In this document: piece after piece, positions 1 through 32,000 of the stretch
Position numbering within the stretch: the first letter of the stretch is position 1
Layout of the letters: every line of letters begins with the position of its first letter
DNA from: an uncultured archaeon
Lineage (GTDB): Archaea; Iainarchaeota; Iainarchaeia; Iainarchaeales; JAAZKV01
NCBI GenBank assembly: GCA_964551375.1
Contig: CAZKBG010000001.1
Coordinates: 300,001 to 332,000 of the forward strand
DNA length: 32,000 nt
Reading direction: 5' to 3'
Position numbers and translations under genes: made by a program
Notes under the pieces: generated by a model
What the model saw: the letters and a program-made list of their open reading frames with translations, nothing else
Database searches by the model: none
Told to the model about the DNA's origin: nothing

Positions 1-81
1 AGCGTTTTTCCGCAGAGCATAATTGTGCTTGGGAAAACAAATGAAAAAGAAATTGAGGCGCTAACAAATCTGCACAAGTAA
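1..81 (+). CDS. 3' end of an unidentified CDS that starts upstream of the window
   Basis: Frame 1 is open from position 1 (SVFPQSIIVLGKTNEKEIEALTNLHK) to TAA at 79-81. No recognisable motif. Confidence 0.3.
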   Translation, partial: SVFPQSIIVLGKTNEKEIEALTNLHK

Positions 82-117
82 GCGCTTACGCTTGCAAAAT
101 TAAAGGAAGTTGATTTT

Positions 118-411
118 ATGACAATCACTGAAAAGGAAATTATTGAAAAAGTTGAAAAATATGAAAAACTCACTACGAGAGGGTTAAAAGAAATCAAATT
201 CAAAAAAAATTTAAGCGAAATCGAAAAAGCAACTGCTGAAGATTTTCTTTCAATGGCAAAAAACTATTATAATGACGCAAAATATTTCAAAAAAGAAGGA
301 AAACTGCTCACTTCGCTTGCCGCTTTCTCATACGCCCACGCATGGCTTGATGCGGGAGTGAGAGCAAAAGTATTTATTGCAACTGACGACCAGCTATTTA
401 CTCTTCCTTAG
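118..411 (+). CDS. DUF357-like small archaeal protein
   Basis: 97-aa ATG ORF. The C-terminal YAHAWLDAGVRA motif and overall helical pattern match my recollection of the archaeal DUF357 family. Confidence 0.6.
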   Translation: MTITEKEIIEKVEKYEKLTTRGLKEIKFKKNLSEIEKATAEDFLSMAKNYYNDAKYFKKEGKLLTSLAAFSYAHAWLDAGVRAKVFIATDDQLFTLP

Positions 412-482
412 ATTATGGCTCTAATTAACTAATTGGCTTCTGATAAAGCAAGCTTTAAATAGAGCTACTTCATAATCTTAGC

Positions 483-995
483 ATGTCGCTTTACGGACCA
501 AAAATCAGAATGCCAAAAGTTGATATGCCTAACCCCGGCAATCCTTCATGGAATCTTGAAAAGGAGAAAAAAATCGCAATTTTTATTGCCGCGGCAATAA
601 TAATTGTAATAATTGCAGTATTTGCAGTTCCTTACCTTCTTAACGGCGCTTCAGGAATTATTGGAAACATTGGGGAAGCAAACGGAGTAAGTTTGAGCTG
701 GAATAATAACCCCCTTGATTTAAAGAAAAACCCAACTGAATATGCGACTCTTACTATTGAGTTTACTAATACTGGAAAATTTGAAAAAACAATTAATTTT
801 GAAATAATGAACCCTTACCCTGAGCTTTTGGATGTATGCAGCGCGGATAAACTTGAAACAATGCTCCCCGGAGATAAAAGAACTGTAAACTGCTTATTTA
901 GAAGAAACGGCGAAATCTTCACTGGAACTTATTCAATTGAAGTTGCTTCAAATGTTGGAAATGCAAAGACAAAGCTTGAAATAATTGCGAAGTAA
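483..995 (+). CDS. hypothetical membrane-anchored extracytoplasmic protein
   Basis: 170-aa ATG ORF with one N-terminal TM helix (IAIFIAAAIIIVIIAVFAVPYLL) followed by a beta-rich domain. A TTTAAATA box lies about 25 nt upstream of the ATG. Confidence 0.65.
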   Translation: MSLYGPKIRMPKVDMPNPGNPSWNLEKEKKIAIFIAAAIIIVIIAVFAVPYLLNGASGIIGNIGEANGVSLSWNNNPLDLKKNPTEYATLTIEFTNTGKFEKTINFEIMNPYPELLDVCSADKLETMLPGDKRTVNCLFRRNGEIFTGTYSIEVASNVGNAKTKLEIIAK

Positions 996-1084
996 AAAAA
1001 TTAATCCATCCAATCAAAGCCGCTGCTACTCAAATTTTCACTAAATCGGAATATATTTAACCACAAGCGCGCTTTTGTTTTGAA

Positions 1085-1525
1085 ATGGTTAGCGCAACTG
1101 ATTATGACAGATACCTTGCAAATAAAGCAGCGGCGCTTATTAGGGAAAACTTCGCAGACAAAGGAGTGACAAATCTTTTAGTAGTAAAGTGGGGCGGAAA
1201 ATGGAGAAATAAACTCGGACATATCACCCCCTTAAAAAACAGCGAGTATGGCTCAATGATTGAAATTAACTCCTTAATGAAGTCACTTGATGTGCCTGAA
1301 TTTGTGCTTGAATATGTTTTGATGCATGAACTAACGCACTACTTTCAGGGATTTGGAAGCAACCATCAAAGAAAACACAAACACCCTCACAGAGGAGGGA
1401 TTGTGGAAAAAGAGCTTGCAAGGCACGGATGGGAAGAAATTACTGAAAAATCTGAAAAGTGGATTAAAGAAAACTGGCGAAATGTCCTTGTAAAAGAAGG
1501 CGCGATAAAAGAAAGAGCTCGCTAA
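1085..1525 (+). CDS. SprT/DUF45-like zinc metallopeptidase-fold protein
   Basis: 146-aa ORF with an HExxH motif (VLMHELTHYF) preceded by the W-G-x-K-LG...I-x-IN pattern typical of YgjP/SprT-like proteins. Confidence 0.55.
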   Translation: MVSATDYDRYLANKAAALIRENFADKGVTNLLVVKWGGKWRNKLGHITPLKNSEYGSMIEINSLMKSLDVPEFVLEYVLMHELTHYFQGFGSNHQRKHKHPHRGGIVEKELARHGWEEITEKSEKWIKENWRNVLVKEGAIKERAR

Positions 1526-1568
1526 ATGCAAAACTTCCTGCGCTTACAATTAACTGATTTAAAAAGAT

Positions 1569-3401
1569 TTAATGAACGGGCCTATATGTCTCTCCGCGCT
1601 TATATTTTTTCTCTTCATCAGCCTTTTCGCGAAGATAAGACAAGTACTCATGCTTATAATTTTGAACATGAAATAGCTTTCCAGTATCAAGGAATTTTGA
1701 AATATTCTCAAGGAAAACATTTGAGCCCATAACAGAAGGCATTGCAACAAAATCAACTCCTTCTTCATAAAAGTGCAAAGTGTCCGAGAAATAGTGCGCA
1801 AGCGCAAAGGTTGTCAAATTAGGAGCGTATGCTTTTGCATCATCAAGCATTTTCATAGAATTCTTCTTATCCATTATTGTGGAAACCAAAAGCTTTGCCT
1901 GCCTCAAGTCAAGCCTGTCCCAGATTGAATTTGATTCAGAAGTACCGTAAAAATAAGGCAACCCGTCAGCCACGCCCTGCTTTACAACTTCAGGGTCGTA
2001 ATCAATCACAATTACCTGGTGCCCCCTCATAAGCGCCTTAGCAAGCCCCCTTCCAACAGTCCCTCCTCCGATAATCACAACATGGTCCTTAAGCTGATGC
2101 TTGCTTGGAAGCGATTCAATCTCCTCGATTTTTCTTGTAAAATACTTCCGTCTAAGAGACTTAGGAAGACGCTCCGCCTCATCATAAAACAACTGCGCAA
2201 TCTTGCTGGAAGAATGAGTAAGATACGGAGTCACAATCATTGAAATTGCCGTAATCAAAATTATAAAAGAAAACAAATCAGGAGGAAGAACAGGCTGCCC
2301 CATAGCTGTAAGAGTTACTGCGCCAATTCCAGCTATTTCAAATCCAAACTCTGAAACCTGCCCAAGGCTTATTCCCACCCTTACGCCCATTTTGCTTCCA
2401 TAACCTGCAATCAATGTCATTGCAAATAAAATCAAAGGCTTTATAACGAAGATTAAAGCAACAATAATTGCCATCAAAATTACAGGAAGAGTGCCGAAAG
2501 TAAAACTCAACTGAGCGCCCAAAGACACAAAGAATATTATTAGGAAAAAATCACGTAGTGCCCTTACTCTTGAAAAAATTTCGGAGTTATAAGCGAGTGT
2601 GCTAAGCGAAAGTCCTCCAATAAATGCCCCGATTGGAGCCGGAATGTTAAGCACAAAACTAATTCCTATAAAAATAAATGCGGTAGCAATACTAACTACA
2701 TAGAAAAGCTCCTGCTCTTCAGAAGCTATTTCAAAAAGCTTTGGGAAAATAAACTTGTTTGCAATAAGCGCAAGCACAATTAGAAGAACGCTCTTAAGAA
2801 CAATAAACGCGACAAATTGAATTGAATGAATCTCGCCAATATTTGCCAGAAGCGGATAAAAGAAAACTATAACAAAATCCTGCAAAAGCAGTATTGACAC
2901 CATCAGCCGCCCGCTAAGCGTGTTTATCTCATTTTTGTCCGACAAAATTTTAACAACAACCATTGTTGAAGAAAATGCAACAATTATTCCTACAAAAAGC
3001 GCCTGCTCCACTGTCAAAAGCCCAAAAGGAACTGTAAGCAAAAAAGCAAGCCCAATAACAATAAGCACTTGAAGGACAGTCCCTGCAAGAATTGTTTTGC
3101 CGATATTTCTAAGCCTTTGAAGCGAAGTTTCAATTCCTATTGAAAATAACAAAAATGCAACCCCAAGCGTCGAAAGCAAAGTAATTTCTGGAGTGATTTC
3201 ATGAATCCCAATAAAAATCTGGCTCTCTCCAAGAGAAAAACTAATATTGCCAAGCACAAGCGGTCCGATTAAAACTCCCGCAATTATGTAAGTCAAAAGA
3301 GTAGGTTGTTTGAATTTTCTTAAAAGAACATTAACAATCGCAGCAGCAATCACAATTACAGCAATATGCGCAAAAAATGTCAGCGCAGTAAGTTCAGACA
3401 A
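1569..3401 (-). CDS. Kef-type (CPA2) monovalent cation:proton antiporter with C-terminal RCK/TrkA-N domain
   Basis: 610 aa. About 12-13 TM helices are followed by a Rossmann GxGxxG motif (VVIIGGGTVGRGLAKAL). The start is a TTG codon. Confidence 0.85.
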   Translation of the reverse strand: MSELTALTFFAHIAVIVIAAAIVNVLLRKFKQPTLLTYIIAGVLIGPLVLGNISFSLGESQIFIGIHEITPEITLLSTLGVAFLLFSIGIETSLQRLRNIGKTILAGTVLQVLIVIGLAFLLTVPFGLLTVEQALFVGIIVAFSSTMVVVKILSDKNEINTLSGRLMVSILLLQDFVIVFFYPLLANIGEIHSIQFVAFIVLKSVLLIVLALIANKFIFPKLFEIASEEQELFYVVSIATAFIFIGISFVLNIPAPIGAFIGGLSLSTLAYNSEIFSRVRALRDFFLIIFFVSLGAQLSFTFGTLPVILMAIIVALIFVIKPLILFAMTLIAGYGSKMGVRVGISLGQVSEFGFEIAGIGAVTLTAMGQPVLPPDLFSFIILITAISMIVTPYLTHSSSKIAQLFYDEAERLPKSLRRKYFTRKIEEIESLPSKHQLKDHVVIIGGGTVGRGLAKALMRGHQVIVIDYDPEVVKQGVADGLPYFYGTSESNSIWDRLDLRQAKLLVSTIMDKKNSMKMLDDAKAYAPNLTTFALAHYFSDTLHFYEEGVDFVAMPSVMGSNVFLENISKFLDTGKLFHVQNYKHEYLSYLREKADEEKKYKRGETYRPVH

Positions 3402-3477
3402 TCAAATCAACCCGAGGCCAAAAACCTGAATAACTAACGTATTTTTGGTTTAAAATGTTTTCTAATGCATTTTTGGA

Positions 3478-4890
3478 TTAGTTTTGAGCCTGTTTAGCTA
3501 AAATAGTGCCGTCTTTATTGTCAATTAGTTCAATTCCCTGTTTCTTCAATAAATTCCTTATTTCATCCGCTTTCTTCCAGTTTTTTGACTTCTTTGCATT
3601 TATTCTTTCTTCAATCAACTTCTTTTGCTCGTCAGTAAGCTCAAAATACTTTTCAGTAAAATCAAAAACGCCAAGAACAGAATCAACTTTTTTCAAAAAC
3701 TCAATCGCTTCATTTGCAGAATCCTTATCAATTTCCCCCAAGTCAATCAGCTTGTTAATCTGCTTTGCAAAATCAAAAACATGCATCATTGCCTGAGGAA
3801 CGTTTAAGTCGTTGTCCATGGAGTTAGTAAATCCTTCGGTTGCTTTATCAACAAATATTTTAATCGAAGAGCCTTTGATATACCCATTAATTGTCCGAAG
3901 CCTTTCAACAAGATTGTTTATCCCAAAAAGAGTTTTCTCAGCATCATGAACTGACTCAATTGTAAAATTTAGCGGCTGCCTATACTGGGAGTAAAGCAAA
4001 ACATACCTGATTGCTTTTGGGCTCAACCCCATTTTCAATAAATCCCTTAATGTATAAAAATTTCCAAGACTCTTGGACATTTTCATTCCATTAACCATTA
4101 AGTGGGCGCAGTGAAGCCAATAATTCACAAACTTTTTCCCGCTCGCAGCTTCGCTTTGGGCAATCTCATTCTCATGATGAGGAAATTTATTGTCAATTCC
4201 GCCGCAGTGAATATCAAAAGTATCTCCAAGGTTTTTAGCGCTCATCGCAGAGCATTCAATATGCCAGCCCGGCCTTCCTTTTCCTAAATCAGTTTCCCAA
4301 TAAGCAGGGCCGTCAGCCTCATCCCATGCTTTCCAAAGCGCAAAATCCCCCACGCCCTCTTTTTCATACTCATCCTGCTTTACTCTCGCCCCTGATTTTA
4401 GTTTCTTAGGATCAAGTCCTGCAAGTTTTCCATAATTCTTGAATTTTTTAATTGAATAATAAATGCAGCCGTCTTCGCCCTTATACGCAATTCCATGCTT
4501 CATTAATTTATGAATCAACTCAACCATTTCAGGAATATACTGCGTTGCTTCAGGATAGACATCCGCAGGAATAATATTTAATGCCTGCAAATCTTCCACA
4601 AAAGCTTTCTTGAAAGGAGCAGTGTACTCATAAATTGAAACTTTTTTCTCGTTTGCGTGCTTGATTATTTTATCCTCAACATCAGTGAAATTCATCACAT
4701 GCTTTACCTTAAATCCCTTGAAAATCAAGTAGCGCTTCAATAAATCTTCCCAAGTATAAGCTCGCATATTCCCGATATGCGCATAATTGTAAATAGTTGG
4801 CCCGCAAGTGTAAAGCCCCACATGCCCCGCTTTTATCGGCTTAAACTCTTCCAGCTTGTTTCCAAAAGAATTTAGGAACTTTAAACCCAT
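3478..4890 (-). CDS. cysS: cysteine--tRNA ligase
   Basis: Class I HIGH-type motif (YNYAHIGNMRAY), KMSKS motif (KMSKSLGN) and the WHIECS zinc/cysteine-binding motif. I prefer the ATG at 4890 (MGLKFLNS...) over the upstream GTG at 4899. Confidence 0.95.
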   Translation of the reverse strand: MGLKFLNSFGNKLEEFKPIKAGHVGLYTCGPTIYNYAHIGNMRAYTWEDLLKRYLIFKGFKVKHVMNFTDVEDKIIKHANEKKVSIYEYTAPFKKAFVEDLQALNIIPADVYPEATQYIPEMVELIHKLMKHGIAYKGEDGCIYYSIKKFKNYGKLAGLDPKKLKSGARVKQDEYEKEGVGDFALWKAWDEADGPAYWETDLGKGRPGWHIECSAMSAKNLGDTFDIHCGGIDNKFPHHENEIAQSEAASGKKFVNYWLHCAHLMVNGMKMSKSLGNFYTLRDLLKMGLSPKAIRYVLLYSQYRQPLNFTIESVHDAEKTLFGINNLVERLRTINGYIKGSSIKIFVDKATEGFTNSMDNDLNVPQAMMHVFDFAKQINKLIDLGEIDKDSANEAIEFLKKVDSVLGVFDFTEKYFELTDEQKKLIEERINAKKSKNWKKADEIRNLLKKQGIELIDNKDGTILAKQAQN

Positions 4891-5099
4891 ACAAACCACA
4901 AATATTAGTTTTAGAAATCTTTATCAGTCTATTCCTTGGCTAAATTTGATTTTAAACCCTTAAAAATAAGCCCCCAGCATCTTTTTTCAAAATGCCGTCC
5001 AGGGCCCGCAACTGATTCCATTGTCCTTTCAATTACATTCAATAAGCCAAGCACAATATAATATTTCTTTGAAGATTCATTTGAAATTGTTTCATTCAG

Positions 5100-5576
5100 T
5101 CAAAACGGCTTGGTTTTGTGAGTCTTAAGGTATGATATATACCGCCCAATAAACTCAGCAGTTCTTGTATGCCCTTCAGCCTGCCCCTTATTGTCAGCAA
5201 CTCTTAATGCATTACTTGCCGCCCTTTCAGAATCTCTTTTTCTTGCTTCGAGCCAGCTGATAAACTCGCGGGCGCTTTTTTGAGGGTCTTTTCCAAGTCT
5301 GGCCCGAAAATCAGCGCTAAATTGCTTTAATCTTCTTGCGTTTTCAGCATTATGCATCTCTTCCGTAAATGTAAGCGCATCGCGAAGAGCAGTGAATTTT
5401 GCAGCAACAGCTTTAGCTTTCATTTCGCTAGCAACTTTTGCCCTAACAACACGATTTGCCTCAATTCCTTTAGCATCAGAGCCAAAGTTAAACAGCATTT
5501 GCTTAGGCTTTCTTTTTTCATTGCCTTTCTTTTTCCCGCCGCCATTAGGCACATTAGGAGACATAAGTATATTCAT
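5100..5576 (-). CDS. hypothetical basic, helical protein
   Basis: 158-aa ATG ORF with a Lys/Arg-rich N-terminus. It lies 65 nt downstream of, and on the same strand as, the LysW-like gene. No recognisable family. Confidence 0.6.
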   Translation of the reverse strand: MNILMSPNVPNGGGKKKGNEKRKPKQMLFNFGSDAKGIEANRVVRAKVASEMKAKAVAAKFTALRDALTFTEEMHNAENARRLKQFSADFRARLGKDPQKSAREFISWLEARKRDSERAASNALRVADNKGQAEGHTRTAEFIGRYISYLKTHKTKPF

Positions 5577-5641
5577 TATTTGAAATATTTAAAGTTGCCC
5601 TAAACTGAACAAAAATAGATTTTTGATTCAATTTGGCATTG

Positions 5642-5863
5642 CTAGTCAGAATCATAGTCTTCAGAAGCAGAATCACTGCCCTCTTCTTCCTCTTCATCTT
5701 CCATTTCAAGCTCTTTGCTTTCAATAAGCTTTAGATTTCCTTTCTTGTCAGCAACGATGGTGTATTCAAGATTGCATTCAGGGCAAGCCACTGCGTCCCC
5801 TTCTTCCATATCCACGACTTCAACGTCAAAACGCGCCTTACATTCAGAGCAAAGTTTCTTCAT
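5642..5863 (-). CDS. LysW-like zinc-ribbon protein with poly-acidic C-terminal tail (candidate carrier or substrate protein)
   Basis: 73 aa. It has CxxC-17-CxxC (CSEC...CPEC) with the GDAVACPECNLEYTIV strand pattern seen in LysW/ArgW. The tail is ELEMEDEEEEEGSDSASEDYDSD. A TATA box lies upstream. Confidence 0.7.
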   Translation of the reverse strand: MKKLCSECKARFDVEVVDMEEGDAVACPECNLEYTIVADKKGNLKLIESKELEMEDEEEEEGSDSASEDYDSD

Positions 5864-5895
5864 CCATCATCACAATTATTTTCCCCTCATTTTCC

Positions 5896-5903
5896 TTTAT
5901 AAA
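5896..5903 (-). promoter_or_regulatory. TATA-box-like element for the LysW-like gene
   Basis: TTTATAAA lies 33-40 nt upstream of the ATG at 5863. It is preceded on the minus strand by the AATCGCTGATTT motif at 5919-5930. Confidence 0.45.
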
Positions 5904-5978
5904 TCTTACTTGTCTTTCAAATCAGCGATTAAGCAAGTTATATGCGGTTTATTAGGGGCTCGCTTAAAAAAAAGCGAA

Positions 5979-6542
5979 TTAAACAATTAGTTTTAGAAGA
6001 ATTCCTGAAATAAATGAGATAATCAAAGCATTCAGCACAAGCACTATAATCCAGTTAATAAATAACGAAGCGCCTTTTTTTGAAGTAACAACTTTAAGCA
6101 TCTTAAATGAAGCAACAAGCCATCCGATTAATAGAATAACAAAAATTACTCCAAAAATTATCAATACCGCTAAGAACGCCAAGTTAGGAAGAAAAGGCAT
6201 TATAAGAATTAAAATAAGCATCAGAACTGAAGAAAGCAAATTAATCTGCCAAAGCTTTGAAGTCACCGAAGCGCTCTCGGAGAATGAAACATATTCAGAA
6301 CCCTTTTTCTTTCTTGTATGAGCAACGCTGAAAAACCAAACTAAAACAGCTAAAACAAGCCACTGAACAAAATTAAGAACCAAGAAAAATGCGGCAATAA
6401 TAGGCTCCTTTGTAAGAAGATACGATGAAACTGCAAAAAAGATTGCAGCAATTATGGCAACTAAAAAAGCAGCTCCTCCGCTTGGATGAGCAAGTGTTTC
6501 TTCAAACGCCTTTGTGGGGCTAAAAACCACGCTTAGAACCAT
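5979..6542 (-). CDS. multi-pass membrane protein (Yip1-domain-like)
   Basis: 187 aa with about 5 TM helices. The N-terminal FSPTKAFEE...GGAAFLV pattern resembles Yip1-type membrane proteins. The family call is tentative. Confidence 0.6.
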   Translation of the reverse strand: MVLSVVFSPTKAFEETLAHPSGGAAFLVAIIAAIFFAVSSYLLTKEPIIAAFFLVLNFVQWLVLAVLVWFFSVAHTRKKKGSEYVSFSESASVTSKLWQINLLSSVLMLILILIMPFLPNLAFLAVLIIFGVIFVILLIGWLVASFKMLKVVTSKKGASLFINWIIVLVLNALIISFISGILLKLIV

Positions 6543-6685
6543 GAAACCACTAACTATTAACTAAATTCAAATATATAAAGTTACTCTCTTAAATCCAAAA
6601 ACAATAACTTACAGTAACTTCGACTTTTTTTTATAACATCCCCGCACTTGCTTCTTGCCTGCTTTAATCCACCAGCCGCCCATTG

Positions 6686-7204
6686 CTAAAGTTCTTTTTT
6701 CATTAAAACATTATCCACTGATTTTTTGGAAACTATTGAAGCATTTTTCAAAAGCCCGTACTTTTCAAACCCAAGCTTTTTGTAAAGCTTAATTGCGGCA
6801 AGATTATTCTTATCCACTTCAAGAATCAAAAGGCTCCTGTTTTTTGAAAGCTCATTTATTACAAACTTCATTAATTTTGTTCCGATTCCTTTTCTTCTCA
6901 TTGAACTGTTTACAACAAGGGACAAAATCTGCGCCCTGTGCTTGTGAATGCTTTTGCCAAGCACCACCCTGACGTGAGCAACAACTTTCCCGTTAGAAAT
7001 TGCAACATATCTATGGTCTTTTTTCCGCCTTGTAGCTGCAAGTTTTTTTTGAACAGAAGCGCGCTTCCAGTGAGGAAACAGAGAATGAACTTCATTAATC
7101 AAGTTGAGCGAAGAATCCTTCAGCTCAATAAACTCAAGAGTGGGCATTTCTTGCCGCCTCATCTTTTTCATCTTCAATTCTAAATCTTTTTCTCTCGCTT
7201 GCAT
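6686..7204 (-). CDS. GNAT family N-acetyltransferase (RimI-like)
   Basis: Acetyl-CoA-binding motif RRKGIGTKLM and the C-terminal A-IKLYKKLGF-x-G motif. Alternative ATG starts at 7162 and 7147 would reduce the 71-nt overlap with the upstream gene. Confidence 0.85.
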   Translation of the reverse strand: MQAREKDLELKMKKMRRQEMPTLEFIELKDSSLNLINEVHSLFPHWKRASVQKKLAATRRKKDHRYVAISNGKVVAHVRVVLGKSIHKHRAQILSLVVNSSMRRKGIGTKLMKFVINELSKNRSLLILEVDKNNLAAIKLYKKLGFEKYGLLKNASIVSKKSVDNVLMKKEL

Positions 7205-7583
7205 CCTTTGAATCCTTCACCTTATTAGTCATGTGAGTTCTTGAAACATCAATAATAAAATTATTATGAATAATATCTCTTCCGATGATTATTGGATAAG
7301 GCAAACCTTCCCTGTCTTCAATATTAACTCCGGTCTTTATTTTTTTTCCTTTAACTAGAATAGTTGCCTGAGCAATTGCCCTTCTTGTATAACCTCTTGG
7401 CGAACTTGCGCTCTTTACTTTCACGCTTGAAAAAATAGGCCCGATTCCCGCTTTTGCGGCAAGCTTAACATCAAGACAAGTTCTTGTGGCGCCTGTATCA
7501 AACAAAGCCTTTTTGCTCACAAGCCCTTTTTTTCCTTTTATTCCAACAGTTTCAACAAGACCTATTATTCTTTTTTTAGCCAT
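7134..7583 (-). CDS. retropepsin-like aspartic peptidase of the RimK-associated family (often annotated 'ATP-dependent zinc protease')
   Basis: 149 aa. It has the D-T-G-A catalytic motif (ALFDTGATRTCLD) and the C-terminal YPIIIGRDII...IIDV motif typical of this small single-domain family. Confidence 0.75.
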   Translation of the reverse strand: MAKKRIIGLVETVGIKGKKGLVSKKALFDTGATRTCLDVKLAAKAGIGPIFSSVKVKSASSPRGYTRRAIAQATILVKGKKIKTGVNIEDREGLPYPIIIGRDIIHNNFIIDVSRTHMTNKVKDSKDASERKRFRIEDEKDEAARNAHS

Positions 7584-7664
7584 TAAATCACTTGCACTTT
7601 TTTCTAATCTCTTAGATGATAGGGAAACTGCATTATTAACCCTTTTGGTGAAAGAAAAACCTCT

Positions 7665-7681
7665 AAAAAAATCGCTGATTT
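7665..7681 (+). promoter_or_regulatory. shared intergenic motif AAAAAAATCGCTGATTT (copy 1), in the divergent promoter region
   Basis: The 14-mer AAAAAAATCGCTGA recurs exactly at 12855-12868. The 12-mer AATCGCTGATTT recurs on the minus strand at 5919-5930. All three copies are intergenic. Confidence 0.4.
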
Positions 7682-7802
7682 AAACTCAACAAAACGAGCA
7701 CTCTTTGGGGAAAGCCTTTTATAGGATTGGATATATTATGAGCGTGTTAGAGAAGCCGTTTTTTGCGCGCAAATAACTCCAAAAACAAAGGAAAAGAAAG
7801 GT

Positions 7803-8720
7803 ATGAACATTCTTATTATTGCAGAAAAAAGAACGCAAGTTAAGCCGTACATTGACTCGCTCACTGAAAGAGGACAGAGCCCAAAATACATAAGGGTTTC
7901 AAAAATAACTCTTGTAAGCAAGCAGAATGAAACTTTAATCAAATCTCTTGGAGAAGAAGTTGAAGCATATGACGCGGTGTTTATCCAGACACGCACCTCG
8001 CTTGCTCCATTCATTGAACCCCTTCTTGAAGAGCTTGAAGCGATTAATTCTTACACAAGCATAAAAAAAGGCTCATACTTTACTGGATGGAACGAGCCAT
8101 ACCAGTTTGTAACTCTTGCTCTTGCAAGCGTTCCCACTCCAAAGACAATAACAACCGCAAGCGTGAAAAATATTGAGCAACTTTCAAAGAAAATATCCTA
8201 CCCTATTTTGATTAACACTTACATTGGAAAGAAAAACCAGCAGACGCTTGTGATTAACAGCAACAGAGAGCTTAACGGATTTGTAAAAAGCATAAAAACA
8301 GAAATTGACGGATTCATGATAAGAGAATTTATTGAAGGAAATGTAATCTCAAGCATAATTGTCGGAAAAAAGACTTTTTCTGTAAAGCGAAACTATAACG
8401 GAGAAGAAGTCGAGCCGATAAAAAGCGGAAAATATTACACAATGACAGAAAGCGAAAATGAAACCGCAATAAAGGCAGCAGCCGCATGCGGGTACGACAT
8501 TGCAAGAGTGGACATGATAAAGGGAAAAGTAATCAAAGTAACTCCAATGTTTTCAATTGAAGATTTTAACAATATCTGCTCGGTAAAAATTGAAGACTCT
8601 GTTGCGGACTTTTTAATCGAGATGGCAAAAAAGCACGAAAACAAAGTGCTTGCGCCTTACGACTTTTTGGGGCTAAAGAAACTCTTAGGAAAAACAATAC
8701 TAAAGGGGCTGTTAAAATGA
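7803..8720 (+). CDS. RimK-like ATP-grasp paralog with degenerate active site (probable pseudoenzyme or adaptor)
   Basis: 305 aa, colinear with RimK. The ATP-binding VVK...GxGV loop is replaced (LINTYIGKKNQQ). The GDxRxN-HRGG motif is absent. The Mg-binding E-x-N is replaced (VIKVTPMF instead of xxEVNxxPG). Confidence 0.7.
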   Translation: MNILIIAEKRTQVKPYIDSLTERGQSPKYIRVSKITLVSKQNETLIKSLGEEVEAYDAVFIQTRTSLAPFIEPLLEELEAINSYTSIKKGSYFTGWNEPYQFVTLALASVPTPKTITTASVKNIEQLSKKISYPILINTYIGKKNQQTLVINSNRELNGFVKSIKTEIDGFMIREFIEGNVISSIIVGKKTFSVKRNYNGEEVEPIKSGKYYTMTESENETAIKAAAACGYDIARVDMIKGKVIKVTPMFSIEDFNNICSVKIEDSVADFLIEMAKKHENKVLAPYDFLGLKKLLGKTILKGLLK

Positions 8721-9622
8721 AGCACGGAAAAAGCCTCTTAATCATCGGCTCAAAGAATTTTAAAAAATCAACAGTGAATGCGCTTATTGAAGAAGCAAAG
8801 AACAGATTTGTTTCAGTATTGTTTGTTCCGATTGATAAAATACAAATCCAAACATCCACAGGAAAGGTCGGAATTTTTTACAAAGGGAAAAACCTTCTTG
8901 CGTTTGATGTGATTTATCCAAGAGTTTCATCAAAAGACTTTTTGCTTGGAGAAACCGTTCTAAAAACAATAGAAAGCTCAAACGCATACACCCCCGTAAC
9001 GCTTGACGCTTACCAAGTTACTAATCACAAATTTTACACTTCTCAAAAACTTTCAAACGCAAAAATCCCAGGACTTTTAAGCACTCTTTCAATTTCCCCA
9101 AAATACGCTGATTATGCGGTGAATGAAACAGGATATCCTTTTGTAATGAAAATACTATCAGGATTTGCTGGAAAAGGAGTTGTTCTTGTTAATTCAAAAG
9201 AGCAGATGGAAAGCATACTTGACGCAATGCACTTATTTGAAGAATTTATATGCACTCAAAAATTTATCAAAGGAAAAGACTATGACATCAGATGCTATGT
9301 TATCGGCGATTATGTGATTGCAGTTAAAAGAAAAGCAAAGAAAGGGGATTGGAGGGCAAATATTTCAAGAGGCGGCTCTGCTTCGCTCATAAACCCCACT
9401 CCTGAAATACTTGATGTCGCAAAAAAAGCAGCAAAGGTTCTGAAGATGGACATATGCGCAGTTGATTTAATGGAGCTAAAAAACAAATGGGTGGTAATTG
9501 AAGTAAACTTTATGCCGGGGCCGTTTAGAAAATTCCTTGGAACAATGGTGGTTCAGGAATGGATGAGACTTTTAGCCGACAAAGCCGAGAAAAAAACCCT
9601 TCTTTTAACCAGCGGGCCTTAG
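8717..9622 (+). CDS. rimK: RimK-family ATP-grasp alpha-L-glutamate (amino acid) ligase
   Basis: 301 aa with strong colinear similarity to E. coli RimK: DIRCYVIGD, KKGDWRANISRGGSA, CAVDLM...VVIEVNFMPG. Its start overlaps the upstream stop as ATGA (8717-8720). Confidence 0.9.
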   Translation: MKHGKSLLIIGSKNFKKSTVNALIEEAKNRFVSVLFVPIDKIQIQTSTGKVGIFYKGKNLLAFDVIYPRVSSKDFLLGETVLKTIESSNAYTPVTLDAYQVTNHKFYTSQKLSNAKIPGLLSTLSISPKYADYAVNETGYPFVMKILSGFAGKGVVLVNSKEQMESILDAMHLFEEFICTQKFIKGKDYDIRCYVIGDYVIAVKRKAKKGDWRANISRGGSASLINPTPEILDVAKKAAKVLKMDICAVDLMELKNKWVVIEVNFMPGPFRKFLGTMVVQEWMRLLADKAEKKTLLLTSGP

Positions 9623-9661
9623 AAAAACAATTAATAATTATCACTACATCAAATCATTACT

Positions 9662-10804
9662 ATGCTTAGGCAAAACAATCATTTTCACGATTACACAAGG
9701 CTTGACCAAAAAATCTGCCAGCTTGCAAGCGCAATTGAAACTAACGTTTTAGCATACATAAGCCCGCAAAATCTGGCTGGAGAGAAAAAAAAGTTCTTTG
9801 AAGCAATAAGCAAAAATGAACAATACAACCCGATATTTTCATACATTCCAAGAAACCCTGTTTTTTCATACTTTAACATGTCGCCCACATTCAGCACATA
9901 CAAAATGGAGCTAAAAGAACTCCTTATTGAAATCGGAGATGATTCGCTTGACCTTATTTTTGAAAAAAAGATAATTGACTTATTTGACCGAATGGAAATG
10001 CTAAGAAGCGTAGGTACTGAAAACTTTACCGGAAACGCTGAGTCATATTACGGAGGAGTGGATAATGCGACAGTCAGATTTGCAAAAGAATTTTTATCAA
10101 AAAACTTTGAGCCTGAAGAAAGGACTATCCCGTACGAAGAAGCAAAAAAGGTAATTGAAGAATTCCTTAAGAAAAAAAGATTAACTTATAAAATCAGCAA
10201 AAAAGAAACCGCTGGCTCCAAATTTTCGGTAAATATAAGAACAAAAGAAATTCTAATCAATCCAAACTATCCATTTTCAAAGAATTCGCTCAAAAGACTT
10301 ATTGCGCATGAAATTGAAGGGCATATTTACAGATACGAAAACGGATTAAGACAGCCTTACAAAATATTTTCAAGAGGATTAAGCCGAGAAACGCTCGAAA
10401 CAGAAGAAGGAATTGCAGTTTATGTTGAGCAGCAGCAGGGAATCAACATTGATTCGCAGTTAAAAGAATACTCTGGCAGAGTGCTTGCAATCTCAACTGC
10501 CATGAAACAATCATTCTATGAAACATTTCTTGAACTAAAAAAATACTTTTCTGATGAGGACGCATTTAACATCACAGTGAGGGCAAAAAGAGGGGTGTAT
10601 AGGCAGGATCAAGGAGGCGCTTTTACAAAAGACGCGCTTTACCTAAAAGGAATGCTATTAGTCCAGGACTTTTTAACCAAACAACCCATAAATGAACTTT
10701 ACTACGGCAGATACGCGACAAGCGATACTCCGCTTGTGCTTGACATTGACGGGCTAATAAAGCCAAAATACATGCCTGAATTTACAAAAGCAAAAAAACA
10801 ATAG
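9662..10804 (+). CDS. DUF1704/MATCAP-like metallocarboxypeptidase (QEGLA-motif family), paralog 1
   Basis: 380 aa. It has an HExxxH motif (AHEIEGHIYR) followed by ETEEGIAVY, the equivalent of the family QEGLA motif. Confidence 0.75.
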   Translation: MLRQNNHFHDYTRLDQKICQLASAIETNVLAYISPQNLAGEKKKFFEAISKNEQYNPIFSYIPRNPVFSYFNMSPTFSTYKMELKELLIEIGDDSLDLIFEKKIIDLFDRMEMLRSVGTENFTGNAESYYGGVDNATVRFAKEFLSKNFEPEERTIPYEEAKKVIEEFLKKKRLTYKISKKETAGSKFSVNIRTKEILINPNYPFSKNSLKRLIAHEIEGHIYRYENGLRQPYKIFSRGLSRETLETEEGIAVYVEQQQGINIDSQLKEYSGRVLAISTAMKQSFYETFLELKKYFSDEDAFNITVRAKRGVYRQDQGGAFTKDALYLKGMLLVQDFLTKQPINELYYGRYATSDTPLVLDIDGLIKPKYMPEFTKAKKQ

Positions 10805-10834
10805 AATTAAAACTCACTAAATTCAACTACTTTT

Positions 10835-11923
10835 ATGGAAAATCACATAAAAATTGCGGATAAACTAATTTACTCCTCCGCAGGAAAACTTGAACTTGTA
10901 TTTCTTGATTCAATAAATCCAATTAATTCAGCAAATGAAAAAGACGAATTTTATAAATCACAGGATAATTACCAGCAATACGAGCCATGCTTTAAGTACA
11001 CAAAAGAAATTGACTTTTCAGAACAAAAAAAGCAAATCAACAAGGCTATTTTAATGCTTAAAGGAACAGGACTTGCGGAAAAGATACTAAAGAAAAAGGC
11101 AATCCAGATGCTTTCTGAAATGGAGCTTGTTGAAAACAAAAATACAAAGAAATTCTCAAACTTTTCAAAAAAAACATACGGCAAGCCGAGCGCAAAAAAC
11201 ATAAAACTTGCAAATGAAATACTCTCAAAACCAGCAGGCGAAGAGAATTATGAGTTGACCGCCGGGGAATTAAAAAGCCAGCTTGAAGAAAGACTCTTTC
11301 GAGCCTCAATTGATTATCCTGTTATTCTTTCTGAACACATGAGCGCAAAAGCAAGCGTGCACCCAGCGGACGGAAGGATTAAACTGAATCAAAATGCAAA
11401 ATTTGGAAAAGGAGAAGCGGAAAGATTATTTGTTCATGAAGTTGAAACCCATATTTACCGACACTTAAACGGACTAATTCAGCCAATAAAGAGCCTTGCG
11501 CTTGGATTTGGAGGAGAATTTTTAGAAACAGAGGAAGGGCTTGCCGCATTTAATGAAACAAAAGCAAATGTTTCAAGCCCCCAGCAGAAAAGAATTTATG
11601 CAGGAAGACTAATTGCGGTTGATTATGCACTAAAGCACACCTTCTTTGAAACTTATGAATTCCTAAAAACATTTTTTGAGGATGAAGAAGCGTACACCAT
11701 AACTCAAAGAGTAAAAAGAGGGGTAATGTGCGCGGAAAAAGGCGCATTTACTAAAGACCACTGTTATTTTTCAGGATTAATCAAACTTGAAAAATACGCT
11801 GAGGATGAAAAACCAATAATTGACCTTTATTATGGAAAAGTTTCCACAAGAGAAGCAAAATTTGTAAAAAAGCTTTCTAATATTAAAGAACCCGCTTACT
11901 TGCCCAAGTGGCTTGACAAATAG
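10835..11923 (+). CDS. DUF1704/MATCAP-like metallocarboxypeptidase, paralog 2
   Basis: 362 aa. It has HExxxH (VHEVETHIYR) and ETEEGLAAF, and a C-terminal KRG...GAFTKD...Y..G block shared with paralog 1. Confidence 0.75.
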   Translation: MENHIKIADKLIYSSAGKLELVFLDSINPINSANEKDEFYKSQDNYQQYEPCFKYTKEIDFSEQKKQINKAILMLKGTGLAEKILKKKAIQMLSEMELVENKNTKKFSNFSKKTYGKPSAKNIKLANEILSKPAGEENYELTAGELKSQLEERLFRASIDYPVILSEHMSAKASVHPADGRIKLNQNAKFGKGEAERLFVHEVETHIYRHLNGLIQPIKSLALGFGGEFLETEEGLAAFNETKANVSSPQQKRIYAGRLIAVDYALKHTFFETYEFLKTFFEDEEAYTITQRVKRGVMCAEKGAFTKDHCYFSGLIKLEKYAEDEKPIIDLYYGKVSTREAKFVKKLSNIKEPAYLPKWLDK

Positions 11924-12090
11924 TTCTTTATGTTTCTATCGCCAGATTTTTCTTCTTTAGCTGAAAAATAACACGCAGGAAGCTCTTTTCGCTCTCTATG
12001 GTATGCAATACATTCACAGCAAATTCCTTTCTTCTCACAGTCAAAAGTACAATTGCAATTTTTCAAATTCTTTTCCTGTCTGCACTCCAT
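11896..12090 (-). CDS. small Cys-rich protein (DUF6485-like)
   Basis: 64 aa from the ATG at 12090 (MECRQEKNLKNCNCTFDCEKKGICCECIAYHRERKELPACYF). The Cys/His pattern matches a conserved small-protein family as I recall it. Its 3' end overlaps the convergent gene by 28 nt. Confidence 0.6.
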   Translation of the reverse strand: MECRQEKNLKNCNCTFDCEKKGICCECIAYHRERKELPACYFSAKEEKSGDRNIKNYLSSHLGK

Positions 12091-12231
12091 AAAATCGCCA
12101 AAAAAATAATTTTCAACTGCCCTTCCTGGCACTCAAACGACATGCGAACGATAGTGAGCCAATACAATTATTGAGTACACAGCCGAAGGCTTTTCCCCGA
12201 GGGCTTTTTCACAGCAGTGAAAAAGGGCTCA

Positions 12232-12315
12232 TGCAAGGGGACGGGCTCGAACCGTCGAACGCACTAAGCGGCCAGATCTTGAGTCTGGTGGGTTTGACCA
12301 CTCCCCAACCCTTGC
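12232..12315 (-). tRNA. tRNA-Leu (anticodon CAA)
   Basis: Manual cloverleaf: acceptor GCAAGGG/CCCTTGC, anticodon stem CCAGA/TCTGG, loop CTCAAGA, long variable arm, T-arm GACGG-TTCGAGC-CCGTC, discriminator A. No encoded CCA. Confidence 0.9.
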
Positions 12316-12347
12316 AAAAAAACTTTGAACAAAAACTTTGCCTTTGT

Positions 12348-12764
12348 TCACTTAAATTCCAAAACATCGCCGTATTTTATGTTCTTCATCGTCTTTCCGC
12401 GGATAAATACAGTGCCTTCTTCATGAGCCAAAAGCTCTGTAACAGAAGAGCTTCCCACTTTCACATCTGTAACTACAACATCTTTTTCCAAAATTTTTGT
12501 TTTCATCTTTTTCTTTAACTTTCCTGATTCAACAACGCCTGAAAGCATCATGTCAGTCCCAATATCATAAATTCCGTTGACATTGAAGAGGTTTGTCTCG
12601 CTCTCGCTGTGAACTAATTTAACTTCAAGGGCGCTTTCATCCACTTCTTTAGGCTTTGCGTGATCCGGAACCAAAATATCCTGACTCTCTGCCCCTTGAA
12701 GAATCTTTTCTTCAGGAGTATTCGCTGGCTGATTCTTTTTTTTGAAAATACCCAAAATACCCAT
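12348..12764 (-). CDS. hypothetical protein with C-terminal EF-Tu domain-2-like beta-barrel
   Basis: 138 aa from the ATG at 12764; the ORF-track TTG at 12821 is less likely. The C-terminal GVVESGKLKK...V..V......V....EG..V......NIKYGDVLEF pattern resembles translation-factor domain 2. Confidence 0.55.
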   Translation of the reverse strand: MGILGIFKKKNQPANTPEEKILQGAESQDILVPDHAKPKEVDESALEVKLVHSESETNLFNVNGIYDIGTDMMLSGVVESGKLKKKMKTKILEKDVVVTDVKVGSSSVTELLAHEEGTVFIRGKTMKNIKYGDVLEFK

Positions 12765-12854
12765 AAAAACATACTTCTTAGAAACAAATAAAAAGGATGC
12801 TTTGAAGATTAAAAAAAGCAACTTTGACGCTTTTGGAATTACTGAGAATGCTTG

Positions 12855-12868
12855 AAAAAAATCGCTGA
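12855..12868 (+). promoter_or_regulatory. shared intergenic motif AAAAAAATCGCTGA (copy 2)
   Basis: Exact 14-mer match to 7665-7678. A shorter AAAAAAATCGC copy lies at 13015-13025. It sits in the divergent intergenic region between 12764 and 13111. Confidence 0.4.
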
Positions 12869-12964
12869 AAAAGTTTTAACAGCTCAAAAAATATTTTTTT
12901 CTTCAAAAATTATGCAAAATAATTATTTTTTGACAAAAATTCCAAAAATATCTCAAAACTTTAT

Positions 12965-13024
12965 CAATTATTTCAAAATTTTCCAAATTATTTCAATATT
13001 TTCCCAATTATTTCAAAAAAATCG
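12965..13024 (+). repeat. three phased 20-bp direct repeats, each containing AATTATTTCAA
   Basis: The 11-mer AATTATTTCAA occurs at 12966, 12986 and 13006, an exact 20-bp period, about 95-145 nt upstream of the PurD-like gene. Confidence 0.7.
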
Positions 13025-13110
13025 CATTAAACTTAAATATTAGTTGCATTAAATAATATAATAGAGCAAAAAAACTTTTCTTGAACAAAATATCACTGAA
13101 GGACTGACAA

Positions 13111-14532
13111 ATGTTTTCACAAACTGATAATCAAAAACAGCCGACTCCTGTTTCTCCAATTGCAGAAGTTAAAACAAACGGCGATGCTAAACAAACTGCG
13201 GAAGTAAAACAAAACGGCGAAATAAAACAAAAAGGAAAGACAACAGAAAACCCCAAGAAATTTTTATTCATTTCATTTGAAAGCCTTAGCGGAGATTTGG
13301 CTTGGCAGATTAAAAAAGAAGGACATGAAGTAAGAGCGTTTATTGAATCAGAAGCTGACAAAGATGTTTATGAAGGATTTTTGGAAAGAGTTGACGCTTG
13401 GGAAAAATTTGTTGACTGGGCGGATGTTATTATCTTTGATGATGTTGGATTCGGCGGGCAGGCAGAAGAACTGCGCGCAAAGGGAAAGCTTGTTGTAGGC
13501 GGAAGCAAATACACTGACAAGCTTGAAGAAGACAGAGAATTTGGGCAGAATGAAATGAAAAGAGTTGGAATGGATGTTCTCCCCCACTGGGATTTTAATG
13601 ATTTTGGAGAAGCAATTGAATTTATCAAAAATAATCCTGGAAGATATGTTTTCAAGCCTTCAGGAACAGTGGCATCAGACCAGAAAGGAATACTTTTCTT
13701 GGGACAGGAAGAAGACGGCAAGGATTTGCTTCAGATATTAGAACAAAACAGAAAACTTTGGGCAAGAAAAATAAAAAGATTCCAGCTGCAGAAAATGGCG
13801 GTGGGAGTGGAAGTGGCAGTAGGAGCATTCTTTAACGGAAAAGATTTTGTTCTGCCAATAAATGTTAATTTTGAGCACAAAAAACTTTTCCCGGGAGAAC
13901 TTGGGCCATATACAGGAGAGATGGGGACTTTGATGTTCTGGTCCCAGCCAAACGACATATTCCACCGAACTCTTGAAAAAATGAAAACAGATCTCGCAAA
14001 ATCAGGATATGTTGGATATGTTGATATTAACTGCATAGCAAATGCAAAAGGAATCTTTCCGCTTGAATTCACATGCCGGTTCGGCTACCCGACAATAAGC
14101 ATCCAGCTTGAAGGAATCACAAGCGAAATTGGAGAAACATTTTACAAAATGGCGAAGGGAGAAACTTTTGAAATCAAAACAAAAAAAGGATTCCAAATAG
14201 GAATATGCATAGTTGTTCCGCCATTCCCTTTCAAAGACCAGAAAGAATCTTACATTTACAAAGATCTTTCAATTTTATTCAAAAAACCAAATCTTGACGG
14301 AGTGCACCTTGGAGAAAATAAATTGGTAAATGATGTTTGGACAATTGCGGGAGAAACAGGATATGTTCTTGTAATAACAGGCTCTGGAAACACCGTTGAA
14401 GAAGCAAGAAAACAGGCATACTCAAGAGTTAAAAATATCATGATACAAAACATGTACTACCGAACTGATATTGGACTAAGATGGTTCTCTGATTCGGATA
14501 AACTGCATACAGAAGGATACCTTTTCAGCTGA
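13111..14532 (+). CDS. PurD-like ATP-grasp ligase (phosphoribosylamine--glycine ligase family, divergent)
   Basis: 473 aa. FEHKKLFPGELGPYTGEMGT aligns to the PurD DGDxGPNTGGMG loop. PLEFTCRFGYP aligns to EFNxRFGDPE with N replaced by T. The N-terminus carries a K/Q-rich extension with a 2x36-bp repeat. Confidence 0.7.
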   Translation: MFSQTDNQKQPTPVSPIAEVKTNGDAKQTAEVKQNGEIKQKGKTTENPKKFLFISFESLSGDLAWQIKKEGHEVRAFIESEADKDVYEGFLERVDAWEKFVDWADVIIFDDVGFGGQAEELRAKGKLVVGGSKYTDKLEEDREFGQNEMKRVGMDVLPHWDFNDFGEAIEFIKNNPGRYVFKPSGTVASDQKGILFLGQEEDGKDLLQILEQNRKLWARKIKRFQLQKMAVGVEVAVGAFFNGKDFVLPINVNFEHKKLFPGELGPYTGEMGTLMFWSQPNDIFHRTLEKMKTDLAKSGYVGYVDINCIANAKGIFPLEFTCRFGYPTISIQLEGITSEIGETFYKMAKGETFEIKTKKGFQIGICIVVPPFPFKDQKESYIYKDLSILFKKPNLDGVHLGENKLVNDVWTIAGETGYVLVITGSGNTVEEARKQAYSRVKNIMIQNMYYRTDIGLRWFSDSDKLHTEGYLFS

Positions 14533-14563
14533 AAAATGCTTTAGCGCAATTTGATGTGAAAAA

Positions 14564-14977
14564 ATGACCGCAAAGAAAAAACTAATTCAAAATTTATTGA
14601 ACACTTACTGCAGATTGCGGAAATCAAAATCACACGGAGTAGGGGTATTTGCCATACGCGAGATTCCTAAAGGAACTAATCCATTCAAATTTGAAAAACC
14701 TCAAAGCTGGGTCAAAATAAGCGCAGAAGAAGTAAAAAATGCCCGCGCAGAAGTAAAAGAAATGATTGACGCATTTTATGTAATCAAAAAAGATGGAAGT
14801 TTTTGGGCAAATTCAGGCGGGTTAGCCTCAATGGGAATGTCATTTTACATGAACACTTCAAAAAAGCCGAATGTAAAAACAACTGATGACGGGGCGAATT
14901 TCAAAACAACAAGACTGATAAAAAAAGGCGAAGAGCTTTTAACAGATTACTCGGATTATGACTGGAAATATGAATAG
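14564..14977 (+). CDS. SET-domain-like protein with degenerate NHS motif
   Basis: 137 aa. It has GVGVFAIREIPKGT (GxG SAM pocket) and KKGEELLTDYSDY (ELxxDY). The NHSCxPN position reads MNTSKKPN. Confidence 0.6.
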   Translation: MTAKKKLIQNLLNTYCRLRKSKSHGVGVFAIREIPKGTNPFKFEKPQSWVKISAEEVKNARAEVKEMIDAFYVIKKDGSFWANSGGLASMGMSFYMNTSKKPNVKTTDDGANFKTTRLIKKGEELLTDYSDYDWKYE

Positions 14978-15030
14978 CACTAATATAAAAATACATTAAA
15001 TTAATTTTATTTAGAATAACTGGTGAGCAA

Positions 15031-15513
15031 ATGGGGAAATATCCTTCAAAAGTAGTATTGAATCATTACGGCAAAGCGCTTATTGCAAAAAAAACAATTC
15101 CTGCAGGGACTGTTGTCGAGAAATTTGAAGGAAAAGTAATTTCGTATAATGAAGTTCCACTCGATATGATATGCTATGCAATTTATGTTGGGGAAAACGG
15201 CGCTGATGAATGGGTTGTTTCCAAAACAAACGCAATTTATGCAAACCACTCCTGCGAGCCGAACTGCTCAATTGACGATGAGCTCAACATATTTACAACA
15301 AAAGAAGTGAAAAAAGGCGAGGAATTAAGTTACAGCTACAACCGCCTTGAAGAAGACGAAAATGAAAAAGATTATATTTGGGACAAGAGATGGAACTTTG
15401 AATGCAAATGCGGTTCGCCAGTTTGCCAGAAAAATGTTAACGGATATGTGAAGAAAAAGAAAGAAGTAGAATATGCAAAAATAACTACCCGCCTAAATGA
15501 CCGCTTGCATTAA
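15031..15513 (+). CDS. SET-domain protein lysine methyltransferase with Cys-rich post-SET motif
   Basis: 160 aa. It has the canonical ANHSCEPNC motif, KKGEELSYSY and a post-SET-like CKCGSPVCQ. A GGTGA ribosome-binding site lies 4 nt upstream of the ATG. Confidence 0.85.
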   Translation: MGKYPSKVVLNHYGKALIAKKTIPAGTVVEKFEGKVISYNEVPLDMICYAIYVGENGADEWVVSKTNAIYANHSCEPNCSIDDELNIFTTKEVKKGEELSYSYNRLEEDENEKDYIWDKRWNFECKCGSPVCQKNVNGYVKKKKEVEYAKITTRLNDRLH

Positions 15514-15685
15514 AATTTCCAAGTGAATTGATTAAAATCAACCCGAAGCACCACAATCCATTCTTTATTGCCGAACTGACCGATTTATTTTATATCATTG
15601 GGCATTGCTTGAAAATCACCTCCCTTTCCAACGCAGTCTCCACATTACCAAAAAGTATTTATCTATTACTTACCTTAGAAAACAA

Positions 15686-17782
15686 ATGAATAAACACGCT
15701 TTATTCGCATTTATGCTGGTTTTTTTAATTTTGTTGTTCAGCACAATTATCTTTGCGGAAAATTATGCCAACCCGAAAAAATTATCAAACGCTTATTTTG
15801 AAATTACTTATGACGACAGCGATTATGTGTTTGTTTACCCTTTCGAGCACTCAATTGACAGGACAATAAAAATAAAAAATCTAAAAAATGAACAGCAAAA
15901 TATTTACCTTAAACTATCAATTAGAATAAACGGCAAAGAAGAAGAAACCCCCGCCTGGCCGCAGCCGTACGACTCAAATTACCTGCCAAATGAAGAAAAA
16001 GAAATTTTTCTAAAACAAGAATGGTTTAATGAAATCATGGCTAACTGGAGTGCCGAAAATACATATAACTATGATTTTACAGCAAAAGCAATGATTAAAG
16101 ACCATCAAGAAACTTTATTAGAGTTAAAATTGCCAAACCAAGTAAGAGTCGCCGCACTCAGAAATAATCCAAACAGCTTTCCAACCAATTCAACAGTAAA
16201 AGGAACTGTTACTGATGAAATCACAAAACTACCAATAAAAGATGCTTTTGTAAAAGTACAGCCAAATTGGCCCCCAGTAAGTAATGAAACAAGAACAGAC
16301 CCTAAAGGCGGTTTTAGCCTTGATTTTCCTGCATACAAACAAAGATACTTGCAAAGCTGGGTTGAATACAGCATAACAATAAGCGCTGATGGTTACGAAG
16401 AATACCCAATTAGCGTTGCCCCAAAAGAGAATGAAACGATAAATCTTGAAATAAAACTCAAAAAGGAAACAGAAACCGCAAATTATTCTCTGAAAAGAAA
16501 ATATGATACTGGATTGCCAACGGCAAGAGTGGCATTCTCAAAAAATGGAAAATATTTTGCAACAGTCCCATTCCACAGCTCATTAAAAGCAAACGAAATA
16601 CAGCCAAAAGCATATTTGCATCTATTTGACACCAATGGGAATCTTGTATGCAAATACAAATTGGATAATGAAATCCCAACGGTGAGCATAACTGATGATG
16701 GCGGATTAATCGCAACAGCTCACAGACCAGTTACAGACAATTGGGATGGCGGGGATTATGTAATAGTAATTGACAACAACTGCAAAGAAGTCTGGAAATA
16801 TGAAGGACTTCGAGTTGATGGAAAAGGCCCAAGCGAAGTAGTCCTTTCAGGAGATGGAAAATATCTTGGAGTGGGCACGTGGGACGGAAGGTTTTATCTG
16901 GCCGACTTAATTCAGAAAAAAACTCTTTGGACTGCAAATTTACACAACGGCCAAGTGAGGTTTATGCTCTTTGATGAAGAAAAAGGGATTTACATTGGAT
17001 CCGACCCGAATTTGTTTTATTATTCAATTAATGGGGAATTCAAATGGAAAGTAAACATTGCCTCATGGCCGTACAGCATAGCTCTTTCAGAAAATTATTT
17101 ATTTGTAGGACCTAAAGTAGGAACACGGCTGACTCTAATTAATCGAAGCGATGGAAATATTTCCTGGACTTACCCAATTGCTGCGCGCCCCGACACAATG
17201 CTAATTTCTCCTGATGAAGAGTATTTTATTTACTCCTGCTCCAACGGAGACATGACAATAAATAATGCTTTTTTTAACAAGCAAGGAAAAATAATGTTTA
17301 ATCTTCGAACCGCAAACAGCGCTGCAATCACCCCTGATAGCGAGTATATTGCATATTATGGAGGCGGTTCAGTTCGCTTAATCACAAGAAGAGGAAATGA
17401 ACTGTGGCATGAACAGCTCGACCCAGAAAAATGGCCAGCTCCAAGGGGAGGGGTATTCATTTCGCAAGATAAAACAACAATAGGGGTTGCTGATGCAGTA
17501 AACGGATATGTTTATTTCTTTGAAGGAAAAATACAAAAAATTGATAAAACAATATTTCCTGAAAATAAAATACAAAAAATTGATACAACAACACCTCCTG
17601 AAAATAACTCTGCCCAAGAAGTAAATCAAGCCCCACCAAATAATAAAAGCCAAACACCACTTCAACATATTGAAAGCAGAACTGAAGAAAATACATCAAT
17701 TTACATAATCTTAGGACTTTTACTAATTTTAATAATTGCATTTGGAATTTACAAAATTAAAAAAAATTACGCTGAGTTGTAG
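15686..17782 (+). CDS. secreted, C-terminally membrane-anchored surface protein with carboxypeptidase-regulatory-like and beta-propeller-like repeats
   Basis: Signal peptide from the ATG at 15686 (MNKHALFAFMLVFLILLFSTIIFA). A TVKGTVTDE...KDAFV segment is followed by repeated SxDGxY...G..DG motifs. It ends in a Pro/Asn/Gln-rich stalk and a C-terminal TM helix (IYIILGLLLILIIAFGIY). Confidence 0.75.
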   Translation: MNKHALFAFMLVFLILLFSTIIFAENYANPKKLSNAYFEITYDDSDYVFVYPFEHSIDRTIKIKNLKNEQQNIYLKLSIRINGKEEETPAWPQPYDSNYLPNEEKEIFLKQEWFNEIMANWSAENTYNYDFTAKAMIKDHQETLLELKLPNQVRVAALRNNPNSFPTNSTVKGTVTDEITKLPIKDAFVKVQPNWPPVSNETRTDPKGGFSLDFPAYKQRYLQSWVEYSITISADGYEEYPISVAPKENETINLEIKLKKETETANYSLKRKYDTGLPTARVAFSKNGKYFATVPFHSSLKANEIQPKAYLHLFDTNGNLVCKYKLDNEIPTVSITDDGGLIATAHRPVTDNWDGGDYVIVIDNNCKEVWKYEGLRVDGKGPSEVVLSGDGKYLGVGTWDGRFYLADLIQKKTLWTANLHNGQVRFMLFDEEKGIYIGSDPNLFYYSINGEFKWKVNIASWPYSIALSENYLFVGPKVGTRLTLINRSDGNISWTYPIAARPDTMLISPDEEYFIYSCSNGDMTINNAFFNKQGKIMFNLRTANSAAITPDSEYIAYYGGGSVRLITRRGNELWHEQLDPEKWPAPRGGVFISQDKTTIGVADAVNGYVYFFEGKIQKIDKTIFPENKIQKIDTTTPPENNSAQEVNQAPPNNKSQTPLQHIESRTEENTSIYIILGLLLILIIAFGIYKIKKNYAEL
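17528..17605 (+). repeat. 2 x 39-bp in-frame tandem repeat (IQKIDxTxxPENx) in the stalk of the surface protein
   Basis: aaaatacaaaaaattgataaaacaatatttcctgaaaat is followed directly by aaaatacaaaaaattgatacaacaacacctcctgaaaat. Confidence 0.8.
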
Positions 17783-17844
17783 CGTAATAAGAAACTCCCT
17801 GGTAGAAAGCTTTGAGGGCAAACCAATTTTGCATGTAGCCAAAT

Positions 17845-18834
17845 TTAATCAGATACCTTAGTAGCAGTCCAACTAACAAACCTCGGACCGCAAAAGACAT
17901 ATTTACTAGCACCTGTTTGTGAGCTTGAAGATAAAGGCCCTGAGCCAACTGGATTCATAGCACCCCAAGTGTTGTTTGTCATAAAAGGATCTTGCGAAGT
18001 GTAAGGAATACTACTCAAATATTTTCCATCCGCGCTAACCGTATACCCAGTTGGTCCGCCAAAAGAAATTTCGGTAACATACTTGTTTTCGCTGGTTGGA
18101 ATATAAAAGATAAAACCATGTTTATTTAAAGGATCCAATCTTCGCCCATCCGGGTACTGACTACTAATATCAACAATCCCATAATTTTCTGGATCCGCAG
18201 AATCCCTCGGAAGCAAAGGCAAAATAGTTTCGGTGTACTTCAAATCATTACTATTCTCGGGCAATTCAGGAGTAACCCCACTTGCACCCGTACCAAAGTC
18301 AGGGTCATCTACCCAAAGATTTGAAACCCACACCGTGTGGTAATCCCAAAAAGTGAGCGATTTTGAATCACGAACAGGAGGAATAAAAGTTGCGCGCACA
18401 GTCAATTTTTTTGTAACTAAATCATTATCGGTTTCTTTACAATCCCTATTAGTGTGATAAGTATAAACCCCCACAAATTCATAAGTTCCAACATAAGGAT
18501 TTGTCTTTAATTGAGAACCGCAAGAATCACCAATACAACAAGCCTCGCCTTTTGGTTTGCAAAACATTCCGCAAAATACTTGCCCCTCTGGGCAATCATA
18601 GCAAGTCCCATTACCGCACCCAGTTGTGGGCTGCAAACAATAACCATTTACTGCCTCGGTCTCACAGCAAATCGCATTAGTTGGAATACAACCATCCCCG
18701 CACACCTGAAGAGAGGAAGGACACTTTGTGGTTTCACCACCCGTTTTAGTTACATTTTGATCCGTGCAACCAAATAAGAAAAAACTTAAAACAACACACA
18801 CAACAGCAAACAAAATAAAATTAGCCCGAAACAT
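17845..18834 (-). CDS. secreted or lipid-anchored Cys-rich protein
   Basis: 329 aa. It has a signal peptide with a lipobox-like FLFGC, then roughly 20 Cys within the following ~80 residues (CPSSLQVCGDGCIP...CCIGDSCG), then a beta-rich domain. Confidence 0.7.
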   Translation of the reverse strand: MFRANFILFAVVCVVLSFFLFGCTDQNVTKTGGETTKCPSSLQVCGDGCIPTNAICCETEAVNGYCLQPTTGCGNGTCYDCPEGQVFCGMFCKPKGEACCIGDSCGSQLKTNPYVGTYEFVGVYTYHTNRDCKETDNDLVTKKLTVRATFIPPVRDSKSLTFWDYHTVWVSNLWVDDPDFGTGASGVTPELPENSNDLKYTETILPLLPRDSADPENYGIVDISSQYPDGRRLDPLNKHGFIFYIPTSENKYVTEISFGGPTGYTVSADGKYLSSIPYTSQDPFMTNNTWGAMNPVGSGPLSSSSQTGASKYVFCGPRFVSWTATKVSD

Positions 18835-18911
18835 AACACACCATAAACGCTTTTAATGTATAAATAATTAACTAAACCTATTCAAAACAATTAGAACCAA
18901 CACCAAAAAAA

Positions 18912-18995
18912 CGCTGAGGACGAGATTTGAACTCGCGCTCCCTTTCGGGAAACGGATTAGCAATCCGCCGCATTTGACCACTCTGCCACCTCAGC
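18912..18995 (-). tRNA. tRNA-Ser (anticodon GCU)
   Basis: Manual cloverleaf: acceptor GCTGAGG/CCTCAGC, anticodon stem GCGGA/TCCGT, loop TTGCTAA, long variable arm (TTCCCGAAAGGGAGC), T-arm GCGAG-TTCAAAT-CTCGT, discriminator G. No encoded CCA. Confidence 0.9.
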
Positions 18996-19206
18996 ACAGC
19001 CTTGTTAAGGCTGGCGAAAGAACTTGTGCTGTCTTTGACAGCACAGAGAACTATTCAATATCACCAGCTATTTGTAAAGATACTTGCGTTCTAAAAAGAA
19101 TTGCATGTGGAAAGATTAAAAATAGTGCCTTTTTGGCATTTTATCGTTTTTGCAAATGATTAAAAAGCGAGTTTTCCTAATTTAACTAATAAACCAAGGT
19201 GGAGTT

Positions 19207-20754
19207 TTGTTTAAAGAAATTAATAAGTACCCAGCGCCCCTAAGGCGGTCAGTCCTTGAAGGGATGTTTACCGCAATAATGTCAGGCGGAGCGCTTGTAT
19301 TCATTGTGCCTTTTGCAGTATACCTTGGCGCAAACAGTCTTCAAGTCGGATTAATCAGCGCAGTGCCAGCGCTTCTTGCAGCATGGTTTCAATTAGGCTC
19401 GCTTAAACTTCTTGAATTTTACCAAAAGAGAAGCACAGTAGTAATATTTTCAGGAATAGTTCAGGCAATAAGCTGGCTCTTAATTGCAATTCTTCCTTTT
19501 GTCGCCCCAACTTCACAATTAAGCTGGTTTATTGCGCTCACAATAATTGGAACAGTAATAAGCTCAATTGCGCACCCATGGTGGCAGAGCTGGATGAGAA
19601 GCTTGACTCCAAAAGAAATTCTTGGAGAATATTTCGGGTTTAGAAATGCAATAATAGGATTTGTTGTATTTGCCACAACGATAATTTGCGGATTCATGCT
19701 TCAAGTAGCTGAACCAAGCTTCACGCTTTATGCATTCATAGGAATTTTTGCGCTTGGATTTATTGGAAAAATGGTATCAGCATATTTATCATCAGGCATA
19801 TACGAGCCGAAAATGGAATCAGATCCCGCAGAGAGAGTAAGCTTTTGGTTTTTTATTGAACAAATGAAGAAAAACAATTTCGGTAACTTCATGCTTTATG
19901 GAACGCTGATGACTTTTGCAATTGCAATTATTACTCCTTTCATTTCTCTTTATTTTTTAAAAGATTTGGGACTTGAGAACGATTACTTCTTTTACACTAT
20001 TTTAATCTCCGCCGCAACGCTTACTTCAATTGTTTCAATGCCATACTGGGGAAAAATAATTGACAAGCACGGGACTATAAGGCTCCTTGCGGCAACAGGA
20101 TTTTTGGCATGCTTCTACCCTGTATTTTTGATATTCATCAGGGACCCTGTTTTATTAATTGCCCTTCAGCTTTTTGACGGAGTGGCATTCAGCGGATTTT
20201 TGCTGGCATTATATAATTTTATTTACGACTCATTTGAACCGAAAAAGCTTATTTACTACTCTGCATTTCAGTTAATATTATTCGGCACTGCAACTTTCTT
20301 TGGAACGCTCGTTGGAGGATATTTACTAATGTTCCCTCTGCCAACCCTGCTTGGCGCGCTTTCACTCGGATACGCCCCAGCATCTGCTGCCCTCTCATCC
20401 GTATTTACCATTCCTTTCTTTGTAATATGCGCATTATCGTTTGTAATAAGAATTGTGGTTTACTTTGCGCTAATCTGGCAGATAAAAGATGTCAGAGACA
20501 CAAAGTATATTTCTCAAAGACAGCTTGTTATTAGCGTGTTAACATTTCAGCCAATTAGAGAATCGCTCTATCAAAATTTTTCATTAATGCTTGCAGGCGG
20601 GGTAAAGACAGTGGCAGTTGTTGAAGACGAGCTTGAAAGAGCGGAGAAATTTGCGTTTAATAAAATAAGGACTGCGAAAAAAGTCACTAAAAAGACAGTG
20701 ACAAATGTTGAGAAAGTTATTCAGAAAAAAAGAAAAGACAGAGGATTTATTTAA
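19207..20754 (+). CDS. MFS-type transporter with basic C-terminal extension
   Basis: 515 aa with about 12 TM helices in a 6+6 arrangement and a Lys-rich cytoplasmic tail. The start is TTG at 19207; an alternative ATG lies at 19264. Confidence 0.75.
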   Translation: MFKEINKYPAPLRRSVLEGMFTAIMSGGALVFIVPFAVYLGANSLQVGLISAVPALLAAWFQLGSLKLLEFYQKRSTVVIFSGIVQAISWLLIAILPFVAPTSQLSWFIALTIIGTVISSIAHPWWQSWMRSLTPKEILGEYFGFRNAIIGFVVFATTIICGFMLQVAEPSFTLYAFIGIFALGFIGKMVSAYLSSGIYEPKMESDPAERVSFWFFIEQMKKNNFGNFMLYGTLMTFAIAIITPFISLYFLKDLGLENDYFFYTILISAATLTSIVSMPYWGKIIDKHGTIRLLAATGFLACFYPVFLIFIRDPVLLIALQLFDGVAFSGFLLALYNFIYDSFEPKKLIYYSAFQLILFGTATFFGTLVGGYLLMFPLPTLLGALSLGYAPASAALSSVFTIPFFVICALSFVIRIVVYFALIWQIKDVRDTKYISQRQLVISVLTFQPIRESLYQNFSLMLAGGVKTVAVVEDELERAEKFAFNKIRTAKKVTKKTVTNVEKVIQKKRKDRGFI

Positions 20755-20802
20755 TCCCCATTAATTTCAAATACTTTTTTTAAAATCTATTTATTGTTAA
20801 AC

Positions 20803-21183
20803 TTAGGGCAAAAAGGATAATTTCAACTTAAATCCTTGGCTTGCTTTAGCAGTAACAACAGTTCCAGATATTGGCTTTCTTCCTTCAGTGAAAACATGCA
20901 ATGCCCCCCACAAATCCCCTGCGGAGATTTTAAAATGCCCCGAAGAACGCATGATTTTCAAATTTGAAAAATCAATTTTCTTGAACCTGCTTCCTTCCAT
21001 TGCATTTACTGTGGCAGTAGTAAGAGAGCCTTCAGCGTCAACTACATCGCATTCCTTGACATTATTTTGTCCCATCCCTTCCTTTATGCAGGAAAGAACA
21101 TCGTCCCCCTCTTCAAACTCCAAAGTCAAATACTTCTTCTTTAGAGGTTCCTTTATTACCATTGAATCAATATATTTAGGCAT
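20803..21183 (-). CDS. PPC/DUF296-domain protein
   Basis: 126 aa. The pattern L.LEFEEGDDVLSCI...(G)SL..A......G......F....I.S.SG.....G...GALHV resembles the plants-and-prokaryotes-conserved (DUF296) domain. Confidence 0.5.
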   Translation of the reverse strand: MPKYIDSMVIKEPLKKKYLTLEFEEGDDVLSCIKEGMGQNNVKECDVVDAEGSLTTATVNAMEGSRFKKIDFSNLKIMRSSGHFKISAGDLWGALHVFTEGRKPISGTVVTAKASQGFKLKLSFLP

Positions 21184-21227
21184 AGCACCACCGATTTCGC
21201 TTTGATGGAATTAAGATGACAGAATTT

Positions 21228-22136
21228 TTAAGGGTATGGATTAAGGGCAAGTTCCTGTTGATTTAGGCTCTTTAATGCATTTTCCACAACTTTTCGGCTT
21301 TCAGCTGAAAGCTCGCACAGCGGGAGTCGGTATGCTTCCGCGCACATCCCTTTCATAGCAAGCATTGCCTTTATTGGAATAGGATTAGTTTCAATAAATG
21401 TGGCTGAAAATAATGGAGAAAGACGCGCATGTATTTCTTCAGCATTTAAATAATCCTTATTCAAAGCTCTTTTTACCAAAAATACTATTTTTTCCGGAAC
21501 AATATTGCTTGCAACGCTGATTACCCCATGACCTCCTGATTTAATCACTTCAAGAGTAAGCGCATCATCGCCGCTTAAGACAAAAAATCCTTGCGGGGCG
21601 CTTCTAATAACTTCTCTAATTTGATTCAAATCACCGCTCGCTTCTTTAACTCCAACAATATTTGGGCAAGTATTTGCAAGTTCTAAGAGCGTGCTTGTTT
21701 CAATATTCACCCCAGTTCTTGATTTTATATTATAAATAATAATTGGAATGCTTACTGAATCTGCAACTGCTTTGAAATGTTTAAATAATCCTTTTTGAGT
21801 CGGCTTATTATAATACGGGCTTACAACTAATGCCGCATCCGCTCCGACACTTTCAGCATACTTTGTCAGCTCAATTGTTTTTGCGGTAGAATTTGTTCCC
21901 GTGCCTGCTATTACTTTACAAACGCCATTTGCATGCTTTACGCTGAAACGAATTATTTCTTTTTGCTCGCTCTCGCTTAAAGTCGGAGCTTCGCCAGTTG
22001 TTCCGCAAGGAACAATTCCATTAACTCCTGCGCCAAGCTGCGCATCAATTAACCACCCAAGCGCGGTGTAATCAATGCTTCCGTTCATTGAAAACGGCGT
22101 AACTAATGCTGTAAACACTCCCCTATATCCTTCCAA
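21228..22136 (-). CDS. dapA: 4-hydroxy-tetrahydrodipicolinate synthase
   Basis: Motifs GTTGEAPTLS, SPYYNKP, IYNIKSRTG (substrate Arg) and the Schiff-base Lys in VGVKEASGD. The start is TTG, preceded by an AAGGGGGT ribosome-binding site. Confidence 0.85.
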   Translation of the reverse strand: MEGYRGVFTALVTPFSMNGSIDYTALGWLIDAQLGAGVNGIVPCGTTGEAPTLSESEQKEIIRFSVKHANGVCKVIAGTGTNSTAKTIELTKYAESVGADAALVVSPYYNKPTQKGLFKHFKAVADSVSIPIIIYNIKSRTGVNIETSTLLELANTCPNIVGVKEASGDLNQIREVIRSAPQGFFVLSGDDALTLEVIKSGGHGVISVASNIVPEKIVFLVKRALNKDYLNAEEIHARLSPLFSATFIETNPIPIKAMLAMKGMCAEAYRLPLCELSAESRKVVENALKSLNQQELALNPYP

Positions 22137-22221
22137 AAAACAACCCCCTTATTCACAGAATTAATACAAACACATCATCAAAACAATGCCTTGTCAATTT
22201 CGTATTAATTTTGCATTTTTA

Positions 22222-22250
22222 TTGCGTAAATTATACTAATAATTACGCAA
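22222..22250. promoter_or_regulatory. perfect inverted repeat TTGCGTAA-N13-TTACGCAA (candidate Lrp-type operator upstream of dapA)
   Basis: Seen directly. A second palindrome ATACGA-TAT-TCGTAT lies at 22294-22308 in the same 265-bp AT-rich spacer. Confidence 0.4.
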
Positions 22251-22401
22251 CAAGTAATAATCAGCTAAACTTATTATAAATGCGTAGTATTAAATACGAT
22301 ATTCGTATATTAAGAATTATTTTAGTAAAAAAGCAGTAGTTTTTAGGAGAACAAAAAAAATTAAAGAATTAAAAAATTAGAACAAGCCTTGCGAGATTAA
22401 A

Positions 22402-22809
22402 TCAATAATCCTTAAGCACAGGGAAAGTTTCAGTCTGAATTACACCGTCAATTGCCCTGATTTCTTCAAGAACCAAATTCAACTTGTTAAAATCATCTGC
22501 AGCAATAATTGCAACAATAGTAAATCTGCCAGTAACTTCATACACTTTTGCCACGCCAAGCTTTTTTATTTTTTCAGAAATTTTTTGGGTGGGAACGCTT
22601 GAAGAAGTAATGATTTCAACAATTGCAGTTGTAGAAGTCGCAAGCTCAAGAGTGAATTTTTTGATTATATTATTTTTCAAAAGCTTTGCAACCCTCTGCC
22701 GAATTGTCCCTTCAGAAACGTCAAGCTCTTTTGCAATTGAAAGAAAAGGAGTCCTTGCGTCATTTGAAAGCTTTTTTATAATTGCATTATCGATATTATC
22801 TAACCTCAC
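22402..22809 (-). CDS. Lrp/AsnC family transcriptional regulator
   Basis: 135 aa. An N-terminal HTH (LDNIDNAIIKKLSNDARTPFLSIAKELDVSEGTIRQRV) is followed by a RAM/ACT-like C-terminal domain. The start is GTG. Confidence 0.9.
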   Translation of the reverse strand: MRLDNIDNAIIKKLSNDARTPFLSIAKELDVSEGTIRQRVAKLLKNNIIKKFTLELATSTTAIVEIITSSSVPTQKISEKIKKLGVAKVYEVTGRFTIVAIIAADDFNKLNLVLEEIRAIDGVIQTETFPVLKDY

Positions 22810-22880
22810 AACAAAACCCCCCTTTCACAAATCAATTCCAATATCTATTCAGTTCCCAAAAATTTACTTACTTTTTAACT

Positions 22881-24662
22881 TTACTGCTTCTTCTCTTCCT
22901 CTTTAGGCAAAACAACTTCAATAAATAATTCCTTTAATTGCTTTGAAGTAGCTTCGCTTGGAGAATCATCCATTAATGAAGCAGCGGCTTTATTTTTCGG
23001 GAAAGCAATTACATCTCTAATTGAATCTCCGCCAGCCAAGAGCATTACCATTCTATCAAGCCCAAATGCAAGTCCGCCGTGAGGAGGAGCGCCGTATCTA
23101 AATGCTTCAAGGAAGAATCCGAATTTCTTCTTAGCTTCCGCATCAGTGAGCCCAATCATTCGAAAAACTCTTGCCTGAACTTCAGGGTCATAAATTCTAA
23201 CACTTCCCCCGCCAAGCTCAATTCCGTTAAATACTAAATCATACGCAAGCGCTTTTACTCTCAGAGGCTCTTTTTCCATAAACTCCAAATGCTCTCTTCT
23301 TGGAGAAGTGAAAGGATGATGAACAAAAGTCACTTTGTTATCAGTTTCATCCCACTCAAACATAGGAAAGTCTTTAACCCAAGTAAGACTCATTGCGCCC
23401 GGCTTGATTAATCCAAGCTTCTTAGCCAAATTCTTTCTTAAATTTCCAAGAGAATCATTCACAATCTTTGCTTTATCAGCAACTATTACTACTAAATCAT
23501 TCTCTTTCACATTTAACTTCGCCTTGAGCTGATTGAGTAAATCAGCGCTGAAGAACTTAGCAATGCTTCCTTCAAAAGTTCCGTTTTGATACTTAAGATA
23601 AGCAAGCCCTTTCGCTCTGTAAATTTTCACAAAGTTTTCCATCTCGCCAAGATCCTTTCTTGACATTTGTGCCTGTCCTTCAATATTAATTGCCTTAATT
23701 ATCCCCTTATTTTCAACAACTGATTTAAACGCGTTGAATTCTCCCTTTGACATTATTTCAGTCACATCATTTAATTCAAGCCCGAATCTCAAATCAGGAG
23801 TATCAACACCAAATCTTGCAATTGCTTCATCATACTGCATTCTTGGAATAGGAAGCTTTACTTCAATTCCCGCCATTTGTTTAAACACTCTTGCAATCAA
23901 GCGCTCATTCATTGTCATTACATCTTCTTCATCAACAAAACTCATCTCTACATCGATTTGAGTAAATTCAGGCTGCCTGTCCGCTCTCAAATCCTCATCT
24001 CTAAAGCACTTTGCAATCTGGAAATATCTATCCATTCCGCCAATCATCAAAAGCTGCTTAAATAACTGAGGACTCTGAGGAAGAGCGTAAAAGTTTCCGG
24101 GATTGACTCTGCTTGGAACTAAATAATCTCTAGCCCCTTCAGGAGTGCTCTTTGCAAGAATTGGAGTTTCAATTTCAAGGAAATTGTTCTCATCAAAAAA
24201 ATCTCTAACACACTTAACTAACTTATGCCTAAAAATAATGCTTTTTTGAAGATTTGGATTTCGAAGAGCAAGGTATCGGTACTTTAACATTAAATCTTCA
24301 TTTGAAATTGTCCGCTCTGTCAAATCAATCGGAAGAGGCGCCGCTTTTGTCAAAACTTTAACACTATTCACATCAACTTCAATTTCGCCAGTAACTAAAT
24401 CAGCTTTTGCAGTTCCAGCAGGCCTTTTTTTCACAGTCCCTTCAATCTGAAGAACAAATTCTTTTCTAATGCTCTTTGCTGTCTCGCTAATTTCAGCGCT
24501 TTTTTTGTGATCAAGAACAACTTGAGTAAGCCCGTAGCGGTCTCTAAGGTCAATAAAAGTAACATTGCCGTGATCTCTCACAGTATCTGCCCAGCCCTGA
24601 AGAGTAACAGTTTTACCTTCCAATTTGCCGTTAAGTTCGCCACAAGTGTGTGTTCGCATCAT
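22881..24662 (-). CDS. aspS: aspartate--tRNA ligase, bacterial type (with GAD insertion domain)
   Basis: Motifs QSPQLFKQLLM, FRDEDLRADRQPEFTQID, GGGSVRIYD and PPHGGLAFGLDR. It is about 593 aa from the ATG at 24662 (MMRTHTCGEL). The 26-codon N-terminal extension in the ORF track is probably not translated. Confidence 0.95.
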   Translation of the reverse strand: MMRTHTCGELNGKLEGKTVTLQGWADTVRDHGNVTFIDLRDRYGLTQVVLDHKKSAEISETAKSIRKEFVLQIEGTVKKRPAGTAKADLVTGEIEVDVNSVKVLTKAAPLPIDLTERTISNEDLMLKYRYLALRNPNLQKSIIFRHKLVKCVRDFFDENNFLEIETPILAKSTPEGARDYLVPSRVNPGNFYALPQSPQLFKQLLMIGGMDRYFQIAKCFRDEDLRADRQPEFTQIDVEMSFVDEEDVMTMNERLIARVFKQMAGIEVKLPIPRMQYDEAIARFGVDTPDLRFGLELNDVTEIMSKGEFNAFKSVVENKGIIKAINIEGQAQMSRKDLGEMENFVKIYRAKGLAYLKYQNGTFEGSIAKFFSADLLNQLKAKLNVKENDLVVIVADKAKIVNDSLGNLRKNLAKKLGLIKPGAMSLTWVKDFPMFEWDETDNKVTFVHHPFTSPRREHLEFMEKEPLRVKALAYDLVFNGIELGGGSVRIYDPEVQARVFRMIGLTDAEAKKKFGFFLEAFRYGAPPHGGLAFGLDRMVMLLAGGDSIRDVIAFPKNKAAASLMDDSPSEATSKQLKELFIEVVLPKEEEKKQ

Positions 24663-24766
24663 CAAAAACCCCTCACTATCAATAAGAACACGAAAAAAAG
24701 AGTTTAAAAACCAAGTCAGTAGGGCGAAACAGGAAATCATTTATACCTTCAATGCGCTAATATTTT

Positions 24767-25411
24767 ATGCAAAAAAATGACGCCGCAGGAAAAAGCGCAA
24801 AATTAATTGGAATAGTTGCAAAAGTTGAGCCGCTCAAAAGAGAAGCCGGACTTGAAGTTAATTTTTATGTTGCAGAAGGAAGCTATGCAAACCCCCTGTT
24901 TTTTACAAGCCCAGCAGTGAGAAAAGCAATTGCTCAAGGAGAACTCTTATCAAAATCCCTCCCAATAGGACACATAAGATACAAGCTTTTAGAGCGCCTG
25001 CCAAATCACAACGCAGTTTATTCCGAAAATTTTAATCCCACAGGGGCAAAATATTCCTATGAAAACGGGGTTTTTAGAAAAGCAGGAGTTGGAATTAATC
25101 TCCACAAAATTGCGATGAGAGAACTTCTAAAATTGGAAGGAGGAAGAGAAACCTTACTTGCCCCTTCCGCAAACCACGCATCAAATGAATTTTTAGCATA
25201 CTTAAAGAAAATAAAAATATTAACCGCAAATCACAGCGGAACAATATACCGTTACAGCGCAAAAGAGGCGGTGAAAAGAATTAATACCCACATTAAAGCA
25301 TGGCGAAAAACCAACCGCCCAAAAACAGCGGTTCCACAAAGGCAGAGAATATTTAGAGTAAAGAGAACAAAACCAACTTCCGCGAGAAAAGCGCTCCTTA
25401 GAAAAAGATAG
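24767..25411 (+). CDS. hypothetical protein with strongly basic C-terminal tail
   Basis: 214-aa ATG ORF with a TTTATA box about 25 nt upstream. No recognised family. Confidence 0.6.
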   Translation: MQKNDAAGKSAKLIGIVAKVEPLKREAGLEVNFYVAEGSYANPLFFTSPAVRKAIAQGELLSKSLPIGHIRYKLLERLPNHNAVYSENFNPTGAKYSYENGVFRKAGVGINLHKIAMRELLKLEGGRETLLAPSANHASNEFLAYLKKIKILTANHSGTIYRYSAKEAVKRINTHIKAWRKTNRPKTAVPQRQRIFRVKRTKPTSARKALLRKR

Positions 25412-25475
25412 CCAAAACAGCCAAGAATAGCCATTTAAACCAATAACACCAAAATAATAGTAAGGGGGACTAAAA

Positions 25476-25826
25476 ATGGGTTCAGAAAAAAGTGTTAGCG
25501 TTGGGCTGATTCAAGAGTTTAAAGAGTTTTTAAAAGAATACAAAATTTTAGCTCTTGCAATAGCATTCATTATGGGTATTGCAGCAACTGCGCTAATCAA
25601 ATCACTTGTTGATAATGTAATAATGCCTCCAATCGGGCTAGTACTAGGCGGAATAAATTTCAAGGATTTCGCATTAATACTAAAACCAGCTACAGACACA
25701 ACAGCAGCAGTAGCAGTACAATATGGAGCATTCATCGGAGAACTAATCAACTTCGTGATAATCGCATTCGTTGTATTCCTGATGGCAAAATTCATCATGG
25801 GCGAATCAAAAGTAACTAAGAAGTAA
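25476..25826 (+). CDS. mscL: large-conductance mechanosensitive channel
   Basis: 116 aa. It has FKEFLKEYKILALAIAFIMGIA...LVDNVIMPPIG and two TM helices. An AAGGGGGA ribosome-binding site lies upstream. Confidence 0.9.
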   Translation: MGSEKSVSVGLIQEFKEFLKEYKILALAIAFIMGIAATALIKSLVDNVIMPPIGLVLGGINFKDFALILKPATDTTAAVAVQYGAFIGELINFVIIAFVVFLMAKFIMGESKVTKK

Positions 25827-25846
25827 AAAAGTATTTAACACGGCGG

Positions 25847-25882
25847 AATTGCAGCATTTGCAATTTTGCCCATGCTTTTTTT
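25847..25882 (+). terminator. hairpin plus T7 tract downstream of mscL
   Basis: AATTGCA-gcatt-TGCAATT (25847-25865) is followed by TTTTTTT at 25876-25882. Confidence 0.4.
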
Positions 25883-25946
25883 AAATCCAATTAAATTTTG
25901 CATAAAATATTTACTAATCACAACTAAGGTTTGAAAGGTGAAAAAT

Positions 25947-26447
25947 ATGGTCTCAAAAAAAGCTGAACAAATAAAAGTGGATAAATTTACTAACAAAAAA
26001 GCTCCAATCGTGGAGCTATTAAACAGCGAAGAGAAATTGATTAAACTTAGCGACTACTTGGGCAAAAAAGTTCTTTTGTACTTTTATCCAAGGGACATGA
26101 CGCCTGGATGCACAATTGAAGCCCAGATGTTCAACAAAAGCCTCCCAAAATTTGACGAATTAAACACGATAGTTCTTGGAGTAAGCACTGACTCATGCAA
26201 TTCGCACCAAAAATTCAGCGAAAAACACAAACTCAATTTTGAGCTCCTTTCTGATGAAAAAAGAGAAGTTGTGAACAAATACGGCGTTTGGGTGAAGAAG
26301 AAATTCATGGGAAAAGAATACATGGGGACAAATAGAGAGACTTTTTTGATTAATGAAAAAGGAATTGTGGTTAAACATTACACAAAAGTAAATCCGCTCA
26401 CACACGCTGATGAGGTAATTAGAGATATAAAAGAATTAAACGCTTAA
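25947..26447 (+). CDS. bcp: thiol peroxidase / peroxiredoxin Bcp
   Basis: Motif FYPRDMTPGCTIEA (peroxidatic Cys). I prefer the ATG at 25947, which has GGTGA 5 nt upstream, over the GTG at 25938. Confidence 0.9.
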   Translation: MVSKKAEQIKVDKFTNKKAPIVELLNSEEKLIKLSDYLGKKVLLYFYPRDMTPGCTIEAQMFNKSLPKFDELNTIVLGVSTDSCNSHQKFSEKHKLNFELLSDEKREVVNKYGVWVKKKFMGKEYMGTNRETFLINEKGIVVKHYTKVNPLTHADEVIRDIKELNA

Positions 26448-26554
26448 AAACTACAAATCAAAAACTAAACAAATCAAACTAAATAAATAAAAACTAAAAA
26501 AAAATCAAAAAACTAAAACTTAACAAATATAAATTAAAATTAAAAAAAAGCTAA

Positions 26555-26578
26555 TTTTGGGCAAATTAATGCCCAAAA
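26555..26578 (-). terminator. 9-bp-stem hairpin followed on the minus strand by a long U-rich tract
   Basis: TTTTGGGCA-aattaa-TGCCCAAAA lies 30 nt after the stop of the minus-strand gene. Downstream on the minus strand are about 100 nt that are T-rich and C-free. Confidence 0.45.
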
Positions 26579-26607
26579 CAAGTTTCTCCTTCAGTTTTAT
26601 CCAAAAG

Positions 26608-26943
26608 TTACATTTTTGGGAACCATGAAGGTCTGTCATCAACTGCGAATGAGAAGTATGCATACACTTCAGTCATCCAAGCAACTATTGATGCCAACAG
26701 ATTTGGAGCCACTCTCTGCGCCAATATTAGGCATGTTATTAGATTTATTACCCAAAGCACACAGAAAATAATGCCCACGATTATCCCGATTATATAAAAT
26801 ATAATCGCCATTGGAATTCGGATTATTACCTCCAGTCTGCTTGCTTCCTTTTTTGTATCAATTTTTACTGAAACTGCCAAAAAATCACCTGTTAAGACAA
26901 GAAGAATTGAAGTATATATTAGTATCTTTAAGAGAAACAACAA
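26608..26943 (-). CDS. DUF4389-like small integral membrane protein
   Basis: The pattern SRLEVIIRIPMAIIFYIIG...W......L.......P..L......W...V.AY.....D.RP matches my recollection of DUF4389. The start is uncertain; the ORF-track start is TTG. Confidence 0.55.
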   Translation of the reverse strand: MLFLLKILIYTSILLVLTGDFLAVSVKIDTKKEASRLEVIIRIPMAIIFYIIGIIVGIIFCVLWVINLITCLILAQRVAPNLLASIVAWMTEVYAYFSFAVDDRPSWFPKM

Positions 26944-26964
26944 ACAAAAAATTAGAAAAATAAA

Positions 26965-27037
26965 CGCCTTTGGGAGGACTTGAACCTCCGACCTACCGAT
27001 TAACAGTCGGGCGCTCTACCTACTGAGCTACAAAGGC
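26965..27037 (-). tRNA. tRNA-Asn (anticodon GUU)
   Basis: Manual cloverleaf: acceptor GCCTTTG/CAAAGGC, D-arm GCTC-AGTAGGTA-GAGC, anticodon loop CTGTTAA, T-arm GGAGG-TTCAAGT-CCTCC, discriminator G. No encoded CCA. Confidence 0.9.
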
Positions 27038-27187
27038 AAAACCATTTTTTGCGACTAGTTTTTGATTTATGGTTCGCTTAACCTGCTATCAATCCTGATG
27101 AACTGTGCTTTGCAATAGCCACCAAGCTTGTTAATAAAAGTCAGCCAAGAATTGTTTATAAATTTACCCTAAATAGGCTAAAAGTGG

Positions 27188-28135
27188 CTATTCGCCGTAT
27201 GCGGTTAATAGCGCATTAAGCTGCTGGGCTTCAAATAAAGCGTCAAAAAATCTGTTAGAGTCAAGCGCAGAAATTATTTGATTTTCCTTGAATTCAGAAT
27301 ACTGATTCAAATACTCCCCCATGAAAGGAACTGAGCGGTTAACAAAATCCGCTGATAAGCCGTCAGCGCCATTCTTTTGCTTTGCAACTTTATTCATATT
27401 CACTACTGAAGATTTTGATTTTAACACAACACTGTCAATAAATTCTTTTGCGCCAGCGTCCTGCGCCATTGTTGAAAGCAATAACTCTGAAGACACATTA
27501 GTAGTGAAATTATTATCAGATAAGTATTTTGACTGGGCAATTGTGCCGATTGAAATAAGTATCATTCCTGCGCCATAAGCTTTTACAAGAGCGTATCTCT
27601 TTTCCGAATCCCCTGTACTGCTTAAAGCAGGAAGCTTGGATTCAAAAAAAGCCAAATCTTTAAGCCCTATTTGAGCCGAGCTGTTAAGTGAAAACCCGAC
27701 AGCATTATTAATATCGCTTGTTTCTTGAGAAAGAAAGAAGTTTTTTGCCTTGGTAAATTCCTCAAGAGCTTGCGCATTTGAATAAGTTTCAAAATAACTT
27801 GCTCCTCCGAGCATCATAAACAAAACAACCAAGCCGATTATGATTACAATCAACGGAATTACAATTTTTACAATAGAGCGCTTTGGTTTTTGAGAAGGAA
27901 TTTGAGCGGAAATTCCAGAAGTTGATGAATTTTGATTATTTTGTCCAACATTTTGGGAAGTGTTTTGAGTTTGATCATTCTGATTTTGGTTTTGATTCAA
28001 AACAGGAGCAATATATTCTGCTTGAGTGCTTGGCTGGGCAGGAATAGGATTCTGTCCAGTGGATTTTAGATAATCTTCCTTCCAATTATTTGATTCCCCA
28101 TTAGAATCTGAAGAATTATTTGCATTATCAGCCAT
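27188..28135 (-). CDS. hypothetical single-pass membrane protein with Asn/Gln-rich N-terminal region
   Basis: 315 aa. A low-complexity N/Q/S region (NQNQNQNDQTQNTSQNVGQNNQNSS) is followed by a TM helix (IVIPLIVIIIGLVVLFMML) and a helical extracytoplasmic domain. Confidence 0.65.
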   Translation of the reverse strand: MADNANNSSDSNGESNNWKEDYLKSTGQNPIPAQPSTQAEYIAPVLNQNQNQNDQTQNTSQNVGQNNQNSSTSGISAQIPSQKPKRSIVKIVIPLIVIIIGLVVLFMMLGGASYFETYSNAQALEEFTKAKNFFLSQETSDINNAVGFSLNSSAQIGLKDLAFFESKLPALSSTGDSEKRYALVKAYGAGMILISIGTIAQSKYLSDNNFTTNVSSELLLSTMAQDAGAKEFIDSVVLKSKSSVVNMNKVAKQKNGADGLSADFVNRSVPFMGEYLNQYSEFKENQIISALDSNRFFDALFEAQQLNALLTAYGE

Positions 28136-28176
28136 TAAATCACAATAATTAAATCAAAATCTTAAGATATGATAAT

Positions 28177-29358
28177 TTAAGACTTTAATAAATCTTTTGG
28201 AGGGTTTGAAAGCAAGTAAATCCTTGCCTGCTTCTTGAACTGTTCAAGATACTGGGGAGGAAACTGAGCGCCTGCGGCAGGAATATGCCCCCCGCCCCTG
28301 CTGTCAGGAATACCAAGCGTAGCAAACTTTGCAAGCTCTCCGCAATTAACCCTAAAATCCTGCCTTCGAATAGAACATTTAATCGAATCGCCGGGTTTTT
28401 CATAAATAACAATAACCTTATCAGGATGCTCCATTGAAATAACAGTGCTTAACTTTGAAGAAAACCTATTATCGCACTTAAAGAAACAAATTTTCGTATC
28501 CTCAAAGCACTCAGCTTCAGTTTTGAAAACATCTTTTAAAATTTTAATTCTCGCGTCAAACAATTTTTTCAGAGCAATATAATCAGACTTGAATAATGCA
28601 GCAGGGCTCTTTGCTTCAATTAAAAACTCTGCCAGAGAATTTATCTTTTCAGTATACTGCGAAGTGATGCAAGTCACAATCTCTTCAAGCTCAACAATTT
28701 TCTTTTGAGTCAGCTTGTACTTTGACTTAACCCCGTTAATCAAATCAGGCCACTGATTGTCCGCGCAATCCCCAATCACTCCGATTGAGCAAATCCAGTC
28801 CCTTCCGCCGAATAAATCATAAACCATTCTTGAAACAGGATACTTTGACGGAGCAACTTCTGAAAAACTTCCGGGTTTTACAATAATGCTTTTGAACGCG
28901 TTTCCAGTCACCACTTCTCTTTGGTGATGGTCAATTGAAATAAACGGACCAACTGAATTTCCAAGGTCAAGAACAATCTGGGAAACAAAATTATCGCTCA
29001 AATCAAGAAAAATTGTTTTTTCAGGGTTAAATTCAATAAAAGTCTGCTTAGGATAAGAAAGCTGCCTCAAATAATGGTCATAAAAGAAAATTTTTGAATC
29101 AACTTTCTGCGAATCAAGGTAAAGTTTAACCTGAACCGCCGAAGTAATGCCGTCAGCGTCATTATCTGAAATAATTGCTATCTTTTTCTTAGGAGCAAGG
29201 TCCAAAAAATCCTTTATTTTCTTCGCAGTGCTTACTAATAAGTCATTTCCGCTTGATTTCCAAAGCTCTCCGCTGGCTTTTTCTTTTTTAACAAACGCGC
29301 CCTGCACTTTAATGCCAGCTGCTTTCTTAGAAGTTTTTTTAGAGGATTTTTTAGCCAT
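28177..29358 (-). CDS. DHH/DHHA1 family phosphoesterase (archaeal RecJ/NrnA-like)
   Basis: Motifs ISDNDADGITSA, SIDHHQ and a C-terminal GGGHIPAAG. I prefer the ATG at 29358 (MAKKSSKK) over the TTG at 29367. Confidence 0.8.
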   Translation of the reverse strand: MAKKSSKKTSKKAAGIKVQGAFVKKEKASGELWKSSGNDLLVSTAKKIKDFLDLAPKKKIAIISDNDADGITSAVQVKLYLDSQKVDSKIFFYDHYLRQLSYPKQTFIEFNPEKTIFLDLSDNFVSQIVLDLGNSVGPFISIDHHQREVVTGNAFKSIIVKPGSFSEVAPSKYPVSRMVYDLFGGRDWICSIGVIGDCADNQWPDLINGVKSKYKLTQKKIVELEEIVTCITSQYTEKINSLAEFLIEAKSPAALFKSDYIALKKLFDARIKILKDVFKTEAECFEDTKICFFKCDNRFSSKLSTVISMEHPDKVIVIYEKPGDSIKCSIRRQDFRVNCGELAKFATLGIPDSRGGGHIPAAGAQFPPQYLEQFKKQARIYLLSNPPKDLLKS

Positions 29359-29479
29359 AAAAATCAATAAAGTAATGGCTAATGCGGTTTATTAATCAAA
29401 CGTTAGGGGGGCTTAAAAGCACTATGGCAGAGGCATAGGAATTTAAATCGGACAACTAAAAGTGTTAATGGTGATATAG

Positions 29480-29644
29480 ATGGTGTACGAACATACAAAT
29501 TCAAAAGGAAATAAATATTATTTACACTCAAGAGGGAAATTATTTTTCTTTTCAAAGGACCCAAAGGACGGAATTGACATGCCAAGCGGATACAAGGTTG
29601 TTGAAAACCAGACTACTGGGCTTCCAATGATTAAGAAGGAATAA
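29480..29644 (+). CDS. small 54-aa protein absent from the ORF track
   Basis: MVYEHTNSKGNKYYLHSRGKLFFFSKDPKDGIDMPSGYKVVENQTTGLPMIKKE. GGTGAT lies 4 nt upstream of the ATG and an in-frame TAG lies immediately upstream. The sequence resembles a recurrent small-protein pattern (YYLH...F(F/Y)FSK...P.GY.V.EN..TGLP) as I recall it. Confidence 0.5.
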   Translation: MVYEHTNSKGNKYYLHSRGKLFFFSKDPKDGIDMPSGYKVVENQTTGLPMIKKE

Positions 29645-29677
29645 AAACCAAGAGAATCCTAATTGTTAGTGATAATA

Positions 29678-30565
29678 ATGATTAAGGGCCCTTCACAAAT
29701 AACAGCTGAGAAAAGGGCTCTTCTTTTTGACCCGCGCGCCACCGTCACGGGACGGCTCAAGCGGCTCGCAAAAATACCAAAACTTGACTTAATCAAAGAA
29801 AGGCAGGCAAGAGAGGGCGGAATTAATATTAAGATTTTAAAGCAGGCAACCGCCAAAATGAAAAGAGTTGAAAGAGGGCTTATATCAAAAGGCGCTCCAA
29901 AAGAAGAAATCAGAATAAAACAAGCGCTAATGCTTGAAAGAGTGGCAGCAGACTTTGCCGATAACATGATTGAATCATGCAGAAGAACGAACACCACAAA
30001 TGAAGTCGCAGGCGGAGAGAAGATTATTACAAAAGAACTGACTTCAGAACAGATTGAAACACAACTTTGGGAAAAAGTCTATGGAAAATTCGTGTCAAGA
30101 GTATGCACAAAAAACGGTGCAATGGGAAAAGAAGTTCTACAAACAATAATAAAACTTAAAATATTTTTAACAGTTCCAATGCAGGTGCATAAAGAAAGGG
30201 CAAGGCACTGGAAATCAATAAGCAAAATAACAAAAAAACTAATTGAATCAGGAACCGACCCCTCAGCAAACCTTGAACATGAAGTAAAAAGAATACTTGC
30301 CCGATTTAGAAGACCAAATCACCCTGATGAAAAATCAGGACTTCACTTTGCAGCGCTTGACACAATAGTAGCTGCATCAATTTATGCTGATTTATTATCC
30401 GAGCAGTCAAAAAAACAGCTAAAATCAAAAGAGGAAAAAGAGCACTTTTGGGACTATGCTTACAGCGAAGCAATGCAAAAAATATATCCTTTTATAAGAA
30501 GCGACCCATCGCTTGTAAAATCAATACTGGAATTTGGCAAATACGGGCACGAATCCCAAAAATAA
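29678..30565 (+). CDS. hypothetical helical protein
   Basis: 295 aa from the ATG at 29678; the ORF-track start at 29663 is TTG. No recognised family. Confidence 0.6.
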   Translation: MIKGPSQITAEKRALLFDPRATVTGRLKRLAKIPKLDLIKERQAREGGINIKILKQATAKMKRVERGLISKGAPKEEIRIKQALMLERVAADFADNMIESCRRTNTTNEVAGGEKIITKELTSEQIETQLWEKVYGKFVSRVCTKNGAMGKEVLQTIIKLKIFLTVPMQVHKERARHWKSISKITKKLIESGTDPSANLEHEVKRILARFRRPNHPDEKSGLHFAALDTIVAASIYADLLSEQSKKQLKSKEEKEHFWDYAYSEAMQKIYPFIRSDPSLVKSILEFGKYGHESQK

Positions 30566-30651
30566 CATCCTTCCTTAAAAACGCCCCAAACCTAATTCAG
30601 ACGCTTTTTAAAGACTTTTTGCTTAAAAATAACTAGAAAACGGTGGTTTTG

Positions 30652-32000
30652 ATGAGCGTTATTGAAAAGGGTAAAAAGGATAAAGAAAAAGATGAAAAGA
30701 GCAAGCTTGAAAAAGAGCTTTTCAGCGATAAAAAAAGCGCATGGGAAATGCTTGGCGAAGAGAAGAAACTTGCATTCAGATTCTGCGATGATTATAAAGA
30801 ATTCATGGACACTTACAAAACTGAAAGAGAAATTTCAGGATGGGCAGAGAGACTTGCAAAGAAAAACGGATATGTAGAAATTAGCGATGCAACAAGCGGA
30901 ACAAAAAAAATATACGCGGTCAACCACAGCAAAAATATTGTTCTACTCGATATTGGAACCGGAAAACTTTCAGACGGATTAAGGATTATTGGAGCGCACA
31001 TTGATTCATTAAGGCTTGATTTGAAACCAAATCCAGTATACGAAGCCGACCCGTTTTTGATGATTAACCTTCACTACTACGGAGGAATAAAGAAATTCCA
31101 CTGGCTTAATGTTCCATTAGCGCTTCACGGAGTAGTATTTAACAAAAAAGGCGAAAAAATTAATGTTGAAATCGGAGAAAAAGAAGACGAGCCAGTTTTT
31201 GTAATCTCCGACCTATTGCCGCACCTTGAAGGAGCGGAAGGAAAAGAAAAAGCAGCAAAAGATATTATAAAAGGAGAAGACCTTGACGCAATCGGGGCAT
31301 CAATTCCAATTGATGACAAGAAAATCAAGGAAAAATTAAAAGCGACTTTCTTAAAAGCGTTAAATGACAAGTACAAAATCACAGAAGAAGATTTTGTTTC
31401 AGCAGAAGTTTCGCTGTACCCGCTTGTAAAAGCAAGGGATGTAGGAATTGACGCAGGAATTGTTGGAGCTCCGGCTCATGACGACAGAGTATGCTCATAC
31501 ACTGCGATAATGGCTGCGCTTGAATCCAAATCAACAAATCCAAAATTAGTTCTTCTTGTTGATAAAGAAGAAGTTGGAAGCGTAGGAAACACTTCAATGG
31601 ATTCATTCTTCCTTGAAAATCTGCTTGACAGAATCGCAAAACTAAGAAAAGAGAATATTGGGGCAAAAGAAATACTTGCAAAATCAAAAGCATTGTCAGG
31701 AGACGTAACAGCAGGGCTTGACCCAAAATTCGCGGACAAAATGGACCCGACAAACATGAACAAGCTCGGACATGGAATTGCAATTGAAAAATACGGCGGA
31801 AGCGGAGGAAAATACTACTCAAGCGACGCAAATGCGGAGTTTATGTCGTGGATGAGAAGAATGCTTGACGATAACAAACTCCCTTGGCAGCACGGAGAAA
31901 TAGGAAAAGTAGACCAGGGCGGAGGAGGAACAATCGCATACATCCTCGCAAAGTACAACATGGATATTGTTGACGCAGGCCCTCCAGTTCTTGCAATGCA
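30652..32000 (+). CDS. M18 family aminopeptidase (aminopeptidase 1 / aspartyl aminopeptidase-like), 3' truncated by the window end
   Basis: I translated this by hand from the ATG at 30652, which has GGTGG upstream. The frame stays open to position 32000. Motifs: IIGAHIDSLRLDLKPNP, NLHYYGGIKK, HDDRVCSY, VDKEEVGSVG. It is missing from the ORF track because no stop lies in the window. Confidence 0.85.
   Translation, partial: MSVIEKGKKDKEKDEKSKLEKELFSDKKSAWEMLGEEKKLAFRFCDDYKEFMDTYKTEREISGWAERLAKKNGYVEISDATSGTKKIYAVNHSKNIVLLDIGTGKLSDGLRIIGAHIDSLRLDLKPNPVYEADPFLMINLHYYGGIKKFHWLNVPLALHGVVFNKKGEKINVEIGEKEDEPVFVISDLLPHLEGAEGKEKAAKDIIKGEDLDAIGASIPIDDKKIKEKLKATFLKALNDKYKITEEDFVSAEVSLYPLVKARDVGIDAGIVGAPAHDDRVCSYTAIMAALESKSTNPKLVLLVDKEEVGSVGNTSMDSFFLENLLDRIAKLRKENIGAKEILAKSKALSGDVTAGLDPKFADKMDPTNMNKLGHGIAIEKYGGSGGKYYSSDANAEFMSWMRRMLDDNKLPWQHGEIGKVDQGGGGTIAYILAKYNMDIVDAGPPVLAM

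What the first reader, a model, noticed from the sequence alone, without database searches (positions are those of the whole stretch)
5642..5863. LysW-like zinc-ribbon protein with an extended poly-acidic tail but no aminoadipate-pathway genes
The N-terminal CxxC-17-CxxC ribbon and following strand resemble the amino-group carrier proteins LysW/ArgW. The tail is much longer (about 25 residues, mostly Glu/Asp/Ser) and ends in ...EDYDSD rather than the EDWGE-type terminus I recall for LysW. None of the partner genes lysY/Z/J/K is visible in the window, and a DAP-pathway dapA is present elsewhere. A role in lysine or arginine biosynthesis therefore seems unlikely. It is the most plausible acceptor for the neighbouring RimK-type ligases.
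Basis: partly seen in the sequence, partly recalled or inferred. Interest (0 to 1): 0.6.

Follow-up and report, generated by a model that had tools for sequence, protein, structure and literature searches.

The report
LysW-like zinc ribbon, acidic tail
A tiny, well-conserved protein of a small symbiotic-type (DPANN) archaeon has the fold of the lysine-pathway carrier LysW but no lysine pathway. It may be a target of the neighbouring tail-editing enzymes, but comparison of 215 related genomes shows that neither needs the other.

Summary
Window 5642-5863 (-) encodes a real 73-residue protein: a four-cysteine zinc ribbon (CxxC-18-CxxC, not 17) followed by a roughly 23-residue acidic tail ending EDYDSD.

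- **Fold and family:** its predicted fold matches LysW best. Its nearest sequence neighbours outside the family are LysW-like proteins. It fails every curated LysW threshold and lacks the terminal EDWGE/Glu.
- **Pathway:** the 93%-complete genome has no LysY/ArgC, LysJ or LysK homologues, so a lysine or arginine carrier role is excluded.
- **The neighbouring ligase:** it resembles bacterial RimK (121 bits) much more than LysX/ArgX (41-61 bits).
- **Link to RimK is mixed:**
  - The gene lies 2.5-6 kb from the RimK pair in nine GTDB families, and directly beside a MATCAP gene in one other family.
  - It has its own promoter and sits in a conserved housekeeping block (TyrRS, Yip1-like membrane protein, this gene, CysRS, NhaP).
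  - Eleven high-quality genomes keep it without any RimK. Fourteen keep RimK without it.

My reading: a new branch of the LysW-like superfamily with a RimK-independent core role. It is possibly (about 40%) a facultative substrate of the RimK/RimB/MATCAP enzymes. The scan has noted the same family in other Iainarchaeota genomes.

The parts
5642..5863 (-). Gene for the 73-aa LysW-like zinc-ribbon protein (stop codon 5642-5644)
   Evidence: ORF list and sequence; 60 homologues; alignment A1
5720..5863 (-). Residues 1-48: globular zinc-ribbon head, with Cys5/Cys8 and Cys27/Cys30, an EEGD turn and five beta strands
   Evidence: AlphaFold model with pLDDT 78-86 in this part. Best Foldseek matches are LysW chains 3wwn_B, 3wwl, 5eio_C and 3vpb_E: probability 1.0, target-normalised TM 0.61-0.65, rmsd 1.8-3.9 A
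5645..5719 (-). Residues 49-73: a short predicted helix within the conserved LIESKELEM block, then a disordered acidic tail. The tail has a run of five Glu, a Ser-rich stretch and the conserved ending EDYDSD
   Evidence: pLDDT 47-51 for residues 51-70. The tail ending is conserved in the genus. An aromatic residue set among acidic residues is kept across the wider family
5896..5903 (-). TTTATAAA box 33-40 nt upstream of the ATG: the gene's own promoter
   Evidence: Sequence. The TATA box and the downstream GAAAATG..GGAAAAT stretch are conserved in relatives L006 and L008
5960..5977 (-). Inverted repeat (TCGCTT / AAGCGA) around a run of eight T on the coding strand, at the end of the upstream membrane-protein gene. 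It looks like a terminator, so the zinc-ribbon gene is probably its own transcription unit
   Evidence: Read directly from the sequence; inference, not tested
5979..6542 (-). Context: Yip1-like multi-pass membrane protein, the most constant neighbour of the zinc-ribbon gene (same strand, directly upstream)
   Evidence: A homologous gene lies directly upstream in 20 of 23 loci from many families. Profile match E = 2e-9. Weak Yip1 hits in relatives
3478..4899 (-). Context: cysteinyl-tRNA synthetase, downstream on the same strand. This neighbour is kept even in genomes without RimK
   Evidence: tblastn and Pfam context
7134..7583 (-). Possible partner: RimB-like retropepsin-type aspartic peptidase
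   Evidence: PF05618 at 33.3 bits; RloA3 model E = 1.5e-7
7803..8720 (+). Possible partner: highly divergent RimK paralogue
   Evidence: PF08443 scores only 26.8 bits. No match to any PDB sequence. Catalytic loss was not examined here.
8717..9622 (+). Possible partner: canonical RimK-type alpha-L-glutamate ligase
   Evidence: TIGR00768 at 156 bits, above its cut-off. Bacterial RimK structures score 119-121 bits, ArgX 61, LysX 41-47
9662..11923 (+). Possible partners: two tandem MATCAP/DUF1704 metallocarboxypeptidase homologues (9662-10804 and 10835-11923)
   Evidence: PF08014 at 160 and 181 bits

Best explanation
**What it is (shown).** The gene encodes a member of an Iainarchaeota (Diapherotrites, DPANN) branch of the LysW-like zinc-ribbon superfamily. 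A four-Cys metal-binding head carries a flexible acidic C-terminal tail with an embedded aromatic residue.

**What it is not (shown).** It is not the LysW/ArgW carrier of lysine or arginine synthesis.

**How it probably works (inferred).** Like LysW, it works through its tail. The head gives a small docking platform, and the acidic/aromatic tail reaches into basic clefts of partner enzymes.

**Independence from RimK (shown).** The family's core role does not depend on a RimK ligase. Many relatives keep the protein and have no RimK-family gene at all.

**Possible modification in this genome (inferred).** In this genome and its family, the only encoded enzymes known to act on acidic tails lie 1.3-6 kb away. 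They are a RimK-type glutamate ligase with a divergent paralogue, a RimB-like endopeptidase and two MATCAP-type carboxypeptidases. I therefore take the tail to be a facultative substrate: lengthened with glutamate by RimK and shortened by RimB or MATCAP. This would parallel bacterial ribosomal protein bS6, which exists in all bacteria but is modified only where RimK is present.

The confidence given is for this last, acceptor step. The LysW-like identity and the exclusion of the lysine pathway are much firmer (about 0.85-0.9).
For: - **Fold:** the four best PDB fold matches, and six of the best eight, are LysW from Thermus, Sulfolobus and Thermococcus. All characterised LysW proteins are handled by RimK-family ATP-grasp ligases (established knowledge; e.g. 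entry 3vpb, ArgX with LysW).
- **Sequence neighbours:** ten of ten next-tier sequence neighbours that I sampled have LysW/ArgW as their best NCBIfam family.
- **Best candidate in the genome:** this is the best LysW-ribbon match in the genome.
- **Proximity:** it lies about 2-4 kb from the genome's only RimK locus. For a random gene the chance of lying within 6 kb is about 1% (12 kb of 1.09 Mb).
- **Linkage in other families:** the gene lies 2.5-6 kb from the RimK pair in nine GTDB families. These include f12, f15, f17 and f19, where CysRS is no longer adjacent, and families where the RimK pair is inverted.
- **Independent juxtaposition:** in G153 (family f17) a MATCAP gene lies directly downstream on the same strand, 56 bp away.
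- **Tail chemistry:** the tail is jointly the most acidic C-terminus in the genome. The protein is one of about five in the genome with a run of five Glu, and the only one with that run inside a C-terminal tail. Bacterial RimB needs 5-6 contiguous Glu (PMC11957791).
- **No bS6:** archaea have no bS6, the bacterial RimK target (established knowledge).
- **Pathway excluded:** no LysY, LysJ or LysK homologues.
Against: - **Weak co-occurrence:** among high-quality genomes the odds ratio is 1.8 (p = 0.31). At family level it is 1.9 (p = 0.46).
- **Protein without ligase:** eleven genomes of at least 90% completeness have the protein but no RimK-family hit.
- **Ligase without protein:** fourteen such genomes have RimK but not the protein. 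All five f11 genomes that I re-searched carry RimB, RimK and MATCAP but have no relative of the protein at E <= 1 and no small LysW-like ribbon.
- **Synteny alone could explain the proximity:** the gene sits in a housekeeping block (PurA, RimK pair, RimB, cytidylyltransferase, TyrRS, Yip1-like, this gene, CysRS, NhaP). Its steadiest neighbours are the membrane protein and CysRS, not RimK.
- **Separate transcription:** it has its own TATA box and is not in either RimK-locus operon.
- **Variable terminus:** the last residue is not conserved (D, S, E, K, A, Y). In this genome it is Asp, whereas known RimK targets end in Glu (PMC11957791, Table 1).
- **Tails do not track RimK:** tails do not differ between RimK-positive and RimK-negative genomes.
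- **Glu run not conserved:** the run of five Glu is not kept within the family.
- **RimK may need no protein acceptor:** bacterial RimK also makes free poly-glutamate (PMC11957791; PMC12239564).
- **Shared 12-mer not conserved:** a 12-mer shared by the two promoters is unique in this genome but absent from relatives.
Confidence: 0.42

Rival explanations
1. There is no functional link to the RimK locus. The protein is a housekeeping acidic-tailed zinc-ribbon adaptor, and its neighbourhood with RimK is inherited gene order. Its partners lie elsewhere. Candidates are the Yip1-like membrane protein always encoded just upstream, or translation-related proteins such as CysRS or TyrRS. Another possibility is that it buffers or chaperones basic proteins through its tail. 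The RimK module would then act on another protein or make free poly-glutamate.
For: - The membrane-protein and zinc-ribbon pair is kept in 20 of 23 loci, and the CysRS adjacency persists without RimK.
- In family f4 the gene has moved next to Kae1/TsaD and ribosomal or transcription genes, while CysRS stays beside RimK.
- There are 11 high-quality genomes with the protein but no RimK, and 14 with RimK but no protein.
- Family f11 has the full RimB/RimK/MATCAP set without it.
- Tails are the same with or without RimK.
- It has its own promoter.
- Bacterial RimK makes free poly-glutamate, stimulated by RimB (PMC11957791).
Against: - It leaves as coincidence that the genome's only LysW-fold protein lies beside its only RimK-family ligase (about a 1% chance).
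- It also leaves as coincidence that a MATCAP gene sits 56 bp downstream of it in G153.
- No specific alternative partner is shown. The membrane-protein gene stays in place in lineages that lost the zinc-ribbon gene.
Confidence: 0.4
2. It is a rubredoxin-like iron- or zinc-binding electron carrier analogous to eukaryotic Dph3/Kti11. It would serve radical-SAM enzymes of translation-factor or tRNA modification (Dph2, Elp3). No Dph3 counterpart is known in archaea.
For: - The family profile's best matches among PDB sequences are Kti11/Dph3 (E = 3e-4 over residues 8-44), well ahead of Thermus LysW (E = 2.2).
- Both share a C-x-L motif after the last cysteine and an acidic/aromatic C-terminal region.
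- The neighbours are translation-related genes.
- Dph2 is present in the genome and in 205 of 215 relatives.
Against: - Pfam's CSL zinc-finger model scores 15.3 bits against a cut-off of 29.2, no better than several unrelated zinc-ribbon models.
- The first knuckle is CxxC, not CxC.
- No Dph3 structure is among the 50 best fold matches, whereas LysW fills the top.
- Dph2 is near-universal in the phylum but this protein is found in only 96 of 215 genomes, and the two genes are not linked.
Confidence: 0.07
3. It is a true LysW/ArgW-type amino-group carrier. An amino acid would be ligated to the tail and processed while bound, in some biosynthetic pathway.
For: LysW fold. A RimK-family ligase lies nearby.
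Against: - There are no LysY/ArgC, LysJ or LysK homologues in a 93%-complete genome.
- The ligase is RimK-like, not LysX/ArgX-like.
- The terminal residue is variable and not Glu.
- All curated LysW thresholds are missed.
- Many family members live in genomes with no RimK-family ligase at all.
Confidence: 0.03

Closest known systems
LysW / ArgW amino-group carrier proteins (Thermus thermophilus, Sulfolobus tokodaii, Thermococcus kodakarensis; PDB 3wwl, 3wwn, 5eio, 3vpb, 5k2m)
   Same: - Size class.
- A four-Cys zinc-ribbon head with the same fold (target-normalised TM 0.61-0.65, 24-32% identity).
- An acidic turn between the two knuckles.
- A flexible acidic tail with an aromatic residue near the end.
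- A RimK-family ATP-grasp ligase encoded nearby.
   Different: - It scores below all curated thresholds.
- The tail is about twice as long and ends EDYDSD instead of EDWGE.
- The last residue is not conserved.
- The genome has no lysY/J/K.
- The nearby ligase is of the bacterial RimK type, not LysX/ArgX.
- Many relatives occur with no ligase at all.
Bacterial bS6 (RpsF) with the RimK-RimB (RimABK) system of E. coli and Pseudomonas
   Same: - An acidic C-terminal tail.
- Homologues of RimK and RimB are encoded nearby.
- The putative substrate is more widely distributed than the modifying enzymes, as for bS6.
   Different: - The fold is unrelated and it is not a ribosomal protein.
- The C-terminus is Asp here rather than Glu-Glu.
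- RimK systems exist in relatives that lack this protein, which has no parallel for bS6.
- Modification is not shown.
Tubulin tail cycle (TTL/TTLL ATP-grasp ligases with the MATCAP carboxypeptidase)
   Same: - An acidic tail containing Tyr.
- An ATP-grasp ligase and MATCAP-family peptidases are encoded together.
- One distant family member ends ...GEEY (L057).
   Different: - There is no relation to tubulin.
- The Tyr is not terminal in this genome.
- MATCAP and this protein co-occur in only 2 of the 7 families that have MATCAP.
- No biochemical evidence exists.
Dph3/Kti11 CSL zinc-finger proteins
   Same: - Size.
- Four Cys and an acidic character.
- Sequence motif likeness around the second knuckle.
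   Different: - It is below the Pfam threshold.
- The first knuckle differs.
- The fold search prefers LysW.
- There is no co-distribution with Dph2.
FYDLN_acid family (PF09538 / TIGR02300, bacterial)
   Same: A zinc ribbon plus a long acidic low-complexity tail. The score is marginally over the cut-off (24.1 against 23.9 bits).
   Different: The family's signature FYDLN motif (as I recall the family description) is absent. The match is largely compositional, and that family is bacterial and longer.

Membership tests
LysW/ArgW carrier proteins | Four-Cys zinc-ribbon head with the LysW fold | tested here: met
   AlphaFold model. The four best Foldseek PDB matches, and six of the best eight, are LysW chains; the top four have probability 1.0 and target-normalised TM 0.61-0.65
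LysW/ArgW carrier proteins | Score above curated model cut-offs (PF21344 27 bits; NF041070 75 bits; TIGR01206 53.2 bits) | tested here: not met
   19 bits and 24.5 bits; no TIGR01206 hit
LysW/ArgW carrier proteins | Conserved C-terminal EDWGE-type motif, with an invariant terminal Glu as the attachment site (definition from my own knowledge of the family) | tested here: not met
   The tail ends EDYDSD. The terminal residue varies (D, S, E, K, A, Y) across the family
LysW/ArgW carrier proteins | Genome encodes the partner enzymes LysX/ArgX, LysZ, LysY, LysJ and LysK | tested here: not met
   No ArgC/LysY, no Aminotran_3 and no M20 peptidase in the 93%-complete genome. Two amino-acid-kinase-fold genes exist, which I did not resolve. 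The ligase is RimK-like, not LysX-like
LysW/ArgW carrier proteins | Covalent amino-acid adduct on the C-terminal carboxylate in vivo | not testable with these tools
   Needs mass spectrometry
RimK substrates (bS6-like) | C-terminus ending in Glu (Glu-Glu in E. coli bS6) | tested here: not met
   The terminal residues are D-S-D. RpsF tails end ...DE and ...EE (PMC11957791)
RimK substrates (bS6-like) | Present wherever the RimK system is present | tested here: not met
   Fourteen high-quality genomes have RimK without the protein, including family f11
RimK substrates (bS6-like) | Glutamate residues added post-translationally | not testable with these tools
   Needs mass spectrometry or an in vitro assay
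Dph3/Kti11 (CSL zinc finger, PF05207) | Score above the Pfam cut-off (29.2 bits), with CxC ... CxxCSL knuckles | tested here: not met
   15.3 bits. The first knuckle is CxxC and the last is C-N-L. The profile against PDB sequences gives E = 3e-4, but no Dph3 is among the 50 best fold matches
FYDLN_acid (PF09538) | Score above the cut-off and the [KR]FYDLN motif | tested here: inconclusive
   24.1 bits against 23.9. The motif is not present (RFDVEV at the aligned place). The motif definition is from my memory of the family description

The most novel reading that the evidence does not exclude
LysW-fold mini-proteins may be the natural protein substrates of an archaeal write-and-erase system for acidic C-terminal tails. 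The writer would be the RimK ligase with its divergent paralogue. The erasers would be RimB-type endopeptidase, MATCAP-type carboxypeptidase and M29 aminopeptidase. This would be a prokaryotic forerunner of the tubulin tail code, and would show that the LysW carrier principle is used for regulation rather than biosynthesis.
Probability: 0.3. Interest if true: 0.8.

Novelty: new variant of a known kind. Interest (0 to 1): 0.45.

Why it matters
- **A second use for the LysW design.** LysW is the textbook case of a protein used as a handle for small-molecule biosynthesis. Here the same fold and tail design persist in organisms that have lost the pathway, so the design has another use.
- **If the tail is edited by the neighbouring enzymes.** This would be the first protein target proposed for archaeal RimK, since archaea lack bS6. 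It would also be the first substrate context for prokaryotic MATCAP homologues, and would link bacterial ribosome tailing to eukaryotic tubulin tail editing.
- **If it is not.** The result still warns against reading gene neighbourhood in small, highly syntenic DPANN genomes as functional linkage. The RimK module's target would remain open.

Tried and rejected
AATCGCTGATTT occurs only twice in the 1.09-Mb genome: upstream of this gene and in the RimB/RimK spacer. It is absent from the same places in four relatives and from the genus-level upstream regions. I reject it as evidence of conserved co-regulation.
2. **Dph3-like reading.** I followed it through the Dph2 distribution, Pfam scans of all family members and the fold search. 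It is not supported.
3. **Alternative RimK target: ribosomal protein eL43 with an acidic C-terminal extension**. The extensions vary and do not track RimK. Inconclusive.
4. **Run of five Glu as a RimB recognition site**. It is present here but not conserved in the family.
5. **A replacement acidic mini-protein in family f11 loci**. None was found.
6. **Context of a more distant LysW-like protein ending ...EEEEY**. There is no RimK or MATCAP there.
8. **Literature.** Searches for RimK with DUF1704 or MATCAP, and for LysW with an acidic tail, found nothing relevant.

Full report
**Observation**

Window 5642-5863 on the minus strand holds a 73-codon ORF.
- Cysteines lie at residues 5, 8, 27 and 30.
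- From residue 51 there are 23 residues with 14 Asp/Glu and 4 Ser, ending EDYDSD.

It is a real gene.
- One search found 60 homologues of 58-94% identity, named only as Diapherotrites or 'archaeon'.
- Alignment A1 shows the four Cys, G22, D23 and the LEYT and LIESKELEM blocks invariant or nearly so. The ending EDYDSD is kept in most of the genus.
- A profile of the family matches 96 of 215 genomes of the phylum.
- In a library of 1.84 billion representative proteins only 31 clusters match at E <= 1e-10, so the family is small and lineage-specific.

The genome is 1.09 Mb, 38% G+C and 93% complete.

**What it resembles**

By sequence alone it falls between zinc-ribbon families.
- PF09538 (FYDLN_acid) is marginally over its cut-off (24.1 against 23.9 bits).
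- PF21344 (LysW ribbon) scores 19 against 27, and NF041070 (LysW/ArgW) 24.5 against 75.
- Scanning all 36 members of A1 gives the same spread of sub-threshold generic hits.
- A profile search of PDB sequences puts Kti11/Dph3 first (E = 3e-4) and Thermus LysW far behind (E = 2.2).

Fold comparison settles this.
- The AlphaFold model has five strands and a short helix, with pLDDT of about 80 in the head and a disordered tail.
- Its four best PDB matches are LysW of Thermus and Sulfolobus (probability 1.0, target-normalised TM 0.61-0.65, rmsd 1.8-3.9 A, 24-32% identity). Thermococcus LysW follows at ranks 6 and 8.
- No Dph3 structure is among the first 50 matches.
- Independently, I sampled ten short proteins from the next tier of the representative search. 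All ten have LysW/ArgW as their best NCBIfam family.

The protein therefore belongs to the LysW-like superfamily but is not a LysW. The curated thresholds, the EDWGE/terminal-Glu motif and the pathway context are all not met.

**Pathway check**

- The genome has no ArgC/LysY, no class-III aminotransferase (LysJ) and no M20 peptidase (LysK). Each of these searches rang in all 14 control genomes.
- Two amino-acid-kinase-fold genes exist. I did not resolve them.
- A DHDPS/dapA-family gene is in the window.

**The neighbours**

The minus-strand arm, in order:
- a RimB-like retropepsin-type peptidase;
- a GNAT acetyltransferase;
- a Yip1-like membrane protein;
- the zinc-ribbon gene;
- a 158-aa ORF;
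- CysRS;
- an NhaP-type exchanger.

The plus-strand arm, in order:
- a highly divergent RimK paralogue;
- a canonical RimK;
- two MATCAP/DUF1704 homologues.

The canonical ligase scores 119-121 bits against bacterial RimK structures. It scores 61 against ArgX and 41-47 against LysX. By similarity it is an alpha-L-glutamate ligase of the RimK kind, not a LysW-loading enzyme.

The zinc-ribbon gene has its own TTTATAAA box 33-40 nt upstream. This box is conserved in relatives. A hairpin with a T-run lies at the end of the upstream gene. The gene is therefore probably monocistronic (inference).

**Is it tied to the RimK module? Evidence for**

- It is the best LysW-like ribbon in the genome.
- It lies beside the only RimK locus. 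For a random gene the chance of lying within 6 kb is about 1%.
- The gene and the RimK pair lie 2.5-6 kb apart in nine GTDB families.
  - In some of these CysRS is no longer adjacent.
  - In others the RimK pair is inverted.
- In G153 (family f17) a MATCAP gene lies 56 bp downstream of it on the same strand. This is a separate rearrangement.
- Its tail is jointly the most acidic C-terminus in the genome.
- Its tail carries one of only about five Glu5 runs in the genome. Bacterial RimB recognises 5-6 contiguous Glu (PMC11957791).

**Is it tied to the RimK module? Evidence against**

I clustered all neighbouring ORFs in 23 loci.
- This shows an inherited housekeeping block: PurA, RimK pair, RimB, a cytidylyltransferase, TyrRS, Yip1-like protein, zinc ribbon, CysRS, NhaP.
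- The steadiest neighbours are the membrane protein (20 of 23 loci) and CysRS.
- Both neighbours persist where RimK is absent.
- In family f4 the zinc-ribbon gene has moved elsewhere, next to Kae1/TsaD and ribosomal genes, while CysRS stays beside RimK.

Presence and absence are only loosely coupled.
- Among 58 high-quality genomes the split is 16 with both, 11 with the zinc ribbon only, 14 with RimK only and 17 with neither (odds ratio 1.8, p = 0.31).
- At family level the split is 13 / 5 / 7 / 5 (p = 0.46).
- Stronger-looking figures for all 215 genomes are not corrected for kinship or incompleteness.
- MATCAP occurs in seven families, and only two of them have the protein.
- I re-searched five f11 genomes of 92-96% completeness.
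  - All have RimB and the RimK pair; MATCAP was found in four of them and in 10 of 13 f11 genomes overall.
  - None has a relative at E <= 1.
  - None has a small LysW-like ribbon.
  - None of the three f11 RimK loci examined has an acidic mini-protein in the same position.

The tail itself gives no sign of adaptation to RimK.
- Tails look the same in RimK-positive and RimK-negative genomes.
- The terminal residue varies.
- The Glu5 run is not conserved.

The 12-mer shared by the two promoters is unique in this genome but not conserved in relatives.

Bacterial RimK also makes free poly-glutamate, stimulated by RimB (PMC11957791). The module therefore need not have a protein acceptor at all.

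**Reading**

*Shown:*
- It is a LysW-fold, acidic-tailed zinc-ribbon protein of an Iainarchaeota-specific family.
- It is not part of lysine or arginine synthesis.
- Its core role is independent of RimK-family ligases.

*Inferred:*
- It acts through its tail, as LysW does.
- In RimK- and MATCAP-bearing lineages such as this one it may be a facultative substrate of those enzymes.

*Odds:*

| Reading | Probability |
|---|---|
| Facultative substrate of RimK/RimB/MATCAP | about 0.4 |
| Shared ancestry of gene order only | about 0.4 |
| Dph3-like electron carrier | about 0.07 |
| True amino-group carrier | about 0.03 |

**Novelty and earlier notes**

- No paper in the searchable library links RimK with MATCAP/DUF1704, or describes this family.
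- The scan itself has noted the same family and module in several other Iainarchaeota genomes, with the same 'plausible but unproven' verdict.
- This report adds several things:
  - the phylum-wide presence/absence tables;
  - the synteny-block explanation;
  - family f11 as a counter-example;
  - the G153 juxtaposition;
  - the finding that the ligase is of the RimK type rather than the LysX type.

**Not done**

- Multimer structure prediction was not on offer.

Noticed in passing
own genome, G000:C1:514209-514694 (locus L004:1591-2076, minus strand); outside the window: The ribosomal protein eL43 (L37Ae) homologue is 161 aa, with a roughly 70-residue C-terminal extension ending in an acidic run (...EESAEENAEESE). 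Such extensions occur in several families of the phylum, with or without RimK, and are absent in the most reduced ones.
   Followed up: partly
window 5919-5930 (-) and 7670-7681 (+): The 12-mer AATCGCTGATTT occurs only at these two places in the 1.09-Mb genome: upstream of the zinc-ribbon gene and in the RimB/RimK divergent spacer. It is not present at the same places in relatives.
   Followed up: yes
locus L051 (G153:C21), 5588-6930: In another GTDB family a MATCAP/DUF1704 gene lies directly downstream of the zinc-ribbon gene, on the same strand with a 56-bp gap, in the place where CysRS sits elsewhere.
   Followed up: partly
window 22881-24740 (-): The aspartyl-tRNA synthetase carries a GAD insertion domain. 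As I recall, that is typical of the bacterial type and unexpected in an archaeon.
   Followed up: no
locus L044:231-1856 (+) and the matching genes in L047-L050: A 541-aa protein combining a mechanosensitive-channel beta domain with a C39-peptidase-like domain precedes the RimK pair in five families (f10, f13, f16, f19, f25).
   Followed up: no
proteins P0158, P0165, P0167 (representative library): More distant LysW-like mini-proteins end in ...EEDIY, ...EEEEY and ...EEEEEY, like the tail of alpha-tubulin. The one context I could read (L096) has PALP, DUF1611 and GNAT genes but no RimK or MATCAP.
   Followed up: partly
window 13111-15513 (+): A divergent PurD-like ATP-grasp gene is followed by two SET-domain genes, a few kb beyond the RimK locus.
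   Followed up: no
window 7134-7204: The 3' end of the RimB-like gene overlaps the longest reading of the GNAT gene by 71 nt. The true GNAT start is probably one of the internal ATGs.
   Followed up: no

Follow-up and report, generated by a model that had tools for sequence, protein, structure and literature searches.

Two adjoining genes of an uncultured archaeon encode proteins of the RimK family. The downstream one, GraspB, is a canonical ATP-grasp ligase, and the upstream one, GraspA, is a degenerate RimK-fold protein that is incapable of canonical ATP-grasp chemistry. Comparison of related genomes supports the view that GraspA is co-inherited and translationally coupled with its fully canonical neighbour, almost all cases falling in one archaeal order. 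We consider it reasonably probable that GraspA serves as an obligate non-catalytic partner subunit of the ligase GraspB in a module for the ligation and trimming of tails. The window, by which the whole stretch of 32,000 nucleotides that was analysed is meant, comes from an archaeal genome of 1.09 Mb (38% G+C, 93% complete) whose phylum we take to be Iainarchaeota, a DPANN group of genome-reduced archaea. A search of this genome recovered GraspA and GraspB as its only RimK-type genes. The pair and the surrounding features are as follows.

5642..5863, minus strand: zinc-ribbon protein of LysW-like type, whose long acidic tail has EDYDSD at its end; weak candidate substrate.
6686..7204, minus strand: RimI-like GNAT acetyltransferase; its gene shares sequence with the 3' end of the RimB-like gene.
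7134..7583, minus strand: RimB-like retropepsin-type aspartic peptidase, divergent from the GraspA gene; DTGA motif, no signal peptide.
7803..8720, plus strand: GraspA, 305 aa, catalytically degenerate RimK-fold paralog (open reading frame, profile, fold, residue map, dN/dS).
8705..8708, plus strand: G-run (AAGGGG), weakly Shine-Dalgarno-like, 8 nt before the ATG of GraspB and inside the 3' end of GraspA.
8717..8720, plus strand: ATGA start/stop overlap of GraspA and GraspB, read from the sequence.
8717..9622, plus strand: GraspB, 301 aa, canonical RimK-family ATP-grasp ligase (profiles, residue map).
9662..10804, plus strand: MATCAP/DUF1704-like metallocarboxypeptidase 1, HEIEGH; PF08014 159.8 bits.
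10835..11923, plus strand: MATCAP/DUF1704-like metallocarboxypeptidase 2, HEVETH; PF08014 180.7 bits.

GraspB had been described in the initial annotation as fully canonical, and both profile scores and residue conservation bear this description out. The protein scores 103.1 bits against PF08443 (cut-off 21) and 156.3 bits against TIGR00768 (cut-off 143.4), the RimK pre-ATP-grasp domain (Rimk_N) is matched as well, and the E. coli RimK structures 5ZCT and 4IWX are found at E 4e-34, the E. coli and Pseudomonas RimK structures together spanning E 4e-34 to 1e-32. Equivalents of K100, K141, the Gly-rich loop, D187, R189, R203, R211 and N213 (E. coli RimK numbering) are all present, as are the RGG turn and the equivalents of D248, E260 and N262, and all 14 of the scored ATP, Mg and catalytic positions are invariant across 45 distinct GraspB orthologs. 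Narrower models are not reached: GraspB scores 128 bits against the E. coli RimK equivalog NF007764 (cut-off 331) and 112.5 bits against the LysX equivalog (cut-off 275.6). In the mechanism proposed here, catalysis would fall to GraspB, which as an ATP-dependent ligase of the RimK type would join an amino acid, L-glutamate being the most likely one, to a carboxylate.

GraspA is related to this enzyme over its whole length. It matches PF08443 with 26.8 bits (cut-off 21), TIGR00768 with 41.5 bits over residues 5-265 (under the cut-off of 143.4), and GraspB end to end at 22% identity (E 4e-11). Its AlphaFold2 model (pLDDT 87.3, pTM 0.84) superimposes on the RimK structures 7QYR and 5ZK6 with Foldseek TM values of 0.81-0.87 (rmsd 2.3 A to 7QYR), and the top 22 Foldseek ranks are all RimK entries. 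Judged from the model, GraspA thus keeps the RimK three-domain fold, and the length and layout of RimK that had been ascribed to the upstream paralog are confirmed by this fold and by the weak but full-length profile match. A conserved basic tail makes up the last ~23 residues (283-305), and AlphaFold2 predicts it to be disordered. The motifs of the active site have fared differently. Residue correspondence was taken from a phmmer alignment and from alignments of GraspA with GraspB; a MAFFT alignment including E. coli RimK shifts the E-x-N motif by two columns and was not used for this purpose. The positions below are given in the order E. coli RimK, GraspB, GraspA, and family counts refer to 75 distinct members of the GraspA family.

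K100: K105 in GraspB, E98/P99 in GraspA.
K141: K145, N138 (ILIN for VVK); Lys in 56/75.
G148 and G150: G152 and G154, N145 and Q147; Gly in 0/75.
D187: D190, V181 (VIS for DIR); Asp in 0/75.
R189: R192, S183; Arg in 0/75.
R203: R205, R196; kept in 60/75.
R211: R213, gap; Arg in 0/75.
N213: N215, P205; Asn in 0/75.
RGG turn: RGG, SG with a 3-residue deletion.
D248: D250, D237 (retained); Asp in 26/75, Lys in 37/75.
E260: E262, T247 (VIKVTPM for IEVN); Glu or Asp in 27/75.
N262: N264, M249; Asn in 9/75.

All of the motif losses that the initial annotation had claimed for the upstream paralog are therefore real in the GraspA of the window, where the Gly-rich loop GxxGxGV reads GKKNQQ. None of the 75 family members keeps the equivalents of G148, G150, D187, R189, R211 and N213, and none has the full catalytic set. 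The degree of degeneracy is nevertheless a property that varies within the family: the extensive loss first described is correct for the window, whose GraspA is among the most degenerate members and lacks a Lys and a Glu still present in many of its relatives, but degeneracy is less advanced in the consensus of the family. Retention of the ATP- and Mg-binding residues at shifted positions, one of the two observations that had been named as telling against a pseudoenzyme subunit, was looked for by alignment and by comparison of folds and is not seen in the GraspA of the window. Some of its relatives do retain such residues in part, namely the equivalents of K141, E178, D248 and E260, and these proteins may therefore bind nucleotide.

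This partial retention is the basis for a different reading, in which GraspA would be a nucleotide-binding regulatory subunit that senses ATP or ADP in the manner of a pseudokinase and switches GraspB on or off, in place of a role in substrate recognition or scaffolding. The K141 equivalent in 56/75 members, the nearly invariant E178 equivalent, the R203 equivalent in 60/75 and the minority that retains the equivalents of D248 and E260 are all consistent with such a sensor, and K141, E178 and I180 belong to the ADP-contact core of Pseudomonas RimK (PMC10092738). Against this, the GraspA of the window has N138 and T247 at two of these positions, the Gly-rich phosphate loop is absent from 75/75 members, and the D248 equivalent is Lys in 37/75. 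Because the loop is missing throughout and the window's own protein carries N138 and T247, nucleotide binding is not a conserved requirement of the GraspA family, and a sensor role appears distinctly unlikely.

In 88 of 215 Iainarchaeota genomes, representing 35 of 79 genera, matches of the A type and the B type were found side by side, and the genera that carry the pair fall almost all into one order. GraspA adjoins GraspB in every locus in which the contig continues downstream of GraspA (in the locus L024, GraspB is fragmented), and among the loci examined a GraspA gene stands without an adjoining GraspB gene only at contig ends. This adjacency is not due to chance. The overlap of the GraspB ATG with the GraspA TGA at 8717-8720, noted at the outset as a sign of coupled synthesis, can be read directly in the sequence, and overlap is the rule among relatives as well: it is kept in 42 of 47 distinct junctions, as a 4-nt NTGA overlap in 35, an 8-nt overlap in five and a 1-nt overlap in two, the other five having a gap of 0-4 nt, so that gaps never exceed 4 nt. 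In 38/47 junctions, a stretch of at least 4 nt just upstream of the GraspB start is complementary to the 3' end of 16S rRNA; the window's own Shine-Dalgarno-like site consists of the G-run only and fails this strict 4-mer test. As such sites also occur in families in which the C-terminus of GraspA is different, they are not merely a by-product of coding. Coupled synthesis is in this way supported by the junctions, and the apparent coupling shows co-expression, not a subunit ratio. A scan for sigma-70-type promoters and terminators, which is ill-suited to archaea, gave no excess over shuffled sequence. The motif ATCGCTGA, with 4 occurrences in the window against 0.76 expected, was considered as a conserved shared promoter or regulator site and rejected, as it is absent from both spacers in 15/15 relatives checked, including one whose GraspA protein is 89% identical.

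The pair is also old. In a maximum-likelihood tree, GraspA forms one clan (100/99) and GraspB another (100/99), and GraspA is not nested within GraspB, which indicates an old lineage that was co-inherited with GraspB instead of a recent tandem copy. The tree thus points to a single old origin of GraspA followed by co-inheritance with GraspB. Close homologs of GraspA number 61, with an almost fixed length (305 aa) and identities of 38-97%, and the wider A-like family comprises ~37 clusters at the 50% level. Natural tandem RimK-RimK proteins exist as well (P0153 and P0198) and were considered as a Rosetta-stone link between GraspA and GraspB; neither is of the A type, and they are uninformative in this respect. 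Both halves of P0153, the one scored for intactness, are intact by eye, and tandem fusions consequently offer no precedent for a dead subunit.

RimK-type ligases are homo-oligomers that act on bS6, LysW or cofactors, and a paralog of the same fold is for this reason a natural partner for a heteromer. The oligomeric state of RimK, which had been invoked from the beginning, is borne out by the tetramer described for it (PMC10092738). Under the partner-subunit reading, GraspA would be an ancient dead relative with a RimK fold, made from the same mRNA as GraspB by coupled translation, and would probably replace some of the subunits of a RimK-type tetramer. In such an A-B complex, which we infer from the features above, GraspA may help to place the substrate, serve as a scaffold or modulate the activity of GraspB. 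The initial proposal of a pseudoenzyme that recognises substrate or acts as scaffold within a hetero-oligomeric ligase thus receives partial support.

The genes around the pair suggest what such a ligase might work with. The RimB-like gene matches PF05618 (33.3 bits) and Asp_protease_2, with a weak match to the NCBIfam model RloA3, and its translation carries FDTGAT, so that a catalytic DTG motif lies beside the ligase genes. RimB-like genes occur in 56 of the 215 genomes of the phylum, all 56 of which have the A-B pair, and the gene adjoins GraspA in every locus mapped for gene order and in the coordinates compared. The RimI-like GNAT (PF00583, 71.7 bits; TIGR01575, 67.6 bits, under the cut-off of 86.4) is conserved beside the RimB-like gene in most loci. 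On the other side of the pair, both MATCAP-like translations carry an HExxxH zinc motif and score far above the PF08014 cut-off of 27. MATCAP genes were found in 49/215 genomes of the phylum, again all 49 with the A-B pair, and in some of these genomes they lie on another contig or 93 kb from the pair. Their restriction to genomes with the pair even when they are unlinked provides support for a shared function that is independent of linkage. The composition of the neighbourhood does vary. The slot of metallocarboxypeptidase 2 holds a second MATCAP in some relatives, an M29 peptidase or a third ATP-grasp in others, and is empty in the rest. Other families of the order have the A-B core behind a 524-aa protein that matches an MscS-channel beta-domain and a C39-like peptidase domain; there, GraspB is followed by an FGase-family amidohydrolase or by a third ligase of the RimK type, and an M29 peptidase is encoded divergently. 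What stays constant in the module is the A-B pair, and the surrounding peptidases are its variable part. By analogy with RimK and RimB of Pseudomonas, GraspB could act as writer and the enzymes of RimB-like and MATCAP-like type as erasers, and the probable role of the whole module is to add short acidic tails to a protein or peptide and to remove them again.

The same data must be weighed against the possibility that GraspA acts alone and is merely co-expressed with GraspB, for example by binding poly-glutamate or a peptide or by serving as an adaptor for the peptidases. Co-expression and co-inheritance are no proof of contact, and the peptidase partners differ between families while GraspA stays. 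What argues against independent action is that, outside contig ends and allowing for the fragmented gene in L024, GraspA never occurs without an adjoining GraspB in the loci examined, that a very tight start/stop overlap has been kept across an order, and that homo-oligomerization in the RimK family predisposes a paralog of the same fold to heteromer formation. On balance, GraspA acting on its own seems improbable. Two proteins acting one after the other, with no complex between them, would likewise be consistent with co-inheritance and coupling.

It is considerably harder to see GraspA as an enzyme in its own right, with an unconventional active site or a different chemistry. The retained R196 (the R203 equivalent), E175 and a conserved block (SLAPFIEPLLEEL, NEPY) do indicate a strongly constrained site. 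However, the whole family lacks the phosphate loop and both catalytic Arg/Asn positions, the equivalents of the Mg ligands E260 and N262 are kept by a minority, and we know of no ATP-grasp enzyme that works without Mg ligands, phosphate loop and catalytic Arg/Asn. Such an activity is very doubtful. In five independent close pairs, dN/dS is 0.05-0.17 for GraspA and 0.02-0.11 for GraspB, and an alignment of 24 members from the 305-aa subgroup (38-63% identity to the GraspA of the window) has 26 invariant columns. GraspA is under purifying selection, and it evolves ~1.5-2 times faster than GraspB, such that a GraspB identity of 75% corresponds to a GraspA identity of 57%. The notion that GraspA is a decaying duplicate, a functionless pseudogene in progress, could appeal to this faster evolution and to the lost catalytic residues, but the selection data practically refute it, and a reading frame that is intact in >70 genomes, the invariant columns and the confidently modelled fold speak against it as well.

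Known substrates of RimK-family enzymes do not account for the pair. In the 93%-complete genome, no Ribosomal_S6 gene (bS6) and no PF01118 match (LysY/ArgC-type enzyme) were found, nor was CofE (F420), and the known substrates that were checked (bS6, the LysW pathway and F420) are therefore not supported. A suggestive but weak candidate in the window is the LysW-like zinc-ribbon protein, encoded ~2 kb upstream of the pair. No other C-terminal tail in the genome is as acidic as that of this protein, one tail Tyr is invariant, and LysW chains fill the first six places among its PDB fold matches (E 7e-3 to 0.2), with a score of 24.5 bits against the LysW model NF041070, below its cut-off of 75. 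The gene is tightly linked to CysRS instead of the pair, and it is found in many genomes without any RimK-type ligase. As an obligate substrate the protein was rejected, since it is not distributed among genomes as the pair is: family f11 has the pair in 13/13 genomes and the ribbon in 0/13 at the threshold used, f12 has the pair in 4/23 and the ribbon in 15/23, and f30 has the pair in 0/4 and the ribbon in 4/4. That the LysW-like ribbon is the target of the A-B pair is unlikely, though worth bearing in mind. A broader and still more speculative extension, to which we give little credence, is that an A-B heteromer with a target-recognising pseudoenzyme writes an archaeal ‘tail code’ on an acidic C-terminal tail which the MATCAP-like and RimB-like enzymes erase; a possible target would again be the LysW-like protein with its invariant tail tyrosine.

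Full-text literature searches for a pseudoenzyme partner of ATP-grasp or RimK enzymes and for the biology of prokaryotic MATCAP returned nothing describing the A-B arrangement, and GraspA and GraspB would be the first enzyme-pseudoenzyme pair found in the RimK family. They would also be the mark of a system for ligation and trimming in organisms from which the checked RimK substrates (bS6, the LysW pathway and F420) are missing. The maintenance of a ~6-kb module in a 1.09-Mb genome argues for an important function, and the co-occurrence of MATCAP with the pair provides a testable handle on the function of prokaryotic MATCAP/DUF1704 proteins.

Among known systems, the closest are bacterial RimK-RimB and RloABC, and LysX-LysW and the trypanosomatid prozymes are conceptual parallels. 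The RimK-RimB(-RimA) system of E. coli and Pseudomonas carries out the poly-alpha-L-glutamylation of bS6 (RpsF) and its trimming. The tetrameric RimK of Pseudomonas extends the C-terminus of RpsF with glutamates and produces poly-alpha-glutamate; RimB, which binds to RimK, both cuts the glutamates back and enhances RimK activity (PMC10092738; PMC11957791; PMC11957051). The archaeal module resembles this system in having a RimK-family ligase with every catalytic residue and, adjoining the ligase genes, a RimB-like DTGA retropepsin without a signal peptide; an oligomeric RimK that is regulated by a bound partner protein is a further feature of the bacterial system. It differs in the absence of bS6 from the genome and in the addition of a dead RimK-fold paralog, MATCAP-like carboxypeptidases and a GNAT, and no RimA was seen at the archaeal module. 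RloABC of P. aeruginosa consists of a secreted retropepsin, a 7TM inactive transglutaminase and the ATP-grasp RloC. The combination of ATP-grasp ligase and retropepsin is shared, and a sister variant of the archaeal module has a membrane protein with a papain/transglutaminase-like (C39-like) domain, but Rlo has one ATP-grasp, no dead paralog and a secreted peptidase, whereas the archaeal peptidase has no signal peptide and the window has no C39-like membrane protein.

The amino-group carrier pathway, in which LysX/ArgX work with the carrier protein LysW, likewise places a RimK-family ligase and a small zinc ribbon with an acidic, aromatic-containing tail in one neighbourhood. The archaeal tail, however, ends in EDYDSD and not EDWGE, no LysY/ArgC-type enzyme accompanies it, the distribution of the ribbon does not follow that of the pair, and LysX works without a dead paralog. 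In trypanosomatids, dead paralogs of AdoMetDC and deoxyhypusine synthase, termed prozymes, are reported to form heteromers with the active enzyme and to activate it (PMC5201418; PMC3663545). A dead paralog kept under selection beside an active enzyme is the common element, while fold, chemistry and domain of life differ and the dead-paralog part is what is seen for GraspA. Finally, the tail cycle of eukaryotic tubulin also pairs ATP-grasp writers (TTL/TTLL) with MATCAP erasers of C-terminal residues on acidic tails; TTL/TTLL form another ATP-grasp clade, no target resembling tubulin was found for the archaeal module, and the link is by analogy only. If a ‘tail code’ of the kind outlined above were true, the tyrosination and glutamylation cycle of tubulin would have a counterpart among prokaryotes, which may also have been an evolutionary source of its parts.

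The pair formed by GraspA (A), a catalytically degenerate RimK-fold paralog, and GraspB (B), a canonical RimK-family ATP-grasp ligase, also occurs in variant operons in other families of the same order, at two loci:

L071:6733-10862, variant operon with A and B
L074:6737-10818, variant operon with A and B

In both, the first gene encodes a 524-aa protein that combines an MscS beta-domain with a C39-like peptidase domain; A, B and one further gene follow, the last encoding a third RimK-type ligase in L071 and an FGase-family amidohydrolase in L074. The divergent neighbor is an M29 peptidase in L071 and IMP dehydrogenase in L074, and neither variant contains a RimB-like gene or a MATCAP gene. 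Where the first MATCAP-like carboxypeptidase gene is present, the slot that follows it varies among relatives. A third RimK-like ATP-grasp replaces the second MATCAP in three of them:

L029:10277-11212, third RimK-like ATP-grasp
L031:10170-11309, third RimK-like ATP-grasp
L033:10249-11235, third RimK-like ATP-grasp

In L004 and L032, this slot is occupied by an M29/NicX-like peptidase. In one Iainarchaeum MAG (L024:6543-7558), A is intact but B is broken up into three ORFs, reflecting either an assembly error or a decaying B.

A carries a conserved C-terminal extension:

8649-8717, +, basic amphipathic tail of A (residues 283-305)

This tail, with the consensus ...KTIFGRFLK, is predicted to be disordered with one short helix and could serve for docking or for binding a membrane. 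It is confined to the 305-aa subgroup of A; the A proteins of other families are 270-290 aa and tail-less.

Upstream of A, the RimB-like and GNAT frames share up to 71 nt (7134-7204) when the longest GNAT ORF is taken. In relatives, the two genes mostly either overlap by 4 nt or are separated by a short gap, so a later ATG is the probable GNAT start. The motif ATCGCTGA is found four times in the window, with 0.76 copies expected, including upstream of three genes, and is conserved in none of 15 relatives:

5922-5929, upstream of the LysW-like gene
7671-7678, upstream of A
12861-12868, upstream of the PurD-like gene

Two of these genes belong to the following features:

13111-15513, +, divergent PurD-like ATP-grasp, then two SET-domain genes
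5642-5863, -, LysW-like zinc-ribbon protein (73 aa)

The PurD-like protein matches GARS_A (48 bits), and in relatives L002 and L006 the trio is likewise found close to the cluster. The LysW-like gene adjoins that of CysRS in most relatives and is present also in genomes without any RimK-type ligase. Its product has a tail of ~25 acidic residues ending in EDYDSD, and the tail Tyr and LIESKxLEM block are invariant across 13 relatives. Although LysY and ArgC are absent from the genome, all top six PDB fold matches of the zinc-ribbon protein are LysW.
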